In this document: piece by piece, positions 1 to 64,000 of the stretch | Numbering within the stretch: the first letter of the stretch is position 1 | Layout of the letters: every line of letters starts with the position of its first letter | Source: an uncultured Gammaproteobacteria bacterium | Lineage (GTDB): Bacteria > Pseudomonadota > Gammaproteobacteria > Steroidobacterales > Steroidobacteraceae | DNA length: 64,000 bases | NCBI GenBank assembly: GCA_963726665.1 | Contig: CAVSDW010000012.1 | Location: forward strand, 323,690 to 387,689 | Reading direction: 5' to 3' | Translations under genes and position numbers: made by a program | Notes under the pieces: generated by a model | Database searches by the model: none | What the model saw: the letters and a program-made list of their open reading frames with translations, nothing else | Told to the model about the DNA's origin: nothing

Positions 1-90
1 GACGAGCGCGCCTGGCTCGTCGGCGTCGCGCAGCGCCACCGCGAGCCGGGCGCCCAGCGCGCGCGTCTCGGTGGCATTCGCAGCCGTCAA
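1..90 (-). CDS. tsaE: tRNA t6A biosynthesis protein TsaE, N-terminal fragment (gene runs off the window start)
   Basis: Reverse translation from TTG at 90 gives LTAANATETRALGARLAVALRDADEPGALV, like the TsaE/YjeE N-terminus ahead of the P-loop. The start overlaps the nnr stop, and nnr-tsaE order is conserved. Only 30 codons are visible. Confidence 0.5.
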   Translation of the reverse strand, partial: MTAANATETRALGARLAVALRDADEPGALV

Positions 91-1578
91 TCGCACGCGG
101 GATTCACGCAGGCGCGGACCTGCCGGAGTACGTCGCTCGCCAGCATCCCGCGCTCACCGGCGCGAGCCGCGAGGTCGCCCGCCTGCGCATGCACGAACAC
201 GCCTGCGCGCGCCGCGAGGCCGAGGTCGTCGCACTGCGCGGCGATGCCCGCGATCACACCCGTGAGCACGTCACCCATGCCGCCGGCCGCCATGCCCGGG
301 TTGCCACGGTCGCAGATCCAGGACGGACCGCCCGGCGACTGCACGATCGTGCCTGCGCCCTTGAGCACCGCGATGCCGCCGTAGCGGGCCTGCAGCTGGC
401 GCGCGGCACCGACGCGATCCGCCTGTACGGCGGCGCCCGCGGTGCCCAGCAGCCGCGCGGCCTCGCCGGGATGTGGCGTCAGCACCCAGCGCTCGCTCAC
501 GCGGGGCGCCACGGCGAGCGCGTTCAGCGCGTCGGCATCGACGACCATGGGCATGCCGCTGCCGAGTGCCGCCTCGAGCATGGCATCGGCCCATGGGCCC
601 TGCCCCAGTCCTGGGCCCACCGCGACGACGGTTGCACGGCCGAGCAATGGCTGGAGCTCGGCGGCCGACGCCGCGCCGGTGCACATCAGCTCGGGCCTCG
701 TGGCGGCGATGCCCACGTTGTCCGGATGCACTGCGAGCGTGACGAGGCCGGCGCCCGCACGCAATGCAGCCTCACCCGCGAGCCGCGCCGCACCCGGCAT
801 TCCGGGCCCGCCGCCGATGACGAGCACGTGCCCGTGGCTGCCCTTGTGCGAGGTGCGCTCGCGCCGCGGCAGTGCGCGCGCGACCGTGTCCTCGCCGATG
901 AGTCGCGCCACGGGAATGATTCCGTCGCTGGCTTCTGCCGGCACGCCGAGGTCGTCCACCAGCACGCGTCCGACTGCGACCGAGGCCCTCGCCGACGTAG
1001 AAGCCGAGCTTGCGGCCGATGAAGCTCACGGTGACATCGGCCCGCACCGCCTCGCCCTGCACCGCACCGGTGTCGGCATGCAGGCCCGAAGGTATGTCCA
1101 CGGCCACGACCGGGCGTCCCGACGCGTTCACGGCGACGATCATCGCCGCGATCTCGCCGCTCACCGGACGCGCGAGGCCGGTGCCGAAGAGCGCATCCAC
1201 GATCACGTCGGCTTCGAGCACCGACGAAGACCAGGGGTCGCAATGACCGCCCCCGGCCGCGAAGTCGTCGTACGCGCGGCGCGCATCGCCGGCGAGCGAC
1301 TGCGGATCGCCGAGCGCGACCACCCTCGCCCCGAGACCACGCGCCCGCGCGAGGCGCGCCACGACGTAACCGTCGCCGCCGTTGTTGCCCGGTCCGCACA
1401 GCACGGCAATGCTTCGCGCCGCGGGCCAGAGCGCGCAGAGCGCGTCGAGCGTCGCGCGGCCCGCACGGGTCATGAGCTCGTACCCCGCGATGCCGAACTC
1501 ATCGATAGCGCGGCGATCGAGGTCGCGAACCTGCGAGGCGGTGTAAATGGCGCCGGCGAGCGCGTGCATGGCAGGCAT
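87..1578 (-). pseudogene. nnr: Bifunctional NAD(P)H-hydrate repair enzyme Nnr (YjeF epimerase + dehydratase), split by one apparent frameshift near 975-990
   Basis: The N-terminal epimerase domain (MPAMHALAGAIYTASQVRDLDRRAIDEFGI...GPGNNGGDGYVVARL...ALFGTGL) is read in ORF 772..1851. The C-terminal dehydratase domain (HKGSHGHVLVIGGG...GPGLG...LTPHPGEAARL...KGAGT...GNPGMAAGGMGDVLTG) is read in ORF 87..965. The two frames join at ...FIGRKLGFYVGEG / ASVAVGRVLVDDLGVP. This may be a true pseudogene or an assembly indel. Confidence 0.75.
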
Positions 1579-2677
1579 TATACTGGCCGCATCACCCGCA
1601 CCGGCGACACGGACCGAATTGAACATCGATCCCGCAGGACTCGCCGCCCGGGTGAAGGCCTGGGGCCGCGAGCTCGGATTCCAGAAAGTCGGCATCGCCG
1701 CGGTCGAATTGCCCGAGGACGAGCGGCACCTGCTCGCCTGGCTGGAAGCCGGACATAACGGCGGCATGGCCTGGATGGCGCGCCACGGCACACGCCGCGC
1801 GCGACCTGCGGAAATCGTCCCGGGCACGCTGCGGGTGATTTCCGCGCGCATGGACTACTGGCCCGGCGGCGTGGATGCCGACACCGTGCTCGCCGACCCG
1901 TCCCTGGCCTACGTCTCTCGCTACGCGCTCGGCCGCGACTACCACAAAGTCGTGCGCGGTCGGCTGGCCCGGCTCGCCGCGCGACTGGCCGAGGCGGCCG
2001 GCGCCGAGGGCTACCGTGCGTTCACGGACAGCGGCCCGGTGCTCGAGAAGGCGCTCGCCCGCGACGCGGGCCTCGGCTGGATCGGCAAGCACACCAACCT
2101 GCTCGACCGCCACGACGGATCATGGTTCTTCCTCGGCGAGGTGTTCACCGATCTTCCCTTGCCGGTCGACGAACCCGTGAGCAGTCATTGCGGGACCTGC
2201 ACCGCCTGCATCGACGTCTGCCCGACACGCGCGATCGTGGCCCCGTACAGGCTCGACGCGCGGCGCTGCATCTCGTATCTCACCATCGAGCACCACGGCC
2301 CGATCCCCGAGGAATTCCGCATCGCGATCGGCAACCGCATCTACGGCTGCGACGACTGCCAGCTGGTCTGCCCCTGGAATCGCTACGCCAGGTCCTCGCC
2401 CGAGCCCGATTTTCAGCCGCGCAACGGCCTCGACGCGCCCAGGCTCACGGAACTGTTCGCCTGGACCGCCGCGGAGTTCGAGGAACGCCTTGCGGGCAGC
2501 CCGATCCGCCGCATCGGGTACGAGCGATGGCTGCGCAACATTGCCATCGCGCTCGGCAATGCACCGCACTCGACTGAAGTGATCGCGGCGCTCGAGCGGC
2601 GACGGGATCACCCGAGCGAGGTCGTGAGCGAAGCCGTGGGGTGGGCGCTCCGGAGGCGGAGAGCGGATAGTGAATAG
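1568..2677 (+). CDS. queG: Epoxyqueuosine reductase QueG
   Basis: 376-aa ORF with ELGFQKVGIA, YALGRDYHKV, GWIGKHTNLL and two 4Fe-4S motifs (CGTCTACIDVCP, CDDCQLVCPWN). It is divergent from nnr as in many proteobacteria. The start is uncertain: ATG at 1547 or 1568, or TTG at 1619. Confidence 0.9.
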   Translation: MAGIILAASPAPATRTELNIDPAGLAARVKAWGRELGFQKVGIAAVELPEDERHLLAWLEAGHNGGMAWMARHGTRRARPAEIVPGTLRVISARMDYWPGGVDADTVLADPSLAYVSRYALGRDYHKVVRGRLARLAARLAEAAGAEGYRAFTDSGPVLEKALARDAGLGWIGKHTNLLDRHDGSWFFLGEVFTDLPLPVDEPVSSHCGTCTACIDVCPTRAIVAPYRLDARRCISYLTIEHHGPIPEEFRIAIGNRIYGCDDCQLVCPWNRYARSSPEPDFQPRNGLDAPRLTELFAWTAAEFEERLAGSPIRRIGYERWLRNIAIALGNAPHSTEVIAALERRRDHPSEVVSEAVGWALRRRRADSE

Positions 2678-2719
2678 CGGTTAGCAGTTAGTGAGCGCGT
2701 CAGCGAGCGAGCCGCCTTC

Positions 2720-3610
2720 TTACGATCCTACCGCTATCACTACCGCTGTCCCCAGGTCCCCCATCGCCCGGCACTGCAGGTTGTCGATCAGCCGTGCACG
2801 GCTCAGTCGCGCGGCCGCGAGCACCACGACGTCCACGTTGCGGCCATGCGGCCGCTCGAGCTTGCCCGCCATGCGGACCTCGAAATAGTCGGGCCAGAAT
2901 CCCGCGTCCCGTAGCGCTTTCATCCCCTCGCGCTCGATGCCGGCGATGTCGGTGTCACCCGTCTCGAGGCTCCTGCGCGCGCGGTCGAGCGCACGATAGA
3001 GCTGCGGTGCGCGAGTTCGCTCCTCCGGCGTCAGGTAACGGTTGCGCGAACTGAGCGCCAGCCCGTCCTCGGCCCGCACCGTCGGTGCGCCGACAATCTT
3101 CACGGGCAGACAGAGATCCTCGACCGAGATGCGGATGATCGTGAGCTGCTGGTAGTCCTTCTCGCCGAAAATCGCGACATCGGGCTGCACGAGATTCAGG
3201 AGCTTGACCACCACCGTGGCCACGCCCTGGAAGTGCCCGGGCCGGAACGCGCCGCAGAGGATGCCCGAGAGTTCCGGCACGTCCACGATCGTGCTGCCGA
3301 TCGAGCCCTTGGGATACATTTCCTCCACGGTCGGGAGGAACAACACGTCCGCGCCGAGTTCCGTGAGCAACGCGGTATCGTCGACCGGCGTGCGCGGGTA
3401 GGCGTTGAAGTCCTCTTTCGGGCCGAACTGCAGCGGATTCACGAACACGCTCGCGACGACGCGGCGCGCGTGGGTGTGCGCGGCACCCACGAGGCTCGCG
3501 TGGCCGGCGTGCAGGTTGCCCATGGTCGGCACGAACGCGATGCTCTCGCGCGCGAGGCGCCACTCACGCACGATGTCGCGCAGGTCTGCGATGCGCGTGA
3601 TGGTCTGCAT
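2720..3610 (-). CDS. panC: Pantoate--beta-alanine ligase PanC
   Basis: MQTITRIADLR...FVPTMGNLHAGHASLV...VASVFVNPLQFGPKEDF..YPR...GHFQGVATVV.KLLN...FGEKDYQQ. ATG at 3610; the upstream part of the listed ORF is spurious. Confidence 0.95.
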   Translation of the reverse strand: MQTITRIADLRDIVREWRLARESIAFVPTMGNLHAGHASLVGAAHTHARRVVASVFVNPLQFGPKEDFNAYPRTPVDDTALLTELGADVLFLPTVEEMYPKGSIGSTIVDVPELSGILCGAFRPGHFQGVATVVVKLLNLVQPDVAIFGEKDYQQLTIIRISVEDLCLPVKIVGAPTVRAEDGLALSSRNRYLTPEERTRAPQLYRALDRARRSLETGDTDIAGIEREGMKALRDAGFWPDYFEVRMAGKLERPHGRNVDVVVLAAARLSRARLIDNLQCRAMGDLGTAVVIAVGS

Positions 3611-3621
3611 CACGGGGGCTG

Positions 3622-4449
3622 CTAGAAGCAGTGCTCCGCGGTCGGGTAGGCGCGCGACTTGACGGCCGCGGCGTACGCCTTGATGCCGGCAAGCGGGCTG
3701 TCGTGGCCGATCATGAAGTTCTGCACGAAGCGCGGCTTGCGCCCCGGCGTGATGTCGAGCACGTCGTAGAGCACCAGGATCTGGCCGTCGGTGTCCGGGC
3801 CCGCGCCGATGCCGATCACCGGCACGTGCAGCTCGGCGGTGATCTCCTTGCCGAGCGGCGCCGGGATGCACTCGAGCAGCACGATGTCGGCACCCGCGTC
3901 CTGCAACGCCTTCGCGTCACGGCGCATCTGGTCGGCAGCCGCTTCCTCTCGCCCCTGCACCCGGAAGCCGCCGGTCTTGTGCACGGACTGCGGCCTGAGC
4001 CCCAGGTGCGCGCAGACCGCGATGTCGTGGCCCGCGAGGAACTCCACGATGGCCACCTGGCTCGCCCCGCCCTCGAGCTTGACCATCTTGGCCCCGCCCT
4101 CCTGCATCAGGCGCATGGCGTTCTTGAGCGCCACCTCGCGGGAGGTGTAGGTCATGAACGGCATGTCGGCCATCAGGAACGGCCGTGACAGTCCCCGGGC
4201 CACCGCGCGGCAATGGTAGATGACGTCGTCGAGCGTCACCGGAACGGTCGTGTCGTGACCCTGGATCACCATGCCGAGGGAGTCGCCCACCAGCACCAGG
4301 TCCACGTCGGCCTCGTCCACGAGCGCGGCGAAGCTCGCGTCGTAGCAGGTGATGCTGGCGATCTTCTCGCCCTCGGCCTTCATGCGCCGGAGCGTCGCAA
4401 CGTTCACCGGTGGGCGGGCCGAACCGCGCAGTTGGAGTTGTGTGTACAT
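3622..4449 (-). CDS. panB: 3-methyl-2-oxobutanoate hydroxymethyltransferase PanB
   Basis: ITCYDASFA...VGDSLGMVIQGHDTT.PVTLDD..YH...V......ADMPF.....KLEGG......GHLGLRPQSV...GG..VQGR. ATG at 4449 is preferred over TTG at 4473. Confidence 0.95.
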   Translation of the reverse strand: MYTQLQLRGSARPPVNVATLRRMKAEGEKIASITCYDASFAALVDEADVDLVLVGDSLGMVIQGHDTTVPVTLDDVIYHCRAVARGLSRPFLMADMPFMTYTSREVALKNAMRLMQEGGAKMVKLEGGASQVAIVEFLAGHDIAVCAHLGLRPQSVHKTGGFRVQGREEAAADQMRRDAKALQDAGADIVLLECIPAPLGKEITAELHVPVIGIGAGPDTDGQILVLYDVLDITPGRKPRFVQNFMIGHDSPLAGIKAYAAAVKSRAYPTAEHCF

Positions 4450-4510
4450 GGAGCGGCCTCGAAAGAGCGGCAAGAATGACGGAGCCGCACCGAAACATCA
4501 ACGCCGGTAT

Positions 4511-5200
4511 CTACAGCAGGCTCTTCATGGGGTTGAAGAAGTGCCGGCCCTTGCGGACCCGGACGATTTCGGCGAGCAGACCCGCGTAATCCTGCTCGCT
4601 GCCGACGTGATCGATGTCGGCAGCGTTCACGGTCAGGACCGGCGCCGCGTCGTACTCGAGGAAGAACCGCGCATAGGACTCCGCGAGCCGCTCGAGGTAG
4701 CGGCGCTCGATCGCCTGCTCGTAGCCGATGCCGCGGCGCGCAATGCGCTCGAGCAGCACGTCCACCGGCGACTGCAGGTACACGACGAGGTCGGGCACCG
4801 GGGCGTCGATCGCGAGGCGCGCGTAGACCTGCTCGTAGAGGCCGAACTCCTCGTCGTCGAGCGTGAGCCGTGCGAAGAGCCGGTCCTTCTCGAGCAGGTA
4901 ATCCGCGACACGCACGCGCTGGAACATGTCCTGCTGCCGCAGGTCCTGCATCTGGCGAGCGCGCTGGAACAGGAAATAGAGCTGCGTCTGGAATGCAGCC
5001 GCGCGCGGGTTGCGGTAGAAGCGCTCGAGGAACGGGTTCTCCTCGCCCTGCTCGAGTACGAGGTCGCTGCCGAAGCTCGCCGCGAGCCGGCGCGCGAGGC
5101 TGGTCTTGCCGACACCGATCGGTCCCTCGACGACCACGAAGCGGTGCGGCGTGCGGACGATCTGCGCTTCCGCCCCGGGCTTCTGCGATACCGGGCTCAT
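4511..5200 (-). CDS. Deoxynucleoside kinase family protein
   Basis: P-loop VVVEGPIGVGKTSLARRLA, then ENPFLERFY and DRLFA motifs typical of the dNK/dCK family. The ATG overlaps the folK stop (ATGA). folK-dNK-panB order is common in proteobacteria. Confidence 0.8.
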   Translation of the reverse strand: MSPVSQKPGAEAQIVRTPHRFVVVEGPIGVGKTSLARRLAASFGSDLVLEQGEENPFLERFYRNPRAAAFQTQLYFLFQRARQMQDLRQQDMFQRVRVADYLLEKDRLFARLTLDDEEFGLYEQVYARLAIDAPVPDLVVYLQSPVDVLLERIARRGIGYEQAIERRYLERLAESYARFFLEYDAAPVLTVNAADIDHVGSEQDYAGLLAEIVRVRKGRHFFNPMKSLL

Positions 5201-5709
5201 GCCGCGATCCGTGCGAGTCCAGCGGCGCGAACCTGGGCCGCGAGGGTGCGAACGCGACCGACGCCCGGCACGACGAGCTCCGCTGCAATCTCGGCGAGCG
5301 GCTCGAGCACGAAAGCGCGCTCGGCGATGCCCGGGTGGGGCACGGTGATTCCCGGCTCGTCCACCCGCGTCTCGCCGTGCACGAGCAGGTCGAGGTCGAT
5401 GCGGCGCGGTCCCCAGCGCACGACGGGACGCGAGCGACCGAGCCGTTCCTCGATCGACTTGAGTTCCGCGAGGAATTCACCGGGTGACAATGTCGTCAAC
5501 AGGCCCGCCACGGCGTTCACGAAATCCGGCTGCGCGACGTGACCCATCGGCGCCGAACGATACGCAGAAGAGCGCGCGACGAGCCGCGAGCCGCGAACCG
5601 AAGCGAGTGCGTCGAATGCACGCGCGAGCTGCAGCTCCGGGTCGTCGAGATTGCTGCCGAGCGCAACGTAGGCCGGGATCCAGGGCGTGTCGTGCACGTC
5701 TGCATCCAC
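5197..5709 (-). CDS. folK: 2-amino-4-hydroxy-6-hydroxymethyldihydropterin pyrophosphokinase FolK
   Basis: AYVALGSNL.DP......A...L.......SS.Y.S.P.G...QPDF.NAV......LSP..LL..L..IE..LGR.R..RWGPR.IDLD.L......PHP. Probable GTG start at 5709 (or 5697), just after the pcnB stop. Confidence 0.9.
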   Translation of the reverse strand: MDADVHDTPWIPAYVALGSNLDDPELQLARAFDALASVRGSRLVARSSAYRSAPMGHVAQPDFVNAVAGLLTTLSPGEFLAELKSIEERLGRSRPVVRWGPRRIDLDLLVHGETRVDEPGITVPHPGIAERAFVLEPLAEIAAELVVPGVGRVRTLAAQVRAAGLARIAA

Positions 5710-5713
5710 GCCG

Positions 5714-7063
5714 TCAGGCAGCGGGGCGACGGGGCCGGCGGGAACGCGATCGGGGAGCCGCTCCGGCGGGCCGGGGCTGCTTCTCGACCTCGGCGATGCG
5801 CCCGGCGGGATCCATCTCCTGCAGGCGCGTCCACCACGCGGCGAGCTCCGGATCGACTTCGCCCGATGCCGCCCGCAGCAGCAGGAAGTCATAGGCCGCG
5901 CGGAAGCGAGGGTGTTCGAGGAAGCGTGCGGCGCGCCGCCCCGCCCGTCGCTCGAAGCGCGGCTGCATCATGATGATGTCCTGCATCGGAAGCGTGAAGC
6001 GCTTCGGCACCGCGATGCGCCGCATCTGGCGCGAAATCACCGCGTCGCAGGCCGCGCCAAGGACGGCGGGGTCGTCCGGCAGCGGCCCGCGCGGCACGCC
6101 CGCCTCGCGCAGGATCGCCGGCCAGAGCAGCACCGCAAACAGGAAAGTCGGCGTAACGGACTTGTCCTCGCGGACGCGGTCGTCGGTGCTGGCAAGACCG
6201 AGTTGCAGGAGGCGCGCGCCCGGCGAATCCGGAGCGTCGTTCACCGCGCGCACCACGTCGGGCATCAGGTGCGACAGGAGCCCGAGGCGCGCGAGCAGGT
6301 TGCAGGACGCGCCCGCCGAGCCGGCGAGCAGCAGTTTCATCGCCTCGTCGAACAATCGCGCCGGCGGGACGCCGTCGAGCAGGTAGGCAAGCGTGTGCAG
6401 CGGCGCTTCCGTCTCGGGATGCAGCGTGAAGCCGAGCTTCGCCGCGAAACGCGCAGCGCGCAGCATGCGCACCGGGTCCTCGCGATAGCGCGTCTCGGGA
6501 TCGCCGATCATGCGCAGGACGCGGGCCCGCGCGTCCGGCACTCCGCCCACGTAGTCCCAGATCGAGTAGTCCTCGATGTTGTAGTAGAGCGCATTGGCGG
6601 TGAAGTCGCGGCGCCACACGTCCTCTTCGATGCTGCCGTAGAGGTTGTCGCGCAGGATGCGTCCGTGCTCATCGAGCACCCGGTGGCCGGTCTCGTCCAC
6701 ACCGTGGTCCTCGTCGATCTCGGTGTGCGCGGCGCGGAAGGTCGCGACCTCGAGGATCTCCGGGCCGAAGCGCACGTGCGCGAGGTGGAAGCGCCGCCCG
6801 ATCAGGCGGCAGTTGCGGAACAGCTTGCGCACCTGCTCGGGGTGGGCGTCGGTCGCGATGTCGAAGTCCTTGGGGCTCAAGCCGAGCAGCATGTCGCGCA
6901 CGGCGCCGCCGACGAGGAAGCCCTGGAACCCGCCCTCGCGCAGGCGATAGAGCACCCGGAGAGCGCCCGGCGAGATGTTTGCGCGCGAAACCGGATGGTC
7001 GGCGCGCGGGACGATGACTGGCGACGGATGGCCGGAAGTGTCTGGGCTGTCGTTAGAAAACAA
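5714..7063 (-). CDS. pcnB: Poly(A) polymerase I PcnB
   Basis: ISPGALRVLYRLREGGFQGFLVGGAVRDMLLGLSPKDFDIATDAHPEQV..LF.N.RLIGRRF.LAHV; RRDFT.NALYY. The 5' end of the listed ORF overlaps tRNA-Glu (the GIRTLVPA signature), so the real start must lie below 7151. TTG at 7063 is the first plausible start. Confidence 0.9.
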   Translation of the reverse strand: MFSNDSPDTSGHPSPVIVPRADHPVSRANISPGALRVLYRLREGGFQGFLVGGAVRDMLLGLSPKDFDIATDAHPEQVRKLFRNCRLIGRRFHLAHVRFGPEILEVATFRAAHTEIDEDHGVDETGHRVLDEHGRILRDNLYGSIEEDVWRRDFTANALYYNIEDYSIWDYVGGVPDARARVLRMIGDPETRYREDPVRMLRAARFAAKLGFTLHPETEAPLHTLAYLLDGVPPARLFDEAMKLLLAGSAGASCNLLARLGLLSHLMPDVVRAVNDAPDSPGARLLQLGLASTDDRVREDKSVTPTFLFAVLLWPAILREAGVPRGPLPDDPAVLGAACDAVISRQMRRIAVPKRFTLPMQDIIMMQPRFERRAGRRAARFLEHPRFRAAYDFLLLRAASGEVDPELAAWWTRLQEMDPAGRIAEVEKQPRPAGAAPRSRSRRPRRPAA

Positions 7064-7150
7064 TTCTTCTGCTTCCGCTGGACCGGCAAAAAGGGCTGCG
7101 TATAATACGCGCGCTCGCGCAGGCTCCGACAGCCTGCCATTTTCGGGCAC

Positions 7151-7226
7151 GCTCCCATCGTCTAGAGGCCCAGGACACAGCCCTCTCAAGGCTGGTACGA
7201 GGGTTCGAATCCCTCTGGGAGCGCCA
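7151..7226 (+). tRNA. tRNA-Glu (anticodon CUC)
   Basis: 76 nt: GCTCCCA acceptor pairing with TGGGAGC, D arm GTCTAGAGGCCCAGGAC, anticodon stem CAGCC/GGCTG with loop CTCTCAA (anticodon CTC), T arm GAGGGTTCGAATCCCTC, discriminator G and encoded CCA. It aligns closely with E. coli tRNA-Glu. Confidence 0.93.
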
Positions 7227-7288
7227 TTCAAATCAAGTGCTTAGTGCCGTCGGGCACGGCCGGTGCGGGTCGCGCCGGTCCGGAAAGA

Positions 7289-7310
7289 CGCGCCCTCCGA
7301 GGAGGGCGCG
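7289..7310 (-). terminator. Rho-independent terminator downstream of the phasin gene (may also stop tRNA-Glu read-through)
   Basis: CGCGCCCTCC-GA-GGAGGGCGCG perfect GC-rich hairpin, followed on the minus strand by TCTTTCC. Confidence 0.6.
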
Positions 7311-7333
7311 ATTCGTTGGGGAACGGTTGCCGG

Positions 7334-7897
7334 TTACATGACCCAGCGGCTGGCCGGCGGAATCTGCTTTGCGACCTTCTTGCGACGACGGACCACCGCC
7401 TTGCGCGCGACCGGCTTCCGGGCGCGCTTCGGCGTCGCGGGCTTGCCCTCGGCGGCCTTCACCACGACCTCATAGGCGTGTGTCGCGACCTCGCGAACGT
7501 CACGGCCGGCATGCTTGAAGATGTCGACCGCACGCGTCGCCTCGTCCACGACGCGCTCACGGGTCGCGCCCAGCATCTCCACCTGGCTGAGGACCAGGTC
7601 CGCGACGCCATCGGCTTCCGTCGCACGCTCGAGACGGGTGGCCGCGCCGGTCAGCGCCGCCGTCACGACCTCGGACTCCAGTTCGATCAGGCTCTGCAGC
7701 GCATTACCCGAAACCGCCGTGAGCTTCACGCCCGAGTGCGCCACCATGCGCACCGGACTCTTCAGCGACTTCAGGCCCTCTGCGGAATCGACAAGGGCCT
7801 TGCGCATGAATCTCACGGGGTCCCTGCGGAACTTCGTGGCCTGGCCAGCCAGGGCCTCGGTCTGCTCATTCATGAATTTCTGAATTTCGACGATCAT
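7334..7897 (-). CDS. Phasin-family (PHA granule-associated) protein with a basic C-terminal tail
   Basis: MIVEIQKFMNEQTEALAGQATKF... is an all-helical, Ala/Glu/Val-rich, phasin-like sequence. The C-terminus KPATPKRARKPVARKAVVRRRKKVAKQ is histone-tail-like. ATG at 7897 has an upstream GAGAAG. Confidence 0.55.
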   Translation of the reverse strand: MIVEIQKFMNEQTEALAGQATKFRRDPVRFMRKALVDSAEGLKSLKSPVRMVAHSGVKLTAVSGNALQSLIELESEVVTAALTGAATRLERATEADGVADLVLSQVEMLGATRERVVDEATRAVDIFKHAGRDVREVATHAYEVVVKAAEGKPATPKRARKPVARKAVVRRRKKVAKQIPPASRWVM

Positions 7898-7932
7898 TTG
7901 GCTTCTCGGTTGATGGCCTGTGTTACAGCGCT

Positions 7933-7947
7933 TGCTGCATTGCAGCA
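7933..7947 (-). promoter_or_regulatory. Palindrome TGCTGCA-T-TGCAGCA upstream of the phasin gene (candidate PhaR-type operator)
   Basis: Perfect 7-bp inverted repeat about 36-50 nt upstream of the phasin ATG. PhaR repressors are reported to bind TGC-rich sites in phasin promoters. Confidence 0.3.
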
Positions 7948-8059
7948 TACCTCTGCCTGCCACTTCGCCACATCAGGGCTTGCCGAGGGCCGTCGGGGCG
8001 CGTGTCGCGCCGCGCAACAGGCATCACCGTGTCCCGGCGCATTCACCCACAGGAAGAAA

Positions 8060-8078
8060 CCCCGGCGCCGGGCCGGGG
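8060..8078 (-). terminator. Rho-independent terminator of the 8110..8475 gene
   Basis: CCCCGGC-GCCGG-GCCGGGG hairpin, followed on the minus strand by TTTCTTCCT, about 30 nt past the stop codon. Confidence 0.6.
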
Positions 8079-8109
8079 CTTCGTGAGCAGCGGTCAGTGC
8101 CCCGCCCTG

Positions 8110-8475
8110 CTAGTACGTGTCGAAACCCGACCGGCTGACGTTGGTGCTGCACGCGACGAAGCGCGTCCACAATTTCGCCGGCGCGGAGTCCGGATTCGCC
8201 AGCGCGTCACGCCAGGAGTCCCACGCCTTGCCGAACGCCGCAGCGTTCGCGGTGCGCCCGACCCAGAAGACGGTGTCGAGACTCGCCCGCTGCACGGGCA
8301 TCAGGATCTCGGCCTTGTAGCCGTTCGTCTTGCCCCACTCGTTGAAGTCCTTGGCAATCGCGACGTAACTCGAGAACGTGCAGCCCTGGTTCAGCTTGAC
8401 CTCGATGACATCGAGGTAGTCCGCCATCGACGTGACGGGCAGCATCAGGACCATTGCGGCGAGAAATCGTTTCAT
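8110..8475 (-). CDS. Small secreted protein of unknown function
   Basis: 121 aa with an N-terminal signal peptide (MKRFLAAMVLMLPVTSMA/DY), a GGGGGA Shine-Dalgarno before the ATG, and its own terminator. No family recognised. Confidence 0.6.
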   Translation of the reverse strand: MKRFLAAMVLMLPVTSMADYLDVIEVKLNQGCTFSSYVAIAKDFNEWGKTNGYKAEILMPVQRASLDTVFWVGRTANAAAFGKAWDSWRDALANPDSAPAKLWTRFVACSTNVSRSGFDTY

Positions 8476-8620
8476 GGCTCATCCCCCTGCGTGTGGTGAC
8501 TCTTATGTGATCCGCACGGCGTTTTGCAACACCATGCGCAGTTGCGATATATACCCCTCGTGTCCCAGCTCCACAAGGCGCCGAGTCGGCGCGTGTCATA
8601 CGATTCGGCAGCAACCCAGA

Positions 8621-9040
8621 ATGAACAAAATGACGTCCAGAATTCTGCTGGCGGCGATGGTCTTTGGCATCGCCTCCTGCAAGCCCGCGCCGGTCGCGCA
8701 GTGGGTCGTGTTCGAAGCGGCGCCTGACGCCACGATCTACGTCGACCCTTCGACCATTCAGAAGGATGGCGACCAGGCCTCGATGTGGGTCCTGATCGAC
8801 TACCAGCAACCGCAACTCGACAAGACTGGCAAGCAAGTCATGTCGGACAAGCTGCACTACCAGTACGATTGCAGCGGCAAGCAGCTCAGCATCGTCGCCA
8901 CCTCGGCCCACGCAGGGCCCATGGCCAGCGGTGAAATCATCAACGTCAATCCCGACCCGCCGCAGCTGACGCCGGTTCCAGCGGGAACCACCGCCGAAAA
9001 GATGTGGCAACACGCCTGCGGAAAAGCGGCCGTCGAGTAA
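8621..9040 (+). CDS. Lipoprotein, possibly surface-adhesin Protein E-like
   Basis: MNKMTSRILLAAMVFGIASC has a lipobox. The mature part (W..F......IYVDPSTI.K.G......VLIDY..P.......SDK....YDC...) resembles Protein-E-like adhesin domains. GC content looks lower than in the neighbours. Confidence 0.6.
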   Translation: MNKMTSRILLAAMVFGIASCKPAPVAQWVVFEAAPDATIYVDPSTIQKDGDQASMWVLIDYQQPQLDKTGKQVMSDKLHYQYDCSGKQLSIVATSAHAGPMASGEIINVNPDPPQLTPVPAGTTAEKMWQHACGKAAVE

Positions 9041-9106
9041 CGCTCACCGCAACGAGGGCGGCGGCCGTCGCAGGCCGTAATCGCCGGCTGCGGGAGGAAG
9101 CAGGCG

Positions 9107-10894
9107 CTAAGGCTCTCTGGTCAGCGCAATGAACTCCGGATCGCCGCGCAGGGAGTCGAGATCCGGGTCGTGCTTCATCCAGGCCAGGCTGCTGTAGCCC
9201 AGCGCCATCGCCTGCCGCAGCGCTTCCAGGCGCGCTGCTTCTCGCCGAGGACCGCGTACAGGCAGGCGCCGTTGTAGAACATCAGCGAATCGCCGGGGCT
9301 CAATTCGAGCGCAGTAGCCCCTTCCGCGATCGCCGCGCTCCGTCTGGCCGACTTCGGCAAGCGTGATCGCGTAGATCATCCTTGCCCGCGAATCGTCCGG
9401 GTTCTGGAGCAGGTAGTTGGGCATCATCCCCAGCACGTGCCGGGTCGTCGCCTGTTCCTCCGCCTTGCGCCCGAGCCCCGCGTACGCCTGCTCGAGATCG
9501 CAGTAGGCCACATAAACCCGGGCTTGATCTCGATGACGCGCTGAAACAGCGCCAGCGCCTCGGCGAAATTGCCGCTCGAGAACTGGATCCGCCCGAGGGT
9601 CCAGCACGCGATGAAGTCTTCGGGGTCGAGGTCGATGGCCTTCCTGCCCGATGCGGCAGCCTCGTCGAACTTGCCCCAGATGAAGTACGACAGGCCATTG
9701 CCGTGTAGGCCTCGGCCAGGTTGCCGTCGTACATCAGGGCCTTGAAGCTGAATTCCTGGGCCTTGTCCCGGTACTTCTCCTCGCGCGAGAACCACTGGTA
9801 CATCTGCCCGTAGGCGCACGAGCATCCCGCATAGGCGGCCGCGTAACGCGGGTCGAGCTCGATGGCCTTCTCGAACAGCTGCACCGCGTATTCGGTGCCG
9901 CGCTTGCTCATGCCGGTACAGGTAGTCCTGGCCGCGCAGGTACAGGTCGTAGGCCTGCGCGTTGACGGTCTGGCGCTTGGTGAGCGAACCTTCTCGGACA
10001 TGCTGAGCTTGAGCCTGAGCGCCTCGACGATCTGCTCGGCCACCTGCTCCTGGATGTCGAAGATGTCGTCGAGTTCGCCCTTGTAGGTATTGCCCCAGAG
10101 CTGGCGGTTCGTCGCCACGTCCACGAGCTGCACCGTGATGCGTACCGACTCCTGGAACCGGCGCACGCTGCCGCCGACGATGTAGCGCGCGCCGAGCTCG
10201 TTGCCGATGCCGCGGATGTCCTGCACGCGCCCCTTGTACTGCATCGACGCCCAGCGCGAGACGAGTTCGATCCCGCTCACGAGCGAGAGCCGCGCGATCA
10301 GCTCCTCGGTCAGCCCGTCGCTGAAGTAGTCGGTCTCCTGGTCGGGGCTGATGTTGTCGAAGGGCAGCACGGCGACCGCACCCGACGTCGCCTGGTCTCG
10401 GCGCCCTGGGTGCCTTGCGCTCCGGCCGGCAGGCCCGCGGCTTCCTCACCGCAGCGCCCGGCTCGTGCTCCGGCTGGCTGCGCGATGGTCACGCCCGCCC
10501 GCTCGAGCGAGCGCAGGATGGTCTTCAGGTTCTCTTCGTGATCGCCGTCGAAGTACTCGATGTGCTGGATGCCGGCCAGCGCGTACTTGAGGCCGGGCGG
10601 CATGTGGTCGGCTCGAGTCGACGGGCAGGATGTGTCCCTTGCGCTCGCTCACGAGCACCACTTCCTTGGCGACGTTGTGCGAGCGGGCGGCCGACTCGAG
10701 CTCACCACCAGCAACAGCACCTTCGCCTGGTCGAGCGCGTTGACGATCTCCTCGCCCCACAGCGTCGCGCCGTCGATCCCGCCCTGGTCGATCCAGACCG
10801 ACACCCCGGCCGCTCGCAGCCTCGAGGCAAGCTCGTGCACGCGATCCTGGTCATCGCGGGAATAGCTGATGAAGACGTCTGCCGGACTGGCCAT
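9107..10894 (-). pseudogene. TIR domain / TolB_N-like / TPR-repeat protein, disrupted by about 9 frameshifts
   Basis: The protein is readable only by hopping frames. TIR: MASPADVFISYSRDDQDRVHELASRLRAAGVSVWIDQGGI..G..WGEEIVNALDQAKVLLLVVS | AARSHNVAKEVVLVSERKGHILPV | MPPGLKYALAGIQHIEYFDGDHEENLKTILRSLERAG. TolB_N-like: AVLPFDNISPDQETDYFSDGLTEELIARLS...ARYIVGGSVRR...RITVQLVDV. TPR blocks: SLTKRQTVNAQAYDLYLRGQDYLYR | SKRGTEYAVQLFEKAIELDPRYAAAYAG... | GLSYFIWGKFDEAAASGRKAIDLDPEDF...IEIKPGF | VYVAYCDLEQAYAGLGRKAEE...LAEVGQTE | SAAIAEGATALELSPGDSLMFYNGACLYAVLGEKQ | EAARLEALRQAMALGYSSLAWMKHDPDLDSLRGDPEFIALTREP. Frame switches lie near 10694, 10618, 10385-10475, 9992, 9910, 9696, 9515, 9338 and 9238. 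Confidence 0.8.
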
Positions 10895-11000
10895 GCGCTC
10901 GACGTATATCCGTAGGTGCTGGGCGAGGATTTCCCGGGGCGCGCTTCCACCCTGACGCCTAAGGCTAGCGCATTGCCCCGGCCAATAGAAGGCGATTGCC

Positions 11001-12383
11001 TCAGCCGGCCGCCTTTCTTCGCAGCACGAACGCCACCGCGAACCCGCCCGCCACCAGCAGGCTCATCCAGAGCTGGCTCGCGAGGGAGGGCGTGAGCCCC
11101 ATGAAGACCATGATCGCGACCATGGCCACGATCGCGAGCCACGTGCCCCAGGGATGCAGCCACATGCGGATCTGCAGACGCTCGGGTGCCGTCGCCTCGA
11201 ACCGGGCGCGCAGGCGCAACTGGGCCGCCGACACCAGCAGGTACAGCAGCATCATCGTCACGCCCGAGGAATTCAGCAGGAAGCTGAAGACGTGGTCCGG
11301 CGACAGCCGCTCGGCCGCGAGCGCGACGTAGCTGAAGAGACTCGCCACGACGATCGCACGGGCCGGCACCTTGCGGGAGTTCACCTGCACCAGCCACTTC
11401 GGCGCGTCGCCGTACTTGGCGAGGCCGAATAGCGCGCGCGAGGTCACGTAGAGCCCCGAGTTCAGGCAGGAGAGCACTGCGACCAGCACGACCGCGTTCA
11501 TGATCACGTCCGCGCGGCCGTAGCCCATGTACCTGAGCGACGTCGCGAAAGGCGAGATGCCGGGCACGATCTCGGTCCACGGCACCACCGCGACGATGAG
11601 CAGGATCGAGATCACATAGAAGATCAGGATCCGCACCGACACCGTGACCGTCATGCGCGAGATCGTCTTCGCCGGCTCCTCGGACTCCGCCGCCGCGATG
11701 GTTGCGATCTCCGCGCCGCAGAGCGAGAAGATGGTGGACGTCACGCCCGCCAGCACCACCGCCCAGCCGTACGGCGCGAAACCGCCGTGCTGCGTGAGGT
11801 TGCCGAAGGACGGACCGCCGCCCGAGGTGATCCCGAACGCAAAGGCTCCGGCCACCAGGATGAATACGATGATCGCGGCCACCTTGATGGACGAGAACCA
11901 GAACTCGAACTCGCCGTAGGAGCGAGCCGACATCAGGTTCACCGCCGTCAGCACGGCCATGAGTGCGACGCCGACCATCCACACCGGCAGCATCGGGAAC
12001 CAGTCGCTGATGATCTTGGCGCCGGCGATGGCCTCGATGGCGACCACCACGACCCAGAAATACCAGTAGAGCCAGCCCGACAGGAACCCGGCGAGGTGAC
12101 CGAGGCCGACGCGCGCGAACTCGGGAAAGGTCTTCGCGCCTTCGACCGCGATCGCCATCTCCGAGAGCATGCGCATCACGAGCAGGATGATGAGTCCGGC
12201 GATCGCGTAGGACACCACGGCCGCGGGACCGGCGGTCTTGATCGCGGTGGACGAGCCGACGAACAAGCCCGCCCCGATGATCCCGCCGATCGCGATCATG
12301 GACACGTGCCGCGAGCGCAGGCTGCGACTGAGCTCTGCGCCGCCACTGACCTCGGTCGCAACGGCCTCCGCGATGTGCGTCAC
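11001..12383 (-). CDS. Amino acid permease (APC superfamily, GabP/AroP-like)
   Basis: LRSRHVSMIAIGGIIGAGLFVGSS..I...GPA...SY...G........L.EMA; 12 predicted TM segments; about 460 aa from GTG at 12383, which has a GGGGGGAG Shine-Dalgarno 3 nt upstream. The upstream part of the 567-aa ORF is Arg/Pro-rich junk. Confidence 0.88.
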   Translation of the reverse strand: MTHIAEAVATEVSGGAELSRSLRSRHVSMIAIGGIIGAGLFVGSSTAIKTAGPAAVVSYAIAGLIILLVMRMLSEMAIAVEGAKTFPEFARVGLGHLAGFLSGWLYWYFWVVVVAIEAIAGAKIISDWFPMLPVWMVGVALMAVLTAVNLMSARSYGEFEFWFSSIKVAAIIVFILVAGAFAFGITSGGGPSFGNLTQHGGFAPYGWAVVLAGVTSTIFSLCGAEIATIAAAESEEPAKTISRMTVTVSVRILIFYVISILLIVAVVPWTEIVPGISPFATSLRYMGYGRADVIMNAVVLVAVLSCLNSGLYVTSRALFGLAKYGDAPKWLVQVNSRKVPARAIVVASLFSYVALAAERLSPDHVFSFLLNSSGVTMMLLYLLVSAAQLRLRARFEATAPERLQIRMWLHPWGTWLAIVAMVAIMVFMGLTPSLASQLWMSLLVAGGFAVAFVLRRKAAG

Positions 12384-12589
12384 TGCTCCCCCCGATCCCG
12401 TCGCGACGGCGACGCTGTGGCGCAGGATACATGCACGGGCGGGACTGTCCACCGCCGACCTCGTGCCACGACGGGCACCGGGCGGCGACGCCGGGTGTGG
12501 TCTCACAGGAGGAGCGCGCCTGGTCTTGACGTAAGTCTGCGATCGGTTCACAAACGGTCGACGCACGTCGGCAACGCCGGGGGCATTCC

Positions 12590-14065
12590 GTGAACAGACT
12601 GACCGCAATAGGCTTCGTCGCGCTCGGCGCCGTCGCACTCGCCGTGGTGGTGCTCGTGGTCCGCACCGTGGCCTTCGAACCTCCGGCAGCACACGACTTC
12701 GCATCCGTGCAGCTGGCCGAGGCCCCGCGCGTGGACGTCCCGCAGGCGGCCCGGCACCTCGCCGAGGCCATTCGCTTCCGCACCGTCAGCCACCAGGACC
12801 CCGCCAACAACGACTGGGCCGAATGGGACCGGTTCGATGCCTGGCTGACCGCCACCTACCCTGCCGCGCACGCGGTGATGACCCGCGAGATCGCCGCGGA
12901 CCACACGCTCGTCTACACCTGGCAGGGCGCAGACAGGACGCTGGCCCCCGTCGTGCTCATGGCGCATCACGACGTCGTACCGGTCACGGAGGGTACGGAG
13001 GGCGACTGGAAGCACCCGCCGTTCGACGGCGTGGTCGCCGAGGATGCCGTCTGGGGACGCGGCTCCGTCGACGACAAGGGCTCGCTCATCGCAATTTTCG
13101 AGGCCGTGGAAGCCCTGGAAAACTCAGGATTCCGGCCTCGGCGCACAGTGATCGTGCTGAGCGGCCACGACGAGGAGGCAGGCGGCGCGGGCGTACGGGC
13201 CGTCGCCGCATCGTGGCGGTCGCGCAGCCTCGCGCCATCGTTCGCGCTCGACGAGGGCCTCGCCGTGGTCTCGGACCTGCCGCTCGTCGGCCGCCCGGTC
13301 GCGCTCATAGGGGTCGCCGAGAAGGGCTACGCGACGCTGCGCATCGTCGCGCCCGCGAAGGGCGGCCACTCCTCCGCTCCGCCGCCCGAGACCGGCGTCG
13401 AGGTGCTCGCCAAGGCAGTGCTCGCCGTCGCGTCGCGCCCGTTCCCGATGCGCTTCAGCGGGCCGGCGGCCGACATGATCCGCACGCTCGCACCCGAGGC
13501 CGGGCTCGGCGTACACGTGGCGGTCGCCAACACCTGGCTGCTCGAGCCGCTGCTGATCGCGAAGATCTCGGCCACGCCCGCGGGCGCGGCGTCGCTGCAC
13601 ACCACCATCGCGCCGACCATGCTGCGCGGCAGCCCCAAGGAAAACGTGCTGCCCCAGGACGCGACCGCGTGGATCAACTACCGCATCGCGCCGCAGGACA
13701 CGGCAGCGCAGGTGATGGCGCGCGCGGAAACCGCGACGCGCAGGCTCGACGTCCAGCTCGCGTGGGAAGGCCCCGCCTACGATCCATCGCCCGTGTCGTC
13801 CACCGATTCGGACGCTTACCGCATCATCGGCGCCCTCGTCTCCGACGGCGGGCGCGTGCCCGTGGCACCGGGGCTCGTCACCGCGACGACCGACAGCCGC
13901 TACCTCGCGGGTATCGCGCAGCAGGTGTACCGTTTCCAGCCGATCGTCGCGTCACTGCGCGATTTCGAGATGATCCACGGCACCAACGAACACCTGACGC
14001 TGGACAATCTCCGGCGCATGACGGACTTCTACTCCGGGCTGATTGCAACCTCCGCGTCGCGGTGA
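12590..14065 (+). CDS. M20 family metallopeptidase (carboxypeptidase-like) with N-terminal membrane anchor
   Basis: N-terminal TM helix IGFVALGAVALAVVVLVV. M20 metal ligand motifs LMAHHDVVPV, WGRGSVDDKGS, SGHDEEAGG and a C-terminal IHGTNE. GTG start. Confidence 0.85.
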   Translation: MNRLTAIGFVALGAVALAVVVLVVRTVAFEPPAAHDFASVQLAEAPRVDVPQAARHLAEAIRFRTVSHQDPANNDWAEWDRFDAWLTATYPAAHAVMTREIAADHTLVYTWQGADRTLAPVVLMAHHDVVPVTEGTEGDWKHPPFDGVVAEDAVWGRGSVDDKGSLIAIFEAVEALENSGFRPRRTVIVLSGHDEEAGGAGVRAVAASWRSRSLAPSFALDEGLAVVSDLPLVGRPVALIGVAEKGYATLRIVAPAKGGHSSAPPPETGVEVLAKAVLAVASRPFPMRFSGPAADMIRTLAPEAGLGVHVAVANTWLLEPLLIAKISATPAGAASLHTTIAPTMLRGSPKENVLPQDATAWINYRIAPQDTAAQVMARAETATRRLDVQLAWEGPAYDPSPVSSTDSDAYRIIGALVSDGGRVPVAPGLVTATTDSRYLAGIAQQVYRFQPIVASLRDFEMIHGTNEHLTLDNLRRMTDFYSGLIATSASR

Positions 14066-14116
14066 ACTCCCGCGCGGCCACGCCGGCGCGCAACCCTGGC
14101 CGACCTGGCCCCGCGT

Positions 14117-15919
14117 TCAGCCCAGGCGGACGATGTCCTCCTGGGCCACGGACCGCTCGCGATGCATCAGGATCCACTGCGCATGCTCCTCGAGCGCCGC
14201 ATCGCCCAGCGCCTTCAAGGTCCCGCGTCGCTTCGCGTCGTCGTCGGCTTCGTCGATGCGGCGCCTGGCGTTGTAGAAGATCCGGCCCATGAACTCGAAC
14301 TGCTTGATGAGTTCGGCCTCGGCCGTGGCCTTGGCATAAGACTGCCGCACGCCCACCGCGAGCAGCACGCACCCCATGACGTATACGAGCGGTGAACGCA
14401 CGACTTCGGGCACGCCGGCGCCGACGAACATCAGCACCGCCAGCGTCGCGGTACTGGCCCAGATTCCCGCGCGCCCGATGCGGCTGGTCAGGGCGCGCTT
14501 GCGCACCCGCTCGGCGGTCCTGCGCAGGAAGTACCCGAGCTGCCCGGATCGTTCGTCGCCGATCCACTCGTCCACTGCGAACCGGAGCCCCGCCGGGTCC
14601 GCGCCCTTGCGTGCGTCGTACTCCGTGCCCGCCACGCGCATCACGTTGCGGATCCAGCCGAGCTCAGGGTCCTGCATCTGCAGGAAGTTGTCGTGGGCGA
14701 ACTTGGTGAGGCTGCCGCTCGTCACGCCGGCCGCGGCCCAGTAGAACTGGACCCGAAGTCCCTCGGCCAGCGTGCGGTAGTCGAGGTACTTCCGGTGCCA
14801 CGCGCCCTTTCCCGCCAGTCGATTGATGCCGGTCGCAGCCAGCATGAGCCCCAGCACGAAGAACAGGAACAGTCTCGTCGTGTTGAAATCCGTGTAGGAC
14901 ATGTAGGCGAGGCCGGTCAGGAATACGCAGGTGTGGCTCACCCGCAGGGTCAGCAGGAAGCGCTTCTGGAAGTGGACCGCGAGCCAGTCTGCAGCGCAGA
15001 ACACGCGGTTGATGTCGGAGAGCCCCGCCGGCAGGCTCGCGGCCTGCGCATCCGTGAGCAGCGGATAGCACCCTTGCTCGATCTCGCCCGAGTGCAGCGC
15101 CGCATCGCGGCCGAACTCGCTCGACCGCTCGAACACGCGCCGGTAGCGCGCCGGCATTTTGTCGGTACGCGGGTTGTCCTCGTCGGTCGTGAACCATGTG
15201 ACCGCGAGCGGCTCGAAACCCTCGGCGGGCGCGCCGTCGGGCCGATCGCGCGAACAGACGATGTGATACACGAGGTCGCTCTCGTCGTCGGTGAGCGCGA
15301 GGCGGCTGGCGGAACTCTGGCCAGCGTAGCCCGGCATCACGTCGCGGTGATGGAAATGCACGACCTGGCTCGTGCCACCGACCTGCGCGGACGGCTTGCC
15401 GTCCCACAGCGCGAGGAGGATGTGACAGTGCGCGCAGAGAAAGACGCCGCACTGCGCGTACTGGGCCTGGCGATTCACCTGCGACCCGTCGGCCGGCACG
15501 ACTCCGGCGGACGCGACCAGCGACAACTCGAACACGTCGGCCGCAGCGGCGCACAGTCGATCGAATTCGGCACGCGATCCTGGCGTGGCGAAATCCTGGG
15601 CGTAGAAATCCCTGGGCATCGGAAGCACCGCCACCAGCGGTATGCCGATGTCGAGCGCCTCCTCGGCGACCAGCCGGTCGGCGCCTTCGGCCAGCGCGGA
15701 CATCATCATGATCGCGCGGTCCGGATAGGCGTCTCGCAGCCCCACGATGAGGTCCCTGACGCGCGCGCGTATCGCGGGAATTTCAGCCGGCAGCAGGTCG
15801 CGGTGCCCGGTGGCGGCCACGACCAGCGGCACTGCGAACACCGCTCTCGCACCGGCGCCCCGCGTCCCCGACCAGGGATCGAAGCTCGTCGCGGCCGTTT
15901 GATCACCGTTGGCAGTCAT
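14117..15919 (-). CDS. SLOG-like (YpsA/DprA-type) domain protein fused to two 2-TM (SLATT-like) modules; function unknown
   Basis: 600 aa. N-terminal residues 27-195: VFAVPLVVAATGHRDL...IMMMSALAEGADRLVAEEALDIGIPLVAVLPMPRDFY...HILLALWDGKPSAQVGGTSQVV, the pattern seen in YpsA/DprA/LOG Rossmannoid folds. Hydrophobic hairpins sit at about aa 328-368 (CVFLTGLAYMSY / LFLFFVLGLMLAATGI) and aa 485-524 (GIWASTATLAVLMFVGAGV / LVYVMGCVLLAVGV). Each hairpin is followed by a basic amphipathic helix. Confidence 0.6.
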   Translation of the reverse strand: MTANGDQTAATSFDPWSGTRGAGARAVFAVPLVVAATGHRDLLPAEIPAIRARVRDLIVGLRDAYPDRAIMMMSALAEGADRLVAEEALDIGIPLVAVLPMPRDFYAQDFATPGSRAEFDRLCAAAADVFELSLVASAGVVPADGSQVNRQAQYAQCGVFLCAHCHILLALWDGKPSAQVGGTSQVVHFHHRDVMPGYAGQSSASRLALTDDESDLVYHIVCSRDRPDGAPAEGFEPLAVTWFTTDEDNPRTDKMPARYRRVFERSSEFGRDAALHSGEIEQGCYPLLTDAQAASLPAGLSDINRVFCAADWLAVHFQKRFLLTLRVSHTCVFLTGLAYMSYTDFNTTRLFLFFVLGLMLAATGINRLAGKGAWHRKYLDYRTLAEGLRVQFYWAAAGVTSGSLTKFAHDNFLQMQDPELGWIRNVMRVAGTEYDARKGADPAGLRFAVDEWIGDERSGQLGYFLRRTAERVRKRALTSRIGRAGIWASTATLAVLMFVGAGVPEVVRSPLVYVMGCVLLAVGVRQSYAKATAEAELIKQFEFMGRIFYNARRRIDEADDDAKRRGTLKALGDAALEEHAQWILMHRERSVAQEDIVRLG

Positions 15920-16139
15920 GCGCTGGCGACCATACTGGAACGCTGCGGCCGATGCACCTCGCCCCCTCGCGCGCCAGGACTCACGGTCGGGCAGGCGTCA
16001 TGGTCTTGCGGCGCAAGAACGCCCTCCGGAGCGTCGTAGACCGCGACCCATGTCGCAGGCTCGGCATGCCGCGGGGCGACACCGGTTGCGAGCCGGGATC
16101 CGGTACTACACTGGACGTGGAAACACGACTGGATGGGAC

Positions 16140-16817
16140 ATGAGCGCAGCGCACAAGCGGATCGCCGAACTCCTCGATCGCTGGCAGGCGAGCGTCGAAC
16201 TGCACTCGCGCTACCTCGACCTGGACGACGCGGCCTATGCGAAAGTGCAGGACTGGCCGCAGCACCGGCGTCCCACGCGCTGGATCGTGGACCTGGCGCG
16301 ATCACGCCTGCAGGACCTGAAGCGCCAGCTCGCGGATCGCCAGGCGCAGGGCGACGACGGCTACGCGGAATCGCTGGAGCTCATGAGCTTCCTCACGACG
16401 CTGCTCGGATCCGAGCACATCGATCGATACATTCCGCTGGCCTCTGCGGCGGCGGCCGTGAGCGCGCCGTCCGCAGCGGGAACCGCCTCCGCGGGCGGCG
16501 AGAAGCGCGCAGGCACTGACGCGGCAACGATACGACCTCGCCCCTCCGTCGAGCCGAGCGGCGCGAAACCGCGCCCGGCCCGGGCCCCGTCCACCGCCGC
16601 AAAACCGGCGAAGGCGGAAAAGCCGCCCAAGCCGGACAAGGCCGCCGCAACCGTGATCGCCGACGCCGCGCGCCTGCTTTCGTGGGGCCGCGAATGGCCG
16701 CAGCTCGCGGGCTTGATCGCCCGCCTCGCCGACCGGCCGTCGGAGCAGGAAGTGTGGGCCATCCTGCGGACCCACCGCGCTGCCATCGAAGCCCGCGCCC
16801 GGCGCGTTCCAGACTGA
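16140..16817 (+). CDS. Hypothetical protein (two helical regions joined by an Ala/Pro/Lys-rich linker)
   Basis: MSAAHKRIAELLDRWQASVELHSRYLDLDDAAYAKV...; linker SAPSAAGTASAGGEKRAG...AKPRPARAPSTAAKPAKAEKPPKPDKAAA; C-terminal LLSWGREWPQLAGLIARLADRPSEQEVWAILRTH. No family recognised. Codon usage fits the frame. Confidence 0.5.
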   Translation: MSAAHKRIAELLDRWQASVELHSRYLDLDDAAYAKVQDWPQHRRPTRWIVDLARSRLQDLKRQLADRQAQGDDGYAESLELMSFLTTLLGSEHIDRYIPLASAAAAVSAPSAAGTASAGGEKRAGTDAATIRPRPSVEPSGAKPRPARAPSTAAKPAKAEKPPKPDKAAATVIADAARLLSWGREWPQLAGLIARLADRPSEQEVWAILRTHRAAIEARARRVPD

Positions 16818-16922
16818 TCGCTGCCGCGAATCCCTGCTCTCCCAGGTCTTGGCGACCGCGCGGCTGTTGAGGTATGGTCGCCCGCTCGCGCCGGGAACCA
16901 TGACCTCTGGAGTGCCGTCCGA

Positions 16923-17393
16923 ATGACCATCCGATCCGCGTTTCGTCCCGCCTTGATGTTCTTTGCGGTCGCAGCCCTGTCGGGCGCGGCCCTTGCGGAC
17001 GGTCCGCCGTCCAAGGCCGAGCAGGCGCTGACTTACCGCAAGGCGCTCTACGAGGCCATCGTCTGGAACGTTCAGCCGATGGCCGCGATGGCCAAGGACA
17101 AGACGCCATTCAATGCCCAGGAATTCGCGCTGCGCGCAGGGCGCGTCGCGGCCCTGACGCCGATGCTGGCAGAGGCCTACCCGCCGGAATCCCAGGGTGT
17201 AGCCAACTCGAAGCTGAAGCCCGAGATGTGGGCCAACCGCGCCGACTTCGACGCCAAGCTCAAGGACCTCGTGGACCGCAGCGCCGCGCTCGCACAGGTC
17301 GCAAAGGCCGGCGACCCGGCGAAGACCAAGGCCGCCTTCTTCAGCCTGGCGGACACCTGCAAGGCCTGCCACGAGAAGTACAAGGCCGACTGA
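16923..17393 (+). CDS. Cytochrome c' (class II cytochrome c)
   Basis: Signal peptide, a four-helix-bundle-like sequence and a C-terminal heme motif CKACHEKYK near the end, as in cytochrome c'. Confidence 0.85.
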   Translation: MTIRSAFRPALMFFAVAALSGAALADGPPSKAEQALTYRKALYEAIVWNVQPMAAMAKDKTPFNAQEFALRAGRVAALTPMLAEAYPPESQGVANSKLKPEMWANRADFDAKLKDLVDRSAALAQVAKAGDPAKTKAAFFSLADTCKACHEKYKAD

Positions 17394-17408
17394 TTCAGCA
17401 GGGCTGAT

Positions 17409-18071
17409 TCAGTAGAGAGCGATCTCGGCCTCCGGCGCCGCGCTCACGGCGAGCGCGAGCGCGACCGCGAGCGCCGCGACGATGGCGAGCGCAAGGAGCG
17501 TCCGCGAGCCACCGGCAGCGTCCGCGGCCGGCACCTCGGCTGCGGGCTTGCGCCCGGTGATCATGGCGCGCAGCAGTGACCTGCCGGCCACACGCTCGTA
17601 CCAGGCGATGGCGAGCACGTGCAGCGCGACGAGCGCGAGCAGCAGGTTCGAATTGGCCGCGTGCAGGCCCGTGACCCGGTTGCTCGTTGCCGGCGCGATC
17701 CAGCCGTAGAAGGGACCGGCATTCACGATCTCGTCGTTGGCGAAAAGACCGGTCGCTGCCTGCACCAGCAGCACGGCCAGCATGGCGAGCACGCTCAGCG
17801 CGCCGAGCGGGTTGTGACCGGGCGTGGCGCGCAGAGGCCGGCTGCGCAGATAGGCAAGCACCGCACCCGGGCCACTCACGAACGACGTAAATCGCGCATG
17901 CCTCGTGCCCACGAAACCCCAGACGATGCGAAAGGTGACCAGCACCAGCGTCGCGTAGCCGAATGAGCGGTGCCAGCCGAACCAGCGCGTCCCCGCGTAG
18001 TGCGTAACCCACGCGCCCGCCACCGTCACCGCGAGCGCCCAGTGAGTCGCCCGCAGTGGCAGGTCCCACAC
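17409..18071 (-). CDS. Cytochrome b561 family protein (Ni/Fe-hydrogenase b-type cytochrome-like)
   Basis: WDLPLRATHWALAVTVAGAWVTHY......HRSFGYATLVLVTFRIVWGF.G..HARF, with four TM helices and conserved His pairs. It is convergent with cytochrome c'. Confidence 0.8.
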   Translation of the reverse strand: MWDLPLRATHWALAVTVAGAWVTHYAGTRWFGWHRSFGYATLVLVTFRIVWGFVGTRHARFTSFVSGPGAVLAYLRSRPLRATPGHNPLGALSVLAMLAVLLVQAATGLFANDEIVNAGPFYGWIAPATSNRVTGLHAANSNLLLALVALHVLAIAWYERVAGRSLLRAMITGRKPAAEVPAADAAGGSRTLLALAIVAALAVALALAVSAAPEAEIALY

Positions 18072-18240
18072 CAGCCGCGTCGTCGGCGCCGTTGCCGCTG
18101 CCTGCCGCCGTTACATGCGTCGTCATCCGGTCTCCATCCGCCCGCCTGCAGTCCGGCAATTCTATCAACGCCTGCGTGACTCGCTCCGCGGCGTGCATTA
18201 GTGTTTCCTCAGTCCAAGCTCGCCCGCCACGATTCCACAC

Positions 18241-18360
18241 GTGCCCCAACTGGACCCGGTCATCTGCTTTTTCGTGCTGGGAGTGCTCGCTGGCGTGGCG
18301 CGTGCCGACCTGCGGCTGCCCGCCGCGATCTACGAGTTCGTCTCGCCGGGCAAGTTCTGA
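18241..18360 (+). pseudogene. 5' stub (39 codons) of a sodium-dependent bicarbonate transport family (SbtA-like) permease
   Basis: GTG..PQLDPVICFFVLGVLAGVARADLRLPAAIYEFVS resembles the conserved N-terminus of this permease family (..LDPVILFF.LG..AGL..S.LRLP.AIYE.LS), then runs into PGKF-stop. The TGA overlaps the RDD gene ATG at 18360. Confidence 0.45.
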
Positions 18361-18798
18361 TGCCCGCCGGCCTGCTGCGCCGCCTCGGCGCATTGCTATA
18401 CGACACGCTGCTGCTCGCCGCGGTGCTCATGATCGCGACTGCGCTTTTCCTGCCCATGACCGGCGGCCAGGCGATCACCAGCGCCTCGGGGCCGCTGCTC
18501 GCAATGGGCCTACCGCGGCGTGATCGCCGGCCTGGTGGTGCTGTTCTACGGCGCGTTCTGGACGCGCCGCGGACAGACTCTCGGCATGGCGTCGTGGCGC
18601 CTGCGGATAGAGCGCGAAGACGGGGGCACCCTCACCTGGGGCGACACGCTGCGCCGGCTGGCGGCTGCGGTGTTGTCCCTGGTGCCCGCCGGGCTCGGAT
18701 GGGCCTGGATCCTCGTCGACCCCGGCAAGCGCGCATGGCACGATCGCCTGTCGCGAACCAGGGTGGTCGTCGTGCCGAAGTCACCGGGCCGGGCCTGA
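18360..18798 (+). pseudogene. RDD family membrane protein, split by one frameshift near 18505-18512
   Basis: MPAGLLRRLGALLYDTLLLAAVLMIATALFLPMTGGQAITSASGPLLAMG (frame of ORF 18201) continues as YRGVIAGLVVLFYGAFWTRRGQTLGMASWRLRIEREDG...AWHDRLSRTRVV (ORF 18520..18798). An RDD gene next to lptG is conserved synteny. Confidence 0.7.
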
Positions 18799-18803
18799 CC
18801 CGC

Positions 18804-19871
18804 TCAGCGGGTGCGCAGGAGCATCCCGAAGGTGAGCACCGCCAGCATTGCCGTCGGCAGCCAGCCGGTCACGAGGGGCGAGAGGCCCAGGATCTGCCCG
18901 CTGTTCTCCAGAGTCTGGCTCAGGAGCACGAAGCCCGCACCGATCAGGATACCGACGATCGTCCTCGCGCCCTGCCCGGTCGAGCGCATCGGGCCAAGCG
19001 AAAACGGCAGCGCGAGCATGACCACCAGCAGGATCGCGACGAAGCGCGCGACACGCGACCAGAGCGCGACCTCGAAGCGTGACGAGTCGAGTGCGTTGCG
19101 CCGCAGGTGCTCGGTGTAGGTCATGAGGTCGCGCAGACCCATTGCCTCCGGCTCGATGACTGCGAGCCCGAGGAAGTCGGGCGACAGGGTCGAGCTGAAC
19201 TTCTCGACCGCGGCTTTGCCGGCCTCGGTCCCGTCCCCGGTGAAGCGCGTGTCTGCGTAATTCTCGAGCCGCCACCCGTTTCCTTCCTCCACGCTGGCGG
19301 AGTCGGCACGGCCGGCGTCGAGCAGGACGCGCCCCGGCCCGAAGCGGAATATCTGCACGCCGCCGAATCGCGACTTCGCCGACTGCTGCTCCACGCTGAT
19401 GACCGTGTCGCCGTCGCGCACCCACGCGCCACGGCTGCCGGCGAAACTGAACTCGTTGTACTTGCTGAACACCTTCACCTGGCGCCCGTATTTCTCCAGC
19501 GGAGGGGCGACGAACTCGCCCACGCCGGCCATCAGCACCGCCAGGATCAGGCCCGCGATCGCGAGCCAGGCGCAGAACCGCGCCGTGGTAACGCCCGAGG
19601 CGCGCATCACCACGAGTTCGCTGCCGCGCGCGAGATTGCCAAGCCCGAGCAGGGCGCCGATGAGCGCCGCGACGGGCAGCAGCTGGCAGGCGAAGTTCGG
19701 GAGGTTCAGGAAGACGTAGGTCATCGCCTGCGTCGCCGTGTAGGTTCCCGTGCCGATGTCGTCCTGCTCGTTGATGAACAGGAACAGTCCGCCGAGCACC
19801 AGCAGCACCGCCAGCACGAGCGCCGTGTAGGCGAATACCGTCCGCAGGATGTACCTGGCGAGGATCGGCAT
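18804..19871 (-). CDS. lptG: LPS export ABC transporter permease LptG
   Basis: MPILARYILRTVFAYTALVLAVLL.LGGLF.FI....DIG.G.Y, six TM segments, and YjgP/YjgQ family features. The start sits directly after the lptF stop. Confidence 0.92.
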   Translation of the reverse strand: MPILARYILRTVFAYTALVLAVLLVLGGLFLFINEQDDIGTGTYTATQAMTYVFLNLPNFACQLLPVAALIGALLGLGNLARGSELVVMRASGVTTARFCAWLAIAGLILAVLMAGVGEFVAPPLEKYGRQVKVFSKYNEFSFAGSRGAWVRDGDTVISVEQQSAKSRFGGVQIFRFGPGRVLLDAGRADSASVEEGNGWRLENYADTRFTGDGTEAGKAAVEKFSSTLSPDFLGLAVIEPEAMGLRDLMTYTEHLRRNALDSSRFEVALWSRVARFVAILLVVMLALPFSLGPMRSTGQGARTIVGILIGAGFVLLSQTLENSGQILGLSPLVTGWLPTAMLAVLTFGMLLRTR

Positions 19872-19872
19872 C

Positions 19873-20967
19873 TCAGCCCCCCGTCCGGCGCACACGGCGC
19901 AGGATCGGTCCCAGCCGCTCGTCGCGCCAGACGAGCAGCGCAGCGACTCCGATCGGCAGCAGGTGCACCCACCACATTCCGAGGGCCCCGCCCGGGCTGC
20001 CCTTCTCGATCCACACGCGCACCGCCGCGACGAGGTTCGAGTAGATGAAGTACGCGAGCACCGCGTAACCCACCCGCGCAAACCTGCCCTGCCTCGGCTT
20101 CAGCTTCGACAGCGGTACCGCAAGCAGCATCAGCGCGAGCGCCATGACCGGCACCGCGGTGCGCCACGCGAGCTCCGACCGGTCGGCGGAGTCGGGCGAA
20201 CCGATCAATGCGCGCGTCGGCTTGACCGACAGCTTTTCGCTTTTCGCCTTCACCTCGGGCAGGCGCACGGGAATCCCGTGCTCCTTGAAGGTGACGATGC
20301 GCCACTCGAGCGCGCCCGGGACGCCCTCGTAGCGTCGCCCGTCGTGCAGCACGAAGAGCTGCTCGGACTGGCCCGCCCCGCGTTGCTCGGCACGCTCGGC
20401 GACCGCGATCTCCACGCGATCCCCCACGCGCCGCTGCACGAACACGCCCTCCAGCTGCCCGTTCGGTTGCACGCGCTCCGCGTAGAACACCACGTCGCCG
20501 CCCGCGAAGCTGCGGAATCGCCCGGCCTCGAGCGCGCCGAACTGGGCCGAGCGCAGCGCCTCGACCCGGAGCTGCTGCGCAAGCCCGCCCGCAGCCGGTA
20601 CGACACGATACGAGAGCACCGCGAGCGCCCCCACGACCACCACGGTGAGCACCGCGAGCGGCCGGTAGATGCTGGCAGTCCCTACGCCGCACGCGGCCAT
20701 CGCCGTCATCTCGCTCTCGTGGTAGAGGCGCCCGAGCGCCAGCACGATGCCGAGAAAGAGGCCGATCGGCAGCAGGACCGTGAGCTGCTGCAGAGTCGTG
20801 AGGCCGATGAGGGCGAGCACGACCGACCCCGGGAAGCCGCTCTGCACGGCCTGGCCGAGCACCCGCGCCAGCTGGTTCGAGAGCAGGATCAGGAGCAGCA
20901 CCCCGGTGACCGCGACGAACGTCACGGTCACCTCGCGCAGCAGGTAGCGGTCTAGCCGGGTCAGCAC
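19873..20967 (-). CDS. lptF: LPS export ABC transporter permease LptF
   Basis: VLTRLDRYLLREVTVTFVAVTGVLLLILLSNQL.R.L; ESEMTAMAACGV. GTG start at 20967. Divergent from pepA as in E. coli and Pseudomonas. Confidence 0.92.
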   Translation of the reverse strand: MLTRLDRYLLREVTVTFVAVTGVLLLILLSNQLARVLGQAVQSGFPGSVVLALIGLTTLQQLTVLLPIGLFLGIVLALGRLYHESEMTAMAACGVGTASIYRPLAVLTVVVVGALAVLSYRVVPAAGGLAQQLRVEALRSAQFGALEAGRFRSFAGGDVVFYAERVQPNGQLEGVFVQRRVGDRVEIAVAERAEQRGAGQSEQLFVLHDGRRYEGVPGALEWRIVTFKEHGIPVRLPEVKAKSEKLSVKPTRALIGSPDSADRSELAWRTAVPVMALALMLLAVPLSKLKPRQGRFARVGYAVLAYFIYSNLVAAVRVWIEKGSPGGALGMWWVHLLPIGVAALLVWRDERLGPILRRVRRTGG

Positions 20968-21144
20968 AGGTCGCGGCTCCGAGCGGGAAACGGTAGACTC
21001 CGGCGACCGCCGGCGGCGGGCCGCACGCCTGGCGTCGACCCCGCGCACGACGGTGCACAGGCAAGTTTAACGGTCGCATGCTCCCGGCCACCAGCCGGGA
21101 TCGCCGCGAGAGTGTCGGTCTAACTGGAACCAAAGGGAACAAGA

Positions 21145-22629
21145 ATGCGTTTCCATGCCGTCAGCGGCTCGGCCGCACGCCAGCGCACGGACTGCGCGAT
21201 CGTAGGTCTGTACGAATCCGGCAAGCTCGGCGCGGCTGCGACGCAGCTCGACGCGGCTCTCGGCGGGCGGCTCGCGCGCCTCGTAAAGCGCGGCGACCTG
21301 CGCGGCAAGGCGGGCGAAACCGCGCTGCTGGACGTCGAAGGCGGCCCGTGCGGCCGGGTGCTGGTCGTGGGGCTGGGCAAGAAGGACGGCTTCGACCGCC
21401 GCCGCTACAAGAAGGCGCTGCTCTCGGCCGCGGCGGCCGTCGCCAGGTCGGGCGCGCGCGACGCCTTGAGCTACCTGTCTCTGGAACCCGTGGCGAGCAC
21501 GGACGCCTATTACCGCGGACGTCTCGCAGCCGAGGCCGTCGGCCACGCGCTCTACCGCGTGCCGGCGATCCGAAGCTCGCGCAGGCCTCCGGAGCCGGCG
21601 CTGCGCAGTTTCGGCATAGCGGTCCCCGAGCGCGACCAGAAAAAGGACGCGGAGCGCGGACTCGCCCACGGGCATGGCGTCGCGCTCGGCGCCGCCCTCA
21701 CGCGCGACCTCGCCAACCTCCCCGCCAACGTCTGCACACCGAGCTACCTCGGACAGAAGGCGCGCGAGCTCGCGCGCGAGTACCGCAGCGTGCGCGCCCA
21801 GGTGCTTGGCGAGCCCGAACTCAAGCGGCTCAAGATGGGTTCGTTCCTCTCGGTGACGGCCGGCACCGACGAGCCCGCGCGAATGATCGTGCTGCGCTAC
21901 CAGGGCGCCGCGCCGCGGCAGGCCCCGGTCGTGCTGGTCGGCAAGGGCGTGACTTTCGACAGCGGCGGCATCTCGCTCAAGCAGCCGGTCGGCATGGACG
22001 AAATGAAGTTCGACATGACCGGGGCGGCGAGCGTATTCGGCGCAATCAAGGCGGCTGCGGAGATCGGCCTCCCGGTCAACATCGTCGGCATCGTGCCCTC
22101 CTGCGAGAACATGCCGAGCGGCCGCGCGACCAAGCCCGGCGACGTCGTGCGCAGCATGTCCGGCCAGACCATCGAGGTGATCAACACCGATGCCGAGGGC
22201 CGGCTGATCCTGTGCGACGCCCTCACTTATGCGCGGCGCTTCAAGCCCGCCGTCGTGCTCGACATCGCCACACTCACCGGCGCCTGCGTGATCGCGCTCG
22301 GCGCGCACCTGAGCGCGGTGATGAGCAACGACGACGAACTCGCCGCGGAGATCGAGGAGGCGGGGCGACGTGCCGAGGACCGCGCCTGGCACATGCCGAT
22401 GGCCGAGGAGTACCACGAGCAGCTGAAGAGCAACTTCGCCGACTTCACCAACTCCTGCGGCCGCGAAGGTGGCGCGATCACCGCGGCCTGCTTCCTCGCG
22501 AAGTTCACCGACGGCCTGCGCTGGGCGCACCTCGACATCGCCGGCACCGCCTACCTCACGGGCTCGCAGAAAGGCAGCACGGGCCGACCGGTGCCGATGC
22601 TGGTGGACTTCCTGATCAACCGCCGCTGA
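21145..22629 (+). CDS. pepA: Leucyl aminopeptidase PepA
   Basis: VGKGVTFDSGGISLKP..GMDEMK.DM.GAA.V; NTDAEGRL.L.DAL.YA; AGTA. M17 peptidase signature. Confidence 0.96.
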   Translation: MRFHAVSGSAARQRTDCAIVGLYESGKLGAAATQLDAALGGRLARLVKRGDLRGKAGETALLDVEGGPCGRVLVVGLGKKDGFDRRRYKKALLSAAAAVARSGARDALSYLSLEPVASTDAYYRGRLAAEAVGHALYRVPAIRSSRRPPEPALRSFGIAVPERDQKKDAERGLAHGHGVALGAALTRDLANLPANVCTPSYLGQKARELAREYRSVRAQVLGEPELKRLKMGSFLSVTAGTDEPARMIVLRYQGAAPRQAPVVLVGKGVTFDSGGISLKQPVGMDEMKFDMTGAASVFGAIKAAAEIGLPVNIVGIVPSCENMPSGRATKPGDVVRSMSGQTIEVINTDAEGRLILCDALTYARRFKPAVVLDIATLTGACVIALGAHLSAVMSNDDELAAEIEEAGRRAEDRAWHMPMAEEYHEQLKSNFADFTNSCGREGGAITAACFLAKFTDGLRWAHLDIAGTAYLTGSQKGSTGRPVPMLVDFLINRR

Positions 22630-22631
22630 CC

Positions 22632-23078
22632 GTGACGGGAACCGCCGCAACAAAGGTCGACTTCTACGTCCTCGGCGCCGCGGATGCCCGCGCGCGCCTG
22701 GTGACCGCGTGCCGGCTGGCGGAGAAGGCCTTCGACCAGGGCCTGCGCGTCGTGGTGCGCACGGCGGGCCCGGCGCAGACCGCGGAACTCGACGAACTCA
22801 TGTGGACCTTCAGCGATCGCAGCTTCGTGCCGCATGGCGTGTGGCCCGCGGAGCCCGGGTTCGCGGCCGCCACACCGGTGCTGATCGCGAGCGGCGCCCT
22901 GCCCGAGTCGCACCGCGACGTCCTCATCAACCTCGGCGACGACCTCCCGGGCGACGCCGTCCGCTACTCGCGCGTCTGCGAGGTGATCCCGGGCGACGAA
23001 GACGCGAAGCGCAGGGCGAGGATACGCTGGCGCGGCTATCGCGACGCCGGCCTCGAGCCCGACACGCACAACCTCTGA
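22632..23078 (+). CDS. holC: DNA polymerase III subunit chi HolC
   Basis: [35 protein letters not shown]......[17 protein letters not shown] start 3 nt after the pepA stop. pepA-holC-valS synteny. Confidence 0.88.
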
Positions 23079-23092
23079 GCGCGGAGGAACGC

Positions 23093-23377
23093 ATGATGAA
23101 CGCGATGGACTCGATTCCCGTGCTGATGGACATCATCGAGGACGACGCGCCCGGCGTGCTGCCCGCCGTGGATCGCACGGCCGCGTTCCTCGGCGAGATC
23201 GAGGCGCACCTCGCCACGGTCATCCACGACCACGCCGACGAACTCGTGCACAACGCCTGCCGGGAGATGGAGGCGCTGCTGCTCGAGCAGGTCTCCGACC
23301 GGCTGCGCGCGCAGCTCCCGAGCCTGATCGCGGGCATCATCGAACAGCACTTCCGCGGTCCCGGCGGCGGCGCCTGA
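23093..23377 (+). CDS. Small acidic hypothetical protein
   Basis: 94 aa: [22 protein letters not shown]...[38 protein letters not shown]. Sits between holC and valS. No known family recognised. Confidence 0.5.
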
Positions 23378-23385
23378 GCGAGACG

Positions 23386-26178
23386 ATGGACAAGAGCTAC
23401 TCGCCCCGCGACATCGAGTCGCGCCTCTACGAACGCTGGGAAGCGGCCGGGTGGTTCGCCCCGGCCGGCGAGGGCACGCCCTACTGCATCATGATCCCGC
23501 CTCCCAACGTGACCGGCACGCTGCACATGGGCCATGCGTTCCAGCACACGCTCATGGATGCGCTCACGCGGCTGCACCGCATGGACGGCGACCGCGCACT
23601 CTGGCAGCCGGGCACCGACCACGCCGGCATCGCGACGCAGATGGTGGTCGAGCGGCAGTTGAATGCCGAGGGCCGCGCGAGGCACGACCTGGGCCGCGAG
23701 GCGTTCCTCGAGCGGGTCTGGCAGTGGAAGGGGCAGTCCGGCGACACCATCAGCCGACAGATGCGCCGGCTCGGCGACTCCGTGGACTGGTCGCGCGACC
23801 GCTTCACCATGGACGAGGGCCTGTCTGCGGCGGTGGGCGAAGTCTTCGTGCGCCTGTTCGAAAAGGGCCTCATCTACCGTGGCAAGCGACTCGTCAACTG
23901 GGACCCGGTGCTGCACACGGCACTCTCGGACCTCGAGGTCGTGTCGGAGCAGGAGTCGGGCAGCCTGTGGCACCTGCGCTATCCGCTGGCCGACGGATCG
24001 GGGCACGTCGTCGTCGCGACCACCCGGCCGGAGACCATGCTGGGCGACACCGCCGTGGCCGTTCATCCGGAGGACGAGCGGTATCGTCACCTGGTCGGGC
24101 GCGAGATCCGCCTGCCGCTCACCGACAGGTTGATCCCGGTCATCGCGGACGACTACGTCGACCCCGCATTCGGCAGCGGCTGCGTGAAGATCACGCCCGC
24201 ACACGACTTCAACGACTACGAGATCGGCCGGCGCCACGGCCTCCCGCTGATCAACCTGCTCACGGCGGATGCCGCGCTGAACGACGCGGCACCCGCGGCT
24301 TACCGCGGCCTCGACCGATTCGAGGCGCGCAAGCGCGTGGTCGCCGACCTCGAGGCCGCGGGCCTGCTCGAGAAGACCGATCCGCACACGCTGCCGGTCC
24401 CGCGCGGCGACCGCAGCGGCGCCGTGCTCGAGCCCTGGCTCACCGACCAGTGGTACGTACGCATCGCCCCGCTCGCGGAACCCGCGATCCGCGCCGTCGA
24501 GGATGGACGCATCCGCTTCGTGCCCGACAACTGGTCGAAGACCTACTTCCAGTGGATGCGCAACATCCAGGACTGGTGCATCAGCCGCCAGCTCTGGTGG
24601 GGACACCGCATCCCCGCGTGGTACGACGCCGACGGCAACGTGTTCGTCGCGCGCAGCGAGGCGGACGCGCAGGCGCAGGCGCTCAAGCATCACGGGCGCG
24701 AGGTGGGGCTCAGCCGGGACGACGACGTGCTCGACACCTGGTTCAGCTCCGCGCTCTGGCCGTTCTCGACGCTGGGATGGCCCGGGCGCACGCCGGAGCT
24801 CGCTGCGTTCTACCCCACCTCGGTGCTGGTGACGGGCTTCGACATCATCTTCTTCTGGGTCGCACGGATGATCATGATGGGCCTCGAGTTCACGGGCGAG
24901 GTGCCGTTCCGCGAGGTCTATATCACCGGGCTCATCCGCGACGAGCACGGCAACAAGATGTCCAAGTCCAAGGGCAACATCATCGACCCGCTGGACCTGA
25001 TCGACGGCATCGAGCTCGACGCGCTCATCGCCAAGCGTACGACCGGCCTCATGCAGCCGCAGATGAAGAACTCGATCGAGAAGGCGACGCGCAAGCAGTT
25101 CCCGCAGGGCATCCCCTCCTACGGGACCGATGCCCTGCGATTCACCTTTGCGTCGCTCGCGACCATGGGTCGCGACATCCGCTTCGACCTCGGCCGCATC
25201 GAGGGCTACCGCAACTTCTGCAACAAGCTGTGGAACGCCTCGCGCTACGTGCTGATGAGCGCAGGCGACGATCCCGCCGCGCTCGACGGCGACTGCGAAT
25301 ACACCGTCGCCGACCGCTGGATCCGTGGCCGCCTCGGCCACGCCGTGACCGAGGTACGCGAGCACTTTTCGGGCTACCGCTTCGACCTCGCGGCCCAGGC
25401 CGCCTACGAGTTCGTCTGGTACGAGTTCTGCGACTGGTACCTCGAGCTCTCGAAACCGGTGCTGCAGGCGGCCGACGCGACGCCCGAGCTGAAGCGTGGC
25501 ACCCGGCGCACGCTGGTGCAGGTGCTCGAGGCGACGCTGCGCCTGCTGCACCCGCTGATGCCCTTCATCACCGAGGAAATCTGGCAGCGAGTGGGGGCGC
25601 TCGCCGGCCGCGCGGGCCCGACCATCATGCTCGAGCCATATCCACGCGCCGACGAATGGCCCGAGGACGCGGAGGCGGCTCGCCAGGTGGCGGTGCTGCA
25701 GGCCGTGGTGCTCGGAGTGCGACAGATCCGCGGCGAGCTGGACGTTCCGCACTCGCGCGCCACGCCCGTGTACGTGCGCAGCGACCACGCAGGCGATGCG
25801 GAAGCGATCGCCGCGCTCGGAGCCACCATCGCGAAGGTCGGCAACCTCGAGTCGCTGACTGTCGTCGCATCGGAGGCGGACCTGCCGCCCTGCGCCATCG
25901 CGGTGAGCGCGGGCCGCACGATCCTGGCGCCTTTCGAGCGGCTGGTGGACGACGTCTCCGCCGAGGTCGCACGCCTCGAGAAGCGACGTGCGCGGGCAGT
26001 CCAGGAACGCGACCGCGCGGTCGCCAAGCTCGCGAACCAGAGCTTCGTCGCCAACGCGCCGCCGGAAGTGGTGGCCCAGGAGCACGGTCGCGTCGCGGAG
26101 TTCGAGCGGCAGCTTGCGCAGCTCGGCGAGCAGCTCCGGCGGCTCGAGGCAATGCAATCCGGAGCAGTCACCTCATGA
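23386..26178 (+). CDS. valS: Valine--tRNA ligase ValS
   Basis: 930 aa with [14 protein letters not shown] (HIGH), KMSKSKGN (KMSKS), [14 protein letters not shown] and a C-terminal coiled coil. Confidence 0.98.
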
Positions 26179-27137
26179 ACACCCAGGGGCATCCCGCGCC
26201 TGCGCAGCTCGACGCGGCGGGAATCGAGCGCGTCGAGGCGGCCGTCGCCTCGCTCAATCGCATCATCCTGGGCAAGGAGCGGCAGATACGGCTGTGCCTT
26301 GCGTGCCTCTTCGCTCGCGGTCACCTGCTGATCGAGGACATCCCGGGTGTCGGCAAGACGACACTTGCGCACGCGCTCGCCGCGACCCTCGGCCTGACCT
26401 ACCAGCGTATCCAGTTCACCAGCGACCTCCTGCCGGCTGACATCACCGGCGTGTCCGTGTTCGACGCGGAGACCGGCCAGTTCCGCTTTCATCGAGGCCC
26501 GGTGTTCTCGCAGGTCGTGCTGGCCGACGAGGTGAACCGCGCCACACCCAAGGCCCAGAGTGCGTTGCTCGAGGCCATGGAAGAGCACCAGGTCACGTCC
26601 GACGGCACGACCTATCCGATGAGCGAGCCGTTCTTCGTCATCGCGACGCAGAACCCCGTCTACCAGGTGGGAACGTTCCCGCTGCCGGAATCGCAGCTCG
26701 ACCGTTTCCTCATGCGGATCGAGCTCGGGTACCCGGAGGCCGCGCTCGAGCGCGAGCTGCTGCTCGGTGCCGATCGTCGCGACCTGCTCGCCGTGCTGGC
26801 CGCCGCGCTCACCCCCCAGCAGCTGCTCAGGATCCAGGCGGACGTGCCGCGCGTGCACGCCTCCGGGGCGCTGCTCGATTACGTGCAGGCCGTCGCCCGC
26901 TACACCCGCCAGGCCAGCGAATTCGAGGCCGGCCTCTCGCCGCGGGCGGTCATCGCGCTCCTGCGCGCCGCGCAGGCCTGGGCCCTGATGCACGACCGGC
27001 CGGGCGTGCTGCCCGAGGACGTGCAGGCCGTGCTGCCATCGGTCGTCGGGCACCGCCTCGCGCCGCGCGAAGCTTCGCGCTTCCGGGATGCCGGGCAGGT
27101 CGGCCTCCACGTCCTAGAGTCCGTCCCCGTACCCTGA
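26175..27137 (+). CDS. MoxR-family AAA+ ATPase
   Basis: [18 protein letters not shown] (Walker A), [23 protein letters not shown] (Walker B), FFVIATQNP....GT.PLPE.QLDRF. The ATG overlaps the valS stop (ATGA). Confidence 0.92.
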
Positions 27138-27142
27138 ACGGA

Positions 27143-28129
27143 ATGCGCGACACGATCCGACGCCTGCGCGCCGGCCTGGACGAGCGCATGGGCGCGTGGA
27201 TCAAGCGTCGCCAGGGCCTGGACCACGACCCCGTGGTGCTGCAGCGTGGGCGCATCTACATCCTGCCGACGCGCCTCGGCGCGGCCTACGCGGGGATGGT
27301 CGTGGCGATGGTTGCGGGCGGCCTGAACTACAGCAACAACCTCGCTCTCGGCCTCGCATTCCTGCTGGCGAGCCTCGGGTTCGTCGCCATGCACCACTGC
27401 CACGGCACGCTCGCGGGGCTCGAACTGCGCCTGCTCGCGACGCTGCCCGCATTCGCCGGACAGGCGGTGCGATTCCGTCTGCTGCTCGAGAACAGCTCGC
27501 GCGCTCCGCGGCCACGAATCGAGGTGTCCGCGGGCAAGGGCACGCCGCAGGTTGCCGACGTTGCGCCGACGGGCACGGAAACGTCCGAAATCGCGCTCGT
27601 CGCCGAGCGACGCGGCCGCGTGCGGCTCGATCGCGTCGTGCTGGCGACACGCCATCCGCTCGGGCTCTTTCGCGCGTGGGCCGTCGTGCACCCGGACTAC
27701 TCCGCCATTGCCTGGCCGCGGCCGGCGGAACGGGGCCGACCGCCGCCCGGCGTCGAAACCGACACCGGCGGCGCCCAGGACCGCGCCAAGGGAGAGGAGG
27801 ATTTCACGGGCCTCCGGTCCTACCAGCCGGGGGACCCGCTGCGTCGCATCGCGTGGAAGGCCTACGCGCGCGGCCATGGGCTGCACACCAAGCAGTACGC
27901 CGGCACCGACGTCGTCTCGCACGTGTTCGACTGGGACAGCCTGCCGGGCCTCGACGTCGAGGCCCGGCTCTCGCAACTCTGCCGTTGGGTACTCGATGCC
28001 CACTCGAGCGGAGAGGCCTGCGGCCTGCGACTGCCCGGGGTCGCGATCGAGGCGAACATCGGCACGGCGCACCTGCAGCGATGCCTCGATGCGCTCGCGC
28101 TGTACGATCATGGCGGCGCCGATGCGTGA
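27143..28129 (+). CDS. DUF58 domain-containing protein
   Basis: Two N-terminal TM helices, then EEDFTGLRSYQPGDPLRRIAWKAYARG..L.TKQY, typical of DUF58. The MoxR-DUF58 pairing is typical. Confidence 0.85.
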   Translation: MRDTIRRLRAGLDERMGAWIKRRQGLDHDPVVLQRGRIYILPTRLGAAYAGMVVAMVAGGLNYSNNLALGLAFLLASLGFVAMHHCHGTLAGLELRLLATLPAFAGQAVRFRLLLENSSRAPRPRIEVSAGKGTPQVADVAPTGTETSEIALVAERRGRVRLDRVVLATRHPLGLFRAWAVVHPDYSAIAWPRPAERGRPPPGVETDTGGAQDRAKGEEDFTGLRSYQPGDPLRRIAWKAYARGHGLHTKQYAGTDVVSHVFDWDSLPGLDVEARLSQLCRWVLDAHSSGEACGLRLPGVAIEANIGTAHLQRCLDALALYDHGGADA

Positions 28130-30077
28130 GCAGGCCCCCGTCGGACTGCGCGGACTCGACGGCGTGCTCGCTGCACTCGCCGTCGCGGTCGCGGCGAACT
28201 TCGCGAACCTGCCGGCCTGGGTGCTGCTGCTTCTCGTCGCCGCCACCGCGTGGCGCTGGGCCGCGGACCGGCGCGGCCTGGCACTACCGCCGCGCTGGCT
28301 GCGCATCGTGGCCGCGGTCTCGGGACTCGTTGTCGTGCTCGTGGCCTACCGGACCGTCAACGGCATCGAGGCAGGAACCGCATTTCTCGTGCTCATGGCC
28401 GCGGTGAAGCTGCTCGAGACACGCGCGCCGCGCGACCTCACGGTGCTGGTCTTCATCGCCTGGTTCCTGCTGTACGCCGCGCTGCTGCGCGACCAGCGGC
28501 TGCAGCTGCTGCCCTGGCTCCTGGCCGGGACGCTGCTCGCGACAGCGGCGTTGCTGCGCGTGCACGCGGGTGCCGCCGGTGATTCCTGGCGCGGCGTCTT
28601 GCGACGGGCGACCGTGCTCATGCTGCAGGCACTGCCGCTGGCATTGGCGCTCTTCCTGCTCTTTCCCCGGCTGCCCGGCCCGTTCTGGGGCCTTGCGGTC
28701 TCGAACTCGGCGCGCACGGGATTGTCGGACGAAATGACGCCGGGCGACGTCTCGGACCTGAGCGTCTCGGGAGAGCCGGCCTTCCGGGTCCGCTTCGCCG
28801 CCGGGCTTCCGCCGCCGGTGCAGCGCTACTGGCGCGGGCCGGTGCTGCACGAATTCGACGGGCGGAGCTGGCGGCGCCCGCGCGGACAGGCCTTCCCGGC
28901 GCAGGAGGTGACCTACTCGGGTGCGCCGGTCGACTACCAGATCACGCTCGAGCCGCACGACCGAAACTGGATCCTCGCGCTCGACATGCCGGGCGGGTGG
29001 CCAGAGCAGGAGGCCTACCGGTCCTTCGACTTCACGCTCCTGTCCCCTCGCCCGCTCACGGACGTCGCATCCTTCCGCCTGCGCTCGTACCCGGGCTACC
29101 GCGCCGGGACGGAGCTGCCGCAGTCCCTGCGCAACAAGGACACGCAACTGCCGGCATCCGGAAACCCGCGCTCGATTGCGCTTGGCCGGACGCTTCGCGC
29201 GCAATACGTCGAACCGTCCAGAATCGCCCGCGCAATGCTGCGGCTGTTCCGCAATCAGCCGTTCGTGTACACGCTGCAGCCACCCCAGCTCGGGGAGAAC
29301 GCAGTCGACGAGTTCCTGTTCACGACGCGCAAGGGTTTCTGCGAGCACTACGCCTCGGCGTTCACGCTGGTGATGCGGGCAGCAGGAGTGCCCGCACGAG
29401 TGGTCACCGGCTACCAGGGCGGCGAGTTCAACCCGATCGGCGGTTACCTGCTGGTGCGCCAGTCGGACGCGCATGCATGGTCGGAGATCTGGCTGGACGA
29501 TCGCGGCTGGGTTCGCATGGACCCGACGGCAGCGGTCGCGCCGGAGCGCATCGAGCGCGGCCTCGTGAACTCCGTGGGCGCCGACGAACCCGCGCCAGGA
29601 CGGCTGCGGCAGGAAAGCGCACTCTGGCTGCAGGTCACACTGACCTGGGACACGGTCAACGACTTCTGGAACGAGCGGGTCGTGCGCTTCAACGCCGCAC
29701 GGCAGTTCGACCTGCTCGAGCGGCTGGGTTTCGACGAGCCCGACTGGCGCACGCTGGGACTCGGGCTCGCAGCGAGCCTCGCCGCGTTCTTCGTCGCGCT
29801 CTCGACCTACCTCGGGTGGAAGCATCGCGCGCCCGAGCGCGACTGGCCGGCGAGGCTCCACGCCGAGACCGCCCGTCGCCTGCACCGGCGCGGCCTCGTG
29901 CCCGGGCGCACCGAAGGGCCCATCGACTTCCTCGACCGGGCAGCCGCGTCGTGCCCGGACCTCGCCGCGGACATCGCGCGGATACGCGACCTCTATTCCG
30001 GCCTGCGCTACGGGCCACGCCCGGGTCCAGGCGACCTGAGCCGGCTCAAGCACCTGGTGAACCGTCTGCGTCCCTGA
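28110..30077 (+). CDS. Transglutaminase-like membrane protein (TgpA-type: DUF3488 N-terminal TM region + transglutaminase core)
   Basis: Multi-TM N-terminus. Catalytic core GFCEHYASAFTLVMRAAGVPARVVTGYQGGE.....YLLVRQSDAHAWSEIWLDDRGWVRMDPT (Cys-His-Asp). Start at ATG 28110 or 28122, overlapping the end of the DUF58 gene. Confidence 0.88.
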   Translation: MAAPMREQAPVGLRGLDGVLAALAVAVAANFANLPAWVLLLLVAATAWRWAADRRGLALPPRWLRIVAAVSGLVVVLVAYRTVNGIEAGTAFLVLMAAVKLLETRAPRDLTVLVFIAWFLLYAALLRDQRLQLLPWLLAGTLLATAALLRVHAGAAGDSWRGVLRRATVLMLQALPLALALFLLFPRLPGPFWGLAVSNSARTGLSDEMTPGDVSDLSVSGEPAFRVRFAAGLPPPVQRYWRGPVLHEFDGRSWRRPRGQAFPAQEVTYSGAPVDYQITLEPHDRNWILALDMPGGWPEQEAYRSFDFTLLSPRPLTDVASFRLRSYPGYRAGTELPQSLRNKDTQLPASGNPRSIALGRTLRAQYVEPSRIARAMLRLFRNQPFVYTLQPPQLGENAVDEFLFTTRKGFCEHYASAFTLVMRAAGVPARVVTGYQGGEFNPIGGYLLVRQSDAHAWSEIWLDDRGWVRMDPTAAVAPERIERGLVNSVGADEPAPGRLRQESALWLQVTLTWDTVNDFWNERVVRFNAARQFDLLERLGFDEPDWRTLGLGLAASLAAFFVALSTYLGWKHRAPERDWPARLHAETARRLHRRGLVPGRTEGPIDFLDRAAASCPDLAADIARIRDLYSGLRYGPRPGPGDLSRLKHLVNRLRP

Positions 30078-30129
30078 GCGGCCCTCGGGTATGCTTGCGC
30101 CCTCGAGTAAGGTGTCGGAGTCAATGACC

Positions 30130-30393
30130 ATGGCAGACCTGAAGAAGCAGTTCGAAGCAGCCGGCAAGGACGCACAGAAACTTCCGTCGCGGCCGTCCGA
30201 CGAAGACATGCTGCGGCTCTACGCGTTGTACAAGCAGTCGACGGCGGGCGACGTGACCGGCGAGCGACCCGGCGCATTCGACTTCGTGAATCGCGCGAAG
30301 TACGACGCGTGGGCGCGCGCCAAGGGCACGCCCACCGAGAAGGCGATGAAGTCGTACGTGGACCTGGTCGCGCGACTGAAGAAACTGGGCTGA
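30130..30393 (+). CDS. Acyl-CoA-binding protein
   Basis: MADLKKQFEAAGKDAQKLPSRPSDEDMLRLYALYKQSTAGDV...PG.FDFV.RAKYDAW....G....AM..Y is the ACBP signature. GGAG lies 9 nt upstream. Confidence 0.88.
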   Translation: MADLKKQFEAAGKDAQKLPSRPSDEDMLRLYALYKQSTAGDVTGERPGAFDFVNRAKYDAWARAKGTPTEKAMKSYVDLVARLKKLG

Positions 30394-30397
30394 CGCG

Positions 30398-31243
30398 GTG
30401 GGCGCGGCCGCGGCGATTGCGCTCTGCGCGGCCGCGGTCCTCACGTGGCTGCTCGCAGGCCCGATCCTGGCGGCGCGCCGCCGCCGTGCGGCCATGGCGC
30501 GGCCGCTTGCGCCAGATGCGATCGCCTGCATCGAGCGCAACGTTCCCTTGAGGCGTCGCCTGCCGGCAGAACTCGCGGCGCGCCACGACGGTCTGGTGAG
30601 CGCCTTCCTCGCCGAGAAGGAATTCGTCGGATGCGGCGGGCTCGTCGTAAGCGATGAGATGCGCGCCACGATCGCCGCGCTCGCGTGCCTGCTGGTGATC
30701 GGCCGGCGCGGGCACTACGACGCCCTGCACTCCATCCTCGTCTACCCGTCGGCCTTCTGGGTCGAGGACGAGGTCGAGGACGAGGCGGGAGTCGTCGAGC
30801 GGCGCCGCAGGGACCTCTCGGGCGAGGCCTGGGAAGCGAGCCGCATCATCCTGTCCTGGGAGGACGTGATGGAGTCCGCACGGTTTCCGGCCGAAGGCTA
30901 CAACGTTGCGCTGCACGAGTTCGCCCACTACCTGGAAGCGGAAGGACTCGGCCTCGCCGCTCCGCCGACGCGTGCGAGTGAGTCGAAGGACCCGGCACCG
31001 TCGCGAGTGCGGGCGCTGGGAGCCTGGTCCGCGGACGTCGTACGGGAATTCGAAGACCTGCGTGGCGCCGTAGACCGCGGCGAGGACACGTTCCTCGACC
31101 CCTATGCTGCCGAGGACGAGACTGAGTTCTTCGCGGTCGCGACGGAAGACTACTTCGAGCGCCCGTCGGGATTGCGCGCGGCGCATCCGCGGCTGTACAC
31201 GCTCCTCACGGAGTTCTACGGGCTCGATCCCGCGGCGTGGTGA
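30398..31243 (+). CDS. mtfA: Zinc-dependent peptidase, MtfA (M90) family
   Basis: HEFAHYLE zinc motif, SGEAW.....ILSW, and a C-terminal E.FAVA.E.FFE.P......P.LY..L..FY. GTG start. Confidence 0.8.
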   Translation: MGAAAAIALCAAAVLTWLLAGPILAARRRRAAMARPLAPDAIACIERNVPLRRRLPAELAARHDGLVSAFLAEKEFVGCGGLVVSDEMRATIAALACLLVIGRRGHYDALHSILVYPSAFWVEDEVEDEAGVVERRRRDLSGEAWEASRIILSWEDVMESARFPAEGYNVALHEFAHYLEAEGLGLAAPPTRASESKDPAPSRVRALGAWSADVVREFEDLRGAVDRGEDTFLDPYAAEDETEFFAVATEDYFERPSGLRAAHPRLYTLLTEFYGLDPAAW

Positions 31244-31274
31244 GCGCCCTGCCTCAGCGCACGACCTGAGCGGC

Positions 31275-32579
31275 TCAACTGCCGCCGCGCGGGCCGCCGG
31301 CAGTGTCGGCTCCCCCGCGCGACGCCAGCGCAAGCAGGATACCGCCGCCGATGAACAGGATCACGATCGAGAGAATCGACAGCCGCGAGTCGCCCGTCAC
31401 GGCAGCCGTGATACCGACCAGGGCCGGACCGATGATCGCGGACGCCTTGCCCATCATGTTGTAGAAGCCGAAGAATTCCGACGACTTGTCCGGGGGCACC
31501 AGCCGCCCGTAGTAGCTCCGGCTCAGCGACTGTATGCCGCCCTGCACGAGCCCGATCACGCACGCCAGCACGTAGAAATCGCGCACGTCCCTGAGGAAAT
31601 ACGCATAGCAGGTCGCGGCCAGGTACACCGCAAGCGCGATGAAGATGCCCCGCCGCGCCCCGATCCTGCCGCCGAGCCAGCCGAACGCGAGCGCCGCGGG
31701 AAACGCGACGAACTGCGTCAGCAGCAGCGCCTTGATGAGGTGCGCCTGGTTGAACCCCAGGGACAGGCCGTAGTCGACCGCCATCTTGATGATGGTATTC
31801 ACGCCGTCGATGTACAGGATGTATGCGGCCAGGAACCAGAGCAGCGGCCGGTAGCGGGCGATCTCGTGCAAAGTGCCGCGCAGTTCGCTGAACCCCATGC
31901 GGACCGCCGCGGCCATCGGCACTCGGGTCCGCCGGTCCCGGCGCTCACGCACGTAGATTGCGCAGGGCAAGGTGAACAGCAGCCACCACACGCCCACGCT
32001 GACGAACGACCAGCGCACCGCTTCGCTGGCATCTGCAAGGCCAAACCACTGCGGCCTCAAGGTCATCATGACGTTTGCGGCGAACAGCAGCCCGCCGCCG
32101 AGGTAACCGAGCGAATACCCGAAGCCGGACACCAGGTCGTATTCCTCGGGCTCCGCGACGTGCAGCAGCAGGGAGTCGTTGAACACGATCCCTCCCCAGA
32201 ACCCCAGCGATGCCACGAGGAACAGGGCCGCCGCGAGTTGCCAGTGCGCCTGCCCCACCATCGACAGGGCAAGCGTGGCGCCCGCGCCCAGCACCGTGAA
32301 TGCCATCATCATCCGGACCCGCGCGCCACCACGGTCTGCGATGGCACCGAGCGCCGGCGCCATCAGGGCGACGCAGAGGCTCGCCACGCCGCTGGTCACG
32401 CCGAGGCGATAGGTGCTCTCGGTCGCCGCCACGCCCGCGTTCCAGTACTGCTTGAAGAACACCGGGAAGAACCCGGCCATCACCGTGGTCGCGAACGCCG
32501 AGTTCGCCCAGTCGTACAGCGCCCAGGCGACGACGGGCGGCCGCGTGAGGACCTTATGCCGCCGAGGCGAGGTGCTCAC
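31275..32579 (-). CDS. MFS transporter (UMF1/Atg22-like family)
   Basis: [30 protein letters not shown], typical of the UMF1 family; 12 TM segments. The start overlaps the prfC 3' end by 26 nt. Confidence 0.85.
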
Positions 32580-34149
32580 GTGTCTCCCTGAAGGTCACGT
32601 CGGGCCAGCGTTCCATGGTGAGCTGCAGGTTCACGCGCGTGGGCGCGAGGTACACGAGCGCGCCCGAGTGGTCCACGGCGAGGTTGTCGTGAGCCTTCGA
32701 GCGGAACTCCGCGAGTTTCTTCGGGTCGGCGCAGTACACCCAGCGGGCCGTGTAGACGTTGACCGCATCCCAGGTGGCCTGCACCGAGTACTCGTCCTGC
32801 AGCCTGAAGGCGACCACGTCGAACTGCAGCTGGCCCACGGCGCCGAGGATCAGGTCGTTGTTCCTGAGCGGGCGGAAGAGCTGCGTGGCGCCCTCCTCGC
32901 AGAGCTGGTCGAGTCCCTTCTGCAGCGCCTTCATGCGCAGCGGATCGCGCAGTACCACGCGCCGGAACATCTCGGGCGCGAAGTTCGGGATGCCGGTGAA
33001 GGTGAGCGCCTCGCCCTCGGTGAAGGTGTCGCCGATGTTGATCGTGCCGTGGTTGTGGAGCCCGATGATGTCGCCCGCGTACGCTTCCTCGGCGTGCTGG
33101 CGGTCGGCGGCCATGAACGTGAGCGCGTCGGCGATGCGCACTTCCTTGCCGAGCCGGGTGTGGAAGAAGCGCATGCCGCGCTCGTACCGCCCCGAACAGA
33201 TACGCATGAAGGCGATGCGATCGCGGTGGCCGGGATCCATGTTCGCCTGGATCTTGAATATGAACCCCGTGAGCGGCTCCTCGAACGCGTCCACGACGCG
33301 CGAAGTGGTTTCGCGCGGCCGCGGCGCGGGGGCTTCCTCGACGAATGCCGAGAGCAGCTCCGTGACACCGAAGTTGTTGATCGCGGAGCCGAAGAACACG
33401 GGCGTCTGCCGTGCCGCCAGGTACTCCTCGCGCGAAAATGCAGGGGAAGCCCCGTGCACCAGCGCCACCTCGTCGCGGAGCGCCTGCGCGCGGTCGCCGA
33501 GAAACCGCGTCGCGGCCTCGCTTGCGAGGCCGTCGATGGTCTCGTGCGTGCCCACGCGGCCCTTCTCGGCCGCCTGGTAGACGTAGATCCGATCCTCGAG
33601 CATGTGGTAGACGCCGCGCAGGTCCCGACCCATGCCGATCGGCCAGGTGACGGGCGTGCAGCTGATCTTCAGCACCTTTTCGATCTCGTCGAGCAGTTCG
33701 AGCGGCTCGCGGCCCTCGCGGTCCAGCTTGTTGATGAAGGTCATGATCGGCGTGTCGCGCAGCCGGCATACCTCCATGAGCTTGATCGTGCGCTCCTCGA
33801 CGCCTTTCGCGCAGTCGATGACCATGAGCGCCGAGTCCACGGCGGTCAGCGTGCGGTAGGTGTCTTCGGAAAAATCCTCGTGACCCGGCGTGTCGAGCAG
33901 GTTGACCATGCGGCCCCGGTAGGGGAACTGCATCACGCTGGACGTCACCGAGATGCCGCGCTGCTGCTCGAGCGCCATCCAGTCCGAGGTCGCGTGCCGC
34001 GCGGCCTTGCGGCCCTTCACGGTGCCCGCCATCTGGATCGCGCCTCCGAACAGCAGCAGCTTCTCGGTGAGCGTGGTCTTTCCTGCGTCCGGGTGGGAAA
34101 TGATGGCGAAGGTGCGTCGCCGCGCCACTTCGTCGCGTGTCGGGTTCAT
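32554..34149 (-). CDS. prfC: Peptide chain release factor 3 PrfC
   Basis: [33 protein letters not shown]......ATSDWM..E..RGISVT.SVMQF.Y......LLDTPGH.DF; NKLDR. 531 aa. Confidence 0.97.
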
Positions 34150-34189
34150 CGGTCGGGACCGGCCGGTCGGATACGGGGCGGCGATTCTA

Positions 34190-34702
34190 TCAGGGACCGC
34201 CGTTCCGCCCGGCCGGATCCGCCAGGCTGAGCTTCAGGACCAGCGCGTCCTCCCGGCCCTGCTCTGCCTGGTAGTAGGCCTTGCGACGGCCGACCTGCAC
34301 GAACCCGACCGACTGGTACAGGGAGATCGCAAGCAGGTTCGTGGGCCGCACCTCGAGGAAAGTCTCGGCCATGCCCGCCTGCCGCGCGCGCTCGAGGAGT
34401 AGCACCAGCATCTGCCGCCCGACACCCCGGCTGCGCAGGTCGTCGCGCACGCAGAGGTTCAGGATGTGTGCCTCGCCGGCGCCCATGGCGACGATGCCGT
34501 AGGCGACGACCGCGCCGTCGAGCTCGGCAACCCTGCACAGGTAGCCGACCCGGAGGCAGTCGCGGAAGATTCCATCGCTCCAGGGGAACGGATACGCGGC
34601 GCGCTCGAGAACGCCAACCGCGGCAACGTCGCTCGGGGCCATCGCGCGGAACTTCACCAGCCGGTGATGGCGCCCCTGCGCGTCCGCGCCGGCGGCGCTC
34701 AC
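34190..34702 (-). CDS. rimI: Ribosomal-protein-alanine N-acetyltransferase RimI
   Basis: [33 protein letters not shown]...[19 protein letters not shown].....A.......LEVR.TN..AI.LY...GF (GNAT motif A). The GTG start at 34702 overlaps the stop of the upstream gene. Confidence 0.85.
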
Positions 34703-35463
34703 GTCAGCACCTGCTCGCCGCGCCCCAAGCGCTCGAAAACCTGTTTCGCCTGGAGCAGGTCCAGCCACGCCTTGCGCTTCTCGCCCGGGCTCCGGAGCAG
34801 GTAGGCCGGATGGTAGATGACGACGAGCGGCCGGCGCCGGATGCCGAGGCCGTGCACCTTGCCACGCAGCTTCGACAGCGCGGCGTCGGTCTCGAGCAGG
34901 CTCTGGGCTGCGATGCGGCCGACGGCGACGATCAGCGCGGGATCGACGAGTTCGATCTGCCGGTCGAGGTAGCCGCGGCAGGACCGGGCCTCCTCCGGCC
35001 GCGGGTCGCGATTCCCCGGCGGACGGCACTTGAGCACGTTCGCGATATAGACATCCTCGCGCGGCAGCCCGAGCGCCTTCAGCATCGAGGTCAGCAGCTG
35101 GCCCGCGCGACCGACGAACGGCTCGCCCTGCCGGTCCTCGTCCGCGCCGGGCGCCTCGCCGATGAACATCCAGCGCGCCGCGCGGTTGCCGACGCCGAAG
35201 ACGGTCTGGGTGCGCGTGGAGTGGAGCTCGCAGCGCCCGCAGGCTGCGACCGTCTGGCGGAGCGCATCCCAGTCGAGCGCGGCCACGGCACCGGGCGCAT
35301 CCAGCAGCGCGGGAGACGATCCGATGCGCGCGAGTCCGGTCGACTCGCGGGCTTCCTGCTGCGAAGAGCCCGGGGTCTCGCCCGGCCCCGCGGCAGGCCC
35401 GCGCCGGACGTACACGTCCACGCCCAGTGCCTCGAGGTATGCAGCGTGGCGTGCGTCCACCAC
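34699..35463 (-). CDS. Uracil-DNA glycosylase, family 4
   Basis: [47 protein letters not shown]; [16 protein letters not shown]; HPAYLLR. Confidence 0.88.
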
Positions 35464-35472
35464 CGGTGCTCG

Positions 35473-36282
35473 CTACTTCCGAGTCCCCGGGCCTGCGTGC
35501 GAGGCGCCGCGGCGACCGCGCGTGGCCCGGTGCCATGCCCACAACAGTGGCCCGGAGAGCGCATACAGGCCGAACAGGCCGAACAGCATCTCGGGTGGGC
35601 TCGATCCCACCAGGATGAAGCCGAGCGGCAGCAGCACCAGCAGCGCAAACGGGATGCGCTGGCTGGTGTTGAAGTCCTTGCCGCTCATGTAGGGAAAGCG
35701 GCTGATCATGAGGCTCCCCGCCAACAATGCCACGACGAACGCGAGCACCAGCGCGCGCAGGCCCTCGCGCTGCAGGTCGTTCAGCATCCACACGAAGCCG
35801 GCGAGCAGCGCCGCTCCGGAGGGACTCGGCAGGCCCTCGAAGTAGCGCTTGTCGGCGGTCGCCGATCGCGCGTTGAATCGTGCGAGCCGGAACGCGGCGC
35901 AGGCGGTGTAGAAGAAGGTCGCAAGCCAGCCGAGCCGGCCCCACACCGCGCCGTATTCCGCGATGCGCACCACGCCCCACTGGTAGGCGGCCACGCCCGG
36001 TGCCACGCCGAACGCGACCATGTCGGACAGGCTGTCGAATTCCTTTCCGAACTCGCTCTGCGTGTTGGTCCAGCGCGCGATCCGGCCGTCGAGCCCGTCG
36101 CACACCAGCGCGACGAAAATCGCGATACCCGCGCGGTCGAAATTACCGTCGGTCGCAGCCACGATCGCGTAGAAGCCCGAAAACAGGACCGCAGTCGTGA
36201 ACAGGTTGGGCAGCAGGTAGATGCCTCGGCTGCGCGGCCGCGGAGCGGCCTCGCCGGGCGTCCCGGAGGAATCGGTAGTCAT
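35473..36282 (-). CDS. pssA: CDP-diacylglycerol--serine O-phosphatidyltransferase PssA
   Basis: [17 protein letters not shown]; [29 protein letters not shown] (CDP-alcohol phosphatidyltransferase motif). ATG at 36282. Confidence 0.9.
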
Positions 36283-36422
36283 GTGTACCCAGGCGGTTTT
36301 GCTCGGGTCATCATAGGTAGAGTGCGGTGCCCGCACAATGAAAAGCTGGCGGGCGGAATGGGTCCGTCGCCTGCTCTGTTAGAATTCCCTGCTGCGAGAC
36401 CACTCCCTGCACCGGTACCAAG

Positions 36423-38138
36423 ATGCGACTTTCGACCTACCCGATCAACACCTTGCGGGACGTTCCCGCCGACGCCGAGGTGGTCAGCCACCAGTTGATG
36501 CTGCGGGCAGGGCTCATCCGCCGCCTGGCGGCGGGCCTCTACACGTGGCTGCCGCTCGGCCTCCGGGTGCTGCGCAAGGTGGAGGCGATCGTGCGCGAGG
36601 AGATGAACCGCGCGGGCGCGATCGAACTGCTGATGCCGACCGTGCAGCCCGCCGAACTGTGGCAGGAATCCGGTCGCTGGGACCAGTTCGGCCCGGAACT
36701 CCTGCGCATGCGGGACCGTCACGAGCGGTCCTACTGTTTCGGTCCGACGCACGAGGAAGTGATCACCGACCTCGCGCGGCGCGAGCTGAAGAGCTACCGC
36801 CAGCTCCCGTGCAACTTCTACCAGATACAGACCAAGTTCCGCGACGAGATCCGGCCTCGCTTCGGGGTGATGCGCGCGCGCGAGTTCACCATGAAGGACG
36901 CGTACTCCTTCCACCTGGATGCCGCCTCGCTCGAGCAGGGCTACCAGGCGATGTACGAGGCCTACTCGCGCATTTTCACGCGGATGAACCTGCGCTTCCG
37001 CGCGGTGCGCGCCGACACCGGCAGCATTGGCGGCAACGCCTCGCAGGAATTCCACGTGCTCGCCGACTCGGGCGAGGACGCGATCGCCTTCTCGGACGAG
37101 GACGACTACGCCGCCAACCTCGAGATGGCGGAGGCCGTGCCGCCGGCAACCAGGCGCGCGGCCCCCGCCGCGGCTCTCGCCAGGGTGGCCACGCCGGGTA
37201 CCCGCACCATTGCGGAACTGACCGCATTCCTCGGCGTGGAGTCCACGCAATGCATCAAGACGCTGCTGGTCGAAGGCAGCGATGGCGGTGTGGTCGCGCT
37301 GGCCGTGCGCGGCGATCATGAGTTGAATGCCGTCAAGGCGCAGAAGCTGCCCGGCGTCGCCTCGCCACTGCGGATGGCTTCGCCTGAGCAGGTGCGCGCC
37401 GCCACGGGCTGCGAGCCCGGCTTCATCGGCCCCGTGGGCCTTGCGCTCAAGGTGTACGCCGACCATGCGGCCGCAAACGCGGCGAATTTCGTCTGCGGGG
37501 CCAACGAGCGGGACGCCCATCTCACGGGCGTGAACTGGGGCCGCGACCTACCGGAACCCCAGGCGGTCGACGTCCGCAACGTGGTCGCAGGCGACCCGAG
37601 TCCCTCCGGAAAGGGCCGGCTCGGGATCGCCCGCGGCATCGAGGTGGGCCACATCTTCCAGCTCGGCCGCAAGTACAGCGAGGCCATGAAGGCCGAGGTG
37701 CTCGACGAATCGGGCAAGTCCGTGACCATGTTCATGGGCTGCTATGGCATCGGTGTGACGCGCGTCGTGGCGGCGGCCATCGAACAGAACCACGATGAGC
37801 GCGGCATCGTCTGGCCGGAGCCGATCGCGCCTTTCAACGTGTCCCTGATACCGATCAACCTGCAGAAGTCCGAGCGCGTCCGCGAGGCCTCCGAGCGGCT
37901 GTACGCAGGGTTGCAGGCAGCCGGCTTCGAGGTGCTCTACGACGATCGCGACGCGCGACCGGGCGTCAAGTTCGCGGATGACGAGCTCGTCGGCATTCCC
38001 CATCGGATCGTGGTCGGGGACAAGGGTCTCGAGCGCGGCGTGGTCGAATACAAGCCCCGCTCGGGCGACGGCGCCGCGGACGTGCCGCTCGATTCGGCCC
38101 TCGAGTTCCTCAGGGAGCGCATTCGCGCCAGGAGTTGA
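36423..38138 (+). CDS. proS: Proline--tRNA ligase ProS
   Basis: 571 aa: [54 protein letters not shown]; [22 protein letters not shown]; an editing-domain insertion; GCYGIGV.R. Confidence 0.97.
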
Positions 38139-38139
38139 G

Positions 38140-38718
38140 ATGCGGATGCACGGGCCGATCCGGACGTTCCTGGTGCTGCTCGCGGCGCTGCCCGCACAGG
38201 CGGCGCTGGCGGACCGCCAGATGGACCCCGAGTTGCGCGGGGTCATCGCCGGCGCGATCGTGCCCTCCGACTGCTTCGAGGACCGCTACGAGCAGGCCGT
38301 GTGGCTCGCCTACATGGAGCCGCGCCTCGGCCGCTACGTGAAGGACCAGGGCGAGCGCGAGCAGATCCTCCACCACGTCCACTGCGAGGCGAAGCGCGTG
38401 GACATCCCGCCGGAACTCGTGCTGGCCGTGATGGACGTGGAGAGCCGCTTCGACCGCTACGCGGTGTCTTCCGCCGGCGCCGTGGGGCTCATGCAGGTCA
38501 TGCCGTTCTGGCCGAGCCAGCTCGGCATGACGAACGCGCAGCTCGTGCGCATCGGCGACAACGTGCGGATGGGCGCCACCATTCTCGGTTACTACCTGCG
38601 CCTGGAGCGCGGCAACTACCAGCGCGCGCTGCAGCGCTACAACGGCAGCCTCGGGCGCCCGGACTACTCTGACCTCGTGATCGACCGAATGGTCTCGCGC
38701 TGGCGCTATTCGCACTGA
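38140..38718 (+). CDS. Lytic transglycosylase domain-containing protein (SLT family)
   Basis: Signal peptide. The SLT core is PELVLAVMDVESRFDRYAVSSAGAVGLMQVMPF.......N......DN...G..IL..Y. Confidence 0.85.
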   Translation: MRMHGPIRTFLVLLAALPAQAALADRQMDPELRGVIAGAIVPSDCFEDRYEQAVWLAYMEPRLGRYVKDQGEREQILHHVHCEAKRVDIPPELVLAVMDVESRFDRYAVSSAGAVGLMQVMPFWPSQLGMTNAQLVRIGDNVRMGATILGYYLRLERGNYQRALQRYNGSLGRPDYSDLVIDRMVSRWRYSH

Positions 38719-38727
38719 ACGCGACCG

Positions 38728-39009
38728 TCAGGCGATCCGGAACTCTCCGGGTTGCGCACCCTGATCCGCGACCTCCTCGATCTCGACGGAAGCCACCTGC
38801 GAAGCCGGCGGTCCGGTCCACAGCCAGTCGCAGAGCGCATGCACGGCCGCCGGTTCGCCGCAGGCCAGCACCTCCACCCTCCCGTCCGCGAGGTTCCGCG
38901 CATGGCCGGTCACCCCGAGTTCGATCGCGCGCTGCCGGGTGCTGGCGCGGTAGAAAACTCCCTGTACTCGCCCCGAGACGAGACAGCGGCGTGCAACCCG
39001 TGCACTCAT
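38728..39009 (-). CDS. acyP: Acylphosphatase
   Basis: VSGRVQGVFYRASTRQRAIELGVTGHARNLADGRVEVLACGE......L..WL..GP is the acylphosphatase signature. ATG at 39009. Confidence 0.9.
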   Translation of the reverse strand: MSARVARRCLVSGRVQGVFYRASTRQRAIELGVTGHARNLADGRVEVLACGEPAAVHALCDWLWTGPPASQVASVEIEEVADQGAQPGEFRIA

Positions 39010-39016
39010 CGGCGGG

Positions 39017-40069
<1,053 letters not shown>

Positions 40070-40072
40070 ACT

Positions 40073-40453
40073 GTGGCCGAGGGCAACGAACGCCGTCGCG
40101 CGATCGCGCATCGCCTGGTGCTGGCCGGACTGTTCCTGCTGCTGGCGACCAGCCTGGCAGCCGTCCTCGTGCAGTGGAGCGGGACGCCTTCGGTGCTCCT
40201 CGCGCTGGTGCTCCTGGTCCCGCTCCTCGCTCCGTTGCGCGGGATCCTTCGCGGCGATCGCCGTACTCACGCGTGGGCGACACTCTGCATCGTGCCGGGA
40301 TTCATCTACGGGCTGACCGAAGCGGTCGCCAATCCCGCGATCCGGACGGTCGCGGCCATGGTGCTCGGCTCGAGCCTTGCGCTCTTCTTCGCGCTCGTCG
40401 CCTACCTGCGTGTCACCCGGCCGCCGGCGTATCAACCGCCCCCGAGTGCCTGA
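40073..40453 (+). CDS. DUF2069 domain-containing membrane protein
   Basis: 126 aa with four TM segments, LLAPLRGILRGDRRTHAWATL, directly after wrbA as is usual for DUF2069. GTG start. Confidence 0.7.
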   Translation: MAEGNERRRAIAHRLVLAGLFLLLATSLAAVLVQWSGTPSVLLALVLLVPLLAPLRGILRGDRRTHAWATLCIVPGFIYGLTEAVANPAIRTVAAMVLGSSLALFFALVAYLRVTRPPAYQPPPSA

Positions 40454-41130
40454 TCGTCGAGCGCCTGGCGCAGGAACGGCACGGTGAGCCGCCGCTGTGC
40501 GACGAGCGACGCCTCGTCGAGCCGGTCCAGCATCGCGCACAGCGTATGCATGTCCCGTGGCAGCCGGTGCACCAGGTAGAGCGCGCCTTCGGCCGACAGC
40601 TCCAACCCCCGCCGCGCTGCCCGCAGCTGCAGCGCCTGCACCTGCCCTGCGTCGTCGAGTTCATGCAGCTGGTGGACCGAGGCTGCCAGCAGCCTCGATC
40701 GCAGGTCGGGCAACCGGAACTGCTGGGCGGCCGGCGGACGCTCGCTCGCCACGCACAGCCTCGTGGGGGTGTCCTGCATGAGCGTGTGGAGCCTGAACAA
40801 CGCCTCGTTCCACGCGGCGTCGCCGGCCACGGCGTCCAACCCGTCGAAGCAGACGAGGTCGAGGCTTTCGCAGCCCTCGAGCCAGCCAGGCTCGGCGCCC
40901 GCAGTGGGATCGAGGTAACTCGTGGATCCACCCCGGTCCGCGACGGACGCGCACGCGGCCTGCAGGAGATGCGTCTTGCCCGCGCCATGCCGTCCCCAGA
41001 TCCACATCACGCGGGGGGCGCGCGGATCGGCGCCCGACGCGAGACCGACGACTTCGCCATTGCCGCCCGGCACGAAACTTTCGAGCCTTGCGGTATCCCG
41101 CAACCGGACGCCGAGCGGAAGCTGGCGCAT
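40432..41130 (-). CDS. hda: DnaA regulatory inactivator Hda
   Basis: MRQLPLGVRLRDTARLESFVPG.N.........WIWGRHGAGKTHLLQAAC; PDLRSRL......L..LDD......L...A..RGL.L......YL..R..RDM..L...L..LD. ATG at 41130. Confidence 0.88.
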   Translation of the reverse strand: MRQLPLGVRLRDTARLESFVPGGNGEVVGLASGADPRAPRVMWIWGRHGAGKTHLLQAACASVADRGGSTSYLDPTAGAEPGWLEGCESLDLVCFDGLDAVAGDAAWNEALFRLHTLMQDTPTRLCVASERPPAAQQFRLPDLRSRLLAASVHQLHELDDAGQVQALQLRAARRGLELSAEGALYLVHRLPRDMHTLCAMLDRLDEASLVAQRRLTVPFLRQALDDQALGGG

Positions 41131-41135
41131 GCAGG

Positions 41136-41699
41136 TCAGGTGGCGGACCGGGCGTGCGCTGCCGAGAGCGCGCGCCGTGAGTACACGAGGACGTAGTCGA
41201 GGCCGCTCACCGAGGTGGTCACCAGCACGAGAGCGCCGAGCGCCATGATCGCAGCCTGCGTGGGCCACGCGAACGCAGCCTCGGCCACGACGGCGAGACA
41301 GAAAACGATCTGGCAGAACGTGTTCAGCTTGCTCGGCCGGGTCGGCTGGCCGTGGATCTGGCCCAGGAGCACCCGGTAGGCAACCGCGCCTGCCACGATG
41401 AGGAGATCACGCAGCAGCACGGTTGCGGTGAGCCACCAGGGCGCGAGGTTCGCCAGGCTGAGGCAAACGAACACCGTGACGAGCAGCAGCTTGTCCGCGA
41501 GCGGATCGAGATGCTTTCCGAGTTCCGAGGTCCAGCCGAACCTCTTGGCCAGGAACCCGTCGAGCCCATCGGTGAACGCCGCGACCGCGAAGATCGCCAG
41601 CACCTGCGGATAATGGCCGAGCATGATGCCGTGCGCCACCGGATAGACCAGCAGCATCCTGACCACGCAAAGCAGGTTGGGCAGGAAGCGGAGGCTCAT
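41136..41699 (-). CDS. CDP-alcohol phosphatidyltransferase family protein
   Basis: NLLCVVRMLLV; motif FTDGLDGFLAKRFGWTSELGKHLDPLADKLL (D-x2-DG-x2-AR...G-x3-D-x3-D). Confidence 0.85.
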   Translation of the reverse strand: MSLRFLPNLLCVVRMLLVYPVAHGIMLGHYPQVLAIFAVAAFTDGLDGFLAKRFGWTSELGKHLDPLADKLLLVTVFVCLSLANLAPWWLTATVLLRDLLIVAGAVAYRVLLGQIHGQPTRPSKLNTFCQIVFCLAVVAEAAFAWPTQAAIMALGALVLVTTSVSGLDYVLVYSRRALSAAHARSAT

Positions 41700-42703
41700 G
41701 GCACGTAGTTGAAATCAGGCCCGGGCGAGCCTTCCGTTGCGCTCGCTGCCGCGGCCACGAGGTGCCCGTCCAGCGCAGCGACCCGACGCAGGAGTTCGAG
41801 GTCCCCGCGCAGCGTGACGTCGAGGCTCACCACGTTGCCCGAGACTTCTTCCACGCTGACGGCGCGCACCAGACTCAGCGACTGAAGGTAATCGACGAGC
41901 CCGGCGTAGGCGCCGACGTTCTCGATCCCGCCGACCCTGATCGCGACGGACGAAGTACCACGGCTCGACGGCGGCGCGTAGCGCGCGGCCAGCGTGTCGG
42001 CGGCGAGATCAACGCCGGCCTGCAGGCTTCCGTCAGTACGCGTTGCCTGCCCGATCTCGGCGTAGCTCCAGGCGATGGCCTGGCCCGACCCGACCCCGGC
42101 CAGCAGTGCCTTGCCGCCCCAGGCCTCGGCCGCGGCCGCGCCGCGATTCCCGGCCAGCGCCTCACGCACCTGCGCCACGCCAACGGACACCTGGGGCCAG
42201 GCGATCGGCAGGCCGCGCGCCAGCGCCGAGCGCTCGACTTCGAGGCGCTCAGGCACGCGTTCCGAAGCAAGCACCGCTCGCTGTCCGCCTGCGACCGAGG
42301 GAACGACGAGCAGCACGACCGTGACGGGCCGCTCGACCGGCCAGAACGGCAGCCGCGCCTGCTGGAGCAGTCGGTCCATTGCGCGGGCATCGAAGCCCAC
42401 CTTGAGCCTGCGGTCGGCCGTCGTGGAGTACTGCTGGACGTATCGGGAGGGATCGGCTGCGGCGGCAACGATCACCGGGCTCGAACCGGCGTCGCGCTGG
42501 CCCGACGCACGCACCGCCGCCACGCGCAGCGCGTCGCCGAAGGCTGCGTTGCGATCGGCTTCCGTCGTGCCCGCGAGCGGCACCACCGCCTGGTAGACGG
42601 CGACGTCGGCGCCGGCCCGGGCCGGCAGGGCCAGGAACATGACGCAGACGAGGGCCCTGAGGGCCGACCCGTCCAGCCTGACGGTGTTTGATTGTCTCTG
42701 CAT
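41696..42703 (-). CDS. DUF2066 domain-containing protein
   Basis: Signal peptide, then VYQAVVPLAG.TEADRNAAFGDALR.V.V.ASG. Divergent from purM, the conserved position for DUF2066 in gammaproteobacteria. Confidence 0.7.
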   Translation of the reverse strand: MQRQSNTVRLDGSALRALVCVMFLALPARAGADVAVYQAVVPLAGTTEADRNAAFGDALRVAAVRASGQRDAGSSPVIVAAAADPSRYVQQYSTTADRRLKVGFDARAMDRLLQQARLPFWPVERPVTVVLLVVPSVAGGQRAVLASERVPERLEVERSALARGLPIAWPQVSVGVAQVREALAGNRGAAAAEAWGGKALLAGVGSGQAIAWSYAEIGQATRTDGSLQAGVDLAADTLAARYAPPSSRGTSSVAIRVGGIENVGAYAGLVDYLQSLSLVRAVSVEEVSGNVVSLDVTLRGDLELLRRVAALDGHLVAAAASATEGSPGPDFNYVP

Positions 42704-42798
42704 GGGTCGGCGGGAGTTCGGCGTTGCCGGCGCACGTGTAAAATACCACAGCCTCGACTCGAGTCCCGGGGCAGGACCGCCCCGCGGGAGACCACTCG

Positions 42799-43833
42799 AT
42801 GTCCGACTTAAGACCCACCACCTATCGCGACGCCGGAGTCGACATCGACGCGGGGGACGACCTCGTCGAGCGCATCAAGCCCGCGGTGAAGCGCTCGATG
42901 CGGCCTGAGGTCCTCGGCGGCCTCGGTGGTTTCGGCGCGCTGGTCGAGGTGCCGCTGGAGCGCTACCGAAAGCCGGTGATGGTCTCCGGCACCGACGGTG
43001 TCGGCACCAAGCTCAGGCTGGCCATCGAGACCGGCCGGCACGACACGATCGGCATCGACCTCGTGGCCATGTGCGCGAACGACGTGGTCGTACAGGGCGC
43101 CGAGCCGATTTTCTTCCTTGACTACTACGCAACCGGCCGCCTGCAGGTGCCCGTTGCGGAGCGCGTGATCAAGGGCATCGTCGAGGGCTGCCTGCAGGCT
43201 GGCTGCGCGCTGGTGGGCGGCGAAACGGCCGAGATGCCCGGCATGTACGCGGGCGACGACTACGACCTGGCCGGCTTCTGCGTCGGGCTGGTCGAGAAGG
43301 ACGCGATCATCGACGGGACGAAGACCCGCGCCGGCGACGCGATCATCGGGCTCGCCTCCTCCGGGCCCCATTCGAACGGCTATTCACTGGTGCGCAGGCT
43401 GCTCGAGAAAAGCGGCGCGGGCCCGGACACGAATCTGGACGGGACGCCGCTGTACGACCTCCTGCTCACGCCCACGCGCATCTACGTCAAGTCGGTGCTC
43501 GCCCTGCTCGCGGAGGTCCCGGTGCACGCGGTCGCCCACATCACCGGCGGCGGCCCGACGGGCAACATCCCGCGCGTGCTGCCCGCAGGCCTCGAGGCAG
43601 TGATCTCGGAGAGCCGCTGGAACAGGCCCGCCGTGTTCGACTGGCTGCAGCGGGCGGGCAACGTCGAGCGCGAAGAGATGCACCGCACATTCAACTGCGG
43701 CCTCGGCATGACCGTGTGCGTACCCGCCGCGGATGCAGACCGCGCAATGGAAATTCTCAAGCGACACGGGGAAACGGCGACCCTGGTGGGCGAAGTTCGC
43801 CGGGGCGACCACGGAGTCGTGATCGAGCGATGA
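42799..43833 (+). CDS. purM: Phosphoribosylformylglycinamidine cyclo-ligase PurM
   Basis: [20 protein letters not shown]; [13 protein letters not shown]......[12 protein letters not shown]....GAEP.FFLDY. Confidence 0.97.
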
Positions 43834-44504
43834 ACACAGCCGGCACCCGCATGCCGGCCGTCGCGCTGGTTTCCGGCCGCGGCAGCAACCTGCGGGCCAT
43901 CGCGGAACGCGCACGTGGCGGCGACCCTCCGGTCGAGATCCGTGCCGTCATAAGCGATCGCGAGGACGCGGCGGGCATCGAGTGGGCCCGTGCATTCGGG
44001 CTCGCGTGCGCGACGCTGTCGCCGAAGGGCTTTCCGGACCGTGACCGCTACGACGAGGCGCTCGCTGCGCTGGTCGCCAGCTTCGAGCCCGAACTGGTGA
44101 TCCTGGCCGGATTCATGCGCATCCTCGGGCCGGCCTTCGTGGACCGGTTCGAGGGCCGCACGCTCAACATCCACCCGTCCCTGCTGCCGCGGCACCGCGG
44201 TCTGCACACCCATCGGCGCGTCCTCGAGGCCGGCGAACGCGAGCACGGCGCGAGCGTGCATTTCGTCACGCGCGAACTCGACGGCGGTCCGGTGGTCATA
44301 CAGGCAAGGGTCCCGGTCCGGGACGATGACGATGAGGCCAGCCTTGCCGCTCGGGTACTTGCAGAGGAACACAGGATCTACCCCCAGGCCGTCGCGTGGT
44401 TCGCAACCGGTCGGCTGCGATTCGCAGACGGGGCGGCATGGCTCGACGGGCGCCGGCTGGAAGAGCCCGTCGTCCTGGAACCACACAATGACGGCACGGC
44501 GTAG
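43830..44504 (+). CDS. purN: Phosphoribosylglycinamide formyltransferase PurN
   Basis: [13 protein letters not shown]; [24 protein letters not shown]...GLHTH...L..G...HG.SVHFVT.ELD.GPV. ATGA overlap with purM. Confidence 0.95.
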
Positions 44505-45249
44505 ATTCATCGCCGCGGCGCTCGGCGTCGCGTTTGCGCTCCCGCTGTTGCCGCTGGCCCGGGCACAGGCTGCGGATGCGCCGTCCGCGTCGCCGGCCGC
44601 ACCGCGGTTGACGAAGTACAAGGCTCAGTACCAGGTGAGCTACCGCGGCATCGGCGGCGGACAGCTCGAACAGTACCTGCATCCCGGAACGGTGGCAGGC
44701 CAGTGGATGTTCGAGTCGCGGGCCTACCCGAACCTGCTCGGCCGCATCGCGGTGAGCCCCGATGCGCGCCAGCGCAGCACCATGGAAGTCACTGCGCTGG
44801 AGGTGCGCCCGCTCACGCTCGTCTTCGACGACGGCAGCGACGGCAGCGCCAAGGACGCGAACATCGCGTTCGACTGGGCGACGGGACACGTGCGCGGCCG
44901 GGTCAAGGACAAGACCGTCGACCTCGCCGTGACGCCCGGCACGCAGGACACCGTGTCGGTGCAGGCCGCGATGCTGCAGCAGCTTCTGTCCGGCCGCGAG
45001 CCGAAGTCGTTCTGGATCGTGAACGGCGCCAAGCTCGAGCAGTACCGCTACTGGCCGGAGGGCCGCGCCACGGTCGTCACCCCCTACGGGCAGTTCGACA
45101 CGGTCGTGTGGGCGAGCCAGCGCGACGGCTCCAAGCGCATGAACCGCGTCTGGCACGCACCGCAACTCGGCTACGTCCCGGTGCAGGCCATCCAGTACAA
45201 CAAGGGACGGCCGGACGTGCAGTTGAAGCTGGTGACGCTGGAAAGATAG
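44488..45249 (+). CDS. DUF3108 domain-containing protein
   Basis: Signal peptide [26 protein letters not shown], beta-rich sequence, and the conserved position after purN. Confidence 0.7.
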   Translation: MTARRRFIAAALGVAFALPLLPLARAQAADAPSASPAAPRLTKYKAQYQVSYRGIGGGQLEQYLHPGTVAGQWMFESRAYPNLLGRIAVSPDARQRSTMEVTALEVRPLTLVFDDGSDGSAKDANIAFDWATGHVRGRVKDKTVDLAVTPGTQDTVSVQAAMLQQLLSGREPKSFWIVNGAKLEQYRYWPEGRATVVTPYGQFDTVVWASQRDGSKRMNRVWHAPQLGYVPVQAIQYNKGRPDVQLKLVTLER

Positions 45250-45261
45250 CGGAGCGGGGGT

Positions 45262-45319
45262 CTGTCCCCGCAGGGGACTGACCCCTGTTCGAGAAAGGGA
45301 CAGTCCCCTGCGGGGACAG
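45262..45319. repeat. Perfect 19-bp inverted repeat (CTGTCCCCGCAGGGGACTG / CAGTCCCCTGCGGGGACAG) with nested palindromes; probable bidirectional terminator
   Basis: The arms at 45262-45280 and 45301-45319 are exact reverse complements separated by 20 nt. Each arm also contains its own GTCCCC..GGGGAC hairpin. It lies between the convergent DUF3108 and dcd genes. Confidence 0.7.
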
Positions 45320-45326
45320 TCCCGGG

Positions 45327-45893
45327 TCAGGCCTTGGGCAAGGTCACGCCCTTCTGCCCCTGGTACTTTCCGCCGCGGTCCTTGTAGGACACCTCGCAGA
45401 CCTCGTCGGACTCGAAAAACAGCATCTGCGCGACGCCCTCGTTCGCGTAGATCTTCGCCGGCAGGGTCGTGGTGTTGGAGAACTCGAGCGTGACGTGCCC
45501 TTCCCACTCCGGCTCGAGCGGCGTGACGTTCACGATGATGCCGCAACGCGCGTAGGTCGACTTGCCGAGACAGATCGTGAGCACGTTGCGCGGGATCCGG
45601 AAGTACTCGACCGTGCGCGCCAGCGCGAACGAATTCGGCGGGATGATGCAGACGTCGCCGCCGAAGTCCACGAACGAGCCGTGATCGAAGTCCTTGGGAT
45701 CGACGATCGTCGAGTTGATGTTGGTGAAGATCTTGAACTCGGCGGCGCAGCGCACGTCGTAGCCGTAGCTCGACGTGCCGAAGGACACGATGCGCTGGCC
45801 GTTCGCCACACGGACCTGGCCGGGCTCGAAGGGTTCGATCATGCCGTGGCTCTCGGCCATGCGGCGGATCCAGCGGTCGGACTTGATGCTCAC
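45327..45893 (-). CDS. dcd: dCTP deaminase Dcd
   Basis: [13 protein letters not shown]....IEPF....V........SFG.SSYGYD.R...EFKIFTN; LEFSN.T.LP. GTG start. Confidence 0.96.
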
Positions 45894-45895
45894 GA

Positions 45896-46987
45896 TCAGG
45901 TTTCCTCGACGGTGATTTTCGGTGCCGCTGCCGCGGCGGTGTCTGCGACGGAGAGGCGCGCGGCCGTGCGGCGCGCCATTTCGAGGTAGGCGCGGCCGAG
46001 CGGTCCATCCGGTTCCGCGACGACGGTCGGGCAGCCGCCGTCGGTCTGCTCGCGGATGCGGATGTCGAGCGGCAGGCTGGCGAGCAGTGGTACGCCGTAC
46101 TGCTCGGCCATGCTGCGCCCGCCCCCGCTGCCGAAGACGGGCTCCTCGTGGCCGCAGTTCGAGCAGATGTGGGTGCCCATGTTCTCCACGATGCCGAGCA
46201 CCGGCACCGAGACCTTCTGGAACATCCGCAGGCCCTTGCGGGCGTCGAGGAGGGCGATGTCCTGCGGCGTGGTGACCACCACGGCGCCGCTCAGTGGCAC
46301 GCGCTGGGCGAGCGTGAGCTGGATGTCGCCGGTGCCCGGGGGCATGTCGACGATGAGGTAGTCGAGTTCACCCCAGTTCGTCTCGGAGAGGAGCTGGGTC
46401 AGCGCCTGGGTCACCATCGGCCCGCGCCACACCATCGGCTGCTCCTCCTCGACCAGGAAGCCGATGGACATGACCTTGACCCCGTGGGCCTCGAGCGGCT
46501 CCATGCGCCGGCCGTCCGCAGAGGTCGGGTGCGCCCCGGAGAGCCCCATCATGCGCGGCTGGCTCGGGCCGTAGATGTCCGCGTCGAGAAGGCCGACCCG
46601 GCCGCCGTCGAGCGCCAGCGCCAGCGCGAGGTTGACCGCGGTCGTGGACTTGCCGACCCCGCCCTTGCCGGACGCGACGGCGATGACGTTGGAAATGCCC
46701 GGCAACGGGGGCCGGCTGCCGTCACCCGCCCGAGCCGCGACCTTCCAGCCAACCGTCACATCGGCCGGGCCGATCCCTGGCCGATCGGCCAGCAGCCCGG
46801 CGATCCGGTCCTGCAGGACCGCGGCGCCACGGGCGAGCGGAAACCCCAGCTCGACCTCGACCCGGACCCGTCCACCCTCTAATCGGACGGACTTCACAGC
46901 TTTGGCCTCGGTTAGCGGCATCCCGAGGTGGGGTTCGACATAATTCCCGACCACAAGGCGGGCTTCGCGTACGCGATCGTCTGTCAT
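45896..46987 (-). CDS. apbC: Iron-sulfur cluster carrier protein ApbC/Mrp
   Basis: [24 protein letters not shown]...[13 protein letters not shown]; [12 protein letters not shown]; ENM....C..CGH. ATG at 46987; the upstream part of the 554-aa ORF is spurious. Confidence 0.95.
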
Positions 46988-47201
46988 GCGGATGGCCAGG
47001 TCAGTGGGAGTACGGCATGCGCCGTGAGAGCAGGATTGTAGCGGAATCCGGGCGACGGATTGGCGCCGTCGGGGGGTCGCGGCCACCCGGCGGCTGCGTG
47101 GCATACTGGGCGAGGTCGGTGCGCCCTGCGCCCGGCCGCCCCAATTTGACTTAGTCACCAGCCCAGGACGAGGACCAGACCCGGATCCATCGAACAGCGC
47201 C

Positions 47202-49622
47202 ATGAGCTTCTTCACCAACATGAAGGCCGACCGCCTGATCGCCGACATCAAGGCGGCGGGCGACGGAACCGGCGCCGACGCGGACAAGGCACTGGACAGG
47301 CTTGGCAAGCTCGGGCCTGCGGCGATCCCACGCATCATCGACGCACTGTCGAACGCCGACCGGCAGGAGACCGAGGCCTTCGTCCGAGTGCTGTCGGCCA
47401 TGATCGACAACAAGTCCCTCGCACAGGTGGTCACCGCGCTCACGGATGCCAACCCCCGCACCTCGGCCGCAATCGTCGCCGCCCTGTCGGCAGGCCGGGA
47501 GTACAACCCGCAGCTCCTGCTGCCCCTGCTCGACGACCCGAAGGCACCGCGCGGCCCCATCGTGAGCGTCCTGGCCGCGCAGAAGTCGCGCCTGCCGGCG
47601 CGCGACCTGCTGAGCCGCGCCTACAACCAGGAGGCGACCGAGAAAGCCGCGCTGTTCCGCATCATCGGCGAGATCGCCGACGTGAGCCTGGTGCCGGAAC
47701 TGCTGAGCAGGCTCGAGGGCAAGGACCCGATCGCGCGCACGCACATCATCAGCATCGTGTCGCGATTCAACCGCCCGGACGTGGCACAGGCGCTGCAGGC
47801 GCAGCTCAAGGACACGAACAAGTTCATCCGCCAGGCTGTGCTGAACGCGCTGGCGCGGCTCGACGGCAACGTGGACCCGGCGGTCCTCTGCGACCTGCTG
47901 CGCGACCCTGACGTCGAGACCCAGCAGAAGGCGATCGACGCCGTGGTGCGCTCCAACCACCCGGACACGATGAAATACCTGGTGAACGTGCTCAAGGACG
48001 AGAGCGAGGGCGCGCGCCGGGCCGCCGTGGAAGTCCTGAACGAGATCGGCACGACGCAGCACATCAAGTTCCTGCTGCAGTCCATCAAGGACGACGACTG
48101 GTGGGTACGCAGTCGCGCCGCGGATGCGCTCGCCAAGATCGGCGGGCCCCGGGTGATCGAGGCCTCCCTCGAGCTGATCAGGGACCAGGACGAAGACGTG
48201 CGCCGCGCGGCCATCGAGATCCTGAACCAGACCAAGGACGAGCGGGCCGTGAGCCACCTGATCGAAGCCACGCACGACTCCGACTGGTGGGTACGCGAGC
48301 GCGCCGTGGACGCGCTCGGCGAGATCGGCAGCCGGACTGCGCTGCCGGCCCTGCTCGGGATGCTGGACGCCGTCGAGAACCGCTCGCTGCCCACCGTCGT
48401 GAGGGCGATCGGCAAGCTCGGAGACTCCTCGCACGTGGTGCGGCTGCTTCCGCTGCTCGACAATCCCTCGAAGGAGGCACGGCTCGAGGTCATCGCCGCG
48501 CTCACGCGCCTCGCCGACGACAACTCGGCCGACACAGTGCGGGTGAAGCTCGAGGACGTCGGCGCGCTCATGGTGGACCCCACGGTGAGCCACGCGGCCC
48601 TGCGTGCGGTCGAAGACATCGCCAAGCGCTTCGCGAGCGGCGGCCCGGTGACCGCGCGCCAGGCCGGCACCGGCATGACCGAAAGCCGGCCCGTGCTCGG
48701 CCGGGTCCAGGGGGATGCGGGCCGCACGCTGCTCACGGACCGCGCGGACGTCGACACGATCGTGAAGAAGGCGCGCGAGCAGCAGCGCCTCGACGTCTCG
48801 ACCCTGAAGCCGGGCGACGTGCTCGAGGGCCGCTACAAGTTCGTGCGCAAGATCGGCAAGGGCGCCTTCGGCACCGTGCTCCTCATGGAGGACACGGTCG
48901 TCGAGGAGCAGTTGGTCCTCAAGTTCCTGAACCCGAACGTCTCGCAGGACGAGGAGATGATGAAACGGTTCGTGCACGAGCTGCGCTACTCGCGCAAGAT
49001 CACGCACCGCAACGTCATCCGCATCTACGACTTCCTGCACATCCGCGGCAACTACGCGATCTCGATGGAGTACTTCCCGTCGCACACTCTCGGCAACGAG
49101 GTGAACGACAAGCCGTTACCGCTCGCCAAGGCGGTCCGGTTCGCCATCGACATCGCGACCGGCATGACGGTCGCGCACCAGTCGGGCATCATCCACCGCG
49201 ACCTGAAGCCCGCCAACGTTCTCATCAACGAGGATGGCCTCGTCAAGGTCGTGGACTTCGGCGTGGCCGCGGCCCAGCACCAGGGCGACACCCAGCTCAC
49301 CAAGACCGGCTACGTGATCGGCTCGCCGAAATACATGGCACCGGAACAGATCCTCGGCAAGAAAGTGGACGAGCGCGCGGACATCTACAGCCTTGGCGTC
49401 ATGCTCTACGAAATGCTGACCGGCGAGCCGCCCTACCACCGCGGCGACCACATGGCGGTCATGTACCAGCACGTACAGGGCAAGGCGAAGCCGCCGATCG
49501 AGGTCAACGCCGGGATCCCGCCCGGCCTTTCGGAGATCGTCACGAAGGCGATGTCCGTGGACAAGGCGCGGCGATTCCAGAGCATGGAAGAGATGCGCGC
49601 CGCACTGGAGCGCTACCTGTGA
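47202..49622 (+). CDS. HEAT-repeat (PBS-lyase type) protein fused to a Hanks-type Ser/Thr protein kinase
   Basis: 806 aa. The N-terminal ~500 aa are repeated HEAT-like units (DDDWWVRSRAADALAKIGGPRVIE / DEDVRRAAIEILNQ / DSDWWVRERAVDALGEIGSRTALPALL). The C-terminal kinase has IGKGAFGTV (Gly loop), LVLKFL (Lys), HRDLKPANVL, DFG and GSPKYMAPE. Confidence 0.9.
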   Translation: MSFFTNMKADRLIADIKAAGDGTGADADKALDRLGKLGPAAIPRIIDALSNADRQETEAFVRVLSAMIDNKSLAQVVTALTDANPRTSAAIVAALSAGREYNPQLLLPLLDDPKAPRGPIVSVLAAQKSRLPARDLLSRAYNQEATEKAALFRIIGEIADVSLVPELLSRLEGKDPIARTHIISIVSRFNRPDVAQALQAQLKDTNKFIRQAVLNALARLDGNVDPAVLCDLLRDPDVETQQKAIDAVVRSNHPDTMKYLVNVLKDESEGARRAAVEVLNEIGTTQHIKFLLQSIKDDDWWVRSRAADALAKIGGPRVIEASLELIRDQDEDVRRAAIEILNQTKDERAVSHLIEATHDSDWWVRERAVDALGEIGSRTALPALLGMLDAVENRSLPTVVRAIGKLGDSSHVVRLLPLLDNPSKEARLEVIAALTRLADDNSADTVRVKLEDVGALMVDPTVSHAALRAVEDIAKRFASGGPVTARQAGTGMTESRPVLGRVQGDAGRTLLTDRADVDTIVKKAREQQRLDVSTLKPGDVLEGRYKFVRKIGKGAFGTVLLMEDTVVEEQLVLKFLNPNVSQDEEMMKRFVHELRYSRKITHRNVIRIYDFLHIRGNYAISMEYFPSHTLGNEVNDKPLPLAKAVRFAIDIATGMTVAHQSGIIHRDLKPANVLINEDGLVKVVDFGVAAAQHQGDTQLTKTGYVIGSPKYMAPEQILGKKVDERADIYSLGVMLYEMLTGEPPYHRGDHMAVMYQHVQGKAKPPIEVNAGIPPGLSEIVTKAMSVDKARRFQSMEEMRAALERYL

Positions 49623-49635
49623 GCAGGTTGACCCG

Positions 49636-50736
49636 ATGGCCCGGATAGACGCATTCCTGAAGCTCGGCGCGGCACAGGGCTGCTCCGACGTTCACCTCGC
49701 GGTCGGCGTGCCGCCGATGCTGCGCATGAACGGCGAGCTGATGCCGATCAAGTTCCGCAACCTCGCCGAGGCGGAACTCGAGGGCTACGTGACCGAGATC
49801 CTGAGCGGCTCCCAGAAGGAGCAGTTCAGCCAGGGGCACGACATCGATTTCTCCTACGTGTCGGGGGACGGCGCCCGCTTCCGGGTGAACGTATTCCGCA
49901 AGGATACGGGCGTGGGCGCGGTATTCCGCACCATCCCGACCGACGTGCCGACCATCGAATCGCTCAATCTGCCGGCGGTGGTGACCGGGTTCTGCGATTA
50001 CCACCAGGGCATGGTGCTGGTGACCGGTTCCACGGGAACCGGCAAGTCGACGACGCTGGCCGCGATGATCGACCTGCTGAACCGCACCCGGCGGCTCAAC
50101 ATCGTCAGCCTCGAGGACCCGATCGAGTTCGTCCACCGCAGCAAGCTCTCGCAGGTGATCCAGCGCGAGCTGCACACCCACCTGCCCTCCTTCGCCGAGG
50201 GCGTGCGGGCGGCGATGCGCGAGGACCCCGACGTGATCCTGGTCGGCGAGCTGCGCGACGCCGACACGGTGCGCTGGGCGATGACGGCTGCGGAAACCGG
50301 GCATCTCGTGCTCGGCACTCTGCACACGACCAGTGCGGTGAAGACCATCGACCGCATGGTGGACGCGCTGCCGGCAGAGGAGCGCGAACAGACCAAGAGC
50401 TTCCTCTCGCAGAGCCTGATCGGCGTGGTCACCCAGGTTCTGGTGCGAACGCCCGATTTGCGCGGGCGGCGCGCCATCTGCGAGGTGATGGTGATGAATC
50501 GTGCGATCGGCAAGCTCATCATGACCGACCAGACGCACATGCTTCCCTCGCAGCTGCAGACCGGGAAGGAACTCGGCATGCACACGATGGACCAGGCGCT
50601 GCTCGCCGCGGTCCAGGCGCGCGAGGTCGACCCGGAGGACGCCTTCACCTACGCACAGGACAAGAAGCTCTTCACCCGCTACATCCCCGAGGGGACGGCC
50701 ATCCTCAAGGCCGACGTCACGCAGGGCATTGCATGA
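49636..50736 (+). CDS. PilT-family hexameric ATPase, divergent paralogue
   Basis: SDVHL..G.PPM.R..G; Walker A GSTGTGKSTT; LEDPIEF; Walker B REDPDVILVGELRD; His box ETGHLVLGTLHT. The PilT AIRNLIRE motif is replaced by AIGKLIMT. Starts 13 nt after the kinase stop. Confidence 0.85.
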   Translation: MARIDAFLKLGAAQGCSDVHLAVGVPPMLRMNGELMPIKFRNLAEAELEGYVTEILSGSQKEQFSQGHDIDFSYVSGDGARFRVNVFRKDTGVGAVFRTIPTDVPTIESLNLPAVVTGFCDYHQGMVLVTGSTGTGKSTTLAAMIDLLNRTRRLNIVSLEDPIEFVHRSKLSQVIQRELHTHLPSFAEGVRAAMREDPDVILVGELRDADTVRWAMTAAETGHLVLGTLHTTSAVKTIDRMVDALPAEEREQTKSFLSQSLIGVVTQVLVRTPDLRGRRAICEVMVMNRAIGKLIMTDQTHMLPSQLQTGKELGMHTMDQALLAAVQAREVDPEDAFTYAQDKKLFTRYIPEGTAILKADVTQGIA

Positions 50737-51842
50737 GCACTGGAGAAATGGACCCGGCCGCGGCCGCACCGGAGGCGCCTTCCTTCCGCATCGACGAGTT
50801 CCTGCGCGAGGTGCTGGCGAAGAACGGCTCCGACCTGCACTTCGTGGCCGGCGACCCGCCGCGCATCCGCCTCTTCGGCGAACTCCAGTCCCTCCGCACC
50901 GAACCGCTTGGACAGGATTTCGTGCGAGACCTGCTCGCCGAGATCCTGACACGCCGCGCGATGCAGCGGCTCGAGGAAAGGGACGGCGCCGACTTCGCCT
51001 ACACGATCCCGGGCGTGTCCCGCTTCCGCGTAAACGTCTTCCGCCACATCGGCGGACTGGGCGCCGTGTTCCGCGCCATTCCGTCGAAGGCGCTGACGCT
51101 GGAGCAGCTCAACATGCCGGAGGCCGTCCGCAGCCTCTGCCGCACCAACAACGGCCTGATCCTGGTCACCGGCAAGACTGGCTCCGGCAAGTCCACGACA
51201 CTCGCGGCGATGATCGACGACATCAATGCGCGGGTGAAGGGCCACATTCTCACGATCGAGGACCCGATCGAGTTCGTTCACCCGCGGCGCAACTGCCTGG
51301 TGAGCCAGCGCGAGGTCGGCATTCACAGCCCGGGATTCGCCGAGGCGCTGCACTCCGCGCTCCGCGAGGACCCCGACGTGGTGCTGGTCGGCGAGCTGCG
51401 TGACTTCGAAACCATGAGCATCGCGGTCACGGCCGCGGAAATGGGCATCCTCGTGATGGGTACGCTGCATACGAACGGCGCCGCCGCGACCGTCGACCGC
51501 ATCGTGAACGCATTCCCGTCGGACAAGCAGGCGCACGTACGCACGATGCTCTCCACGTCGCTGCGAGGCGTGGTCTCGCAGCAGCTCATCCAGCGCTCGG
51601 ACAAGCGCGGCCGAGTCGCGGCACTCGAGGTGCTGATCAACACCCCGGCGGTGTCCAACCTGATCCGCCAGGGCAAGCTCGACCAGCTCGAGAACGCCAT
51701 GCAGAGCGGCGCCCAGTTCGGGATGCGCACGATGGACTCGGCGATCCAGGAACTCCTGGACAAGAGCCTGATCACCGGCCGCATGGCCTACGACAAGTCC
51801 ATCAACAAGCAGCGTTTCGAGCAGTTCAAGGGCGTCGGCTGA
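50733..51842 (+). CDS. PilT-family hexameric ATPase (PilT-like)
   Basis: SDLHFVAGDPPRIR..G; GKTGSGKSTT; IEDPIEF; REDPDVVLVGELRD; MGILVMGTLHT; AVSNLIRQGK (close to AIRNLIRE). ATGA overlap with the preceding gene. Confidence 0.88.
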   Translation: MSTGEMDPAAAAPEAPSFRIDEFLREVLAKNGSDLHFVAGDPPRIRLFGELQSLRTEPLGQDFVRDLLAEILTRRAMQRLEERDGADFAYTIPGVSRFRVNVFRHIGGLGAVFRAIPSKALTLEQLNMPEAVRSLCRTNNGLILVTGKTGSGKSTTLAAMIDDINARVKGHILTIEDPIEFVHPRRNCLVSQREVGIHSPGFAEALHSALREDPDVVLVGELRDFETMSIAVTAAEMGILVMGTLHTNGAAATVDRIVNAFPSDKQAHVRTMLSTSLRGVVSQQLIQRSDKRGRVAALEVLINTPAVSNLIRQGKLDQLENAMQSGAQFGMRTMDSAIQELLDKSLITGRMAYDKSINKQRFEQFKGVG

Positions 51843-51927
51843 ACCCGGCGGGACGGGCACGCGCCGCGCGACGGGGCGCACCCGGCGCGTGGCATAATTC
51901 CGCGCCCTGCCCGCCTGCCGACGCCCC

Positions 51928-54003
51928 ATGACCACACCGAACCGCCGCACCATCCTCGTCACCTGCGCGCTGCCCTACGCGAACGGCGCGCCGCACCTCG
52001 GCCACATGGTCGAGCACGTGCAGACGGACATCTGGGTGCGCTTCCAGCGACTGCGCGGCCACGACTGCCTGTTCGTGTGCGCGAGCGACGCCCACGGCAC
52101 GCCGATCATGCTGAAGGCCCGCCAGGAGGGCATCACGCCCGAGGAACTGATCGAGCGCGTCGGCGCCGAGCAGCGCCGCGATTTCGGCGGGTTCGACATC
52201 TCCTACGACAACTTCCACACGACGCATTCGCCCGAAAGCCGCGAAGTCACGGAGGCCGTCTACCGCCGACTGGTCGAGGGCGGCCACATCCGTCGCGAGA
52301 CGATCCGGCAGGCCTACGACGAGCAGGCGAAGATGTTCCTGCCGGATCGCTACGTGCGCGGCACCTGCCCGCGCTGCGGCGCGCAGGACCAGTACGGGGA
52401 CAGCTGCGAGAACTGCGGGGCGACCTACACACCGGCCGACCTCAAGGACGCGGTGTCGGTCGTGAGCGGCACGGCCCCGATCCAGCGCGATTCCGAGCAC
52501 CTCTTCTTCCGGCTCGGCGACTTCGAGCCGATGCTGCGCGGATGGACCGGCGCCGCGGGCCGCCTGCAGCCGGCCGTGGCTGCCAAGCTCGGCGAATGGT
52601 TCTCGGCGGGCCTCCGCGACTGGGACATCTCCCGGGACGAGCCGTATTTCGGCTTCGAGATTCCCGGCGAGAAGGGCAAGTACTTCTACGTCTGGCTCGA
52701 TGCGCCGATCGGCTACCTCGGCAGCTTCCTGCAGTATTGCCGCCGCACGGGACTCGACTTCGACCGCTACTGGAAGACGGGGAGCGACGCCGAGGTCTAC
52801 CACTTCATCGGCAAGGACATCGTCTACTTCCACACGCTGTTCTGGCCCGCCGTGCTGCACGGTGCCGGATACCGGACGCCGACGGCGGTGTTCGTGCACG
52901 GGTTCCTGACCGTGAACGGCCAGAAGATGTCGAAGTCGCGCGGAACCTTCATCACCGCGCGCAGCTGGCTCGAGCACCTGCCCGCGGAGTACCTGCGCTA
53001 TTTCTTCGCATCGCGGCTCGGCGACGGCGTCGACGACCTCGACCTGAATCTCGACGACTTCGTCGCCAAGGTGAACTCCGACATCGTCGGCAAGCTGGTG
53101 AACATCGCGAGCCGCTGCGCCGGCTTCATCGCGCGAGGCTCGGCGGGTCGGCTCGCGGATCGCCTGCCCGACCCCGTGCTCTACGATTCGGTCGTCGCCG
53201 CAGCGGACAGCATCGCGGATGCCTACGAGGGTCGCGACCTCGCGCGCGTCGTTCGCGAGGTGATGCTGCTCACGGACCGCGCCAACCTGTACATCGACCA
53301 GCAGAAGCCGTGGCTGATGGCAAAGGACCCGGCGCGGGCCGCGGAGGTCCAGGGTGTGTGCACCGAGGGCCTGAACCTGTTCCGCGTGCTGGTGCTTTAC
53401 CTGAAGCCCATCATCCCGCGGCTCGCGGAGGGCGCGGAGCGCTTCCTCGGGCTGCCGGCACAGTCCTGGGACGACGTCGCCCGGCCACTGCTCGGCACCG
53501 CGATCGCGACCTACGAACCGCTGGCGACCCGGGTCGATCCCGCGGCCATCAAGTCGCTGCTCGCCGCGTCGGTGGAAAATCTCAAGGTGACCGGTGTGCC
53601 TGGCGAAGCCGCATCGGGGACAGCGACGCAGGCCGCTGCGACCGCGCCGGCGGCCGCAATCGCGGTCCCGACGTTGCCGAACGTGTCCATCGAAGACTTC
53701 GGCCGCATCGACCTCAGGGTGGCCAGGATCGATGCCGCGGACCTCGTGGAAGGCGCCGACAAGCTCCTCCGACTCACGCTCGACCTCGGCGGCGACCGGC
53801 GCACGGTGTTTGCCGGGATCCGTCAAGCCTATGCGCCGGAGCAGCTGGTCGGACGACTCACGGTGGTCGTGGCTAACCTCGAGCCGCGCAAGATGCGCTT
53901 CGGGGTCTCGGAGGGCATGGTGCTCGCGGCCGGACCCGGCGGAAAAGATATTTTCCTGCTCACCCCCGACGCTGGCGCCGAACCCGGCATGAAAGTGAAG
54001 TGA
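51928..54003 (+). CDS. metG: Methionine--tRNA ligase MetG
   Basis: [21 protein letters not shown] (HIGH), zinc knuckles CPRCGA...[13 protein letters not shown] (KMSKS) and a C-terminal tRNA-binding (EMAP-like) domain. Confidence 0.98.
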
Positions 54004-54054
54004 GTCGTCCTCCGATCCGCTGACCACCACCCGCTATCCGCCAACCGCTTCCCC

Positions 54055-54636
54055 ATGACGGACCTGCTCCTGCTGGTAATCGGTGCGAGTCTCGTCAACA
54101 ACTTCGTGCTGACGAGTTTCCTGGGCCTGTGCCCGTTCGTCGGTGTGAGTGGCAGGTTCGAGGCGGCGGCGGGCATGGCGCTCGCCACCCTTTTCGTGAT
54201 GACGCTCGCCTCGGGCCTGGGTTATGCCGCCTTTCACTGGCTGCTCGACCCGCTCGGCCTCGGGTACCTGCGCACGCTGGTGTTCATCGTGCTGATCGCT
54301 GCCGTCGTGCAGCTGACCGAACTGGTCGTGCGCGCGACGAGTCCACTGCTGCACCAGCTGCTCGGGGTGTTCCTGCCGCTCATCACGACGAACTGCGCGG
54401 TGCTTGGAGTCGCGCTGCTCAACCTCGATCGCCATCACGACCTGCTCGAGTCGCTGGTCTATGGCGCTTCGGCCGCCGCCGGATTCGGGCTCGCGCTGCT
54501 TCTGTTCGCGGCGCTCCGGGAGCGAGTCGATGGCAATGACGCTCCCGCGGTCTTTCGCGGCGCGCCGATCGCGCTCGTGACCGCCGGGCTGATGGCGCTC
54601 GCCTTCATGGGATTCTCGGGGCTCGGCTCGCGATGA
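54055..54636 (+). CDS. rnfA: Electron transport complex subunit RnfA/RsxA
   Basis: 193 aa: [17 protein letters not shown]...............[12 protein letters not shown]. Confidence 0.95.
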
Positions 54637-55175
54637 GCGCAGGCGCCGTCCTGCCCGCGATCGCCGTGGCGACGGCGCTGGCCCTGCTGCTCGGCGCCGC
54701 ACTGGGCTGGGCGGCCACGCGGCTGCGCCCGGACACGAAATCGCTCGCGGCGCGCATCGACGCCCTGCTGCCGCAGACGCAATGCGCCCAGTGCCGATAC
54801 CCGGGCTGCCGCCCGTATGCCGAGGCCATCGCGCGCGGCGAGGCCGAGATCGACCAGTGCCCGCCCGGCGGCGATGCGACGGCCCGGGCGCTTGCCGACC
54901 TGCTCGGGCGCGAGCCGCGGCCGGTCAATCCGCAATTCGGCGTGGCGGCGACGAATGCAGTCGCGGTGGTCGACGAGTCGCGCTGCATCGGCTGCGCGTT
55001 GTGCCTTCCCGCATGTCCGGTGGACGCGATCGTGGGAGCGCCGCGGTTCATGCACACGGTGATCGAGGCGCAGTGCACGGGGTGCGGACTGTGTGTCCCG
55101 CCCTGCCCGGTGGACTGCATCACGATGTCAGCGCCGGCATCCATCCTCGCGCCGCGCGGCCGGCGCGCCGCCTGA
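54633..55175 (+). CDS. rnfB: Electron transport complex subunit RnfB/RsxB
   Basis: [36 protein letters not shown]; two ferredoxin motifs [12 protein letters not shown] and [12 protein letters not shown]. Confidence 0.95.
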
Positions 55176-55176
55176 A

Positions 55177-56820
55177 ATGCCGGTGTTCTCAAGGCGCCGG
55201 TTTCCAGCGGGACTGCGACTGCCCTCGCACAAGGACGAGGCGTCCCGGCAGCCACTGCGCGTCGCGCCTTCTCCCGCCCTTGCGATCGTCGCCCTCGACC
55301 AGGGCAGCGGAACCGGGGCCCGACCCGCCGTGAGCGTGGGCGAGCGCGTACGCGTTGGAACGTGCATCGGCCGCGCGCACGACTCGACGGCAGTGCCCGT
55401 GTACGCGCCGGTCGCCGGCATCGTTCGCGCCGTGGAAATCCGCGACACTGCGGGACCCTCGGGCTGCGGACCTTGCGTCGTGATCGAGAACGATGGCTCC
55501 GACGAGCCCGAGCGCGAGTTCACGCCGCTCGAGTGGCAGACCCTGGAGCCCGAGGAACTGATCGAAGCCTTGCGCAATGCGGGCATCGCGGGCCTCGGCG
55601 GCGGGGCGTTTCCAATTGCCGCAAAGCTGGCCGGCGCGAAGTCGCGGGCGGCGACACACCTCGTGCTGAACGGCGCCGAGTGTGAGCCGTGGATCTGCTG
55701 CGACGACGCGCTGATGCAGGAACGCGCGGCCGATGTCGTGCTGGGCGCCCAGGTCCTGCTTCGCGCCTGTGGCGCCTCGCGCTGCACGATCGCGATCGAG
55801 GACGACAAGCCGCAGGCCATTGCGGCCGTCCGGGCAGCGATGGAGGTTGCCTGCGACCCGCGAATCGAAGTCATGGTGCTCGGCGCGGTCTACCCGGCGG
55901 GCGCAGAGCGGCAACTGCTCGCCGCGGCGACGGGCATCGAGGTCCCGTACGATGGCTTGCCGCCGGCCGTGGGCCTGCTGTGCCAGAACGTGGGTACGTG
56001 CGCGGCCGTGGCCGCCTTCGTACGAACCGGCGCCCCGCTCACGTCTCGCATCGTCACGGTCACGGGCAGCGGCGTCATGCATCCTGCGAACCTCGAGGCG
56101 CGCATCGGCACTCCCGTCGCGGAACTCGTGAGCGCCTGCGGGGGCTACGTCGCGAATCCCGAGCGGCTGATCGCCGGCGGCATCATGACCGGCCGGGCAG
56201 TCCCCACCGACGAAGTCCCTTTGACGCAGGCGATGAACTGCATCCTGGCCGCTACGGGTGCGGACCTCACGGCCCGCATGGCGCCGCTCCCCTGTATCCG
56301 GTGCGGAGACTGCGCCGACGTATGCCCGGTGGGCCTGCTGCCCCAGCAACTGCATCGCGGGGTCCTTGCGGCGGACGCCGCCGTACTCGAGCGACACGGG
56401 ATCGACGACTGCATCGAGTGCGGCTGCTGCGACTACGTCTGTCCGAGCGGCATTGCGCTGACAGCGGGTTTCCGCGGCGCACGGGCCGAGGCGCGCAGGC
56501 AGCACGAGGCCGCGCGACGCGCCGATGAGGCGCGCGAACGCTACGCGCGCCACCAGCAGCGGCTCGCGGCAGCCGCCGAGCAGGAACGCAGTGCATTCGA
56601 GGCGGCTCGCCGGCGCGCGCGCGGCGATGACGTGGGGCGTGGAGCGAATGAAGTTCGAGACCTCGCCGGCCCCGCACCTCGTCGCAGGCCTCACCGTGCC
56701 GCGCGTGATGGTCCAGGTGCTCGTCGCCCTGGTTCCCGTCGCCGTGGTTCAGGTGTGGTTCTACGGCCCCGGCGTGCTGCTGCAGATGGCGGTCGCCGGT
56801 CCGACAGCGCTGCTGTGTGA
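55177..56820 (+). CDS. rnfC: Electron transport complex subunit RnfC/RsxC (3' end uncertain)
   Basis: GIAGLGGGAFP...KL; LNGAECEPWICCDDALM; CIRCGDCADVCP and CIECGCCDYVCP. The ORF runs to 56820, about 190 nt into rnfD. One GC unit fewer in the (GC)5 run at 56613-56623 would place a stop at 56628-56630. Confidence 0.85.
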   Translation: MPVFSRRRFPAGLRLPSHKDEASRQPLRVAPSPALAIVALDQGSGTGARPAVSVGERVRVGTCIGRAHDSTAVPVYAPVAGIVRAVEIRDTAGPSGCGPCVVIENDGSDEPEREFTPLEWQTLEPEELIEALRNAGIAGLGGGAFPIAAKLAGAKSRAATHLVLNGAECEPWICCDDALMQERAADVVLGAQVLLRACGASRCTIAIEDDKPQAIAAVRAAMEVACDPRIEVMVLGAVYPAGAERQLLAAATGIEVPYDGLPPAVGLLCQNVGTCAAVAAFVRTGAPLTSRIVTVTGSGVMHPANLEARIGTPVAELVSACGGYVANPERLIAGGIMTGRAVPTDEVPLTQAMNCILAATGADLTARMAPLPCIRCGDCADVCPVGLLPQQLHRGVLAADAAVLERHGIDDCIECGCCDYVCPSGIALTAGFRGARAEARRQHEAARRADEARERYARHQQRLAAAAEQERSAFEAARRRARGDDVGRGANEVRDLAGPAPRRRPHRAARDGPGARRPGSRRRGSGVVLRPRRAAADGGRRSDSAAV

Positions 56821-57685
56821 AGCACTCGCGCTCCGCGCGCGAGGACGCGAGACGGCTCCTTACCTCCGCGACGCCAGCGTGCTCGTCACCGCGGCACTGC
56901 TGGCACTCGCCCTGCCGCCGCTGCTTCCGTGGTGGCTCACTGCGCTAGGCACCGCCGTCGCGGTGCTGCTCGGCAAGCATGTCTACGGCGGGATCGGCCA
57001 GAACCCGTTCAATCCCGCCATGGTCGGCTACGCCGTGCTGCTGGTGTCGTTTCCGCTGGAGATGACGCGTTGGCCTGCGCCTCACGGCACGCCGGGTAAC
57101 GACTGGCCCACTCTCGCGGGACTCGCGTGGCACTCGTTCCTCCACGGGTCGGCGGCGATCGCACAATGGGACGCCTACACGGGAGCCACGGCGCTCGACT
57201 CGCTTCGCACCGGTCTTTCGCAGCGCTTCACGATGCAGGAGGTCTTTGCCGGGCCCGCCTTCGGGTCGCTGGGAGGCACCGGCTCGCAGTGGGTCAACGT
57301 CGCGGCGCTGGCCGGCGGAATCTACCTGCTCGCGCGCGGCATCGTGCGCTGGCGTATCCCGGTCGCCGTGCTCACCGGCGTCGCCCTGCCCGCATGGATC
57401 ATGCACGTGGTGGACCCGGGCGCGTATGCGCCGGCGACGTTCCAGCTCTTCTCGGGCGCCACCATGCTCGGTGCGTTCTTCATCGCCACGGACCCGGTGT
57501 CGGCGGCGACCAGCGATCGCGGGCGCCTGGTGTACGGCTTAGGGGTCGGCGTGATCACCTGGACGATACGCACCTTCGGCGGCTACCCGGACGGCCTCGC
57601 CTTCGCGGTGCTGCTCATGAACCTCGCGGCCCCGCTCATCGACCGCTATACGGTGCCGAGGATCCATGGCCACCCCGGTCGCTGA
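56648..57685 (+). CDS. rnfD: Electron transport complex subunit RnfD/RsxD
   Basis: MKFETSPAPHL......V.RVM..V..AL.P; GKHVYGGIGQNPFNPAMVGYA; FSGATMLGAFFIATDPVS (FMN attachment region). An alternative ATG exists at 56627. Confidence 0.93.
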   Translation: MKFETSPAPHLVAGLTVPRVMVQVLVALVPVAVVQVWFYGPGVLLQMAVAGPTALLCEALALRARGRETAPYLRDASVLVTAALLALALPPLLPWWLTALGTAVAVLLGKHVYGGIGQNPFNPAMVGYAVLLVSFPLEMTRWPAPHGTPGNDWPTLAGLAWHSFLHGSAAIAQWDAYTGATALDSLRTGLSQRFTMQEVFAGPAFGSLGGTGSQWVNVAALAGGIYLLARGIVRWRIPVAVLTGVALPAWIMHVVDPGAYAPATFQLFSGATMLGAFFIATDPVSAATSDRGRLVYGLGVGVITWTIRTFGGYPDGLAFAVLLMNLAAPLIDRYTVPRIHGHPGR

Positions 57686-58370
57686 CGAGCCGCGCCGCAG
57701 GCCACTGCGCGCCGCGCTCACGCTCGCCGTGGCCGCCGCGGCGGCGGTGGGCGCGGTGGCACTCGTGCACGACCTCGCCCGGCCACGGATCGAGGCCAAT
57801 GAGCGCGCGCAGCGCGTGGCACGGCTCGCTGCGGTGCTGGGCTCGGCGGCGTACGACAACGACCTGCTGCGCGACGTCGCATACGTTCGCGACCCCGAAT
57901 TACTCGGCACGGACGAGCGCCTCCCCGTCCATCGAGCGAGGCTGGGCGGACGCCCCGTCGCCGCATTGATCGAGACCGTCGCACCCGACGGCTACGCGGG
58001 GGCGATCCGCCTGCTGGTGGCCGTGGGCGCGGATGGCCGGTTGCTCGGCGTGCGGGTGCTGCGGCACAAGGAGACGCCGGGACTCGGCGACGGCATCGAC
58101 GAACGGAATTCCGGCTGGATCCTGCGCTTCGCCGGGCGGTCGCTCGCGGATCCCGCGCCCGCGCGCTGGAAAGTCCGCAAGGACGGGGGCGACTTCGACC
58201 AGTTCACGGGTGCCACGGTCACGCCGCGCGCGGTGGTCGGTGCGGTCGAGGACGCGCTCCTCTACTTCCAGGCGCACCGCGACGAAATATTCGCGCTGCC
58301 AGCCGATGCCGTGGCCGGGACCGGGGCCGGTGATGAGGCCGCGGGCGCCGCCGCCGCGCCGGGGCCCTGA
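57666..58370 (+). CDS. rnfG: Electron transport complex subunit RnfG/RsxG
   Basis: GY.G.I.LLV.V..DG.L.GVRVL.H.ETPGLGD.I; [14 protein letters not shown] (FMN-binding threonine). Confidence 0.9.
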
Positions 58371-58372
58371 CC

Positions 58373-58996
58373 ATGGCGATGCCCTACAATTCGCCGATGA
58401 CAGCGGCCGGCATCCTTCGCAACGGGCTCAGCACCTCGAACCCCGGCCTCGTGCAGCTGCTCGGACTCTGCCCGCTGCTCGCGGTCAGCACCTCGATCGG
58501 CAATGCGCTCGGGCTCGGACTCGCGACTCTCGCGGTGCTGGTGCTGAGCAGCGCGATCGCATCGCTGGTCGGGAAGTGGCTGCTGCCCGAGGTGCGGATC
58601 GCGGTGTTCGTGCTCGCGATCGCAAGCGCCGTCACCTGCGTACAGCTCGCGATCGCGGCCTGGTGGCCCGACCTGCACGACGCGCTCGGCATCTTCCTGC
58701 CGCTGATCGTCACGAATTGCCTCGTGCTCGCGCGCGCCGAGGCGTTCGCGTCGCGCCAGCCGCTCGGCCTCGCGCTCATCGACGGCGCGGCGATGGGGCT
58801 CGGCTTCGGGCTCGTGCTGCTGGCACTCGGCGCCGTGCGCGAACTGCTGGGACACGGACTGCTGCTCGCCCTGCTGCCGCCCGGGGCATTCATCCTGCTC
58901 GGGCTGATGCTGGCGCTGCGGAACTGGAGACTCCAGGCAAGGACCGCGCCTTCGGAATCTGCGCGGCCTGCAATCGCCGACCGGCCCGTTGCATGA
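58373..58996 (+). CDS. rnfE: Electron transport complex subunit RnfE/RsxE
   Basis: [28 protein letters not shown]; [18 protein letters not shown]. Confidence 0.93.
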
Positions 58997-59670
58997 GCCC
59001 GCGGCGCGCGCGCGCGATCTTCGAGCGACTCCGCGCCCGGAATCCGCACCCCACGACGGAACTCGAGTATTCGACGCCGTTCGAACTGCTGGTTGCCGTC
59101 ATCCTGTCCGCGCAGGCGACGGACAAGAGCGTCAACGCGGCGACTCGCCGACTCTTCCGCGACGCGAACACGCCGCAGGCGATCCTCGCGCTCGGCGTCG
59201 AGGGGCTGGTACCGTATGTGAAGTCGATCGGGCTCTACCAGGGAAAGGCGAAGAACATCGTCGCCACCTGCCGCAGGCTGATCGACGACCATGGCGGCGT
59301 CGTGCCCGAGGACCGCGAGGCCCTCGAGGCCCTGCCAGGCGTCGGGCGCAAGACTGCCAACGTGATCCTGAACACCGCCTTCGGACACCCGACGCTCGCC
59401 GTTGATACTCACGTATTCAGGGTCGCGAACCGCATCGGCCTCGCACACGGCGCGGACGTGCGTGCGGTCGAAGACCAACTCCTGAAGCGCGTGCCCGCGG
59501 AATTTCTCCAGGATGCGCATCACTGGCTCATCCTCCATGGCCGCTACGTCTGCAAGGCGCGCCAGCCCGACTGCCCGAGCTGCCCGATCGCCGACCTCTG
59601 CGAGTACGAGGAGAAGACCGCGCCCCAGGCCGGCGCCAGCCCCCGTGCATCGCGATCGAGGCGGAGTTGA
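58993..59670 (+). CDS. nth: Endonuclease III Nth
   Basis: [20 protein letters not shown]; [28 protein letters not shown]; 4Fe-4S cluster C..R.P.C..CP....C. ATGA overlap with rnfE, as in E. coli rsx-nth. Confidence 0.96.
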
Positions 59671-59674
59671 ACCG

Positions 59675-60121
59675 ATGCCTTTCTTCCACGACCAGGACCG
59701 CGCCTCGCTCCGTCGCAGCTACCTGCTCGCGTGGCGCAAGCGCCTCGACGGCGTACCCATGGAGCCGCTCGAGCACCAGCTCGCGACCGTGGTCGAGCAG
59801 CACCCCGAATACCAGGCGGTCATCGAGGGCACGGCCGACGTCGTCGAGCGCGACTACACACCCGAGGGCGGTCAGTCGAACCCGTTCCTGCACATGGGCA
59901 TGCACCTCGCGATACGCGAGCAGGTCGCGACCAACCGTCCGTCGGGAATAGCGGCCGTCCACGCCGAGCTCGCACGAGCGCTCGGCGCCGCGCACGAGGC
60001 GGAACACCGCATGATCGAGTGCCTCGGCGAAGCGCTCTGGACGAGCCAGCGAACCGGGTTGCCGCCGGACGAGGCGGCTTACCTCGATGCGCTGCGGCGC
60101 CTCACTCGCAGGGGCAAGTGA
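59675..60121 (+). CDS. DUF1841 family protein
   Basis: MPFFHDQDRASLRRSYLLAWRKR..G.P.EPLE..LA.VV..HPEY........D.....YTPE.GQSNPFLHMG.HL...EQ is typical of DUF1841. Confidence 0.75.
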   Translation: MPFFHDQDRASLRRSYLLAWRKRLDGVPMEPLEHQLATVVEQHPEYQAVIEGTADVVERDYTPEGGQSNPFLHMGMHLAIREQVATNRPSGIAAVHAELARALGAAHEAEHRMIECLGEALWTSQRTGLPPDEAAYLDALRRLTRRGK

Positions 60122-60124
60122 CGC

Positions 60125-60958
60125 TCACCAGCCCATCGGGTGGCCGAGCAGCGCCTCGAGCCGCCGGTTGTGCGGCTCGAAGTACGCCCTGAGCCGCGCC
60201 ATCGTCGCCTGCTCCATCGGGGGATAGCTGCGCGTGTTGCGGGCCTCGAGGCTCACCGACGCGGCCGGCGGCAGGCCGAGGAAGGCGAGCGTTCCGTTCA
60301 GGCCCGCGAGCGGATCCTGCGCGAAATCCTCGAAGCGCAGGATGTGGATCCGCTCGCGCGGATAAAGCGCCAACCAGCGCTCGAGCTGTTCTGCGTAGCG
60401 CCCGCGCGCCAGGTAGGAATGCAATTGATGCTCGCGGCTGCGCTCGAGTTCACCGCTCGCGAGCAGTTCACCTGCAAACGCCAGCCGCTCCGGCTCGGCG
60501 TCGATCGCAGCCTCGAACGAAAGATCCTCGCGACCCTTGTCGCGCTCGTGCCAGTAGTGCGAGTACGCGCGCCGAGCCGGGTCGCGCAGCAGTACGATCA
60601 GCCGGGCATCGGGCAGCAGTTCGTGCATGCGGCGCGGGACGGCCGGGTGAAACAGGTAATAGGGGCTGCTGTCCAGGTTGAGTCCCGGCTCGCCCTCCCG
60701 GCCGAAGTGCGCGCGGTACCAGGATTCACCCCGACCATAGTTCACGTCGAAGTAGTGCACTTCCTTGCGCAAAGGCGCGATGACGCCGGGATGCTGCGTC
60801 AAGTAGTTGTGCAATGAACTCGTGCCGCACTTCTGCGCCCCCAGGATCACTGCGCCGGGGAGTGCGCGCGGCTGGCGCATGCGCAGGCGAAGCTCGACAC
60901 GACGTCCGGTCTCGAGCAGCCCGAGGAGCCGCAGCGTGCGCGTGAGACCCGGATGCAT
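60125..60958 (-). CDS. Sulfotransferase domain-containing protein
   Basis: 5'-PSB loop ILGAQKCGTSSLHNYL and 3'-PB motif LLRDPARRAYSHYWH, typical of PAPS-dependent sulfotransferases. ATG at 60958 (alternative 60880), 24 nt after the lpd stop. Confidence 0.8.
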   Translation of the reverse strand: MHPGLTRTLRLLGLLETGRRVELRLRMRQPRALPGAVILGAQKCGTSSLHNYLTQHPGVIAPLRKEVHYFDVNYGRGESWYRAHFGREGEPGLNLDSSPYYLFHPAVPRRMHELLPDARLIVLLRDPARRAYSHYWHERDKGREDLSFEAAIDAEPERLAFAGELLASGELERSREHQLHSYLARGRYAEQLERWLALYPRERIHILRFEDFAQDPLAGLNGTLAFLGLPPAASVSLEARNTRSYPPMEQATMARLRAYFEPHNRRLEALLGHPMGW

Positions 60959-60981
60959 GCGAGTGCGCCGCGCGACCCGCC

Positions 60982-62853
60982 TCAGGCGGGCTTCGCGCGC
61001 GACGTCTTCCGTTTCGGCAGGTAGAGGTCGGTCAAGGTGCCCTCGAAGGCTTCGGCCGCCATTGCCACCGTCTCGGAAAGCGTCGGGTGCGGGTGGATCG
61101 TGAGCCCGACGTCGGCTGCATCGGCCCCCATCTCGATGGCGAGCGCGACCTCCGAGATCAACTCGCCCGCGTTCGTGCCCACGATGCCGCCGCCGATCAC
61201 GCGGTGGCTCTCGGGATCGAAGAGCAGCTTGGTCAATCCCTCGTCCCGGCCGAACGCCAGTGATCGGCCGCTCGCAGCCCAGGGGAACACGGACTTCTCG
61301 TACGCGATGCCCCGCGCCTTCGCGTCGGTCTCGGTGAGGCCGACCCAGGCGAGCTCCGGATCCGTGTAGGCGACCGATGGAATCACGCTCGCGTCGAAAT
61401 GACTCTTGAGTCCAGCCACCGCCTCGGCCGCCACCTTGCCTTCGTGCGTCGCCTTGTGCGCAAGCATGGGCTGGCCGACGATGTCGCCGATCGCGTGTAT
61501 GTGCGGCACGTTGGTGCGCATCTGGCGGTCCACGTCGATGAACCCGCGCTCGTCCACCCGCACGCCTGCGGCCTCGGCGCCGATACGCCTGCCGTTCGGG
61601 GCGCGACCGACGGCCACCAGCACCTTGCCGTAGGCCTCCGGCGAGGGCGCGCCCTCGCCCACGAACGTCACGCGCAGCCCCTCGCCGGTCGCTGCCACGG
61701 ACTCGGCGCGCGTGCGAATCATGATGCGCTCGAAGCGCGCGGCGATGCGCCTCTCCAGCGGCCGCACCAGGTCGCGGTCGCAGCCCGGGAGGAGACCTTC
61801 GGTCATCTCGACCACGCTCACCTTCACGCCGAGCGCGGCGTAGACCGTCGCCATCTCGAGGCCGATGATTCCGCCGCCGATCACCAGCATGCGGGCGGGC
61901 AGGTCGAGTTCCAGCGCTCCCGTCGAGTCGATGACGCGAGGGTCGTCGGGCATCCCCGGCAGGCGTACCGACTCCGAGCCCGCGGCGATGATGCAGCGGT
62001 CGAAGCTCACGCGCGTTCCCGCAGCGCCGTCGTCGACCGAGAATTCGTGTGGCGACGTGAACCTTGCGTTGCCGCGGATCACCGTGACCTTGCGCTGGCG
62101 GGCGAGTTGCTCGAGCCCGCCCGTGAGCCGTGCGACGACCGAGTCCTTCCACTGGCGGAGCCTGGGCGCGTCCACCTGCGGCTCGCCGAAACGGATGCCG
62201 TGATCCGCCATCTCGCGCGCTTCCTCGATGACCCTCGCCGCGTGCAGCAGGGCCTTCGACGGAATGCAGCCCACGTTGAGACAGACGCCGCCGAGCGTCG
62301 GCCCGCGCTCCACGAGCGCGACCCTGAGGCCGAGGTCCGCGGCGCGGAACGCAGCCGTGTAACCGCCCGGGCCTGCGCCCAGCACCGCGAGGTCGAAGTC
62401 GTAGGAATGTTTACCCGGGGCCGCGGAGGGCGCGCGCTGTGATGCGACCGGGGCCGGCTTCGCCCCTGGCGCAGCGGGGGCACTCGACGCCATCGGCTTC
62501 AACGGCACCGTATCGAGATAGGGCTCGCCCCCATAGGGCTCCACCGCCCGCAGCGCCGCGCGTGGCGCAGTCATGTCCAGGGAGTCGTCGCGGGCTGCCT
62601 CGAGCGTGAGGATCGCCGAACCCTTGCTGACCCGGTCGCCGACCCGGACCAGCACGCTGGCAACGACACCCTCGACGGGCGATGGCACGTCCATGGTGGC
62701 CTTGTCGCTCTCGAGCGTGACGAGCGACGTCTCCGGCACGACCCGGTCTCCGGGCGCGACCAGCACCTCGATGACCGGGATGTCCTTGAAATCCCCGATG
62801 TCGGGAACCGTCACGACCCGCTCGCCCGTCGTCGGTCCTGGGATCTGGCTCAA
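60982..62853 (-). CDS. lpdA: Dihydrolipoyl dehydrogenase (PDH E3) with N-terminal lipoyl domain
   Basis: The N-terminal lipoyl domain has SLVTLESDKATMDVPSP. Then come GAGPGGYTAAFRAADLG (FAD), redox centre GGVCLNVGCIPSKALL, an NAD site and a C-terminal HPHPTLSE. TTG start at 62853. Confidence 0.95.
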   Translation of the reverse strand: MSQIPGPTTGERVVTVPDIGDFKDIPVIEVLVAPGDRVVPETSLVTLESDKATMDVPSPVEGVVASVLVRVGDRVSKGSAILTLEAARDDSLDMTAPRAALRAVEPYGGEPYLDTVPLKPMASSAPAAPGAKPAPVASQRAPSAAPGKHSYDFDLAVLGAGPGGYTAAFRAADLGLRVALVERGPTLGGVCLNVGCIPSKALLHAARVIEEAREMADHGIRFGEPQVDAPRLRQWKDSVVARLTGGLEQLARQRKVTVIRGNARFTSPHEFSVDDGAAGTRVSFDRCIIAAGSESVRLPGMPDDPRVIDSTGALELDLPARMLVIGGGIIGLEMATVYAALGVKVSVVEMTEGLLPGCDRDLVRPLERRIAARFERIMIRTRAESVAATGEGLRVTFVGEGAPSPEAYGKVLVAVGRAPNGRRIGAEAAGVRVDERGFIDVDRQMRTNVPHIHAIGDIVGQPMLAHKATHEGKVAAEAVAGLKSHFDASVIPSVAYTDPELAWVGLTETDAKARGIAYEKSVFPWAASGRSLAFGRDEGLTKLLFDPESHRVIGGGIVGTNAGELISEVALAIEMGADAADVGLTIHPHPTLSETVAMAAEAFEGTLTDLYLPKRKTSRAKPA

Positions 62854-62875
62854 GCTCTCACTCCTTGCCGCTCCA

Positions 62876-64000
62876 TCAGGAGGCCGCCCCCAGCAGTCCC
62901 TGCACGTCGGCCAGCGCCTGGCCGAGGAAACTCGTGAAGCGCGCGGCGTCGGCCCCGTCGATCACGCGGTGATCGTAAGAAAGCGACAGCGGCAGCATGA
63001 GCCGCGGCACGAACGCGCCGTCCTGGTACACGGGCCGGTGGCTCGCCTTCGACACGCCGAGGATGGCCAGCTCCGGTGCGTTGATGATCGGCGTGAACGC
63101 CGTGCCGCCAATTCCGCCGAGGCTCGAGATGGTGAAGCACCCGCCCTGCATCTCGGCCGCCGTGAGCTTTCCAGCGCGCGCCTTCTCGCTCAGCACGGCC
63201 AGCTCGCGGGCGAGTTCGAAGACGTCCTTCTTGTCGGCATCCCGTACGACGGGAACGACGAGCCCGCCCGGCGTGTCAGCCGCGAACCCGAGGTGCACGT
63301 ACCTGCGGAACACGAGTTCCCCGGCCGCAGCGTCCAGCGACGCGCAGAAGCGCGGAAACGCCGCCAGCGCCTGCACACAGGCGCGCATCACGAAGGCGAG
63401 CGGCGTGAGCTTGATGCCGCGCGCAGCGGCCTCGTCCTTCATGCGCGCGCGCGTCGCCTCCATCTCGGTGATGTCGGCCTCGTCGAACTGGGTGACGTGC
63501 GGGATGTTGACCCAGCTCGCGTGGAGTCGCGGCCCCGCGATCTTCTGGATCCTCGAAAGCGGCTTGCGCTCGATCGGCCCGAAGGCCGCGAAATCCACTT
63601 CCGGCACGCGCGGCAACGCAGGCGCGGGCGTCGGCACCGGCGTGGTGAGCAGGCGCTTAACGTGCGCCTTGACATCCTGCTCGGTGATTCGGCCCTTCAC
63701 TCCCGTGCCGGGCACCGAGGCGAGATCCACTCCGAGGTCGCGCGCGAAGCGGCGGATCGACGGACTCGCGTGCGAGCGCGAGAAGCCAGGCTGGTCCGGC
63801 ACCGCAGCCTCCACAGGTGCGGGCATCGGTGGTCGCACGGCGGCGGCGACGGACGACGCGGCTGCCACGATGGCCGCGGGCCGTGGCGAAGGCTCGCGGC
63901 TCTCGCCGGACGCCGGTGCCACCGCCGCACCGCCCTGGCCATGTGCCGCAGGTCGAGCGGATTGCGCCGACGTCGTCGCCTCGATCACCGCGATCACGTC
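62876..64000 (-). CDS. aceF: Dihydrolipoyllysine-residue acetyltransferase (PDH E2), C-terminal part; gene continues beyond the window end
   Basis: E3-binding domain HASPSIRRFARDLGVDLASVPGTGVKGRITEQDV, an Ala/Pro linker, and the catalytic domain FTISSLGGIGGTAFTPIIN.PE.AILGVS....P........L.LSLSYDHRVIDGA. Confidence 0.93.
   Translation of the reverse strand, partial: DVIAVIEATTSAQSARPAAHGQGGAAVAPASGESREPSPRPAAIVAAASSVAAAVRPPMPAPVEAAVPDQPGFSRSHASPSIRRFARDLGVDLASVPGTGVKGRITEQDVKAHVKRLLTTPVPTPAPALPRVPEVDFAAFGPIERKPLSRIQKIAGPRLHASWVNIPHVTQFDEADITEMEATRARMKDEAAARGIKLTPLAFVMRACVQALAAFPRFCASLDAAAGELVFRRYVHLGFAADTPGGLVVPVVRDADKKDVFELARELAVLSEKARAGKLTAAEMQGGCFTISSLGGIGGTAFTPIINAPELAILGVSKASHRPVYQDGAFVPRLMLPLSLSYDHRVIDGADAARFTSFLGQALADVQGLLGAAS

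What the first reader, a model, noticed from the sequence alone, without database searches (positions are those of the whole stretch)
14117..15919. SLOG-like nucleotide-binding domain fused to two 2-TM hairpins: candidate ligand-gated membrane effector with no partner enzyme nearby
Residues ~27-195 of this 600-aa protein follow the SLOG (LOG/DprA/YpsA/ThsA C-terminal) Rossmannoid pattern: strand-Gly (VVAATGHRDL), a Gly/Asp helix cap (MSALAEGADRLVAEEALDIGIPLVAVLPMP) and a late GG(T/S) loop (LLALWDGKPSAQVGGTSQVV). The C-terminal half has four hydrophobic helices arranged as two hairpins (aa ~328-368 and ~485-524). Each hairpin is followed by a basic amphipathic helix (WHRKYLDYRTLAEGLRVQFYW; AEAELIKQFEFMGRIFYNARRRI), which resembles SLATT (SMODS- and SLOG-associating 2TM) modules. 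SLOG+SLATT fusions were predicted computationally (Burroughs, Aravind and colleagues, NAR 2015) to be nucleotide-triggered membrane-disrupting effectors of conflict systems. I know of no experimentally characterised protein with this doubled 2-TM layout. The gene stands alone here: it is convergent with an M20 peptidase, divergent from an orphan ORF, and has no cyclase or SMODS gene nearby.
Basis: partly seen in the sequence, partly recalled or inferred. Interest (0 to 1): 0.75.

Follow-up and report, generated by a model that had tools for sequence, protein, structure and literature searches.

The report
Orphaned SLOG–double-SLATT membrane effector gene
This gene encodes a membrane protein with a cytoplasmic nucleotide-sensor (SLOG) domain and two pairs of membrane helices; in related bacteria it sits beside a TIR signalling enzyme, but here that partner is gone and the nearest TIR gene is a dead pseudogene, so it is an orphaned member of a predicted but unproven class of TIR-signal effectors.

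Summary
Window 14117-15919 (-) is a real 600-aa gene. The AlphaFold2 model is confident (pLDDT 87.8), and its N-terminal domain matches only SLOG-fold structures: YpsA, ShosA, DprA, a LOG-like protein and TRPM. The two 2-TM hairpin modules match different SLATT-clan Pfam families across the protein family.

The claim of "no partner enzyme" is only locally true. Among 49 species-level relatives with full flanks, 33 have a TIR gene within 5 kb. Fifteen have it directly adjacent, usually as a TIR-TM-TPR protein. Often a secreted protein gene lies immediately upstream. In close relatives the same chromosomal slot holds secreted protein – this gene – TIR-TPR. The window lineage kept only the middle gene. 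A different TIR-TPR gene 3 kb away (9113-10894) is a multiply frameshifted pseudogene.

The orphan is still under housekeeping-like purifying selection (dN/dS 0.19-0.32).

Best reading: a receptor/effector for a TIR-made ADP-ribose-type nucleotide that perturbs the membrane. A December 2025 preprint lists "SLOG and 4TM" effectors next to TIRs as a putative Thoeris type, and two tested examples did not defend E. coli. I therefore file this as a new member of a known, unvalidated kind. Interest is moderate.

The parts
14117..15919 (-). Complete gene for the 600-aa SLOG + 2xSLATT membrane protein (stop codon 14117-14119)
   Evidence: ORF. Full-length homologues. AF2 pLDDT 87.8. dN/dS 0.19-0.32.
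15245..15838 (-). SLOG (YpsA/DprA-like Rossmannoid) domain, aa ~28-225. Family-conserved residues include G38-H39-R40, A77, G79, D81, W172-D173-G174 and G181-G182-T183.
   Evidence: Foldseek hits to 2nx2, 8zva, 3uqz, 4ljk, 1rcu and 2iz7. YAcAr in 13/49 and DNA_processg_A in 3/49 members. PADLOC ShosA at aa 68-102. Invariant columns.
15023..15244 (-). Linker subdomain, aa ~226-299: two short strands and three helices, confidently modelled, with no family assignment
   Evidence: AF2 secondary structure. No Pfam hit.
14585..15022 (-). SLATT module 1, aa ~300-445: long helix, TM1 323-343, TM2 349-369, then the family's most conserved motif WHRKYLDYRxLAEGLRVQFYW (R382, E386, R389 invariant)
   Evidence: DUF4231 in 24/30 and SLATT_3 in 24/30 members. 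Window protein SLATT_3 E=0.003-0.04. Hydropathy and charge. Helices.
14120..14584 (-). SLATT module 2, aa ~446-600: long helix, TM3 483-503, TM4 510-529, then two cytoplasmic helices (Q540, G572, E578, W582 invariant)
   Evidence: SLATT_1 in 20/30 members, best E 4.7e-7. No hit for the window sequence itself. Hydropathy.
9113..10894 (-). Pseudogene of a TIR_2 - TolB_N-like - TPR protein (orthologue of the intact 595-aa gene L001:13490-15277). This is the nearest TIR gene to the SLOG-SLATT gene in this window.
   Evidence: tblastn HSPs fall in three frames. About 10 frame-disrupting indels against three orthologues, not in long homopolymers. The other syntenic genes checked each match as one HSP in one frame; a wider survey using crude stop-to-stop ORFs also gave some multi-frame rows that I attribute to antisense or merged ORFs. 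Pfam TIR_2 on the orthologue, E 1.9e-20.
16140..16817 (+). Divergently transcribed conserved hypothetical gene (~225-244 aa, no Pfam family). It is a syntenic neighbour, not demonstrably part of the system.
   Evidence: Orthologues in 15 loci, always in the same synteny block, and separated from the target by gene Xa where Xa is present. No Pfam hit.
12590..14065 (+). Convergent M20 peptidase gene. It marks the downstream edge of the slot that in relatives also holds the TIR-TM-TPR gene.

Best explanation
The gene encodes an inner-membrane protein. Its cytoplasmic YpsA/DprA-like SLOG domain is a small-nucleotide receptor. It is fused to two non-identical SLATT 2-TM modules that form the membrane-acting output.

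In the family's ancestral arrangement the gene works with a neighbouring membrane-anchored TIR-TM-TPR protein, and often with a secreted protein encoded immediately upstream. The proposed mechanism is as follows. The TIR domain converts NAD+ into an ADP-ribose-derived signal, such as a cADPR isomer. The SLOG domain binds that signal. Ligand binding drives a conformational change or oligomerisation of the SLATT helices, which makes the membrane permeable or gates an ion path. The result is growth arrest or death (Thoeris-like logic), or a membrane-potential signal.

In this window's lineage the flanking partner genes were deleted and the nearby, unrelated TIR-TPR gene has decayed. The protein is therefore an orphaned receptor/effector. 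Because it is still under strong purifying selection, it presumably responds to a signal made in trans.

Shown: gene reality, SLOG fold, SLATT-clan affinity of both modules at the family level, topology pattern, TIR and secreted-protein neighbourhood statistics, loss of partners here, and purifying selection.

Inferred: ligand identity, TIR as signal generator, membrane permeabilisation, and any role in phage defence.
For: SLOG fold: YpsA, ShosA, DprA, LOG-like, MoCo carrier, TRPM; plasmid relatives annotated DUF1273.

SLATT modules.

Topology.

TIR linkage: of 49 species-representative loci with at least 5 kb on both flanks, 33 have a TIR ORF within 5 kb, 31 of them on the same strand. Fifteen are directly adjacent, and 19 are adjacent or separated only by the secreted-protein gene. 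TIR ORF density is 63.5 per Mb within 5 kb against 3.7 per Mb at 5-10 kb.

The arrangement varies (target-TIR, TIR-target, TIR-X-target, X-target-TIR) across Steroidobacteraceae, Woeseiaceae, Pseudohongiella and others. This argues against simple inherited synteny.

A remote full-architecture relative on a Caballeronia plasmid is followed by TIR and WD40 genes. A Rhizobium plasmid carries TIR-caspase-SLOG-TIR.

Partner proteins are TIR_2/ThsB_TIR plus TPR. Representatives carry the Glu-containing motif at the expected place. Thirty-nine of 48 have a hydrophobic segment right after the TIR domain.

The same slot (hyp244...M20) holds Xa-target-TIR741 in L010, L013 and L014 but only the target in the window clade.

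Purifying selection: target dN/dS 0.19-0.32, M20 0.17-0.21, LptG 0.19-0.21. Protein divergence ratio to M20 is 1.0-1.5.

Literature: SLOG binds 3'cADPR in type I Thoeris. A SLATT effector (ThsH) responds to cADPR in type VII Thoeris. 'SLOG and 4TM' is listed as a putative effector next to TIRs. SLATT was predicted to be an ADPr-derivative-regulated permeability effector (PMC9503650).
Against: There is no intact TIR or other nucleotide-generating gene in the 64-kb window. The nearest one is a pseudogene of a different TIR family.

Eleven of 49 well-flanked relatives, and three more distant members (P0484, P0163, P0374), have neither a TIR nor gene X nearby and sit among metabolic genes.

The locus is core-genome (valS-holC-pepA/lptFG/cytochromes) and the gene evolves like a housekeeping gene. 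That is atypical for defence systems.

The family has no PADLOC model hit. No full-length copies occur on plasmids or phages in the collections searched.

The two 'SLOG and 4TM' systems tested in E. coli gave no defence. Their homology to this family was not verified.

The window protein's own SLATT scores are sub-threshold. No solved structure resembles the C-terminal half. No ligand, oligomer or membrane effect has been tested.
Confidence: 0.55

Rival explanations
1. This is a housekeeping or physiological signalling protein, not immunity. A vertically inherited nucleotide-gated membrane channel or sensor responds to an endogenous metabolite or second messenger, for example an NAD-derived or stress nucleotide. 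TIR-TM-TPR and the secreted protein are optional upstream envelope sensors.
For: Core-genome synteny is conserved across a family-level clade. dN/dS and divergence are equal to LptG and M20 even after loss of the neighbours. Many members stand alone among metabolic genes. The family is absent from PADLOC models and from phage and plasmid collections as a full-length protein. Partner TIR proteins have a TM segment that would place their TPR outside the cytoplasm, and gene X has a signal peptide. That fits envelope sensing better than cytoplasmic phage sensing.
Against: All experimentally understood bacterial TIR+SLOG or TIR+SLATT pairs are anti-phage systems. Plasmid-borne relatives sit with TIR/WD40 or TIR/caspase genes typical of conflict systems. 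No physiological pathway gene is consistently linked.
Confidence: 0.25
2. The SLOG domain is an enzyme, either a LOG-like N-glycosidase or another nucleotide-processing activity, tethered to the membrane by four helices. It degrades or generates a nucleotide rather than sensing one.
For: Some SLOG clades are enzymes, and SLOG domains have been proposed to cleave ADPr derivatives (PMC9503650). Polar residues are strictly conserved: H39 is invariant, and R40 and D81 are at least 90% conserved.
Against: The closest structural and sequence relatives are the non-LOG YpsA/DprA/ShosA clade. The LOG catalytic signature PGGxGTxxE, recalled from established knowledge of LOG enzymes, is not present. The window protein has VGGTSQVV with no Glu (sequence). 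The most conserved part of the protein is the cytoplasmic helix after TM2, which points to a coupled membrane output.
Confidence: 0.08
3. The roles are reversed. In the ancestral module the TIR is the NAD+-depleting effector, and the SLOG-SLATT protein is a membrane sensor or regulator. The orphan copy here would then be a sensor without its executioner.
For: [quoted passage not shown] TIR-TPR architectures often use the TIR as the effector (general knowledge, Kaur et al. 2020, listed but not read).
Against: SLOG domains in known systems receive TIR products. SLATT proteins are effectors in CBASS, DRT10 and type VII Thoeris. The TPR on the TIR protein already supplies a sensor module.
Confidence: 0.07
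4. The gene is a non-functional remnant decaying after loss of its partners.
For: Both flanking module genes are missing and the nearby TIR gene is a pseudogene.
Against: The 600-aa frame is intact. Every residue that is invariant in the family alignments is present. dN/dS is 0.19-0.32, the same as for essential neighbours. The orphan arrangement is shared by at least 6 related genomes at 69-82% identity, so it has been maintained for a long time.
Confidence: 0.05

Closest known systems
'SLOG and 4TM' (also '4TM SLOG') putative Thoeris effector class (bioRxiv 10.64898/2025.12.03.692087, Tables S1/S2)
   Same: The architecture label is the same: a SLOG domain plus four TM helices, encoded next to a TIR-domain gene, and proposed to be a TIR-signal-activated effector.
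   Different: Homology to this family could not be tested because the effector sequences are not held. The two tested systems (Streptomyces sp. GKU 895 and Ca. Nitrospira nitrosa) showed no defence in E. coli. The class was found by defence-island association, whereas this gene is core-genome and has no adjacent TIR. The partners here are TIR-TM-TPR plus a secreted protein.
SLOG + SLATT fusions predicted by Burroughs, Zhang, Schäffer, Iyer and Aravind (NAR 2015); SLATT_1/SLATT_3/DUF4231 Pfam families
   Same: A YpsA-like SLOG sensor fused to 2-TM SLATT modules, predicted to be nucleotide-regulated membrane-permeability effectors (as summarised in PMC9503650). Family members hit these Pfam models.
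   Different: This protein has two SLATT modules of different subfamilies in tandem (SLATT_3/DUF4231-like, then SLATT_1-like). They have no detectable similarity to each other. The window protein itself scores below the Pfam thresholds. The 2015 paper itself could not be read here.
Type VII Thoeris (ThsB TIR + ThsH SLATT effector; signal is canonical cADPR)
   Same: A TIR gene next to a SLATT membrane effector. The effector is thought to oligomerise in the membrane on ligand binding.
   Different: ThsH is described as a SLATT-only protein that binds ligand in pockets between SLATT protomers. Here a dedicated SLOG domain is fused and there are two SLATT modules. No TIR is adjacent in the window.
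Type I Thoeris ThsA (SIR2-SLOG), and type III Thoeris ThsD (SLOG effector with multiple TIRs)
   Same: A SLOG domain acts as the receiver of a TIR-made cADPR isomer.
   Different: The output domain is an NADase (SIR2), not membrane helices. Those systems are mobile defence-island systems. The SLOG here is closer to YpsA/DprA/ShosA in fold search.
Eukaryotic TRPM2-type channels (N-terminal SLOG-like MHR1/2 domain fused to a cation channel)
   Same: The concept is the same: a cytoplasmic SLOG domain gating a membrane pore. TRPM2, TRPM4 and TRPM8 appear among the Foldseek hits. That TRPM2 binds ADP-ribose in this domain is established knowledge and was not tested here.
   Different: The membrane domain is unrelated (a 6-TM tetrameric channel against two 2-TM hairpins). 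The Foldseek probabilities for the whole-chain TRPM alignments are low (0.10-0.38).

Membership tests
SLOG superfamily (YpsA/DprA-like clade) | Rossmannoid three-layer alpha/beta fold with a parallel sheet, matching solved SLOG structures | tested here: met
   AF2 model aa 32-221 shows alternating strands and helices. The Foldseek top seven hits are YpsA 2nx2, ShosA 8zva and DprA 3uqz, 4ljk and 5mll, all with probability 1.00. TM1055, the MoCo carrier protein and DprA 3maj follow.
SLOG superfamily (YpsA/DprA-like clade) | Conserved glycine/polar loop after strand 1, and a GG[ST] loop late in the domain | tested here: met
   In the family alignments H39 is invariant, and T37, G38 and R40 are each at least 90% conserved in at least one of them. 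G181 is invariant, and G182 and T183 are at least 90% conserved. G79 is invariant and D81 at least 90% conserved.
SLOG superfamily (YpsA/DprA-like clade) | Significant match to a curated SLOG sequence model | tested here: inconclusive
   The window protein has no Pfam SLOG hit, and its PADLOC ShosA hit is only E=0.004 over 35 residues. YAcAr hits 13/49 members (best E 5.5e-5) and DNA_processg_A hits 3/49. tblastn hits to plasmid proteins annotated DUF1273 show 29-37% identity.
LOG-type nucleotide N-glycosidases | PGGxGTxxE catalytic motif (from established knowledge of LOG enzymes) | tested here: not met
   The equivalent loop is Q-V-G-G-T-S-Q-V-V with no Glu (sequence). The family consensus is GGTxQVV.
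SLATT clan (SLATT_1-6, DUF4231) | 2-TM hairpin flanked by cytoplasmic helices | tested here: met
   There are two such units: helices 300-344/349-372/374-397 and 459-502/505-531/534-557/561-588. Hydropathy and charge distribution are conserved across 69 sequences.
SLATT clan (SLATT_1-6, DUF4231) | Match to the curated Pfam/NCBIfam SLATT models at gathering threshold | tested here: inconclusive
   For the window protein, SLATT_3 scores 14.7-18.3 bits (cut-off 26.3) and NCBIfam SLATT_3 scores 14.8 bits (cut-off 45). Module 2 has no hit. For the family, module 1 hits DUF4231 and SLATT_3 in 24/30 members each, and module 2 hits SLATT_1 in 20/30 with best E 4.7e-7. Some homologues carry precomputed PF18181 or PF14015 hits.
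SLATT clan (SLATT_1-6, DUF4231) | Genomic association with a nucleotide-signal generator (SMODS, TIR, RT) or fusion to SLOG | tested here: met
   The protein is fused to SLOG (above). A TIR lies within 5 kb in 33/49 relatives. This is not met by neighbourhood in the window itself.
Thoeris-type TIR signalling system | Intact TIR-domain gene in the same operon or adjacent | tested here: not met
   In the window the only TIR is a frameshifted pseudogene 3 kb away, beyond two unrelated genes. The feature is met in many relatives.
Thoeris-type TIR signalling system | Effector with a ligand-binding domain for the TIR product | tested here: inconclusive
   A SLOG domain is present. Ligand binding was not tested.
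Thoeris-type TIR signalling system | Defence-island or mobile context | tested here: not met
   Neighbours are valS, holC, pepA, lptF/G, cytochromes, an M20 peptidase and an amino-acid permease. PADLOC has no hit for the family. No full-length copy occurs on phages or plasmids, apart from a remote Caballeronia plasmid relative.
Thoeris-type TIR signalling system | Phage-triggered production of an ADPR-derived signal, and protection from phage | not testable with these tools
   This needs experiments. The only related data are negative: two 'SLOG and 4TM' systems tested in E. coli gave no defence.

The most novel reading that the evidence does not exclude
The family is the output of a previously undescribed envelope-spanning TIR signalling module. 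A secreted protein (lectin-like, Ig-like or of unknown fold) and a TIR-TM-TPR protein whose TPR array lies outside the cytoplasm would sense an extracytoplasmic event. The cytoplasmic TIR would make a nucleotide messenger. The SLOG-double-SLATT protein would turn that messenger into a membrane response. The system would be vertically inherited as part of the core genome of soil and sediment Gammaproteobacteria (Steroidobacteraceae, Woeseiaceae and relatives), and the receptor would stay useful after loss of its cis partners. That would make it a physiological TIR second-messenger pathway or a 'trans-wired' receptor, rather than a mobile abortive-infection cassette.
Probability: 0.2. Interest if true: 0.8.

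Novelty: new member of a known kind. Interest (0 to 1): 0.45.

Why it matters
If the mechanism holds, this large family would be a fourth way of reading TIR-made nucleotides: SLOG directly coupled to SLATT membrane helices. The family has thousands of clusters, mostly from uncultured soil and sediment Gammaproteobacteria.

It offers natural experiments for asking how an effector survives without its signal generator. Three-gene modules, two-gene modules and orphans can occupy the same chromosomal slot.

The housekeeping-like selection, the membrane-anchored TIR-TM-TPR partners and the signal-peptide-bearing neighbour hint that bacterial TIR signalling may also serve envelope sensing. That would broaden the present defence-only picture.

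For genome annotation, the practical result is a name for a very common 'hypothetical protein'. It also shows that the local absence of a partner can be a lineage-specific loss.

Tried and rejected
1. Internal duplication. hhalign of module 1 against module 2 profiles gave probability 0.2%. The two hairpins are not a detectable recent duplication; they match different SLATT subfamilies instead.

2. Sequence-profile search of the PDB with the family alignment found nothing meaningful.

3. Foldseek of the separately modelled C-terminal half (pLDDT 80.9) against the PDB gave only generic long-helix bundles (ABC transporter TMDs, designed proteins) with E >= 0.03 and TM <= 0.29. There is no solved structural relative.

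4. PADLOC gave no model for the SLOG-SLATT family, for gene X or for remote relatives.

5. The phage and plasmid collections gave only SLOG-domain-level matches. A Streptomyces plasmid hit is a stand-alone 164-aa SLOG protein, not the 4TM type.

6. The upstream divergent ORF as a partner: rejected. It tracks the synteny block, not the gene. Gene Xa lies between them where Xa is present, and the ORF has no Pfam family.

7. The M20 peptidase as a partner: rejected for the same reason. In L010, L013 and L014 it lies beyond the TIR gene.

8. The TIR-TolB-TPR (595-aa) gene as the cognate partner of the orphan clade: cannot be decided. It is syntenic in that clade and also present in L013 alongside the adjacent TIR741. 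It is dead in the window.

9. Assembly error as the cause of the TIR frameshifts: judged unlikely. There are about 10 indels in one 1.8-kb gene and none in the neighbouring genes compared directly. The wider survey was noisier because it used crude ORFs.

10. Burroughs et al. 2015 could not be retrieved. Statements about it rest on later papers and on my own knowledge.

Caveats. The TIR and X detection used ad hoc HMMs on stop-to-stop ORFs. The 80 loci are the best of at least 594 tblastn-confirmed matches, so they are biased towards relatives of at least 45% identity.
Full report
1. Is the feature real?

Window 14117-15919 (-) is a 600-aa ATG-initiated ORF. The window is about 69% G+C, so long chance ORFs are common, and real evidence of coding is needed. 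That evidence is strong.
- More than 3,000 homologues were found, most of them almost exactly 600 aa and 52-96% identical.
- An exhaustive HMMER search of 50%-identity representatives found 7,075 clusters with E <= 1e-3 and 941 with E <= 1e-30. The whole architecture (aa ~29-591) aligns down to about 27% identity.
- dN/dS against orthologues is 0.19-0.32.
- AlphaFold2 with a 69-sequence alignment gives pLDDT 87.8 and pTM 0.88.

2. Domain anatomy

N-terminal domain. Foldseek of the full model against the PDB returns, as its top hits, only SLOG-fold proteins:
- B. subtilis YpsA 2nx2 (E 6.8e-4, TM 0.64 on the target, probability 1.00)
- ShosA 8zva
- DprA 3uqz, 4ljk, 5mll and 3maj
- the LOG-like protein TM1055 (1rcu)
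- the MoCo carrier protein 2iz7
- TRPM2, TRPM4 and TRPM8, with low probability

Sequence models agree, but weakly. The window protein gives only PADLOC ShosA at E=0.004 over aa 68-102. YAcAr (a 'YpsA-related SLOG family') hits 13 of 49 diverse members and DNA_processg_A hits 3 of 49. tblastn against plasmids finds the domain at 29-37% identity in proteins annotated DUF1273, which is the YpsA family.

The conserved residues lie where SLOG ligand loops lie. H39 is invariant, with G38 and R40 at least 90% conserved. G79 is invariant, with A77 and D81 at least 90% conserved. W172, D173 and G174 are invariant or nearly so. G181 is invariant, with G182 and T183 at least 90% conserved. The LOG catalytic motif PGGxGTxxE is absent. 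The loop reads VGGTSQVV (the motif itself is from my own knowledge).

C-terminal half. There are four hydrophobic segments at about aa 323-343, 349-369, 483-503 and 510-529. Their mean hydropathy over 69 sequences is 1.4-1.8. They are joined pairwise by 5-6-residue acidic loops almost free of K/R, and flanked by K/R-rich segments. This gives an N-in topology, with both hairpins dipping into the membrane and everything else cytoplasmic.

AF2 models each unit as a very long helix, a return helix, and one or two further cytoplasmic helices. The units were scanned separately across 30 members each:
- Module 1 (aa 290-445) hits DUF4231 in 24/30 and SLATT_3 in 24/30.
- Module 2 (aa 446-600) hits SLATT_1 in 20/30, with best E 4.7e-7.

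The window protein itself stays below threshold: SLATT_3 at 14.7-18.3 bits against a cut-off of 26.3, and nothing for module 2.

The two modules show no profile-profile similarity to each other. The doubled layout is therefore a tandem of two different SLATT subtypes, not a recent duplication.

Neither the family profile nor a separate model of aa 286-600 (pLDDT 80.9) finds any related solved structure.

The most conserved stretch of the whole protein is the cytoplasmic helix right after TM2, WHRKYLDYRxLAEGLRVQFYW, with R382, E386 and R389 invariant.

3. Context in the window

The gene sits in a core-genome block:
- valS
- holC
- pepA
- lptF-lptG
- an RDD protein
- cytochrome b561
- cytochrome c'
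- a conserved hypothetical gene (16140-16817 +)
- this gene
- an M20 peptidase (convergent)
- an amino-acid permease
- a TIR-TPR gene

The same order is found in related metagenome-assembled Steroidobacteraceae-like genomes.

At 9113-10894 (-) lies the orthologue of an intact 595-aa TIR_2 - TolB_N-like - TPR protein (Pfam TIR_2 E 1.9e-20 on the L001 orthologue). In the window it is broken. tblastn HSPs fall in three frames. A DNA alignment with three orthologues shows seven 1-bp deletions, one 2-bp insertion and two 1-bp insertions, and none is in a long homopolymer. The six neighbouring genes compared directly each match as a single HSP in a single frame. I therefore read it as a true pseudogene rather than assembly noise.

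4. Context in relatives

I fetched 80 species-representative genome loci. Taxa include Steroidobacteraceae, Woeseiaceae, Pseudohongiella, Thioalkalivibrio and Wenzhouxiangellaceae. At least 594 matching stretches were confirmed by tblastn. I searched their six-frame ORFs with HMMs built from the neighbouring TIR domains.

Among the 49 loci with at least 5 kb on both sides:
- 33 have a TIR ORF within 5 kb, 31 of them on the same strand.
- 15 have it directly adjacent (gaps of -4 to about 200 bp).
- 19 have it adjacent or separated only by one particular gene, called X below.
- 11 have neither.

TIR ORF density is 63.5 per Mb within 5 kb against 3.7 per Mb at 5-10 kb.

The order differs between lineages: X-target-TIR, TIR-X-target, TIR-target and target-TIR. 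This argues for functional linkage rather than frozen synteny.

The partners are TIR_2/ThsB_TIR plus TPR proteins of several TPR types. Representatives of each type have the Glu-containing motif at the position of the TIR catalytic glutamate. Thirty-nine of 48 carry a hydrophobic 19-mer 10-30 residues after the TIR domain. That suggests TIR-TM-TPR(out), though the topology is inferred and not tested.

Gene X comes in at least three unrelated forms:
- about 830 aa, with no Pfam hit
- about 500 aa, with a weak C-type-lectin hit
- 642 aa, with Big_7

All have Sec-type signal peptides. X lies immediately upstream on the same strand in 15 of the 49 loci.

Remote relatives repeat the theme. A Caballeronia plasmid encodes a 577-aa 'DUF4231 domain-containing protein' that matches the family HMM across SLOG and SLATT (E 6.9e-48). 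It is followed by TIR and WD40 genes. A Rhizobium plasmid has TIR-caspase-DUF1273-TIR.

In the opposite direction, three distant members (28-42% identity) stand alone among metabolic genes.

5. What happened in this lineage

In L010, L013 and L014 (66-69% identity), the slot between the conserved hypothetical gene and the M20 peptidase contains Xa - target - TIR-TM-TPR. In the window and in L001, L008, L025, L061, L009 and L002/L011, the same slot contains only the target. The three-gene module occurs in differently arranged forms in distant lineages. The simplest history is therefore loss of both flanking genes here.

The orphan is nevertheless maintained. Its protein divergence tracks that of the M20 neighbour, with a ratio of 1.0-1.5. 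Its dN/dS of 0.19-0.32 equals that of M20 (0.17-0.21) and LptG (0.19-0.21). All residues invariant in the family alignments are retained.

6. Mechanism

The best-supported model is Thoeris-like. A TIR enzyme makes an ADP-ribose-derived messenger, the SLOG domain binds it, and the SLATT helices act on the membrane.

The precedents are these. SLOG receives 3'cADPR in type I Thoeris. A SLATT protein (ThsH) is the cADPR-activated effector in type VII Thoeris. SLATT effectors act in CBASS and DRT10. The Aravind group predicted SLATT as an ADPr-derivative-regulated permeability effector and YpsA-like SLOGs as cADPR sensors.

Everything downstream of the domain and neighbourhood evidence is inference. 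No ligand, oligomer or membrane effect has been measured for any member.

The features that do not fit a standard defence cassette keep a physiological-signalling rival alive at about 0.25. Those features are core-genome location, housekeeping-like selection, frequent stand-alone copies, absence from PADLOC, absence from phages and plasmids as a full-length protein, and partners that look like envelope sensors.

7. Comparison with what is known, and novelty

SLOG-SLATT fusions and TIR-SLOG/SLATT neighbourhoods were predicted computationally in 2015. I could not read that paper here.

A December 2025 preprint surveying TIR systems lists '4TM SLOG' or 'SLOG and 4TM' effectors among 29 putative Thoeris types. 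It reports two examples cloned in E. coli as not defensive. The authors note that unverified types may not be true signalling systems. I could not test whether those effectors are homologous to this family.

The kind is therefore known but unvalidated, and this gene is a new, orphaned member of it. Four things appear not to have been described:
- the tandem of two different SLATT subtypes
- the TIR-TM-TPR plus secreted-protein module
- Woeseiaceae variants with two SLOG domains
- the long-term vertical maintenance of orphan copies

Verdict. Novelty is 'new member of a known kind'. Interest is 0.45.

Noticed in passing
window 9113-10894 (-): The TIR_2 - TolB_N-like - TPR gene is a pseudogene. 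It has about 10 frame-disrupting indels relative to three intact orthologues, and its HSPs fall in three reading frames. The flanking genes compared directly are each a single HSP in a single frame.
   Followed up: yes
L003-L007 (Woeseiaceae, 835-844-aa homologues such as P0109 and P0094): These longer variants carry an extra N-terminal copy of the SLOG domain. Family HMM positions 7-252 match twice in tandem, giving SLOG-SLOG-SLATT-SLATT.
   Followed up: partly
L010, L012-L015, L017, L021, L028, L031 (X upstream, TIR downstream); L006, L036, L037, L043, L048, L050, L054, L065 (TIR-X-target): These loci share a conserved three-gene module: a signal-peptide-bearing protein X, the SLOG-2xSLATT gene, and a TIR-TM-TPR gene. 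X comes in three unrelated forms (~830 aa with no Pfam hit, ~500 aa with a weak C-type lectin hit, 642 aa with Big_7). Thirty-nine of 48 partner TIR proteins have a hydrophobic segment just after the TIR domain, which suggests an extracytoplasmic TPR.
   Followed up: partly
L033, L034, L038, L060 (e.g. L034:6319-8655 and L034:4427-5719): A 779-aa protein sits immediately upstream of the family gene in L034 (SLATT_1 hit of 26.8 bits, and a C-terminal alpha/beta-hydrolase-like region with GHSAGG); a four-locus ORF cluster of ~780-aa proteins that includes it was not checked locus by locus. A short TIR_2-TM protein lies further upstream in all four loci. This may be a multi-effector TIR locus.
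   Followed up: partly
L039, L040, L042, L049, L055, L066, L072: Gene Xb lies directly upstream of the family gene, but no TIR is detected within the available flank. The secreted-protein link can therefore exist without a local TIR.
   Followed up: no
window 16140-16817 (+): This conserved hypothetical protein (about 225 aa here, 233-244 aa in relatives) has a helical N-terminal part, an Ala/Pro/Lys-rich low-complexity middle, and no Pfam family. It is syntenic in 15 related loci. The longest ORF call (15909-16817, TTG start) overextends it.
   Followed up: partly
L061:10082-11783, and the TIR fragment at L061:13526-13981: In this long-contig MAG, the family gene itself is split over two frames and the TIR-TPR orthologue is truncated to 152 aa. 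This could be sequencing error or parallel decay. It is a caution for pseudogene calls in such assemblies.
   Followed up: no
L052 and L056 (both from Woeseia sp. SS_bin_42): Two paralogous copies of the family occur in one MAG, so some genomes carry more than one copy.
   Followed up: no

What the first reader, a model, noticed from the sequence alone, without database searches (positions are those of the whole stretch)
47202..51842. Three-gene operon (HEAT-repeat Hanks kinase + two PilT-family ATPases) located between apbC(mrp) and metG
The kinase stop and the first ATPase start are 13 nt apart, and the two ATPase genes overlap by ATGA, so all three are very likely co-transcribed. In E. coli, mrp(apbC) and metG are immediate divergent neighbours. 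Here 4.9 kb separates them, consisting of exactly this cassette, so it looks like an insertion into a conserved junction. PilT/PilU pairs often sit away from other pilus genes, but I do not recognise translational linkage to an 806-aa protein with ~500 aa of PBS-lyase-type HEAT repeats and an apparently active eukaryotic-like kinase (GxGxFG, VxK, HRDLKPxN, DFG, APE all present) as a described arrangement. It suggests phosphorylation control, or HEAT-scaffold docking, of a hexameric secretion-type ATPase pair. That role need not be in pilus retraction.
Basis: partly seen in the sequence, partly recalled or inferred. Interest (0 to 1): 0.7.

Follow-up and report, generated by a model that had tools for sequence, protein, structure and literature searches.

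The report
Kinase-linked pair of PilT-like motors
A protein kinase with a long helical-repeat arm is followed by two pilus-motor-like ATPases, and this trio recurs in many distantly related bacteria, often with phosphorylation partners, so it looks like an undescribed phosphorylation-controlled motor module.

Summary
The window holds an 806-aa HEAT-repeat Hanks kinase (47202-49622). Two PilT-family ATPases follow: A1 at 49636-50736 after a 13-nt gap, and A2 at 50733-51842 with an ATGA overlap. The three genes lie between apbC and metG.

The organism belongs to Steroidobacteraceae. The order dcd-apbC / kinase-A1-A2-metG is kept in essentially every Steroidobacterales genome sampled: 70/71 loci have A1 and 65/66 have both. 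It is therefore an old, vertically inherited block, not a recent insertion.

The same kinase-A1-A2 core recurs with unrelated flanks in Acidihalobacter, a Ca. Eisenbacteria MAG and many metagenomic lineages (55/55 with A1, 47/47 with both). There it usually sits with an FHA protein, often with a PP2C phosphatase or HD-type proteins.

A1 and A2 form separate clades with matching branching. A1 keeps every catalytic residue but lacks PilT's AIRNLIRE motif. A2 keeps that motif but has lost the first His-box histidine.

Acidihalobacter also has an ordinary pilT-pilU locus, so there the kinase-linked pair is extra.

Best reading: a Ser/Thr-phosphorylation module controlling a dedicated PilT-like motor pair. 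The biochemistry is untested, and I found no published description.

The parts
45896..46987 (-). apbC/mrp (363 aa), the left flank. It is transcribed divergently from the kinase.
   Evidence: The ORF is and the true ATG at 46985-46987 is read. Relatives have 361-363-aa orthologues with ParA/CbiA/FeS_assembly_P domains. The gene is kept next to the kinase in 80 Steroidobacterales loci.
46988..47201 (.). A 214-bp divergent control region with three motifs conserved among 13 relatives. GATTGTAGCGGAATC (47034-47048) reads as a TACAAT -10 for apbC on the minus strand. TGgCATACT (47099-47107) is an extended -10-like element facing the kinase. TGACTTAGTCA (47147-47157) is a perfect palindrome.
   Evidence: From the alignment of upstream regions. 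The consensus promoter scan found nothing because no -35 hexamer is present. Reading these motifs as promoter elements is inference.
47202..48635 (+). Kinase residues 1-478: an all-alpha HEAT/PBS-HEAT solenoid of about 30 helices, with two signature DxDWWVRxRA(A/I)DAL repeats.
   Evidence: Pfam HEAT_2 x6, HEAT and HEAT_PBS. The AlphaFold model has pLDDT mostly above 90. The closest solved sequences are the artificial alphaRep consensus HEAT proteins. The WW repeats are conserved across the family.
48639..48764 (+). Kinase residues 480-521: a disordered, Thr/Ser-containing linker between the solenoid and the kinase domain.
   Evidence: pLDDT is below 50 in the model, and conservation is low in alignment A3.
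48804..49622 (+). Kinase residues 535-806: a Hanks-type Ser/Thr kinase domain at the C-terminal end, predicted active, with no membrane segment or PASTA domain.
   Evidence: Pkinase E 5.6e-51. G554, K574, E593, H665-R666-D667, K669, N672, D685-F686-G687, T700 and P714-E715 are invariant in 36 family members. The fold matches PknB, PknA and Stk1 with TM-scores of 0.82-0.90.
49636..50736 (+). A1, the position-1 PilT-family ATPase (366 aa). It has a complete catalytic set, but the AIRNLIRE motif is degenerate (AIGKLIMT).
   Evidence: TIGR01420 409 bits against a cutoff of 319. The best solved match is P. aeruginosa PilT 3jvu, at 48% identity. The Walker A Lys, Asp-box Glu, Walker B Glu, H222 and H229 equivalents are invariant in 113 A1 sequences.
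50733..51842 (+). A2, the position-2 PilT-family ATPase (369 aa). It keeps an AIRNLIRE-like motif (AVSNLIRQGK), but the first His-box histidine is replaced (MGILV).
   Evidence: TIGR01420 438 bits. Identity is 51% to PaPilT and 43% to A1. The H222 equivalent is Ile, Val or Leu in 96 of 97 A2 sequences, while N/I/R/G/K of the AIRNLIRE region are kept.
51843..51927 (+). An 85-bp spacer before metG. It holds a GC-rich hairpin with no U-tract, then TGgCATAAT (51890-51898), an extended -10-like element 29 nt before the metG ATG.
   Evidence: The fold energy is -53 kcal/mol with z = -2.5; the sequence is. The consensus scan finds no terminator and Rfam has no match. Whether this marks the end of the transcription unit is inference.
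51928..54003 (+). metG (691 aa), the right flank.
   Evidence: The ORF is. The gene follows A2 in nearly all Steroidobacterales loci.

Best explanation
The three genes are the minimal core of a conserved, previously undescribed signalling-plus-motor module. It consists of a soluble Hanks Ser/Thr kinase, whose N-terminal HEAT solenoid serves as a protein-docking arm, and a dedicated, co-inherited pair of PilT-family hexameric ATPases.

**Shown**
- The kinase has every catalytic residue.
- A1 has every ATPase residue.
- A2 has an altered His box but a PilT-type AIRNLIRE surface motif.
- The three genes stay together in this order across very distant lineages.
- In most of those lineages an FHA phospho-threonine reader accompanies them. 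A PP2C eraser is found in a minority of loci (15 of 89).

**Inferred**
- The kinase docks on, or is brought to, the ATPase pair through the solenoid.
- It phosphorylates itself, an FHA adaptor, or an ATPase.
- This switches the pair's assembly, localisation or activity.
- A1 is the main ATP-burning ring. A2 is a specialised partner ring, by analogy with PilT and PilU.
- The output is most likely conditional type IV pilus retraction or a related type IV filament task.

In Steroidobacterales the module has been reduced to kinase plus two ATPases and fixed between apbC and metG. Any FHA or PP2C partners would be encoded elsewhere or absent.
For: **Domains and motifs.**

**Conservation inside Steroidobacterales.** 70/71 loci have A1 and 65/66 have A1 plus A2, including the cultured Peristeroidobacter soli and Povalibacter uvarum.

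**Conservation outside Steroidobacterales.**
- 55/55 loci have A1 next to the kinase and 47/47 have A1 then A2, with unrelated flanks.
- 140 full-length kinases fall into 27 clusters at 60% identity, from loci of 35-74% GC.
- The gene directly upstream is an FHA protein (26/74) or a conserved 150-aa protein (43/74).
- After A2 come an FHA gene (18/40), a PP2C gene (4/40) or a convergent HD-type gene (9/40).
- The kinase-A1 gap is -1 to 19 nt outside Steroidobacterales. The A1-A2 gap is at most 30 nt in 67/75 loci.

**Co-inheritance.** A1 and A2 form separate clades with the same internal branching.

**Paralogue status.**
- Acidihalobacter yilgarnensis carries the module between groEL and an ECF sigma factor gene.
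- The same species also has pilT-pilU beside yggS and proH (PMC9062700).
- A1 and A2 are only 48% and 51% identical to PaPilT. Neisseria PilT is 67% identical to PaPilT (PMC5065972, Table 3).

**Structure.** The model shows a solenoid, a 40-aa disordered linker and a PknB-like kinase domain.
Against: - There are no experimental data. Transcripts, kinase activity, substrates and phenotypes are all unknown.
- In the window and in all 80 Steroidobacterales loci there is no FHA, PP2C or HD-type gene within about 8 kb, so the phospho-relay is incomplete at this locus.
- Most Steroidobacteraceae have about 80-200 nt between the kinase and A1, which leaves room for a separate promoter.
- No type IV pilus gene lies near the module in any locus examined. 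The link to pili rests on homology alone.
- I could not check whether Steroidobacterales also have an ordinary pilT-pilU locus.
- No A1- or A2-specific conserved Ser/Thr stands out as a phospho-acceptor, apart from one A2 position, S191.
Confidence: 0.55

Rival explanations
1. A1 and A2 are simply this organism's ordinary PilT and PilU, the only type IVa pilus retraction motors. The kinase is a lineage-specific regulator placed next to them.
For: Both proteins pass the PilT/PilU family model and match P. aeruginosa PilT best among solved structures. Adjacent pilT-pilU pairs are the norm in Proteobacteria (PMC13584747, PMC6762196). Woeseiaceae, which GTDB places in the same order, are reported to carry twitching-motility genes (PMC12175321). 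I could not show that a second pilT exists in Steroidobacterales.
Against: - The orthologous pair in Acidihalobacter coexists with a separate pilT-pilU locus (PMC9062700).
- Both proteins score closer to PilT than to PilU, 267 and 239 bits to V. cholerae PilU against 345 and 319 to PilT. Neither is a PilU.
- Identity to PaPilT is 48-51%, which is low for a gammaproteobacterial orthologue (PMC5065972).
- A2 lacks a His-box histidine reported as required in PilT (PMC6762196).
- The gene order is reversed: the AIRNLIRE-bearing protein comes second.
Confidence: 0.17
2. The module is a self-contained machine that has nothing to do with pili. A phospho-regulated double-ring ATPase acts on some other substrate, such as protein or nucleic-acid translocation or remodelling.
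For: No pilus gene is ever adjacent. The pair has its own deep clades and an altered A2 active site. Partner genes are signalling proteins (FHA, PP2C, HD-type, EAL, GAF) rather than pilus parts. Other PilT paralogues have been proposed to have non-pilus roles, for example Geobacter PilT1 in the recA operon (PMC5065972).
Against: Retraction ATPase genes often lie away from other pilus genes. A2 keeps the PilT-specific AIRNLIRE-type motif. No alternative substrate or membrane platform gene is conserved in the neighbourhood.
Confidence: 0.2
3. It is an anti-phage defence system built around a kinase.
For: The kinase domain matches PADLOC models PD-T4-6, Mad6, PglW and Stk2.
Against: - The PADLOC hits cover only the generic kinase domain.
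- NCBIfam scores are far below cutoff: Mad6 162 against 460, PglW 109 against 990.
- The locus is a vertically inherited housekeeping region, not a variable island.
- No relatives occur on plasmids.
- There is no nuclease, methylase or other effector gene.
Confidence: 0.03
4. The adjacency has no functional meaning. The kinase and the ATPases are neighbours only through frozen synteny.
For: Within Steroidobacterales alone, synteny of the whole region (dcd, apbC, metG, rnf) is conserved too. Conservation inside that order therefore proves little by itself.
Against: The trio stays together when every flanking gene changes, across 27 kinase clusters at 60% identity and 35-74% GC. Outside Steroidobacterales the genes overlap or nearly abut.
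Confidence: 0.03

Closest known systems
PilT/PilU retraction ATPase pair of type IVa pili (P. aeruginosa, V. cholerae, Neisseria)
   Same: Two adjacent paralogous PilT-family genes. Both window proteins pass TIGR01420. One member carries the AIRNLIRE-type motif and the other does not, as in PilT versus PilU (PMC6762196).
   Different: Neither protein is PilU-like. The motif-bearing gene comes second, not first. A2 lacks the first His-box histidine. Identity to PaPilT is only 48-51%. The pair is always preceded by a HEAT kinase. Acidihalobacter has this pair in addition to pilT-pilU (PMC9062700).
Myxococcus xanthus MXAN_6705/MXAN_6706, adjacent non-canonical PilT paralogues
   Same: An adjacent pair of extra PilT paralogues, conserved across a whole order. 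Deleting one of them gives a partial defect in pilus-driven motility (PMC13584747).
   Different: No kinase link is reported. The neighbour MXAN_6704 is described as a GNAT acetyltransferase (PMC4048283). I could not test orthology to A1/A2.
Type VI secretion threonine-phosphorylation pathway PpkA / PppA / Fha1 (P. aeruginosa; from my own knowledge)
   Same: A Hanks kinase, an FHA reader and a PP2C eraser encoded beside an ATPase-driven nanomachine, switching it post-translationally. The same three signalling parts surround the A1/A2 pair in most non-Steroidobacterales loci.
   Different: There are no type VI genes. This kinase is soluble, with an N-terminal HEAT arm instead of a membrane-spanning sensor. 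The controlled ATPases belong to the PilT family, not ClpV. The window itself lacks FHA and PP2C.
Sulfolobus archaellum regulatory network (ArnA FHA, ArnB vWA, ArnC/ArnD kinases, PP2A)
   Same: Ser/Thr phosphorylation with an FHA protein controlling a type IV filament machine. PP2A's role in archaellum regulation is stated in bioRxiv 10.64898/2026.08.11.744115; the rest is from my own knowledge.
   Different: It is archaeal and acts mainly on expression of the archaellum operon. It involves no PilT-type ATPase pair and no HEAT kinase.
PknB/Stk1-type bacterial Hanks kinases
   Same: The kinase domain has the same fold and motifs (TM 0.82-0.90, about 33% identity).
   Different: The domain order is reversed, with the sensor or docking arm N-terminal and the kinase C-terminal. 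There is no membrane segment or PASTA repeat. The score is below the equivalog cutoff, 287 against 450.

Membership tests
PilT/PilU family type IVa pilus ATPase (TIGR01420) | Full-length match to the family model above the curated cutoff | tested here: met
   A1 scores 409.2 bits and A2 438.5 bits against a cutoff of 319.1.
PilT/PilU family type IVa pilus ATPase (TIGR01420) | Walker A, Asp box, atypical Walker B with catalytic Glu, and a His box with two histidines | tested here: inconclusive
   A1 has all of them (113/113). A2 has all except the first His-box histidine, which is Ile, Val or Leu in 96/97 sequences. PMC6762196 states that both histidines are required in PilT.
PilT proper (retraction motor) | Conserved C-terminal AIRNLIRE motif | tested here: inconclusive
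   A2 has AVSNLIRQ, with N, I and R conserved across the clade. A1 has AIGKLIMT, which is degenerate.
PilT proper (retraction motor) | Orthologue-level similarity to characterised proteobacterial PilT | tested here: not met
   A1 and A2 are 48% and 51% identical to PaPilT. Neisseria PilT is 67% identical to PaPilT (PMC5065972, Table 3).
PilT proper (retraction motor) | Powers pilus retraction; loss gives hyperpiliation and no twitching | not testable with these tools
   This needs genetics and microscopy.
PilU | Closer to PilU than to PilT; encoded immediately downstream of pilT | tested here: not met
   Both proteins score higher to PilT (319 and 345 bits) than to V. cholerae PilU (239 and 267 bits).
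Hanks-type Ser/Thr protein kinase (Pkinase PF00069) | Domain match above cutoff with an intact G-loop, VAIK Lys, alphaC Glu, HRD, DFG and APE | tested here: met
   173.9 bits against a cutoff of 31.7. All motifs are invariant in 36 family members. The fold is PknB-like.
PASTA kinase Stk1/PknB (NF033483) | Equivalog score, a membrane segment and PASTA repeats | tested here: not met
   287 bits against a cutoff of 450, and the match covers the kinase domain only. The model shows no membrane helix or PASTA domain.
Kinase / FHA / PP2C threonine-phosphorylation module (as in type VI secretion) | FHA reader and PP2C phosphatase encoded with the kinase | tested here: not met
   Absent from the window and from 80 Steroidobacterales loci. 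In other lineages an FHA gene occurs in 60/89 loci and a PP2C gene in 15/89. The family-level module meets this feature; the window copy does not.
Anti-phage kinase systems (PD-T4-6, MADS Mad6, BREX PglW) | Full-length match and presence of the system's partner genes | tested here: not met
   Hits cover the kinase domain only. NCBIfam scores are 162 against 460 and 109 against 990. No partner genes are present.
Phycobilin lyase / NblB HEAT proteins | Equivalog-level match | tested here: not met
   NblB 87.8 against 300, CpcE 70.6 against 330. Only the repeat type is shared.

The most novel reading that the evidence does not exclude
The HEAT-kinase / A1 / A2 core, with its FHA, PP2C and HD-type satellites, is a new, widely distributed class of phospho-switched double-ring PilT-family machine. 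It would have its own function, distinct from ordinary pilus retraction, with A2 as a catalytically altered regulatory ring and the HEAT arm as the adaptor that couples phosphorylation to motor assembly.
Probability: 0.25. Interest if true: 0.85.

Novelty: new variant of a known kind. Interest (0 to 1): 0.7.

Why it matters
PilT-family motors are among the strongest molecular motors known. How cells switch them on and off is only partly understood. Extra PilT paralogues are common, and most have no assigned role.

A kinase that has stayed attached to one specific pair of such motors across distant lineages and very different base compositions gives a concrete, testable regulatory principle: Ser/Thr phosphorylation, usually with an FHA reader and sometimes with a PP2C eraser. 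It also assigns a large set of 'HEAT repeat domain-containing protein' and 'PilT' annotations to a single module. At least 591 species-representative genomes matched the HEAT signature.

Cultured, sequenced hosts are available for experiments: Acidihalobacter, Povalibacter uvarum and Peristeroidobacter soli.

The complementary defects in the two ATPases suggest a division of labour that structural work on PilT and PilU could exploit. A1 has full chemistry without the PilT surface motif. A2 has the surface motif with altered chemistry.

Tried and rejected
**Consensus scans of the locus.** The promoter and terminator scan found nothing. Rfam at E <= 1 found nothing in 46800-52100.

**Defence-system reading.** PADLOC hits are generic kinase matches only, so I rejected it.

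**Recent insertion or mobile element.** Base composition is flat across the locus, synteny is order-wide, and there are no plasmid relatives. Rejected.

**Other copies in the window.** There is no second PilT or kinase paralogue. No FHA, PP2C or up150 homologue is present, and there are no pilus genes.

**Searches that did not help.**
- Protein searches with the kinase and with A1 were saturated by close relatives, so they gave no reach.

**Phospho-acceptor search.** I looked for Ser/Thr conserved specifically in A1 or A2. Only one A2 position (S191) emerged, which is not convincing.

**M. xanthus MXAN_6705/6706.** I asked whether this pair is kinase-linked. Its neighbour MXAN_6704 is a GNAT, so there is no support, but the other side was not checked.

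**The 150-aa upstream protein of other lineages.**
- Pfam gives only a weak, sub-threshold DUF6812 match.
- There is no PDB sequence match.
- The AlphaFold model is poor (pLDDT 65).
- Fold matches to Hfq/Sm are non-significant (E about 0.2).
- I considered a PilZ-like motif and dropped it, because the first Arg is not conserved.

**Literature.** Eight full-text searches found no paper describing a HEAT kinase linked to PilT-like ATPases.

**Not achieved.** I could not show whether Steroidobacterales genomes also carry an ordinary pilT-pilU locus.

Full report
**1. What is in the window**

Three same-strand ORFs sit at exactly the reported coordinates.

- **Kinase, 47202-49622, 806 aa.** Pfam gives six HEAT_2 stretches plus HEAT and HEAT_PBS over residues about 30-450, and a Pkinase domain at 545-796 (E 5.6e-51). 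GKGAFG, the VLK lysine, HRDLKP, DFG and APE are all present.
- **A1, 49636-50736, 366 aa, and A2, 50733-51842, 369 aa.** Both exceed the curated cutoff of NCBIfam TIGR01420 'PilT/PilU family type 4a pilus ATPase', at 409 and 438 bits against 319. Among solved structures both match P. aeruginosa PilT (3jvu) best. They are 43% identical to each other.

The 13-nt kinase-A1 gap and the ATGA overlap of A1 and A2 are real. apbC starts at 46987 on the minus strand, so the long ORF is an over-extension. metG starts at 51928, which leaves 4,940 bp between the two starts. In E. coli K-12, mrp and metG are adjacent and divergent, 131 bp apart.

The rest of the window is housekeeping: nnrD, queG, panB, pcnB, lptFG, pepA, valS, prfC, proS, purMN, dcd, rnf and lpdA. 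It has no pilus, FHA or PP2C genes and no further PilT or kinase copy. Base composition is flat across the locus.

**2. Host and conservation among relatives**

Close homologues of the kinase are named Steroidobacteraceae.

A scan of one genome per GTDB species with a HEAT-only alignment matched at least 591 places. The best 80 are all Steroidobacterales, and they include the cultured Peristeroidobacter soli JW-3, Povalibacter uvarum DSM 26723 and Steroidobacter.

In these loci the order dcd-apbC / kinase-A1-A2-metG is essentially invariant:

- 70/71 loci with enough downstream sequence have A1 next to the kinase.
- 65/66 have A1 then A2.
- The one exception, L029, has a broken kinase ORF but still has both ATPases.

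The cassette is therefore ancestral to the order. It is an insertion only in comparison with E. coli.

The tight kinase-A1 spacing (7-19 nt) is a feature of the window's close relatives. Most Steroidobacteraceae have about 80-200 nt there. A1-A2 spacing is at most 30 nt in 67/75 loci.

**3. The same trio far outside the order**

An exhaustive profile-free search of 1.84 billion cluster representatives found collinear relatives of about 800 aa down to about 30% identity.

Every relative examined at 36% identity or more has the two ATPases directly downstream, with unrelated flanking genes:

| Locus | Source |
|---|---|
| L004 | marine metagenome |
| L086/L087 | metagenome |
| L088/L089 | metagenome |
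| L090 | metagenome |
| L091 | complete genome of Acidihalobacter yilgarnensis, between groEL and an ECF sigma factor gene |
| L092 | Ca. Eisenbacteria MAG |
| L093 | metagenome |

Cluster names also include Ectothiorhodospira and Acidihalobacter prosperus. Two relatives at 35% identity or less (L005, L094) are stand-alone kinases with no PilT gene nearby.

A metagenome scan seeded with the most divergent trio-bearing branch added 80 loci. Custom HMM annotation of these, with the other loci from outside Steroidobacterales, gave the following:

- A1 lies next to the kinase in 55/55 loci.
- A1 then A2 follow in 47/47.
- Directly upstream is an FHA protein of about 200 aa (26/74) or a conserved protein of about 150 aa (43/74).
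- After A2 come an FHA gene (18/40), a PP2C gene (4/40) or a convergent HD-type gene (9/40).
- FHA-GAF-HD and FHA-EAL proteins also occur nearby.

The 140 full-length kinases fall into 44, 27 and 9 clusters at 70%, 60% and 50% identity. Their loci range from 35% to 74% GC. There are no plasmid-borne relatives.

**4. The two ATPases are a co-inherited, specialised pair**

In a neighbour-joining tree, position-1 and position-2 proteins form separate clades with the same internal branching order. PaPilT was the only outgroup, so the tree shows co-inheritance. It does not show where ordinary PilT would fall.

Over 113 distinct A1 and 97 distinct A2 sequences:

| Feature (PaPilT numbering) | A1 | A2 |
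|---|---|---|
| Walker A Lys, Asp-box Glu, Walker B Glu, R206, second His (H229) | invariant | invariant, except one Asp at the Walker B Glu |
| First His-box histidine (H222) | 113/113 | Ile, Val or Leu in 96/97 |
| AIRNLIRE region | degenerate | xNLIRxGK kept (N 85, I 97, R 97, G 97, K 87 of 97) |

PMC6762196 states that both His-box histidines are required in PilT. It also states that AIRNLIRE is a PilT hallmark absent from PilU.

Both proteins score closer to PilT than to PilU. They are only 48% and 51% identical to PaPilT, whereas Neisseria PilT is 67% identical (PMC5065972).

In Acidihalobacter a separate pilT-pilU pair lies beside yggS, yggT and proH (PMC9062700, Fig. 6). In that genus the kinase-linked pair is therefore additional. 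I could not test whether this is also true in Steroidobacterales.

**5. The kinase**

All catalytic residues and an activation-loop LT(K/R)(T/S)G are invariant or nearly so in 36 family members spanning 27-84% identity.

The AlphaFold model (pLDDT 87) has three parts:

- a 30-helix solenoid, residues 1-478;
- a disordered linker, residues 480-521;
- a kinase domain, residues 535-806.

The kinase domain superposes on PknB, PknA and Stk1 with TM-scores of 0.82-0.90. The central repeats are close to the PBS-HEAT consensus used for artificial alphaRep binders. They carry two family-specific DxDWWVRxRAxDAL signatures.

There is no membrane segment. From my own knowledge, placing the kinase at the C-terminal end is unusual for bacterial Hanks kinases.

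**6. Control regions (inference)**

Alignment of the apbC-kinase spacer in 13 relatives shows three conserved blocks:

- GATTGTAGCGGAATC, which reads as a TACAAT -10 for apbC on the minus strand;
- TGgCATACT, an extended -10-like element facing the kinase;
- the palindrome TGACTTAGTCA.

After A2 there is a GC-rich hairpin (-53 kcal/mol, z = -2.5). TGgCATAAT follows it, 29 nt before the metG ATG. This suggests that the trio and metG are separate transcription units. The consensus scan and Rfam found nothing.

**7. Interpretation**

The cross-lineage conservation makes a functional unit of kinase plus A1 plus A2 very likely. The recurring FHA, PP2C and HD-type satellites point to a phospho-threonine signalling module that controls the ATPase pair.

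The logic resembles two known systems. One is the type VI secretion PpkA/PppA/Fha1 pathway (my own knowledge). The other is the Sulfolobus Arn network, which controls the archaellum (partly supported by bioRxiv 10.64898/2026.08.11.744115).

The window's copy is the stripped-down core. Whether the output is conditional pilus retraction or something unrelated to pili is open. Extra paralogues can contribute to pilus motility, as with M. xanthus MXAN_6706, whose deletion gives a partial motility defect (PMC13584747).

Eight literature searches found no description of this arrangement.

**8. Verdict**

The mechanism is untested.
- Novelty: a new variant of a known kind, namely kinase/FHA/PP2C control of a secretion-type ATPase machine applied to a dedicated PilT-family pair through a HEAT-arm kinase.
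- Interest: 0.7.

Noticed in passing
L086 4346-4879, L088 5477-5938, L091 9521-9985 and 40 further loci (for example L127 8489-8947): A conserved protein of about 150 aa lies directly upstream of the HEAT kinase in 43/74 loci outside Steroidobacterales. Its invariant residues include W, HP-G, FYN, DG-S and NK-Y. It is absent from the window. It gives only a weak, sub-threshold DUF6812 match and has no PDB sequence match. The structure model is poor, and its C-terminal half weakly resembles an Sm/Hfq barrel (E about 0.2, not significant).
   Followed up: partly
window 47147-47157: A perfect palindrome, TGACTTAGTCA, lies about 45 nt upstream of the kinase ATG. TTGACTTAG is conserved in about 8 of 13 close relatives. 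It could be an operator site, but no regulator is identified.
   Followed up: partly
window 47099-47107 and 51890-51898: The same TGgCATAMT element, which looks like an extended -10, occurs upstream of the kinase and upstream of metG. The copy upstream of the kinase is conserved across relatives; the metG copy was read in the window only. It may be the usual promoter form in this high-GC lineage, which the standard two-hexamer scan misses.
   Followed up: partly
L005 3320-5716 and L094 8001-10391: The most distant full-length relatives of the kinase (31-35% identity) have no PilT genes nearby, and a ThiF-like gene lies upstream of each kinase. Their HEAT WW signatures are degraded. This looks like a branch of the family that left the module or never joined it.
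   Followed up: no
L066 10386-12106, L081, L078 and L085: A few Steroidobacterales genomes have extra DNA inside the cassette: 0.4-1.7 kb between the kinase and A1 (L066, L078, L081), or 1.7 kb between A2 and metG (L085). The content was not examined.
   Followed up: no
L003 (GCA_035456585.1, labelled Burkholderiales) and L055 (labelled Acidimicrobiaceae): These MAG contigs carry the full Steroidobacterales synteny (dcd-apbC / kinase-A1-A2-metG) at 54-67% HEAT-domain identity. Their taxonomic labels are probably binning or labelling errors.
   Followed up: no
window 14117-15919 (-) and 17395-18393 (-): Two long ORFs (600 and 332 aa) have no Pfam match at E <= 1e-5. The first has coding-like GC3 (0.87) over its whole length. 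In the second, the GC3 filter covers only part of the ORF (17409-18110, 0.86).
   Followed up: no
window 27552-30077 (+): A TgpA-type transglutaminase membrane protein (TgpA_N, Transglut_core and DUF4129 domains) lies in the housekeeping region. It is unrelated to the finding.
   Followed up: no
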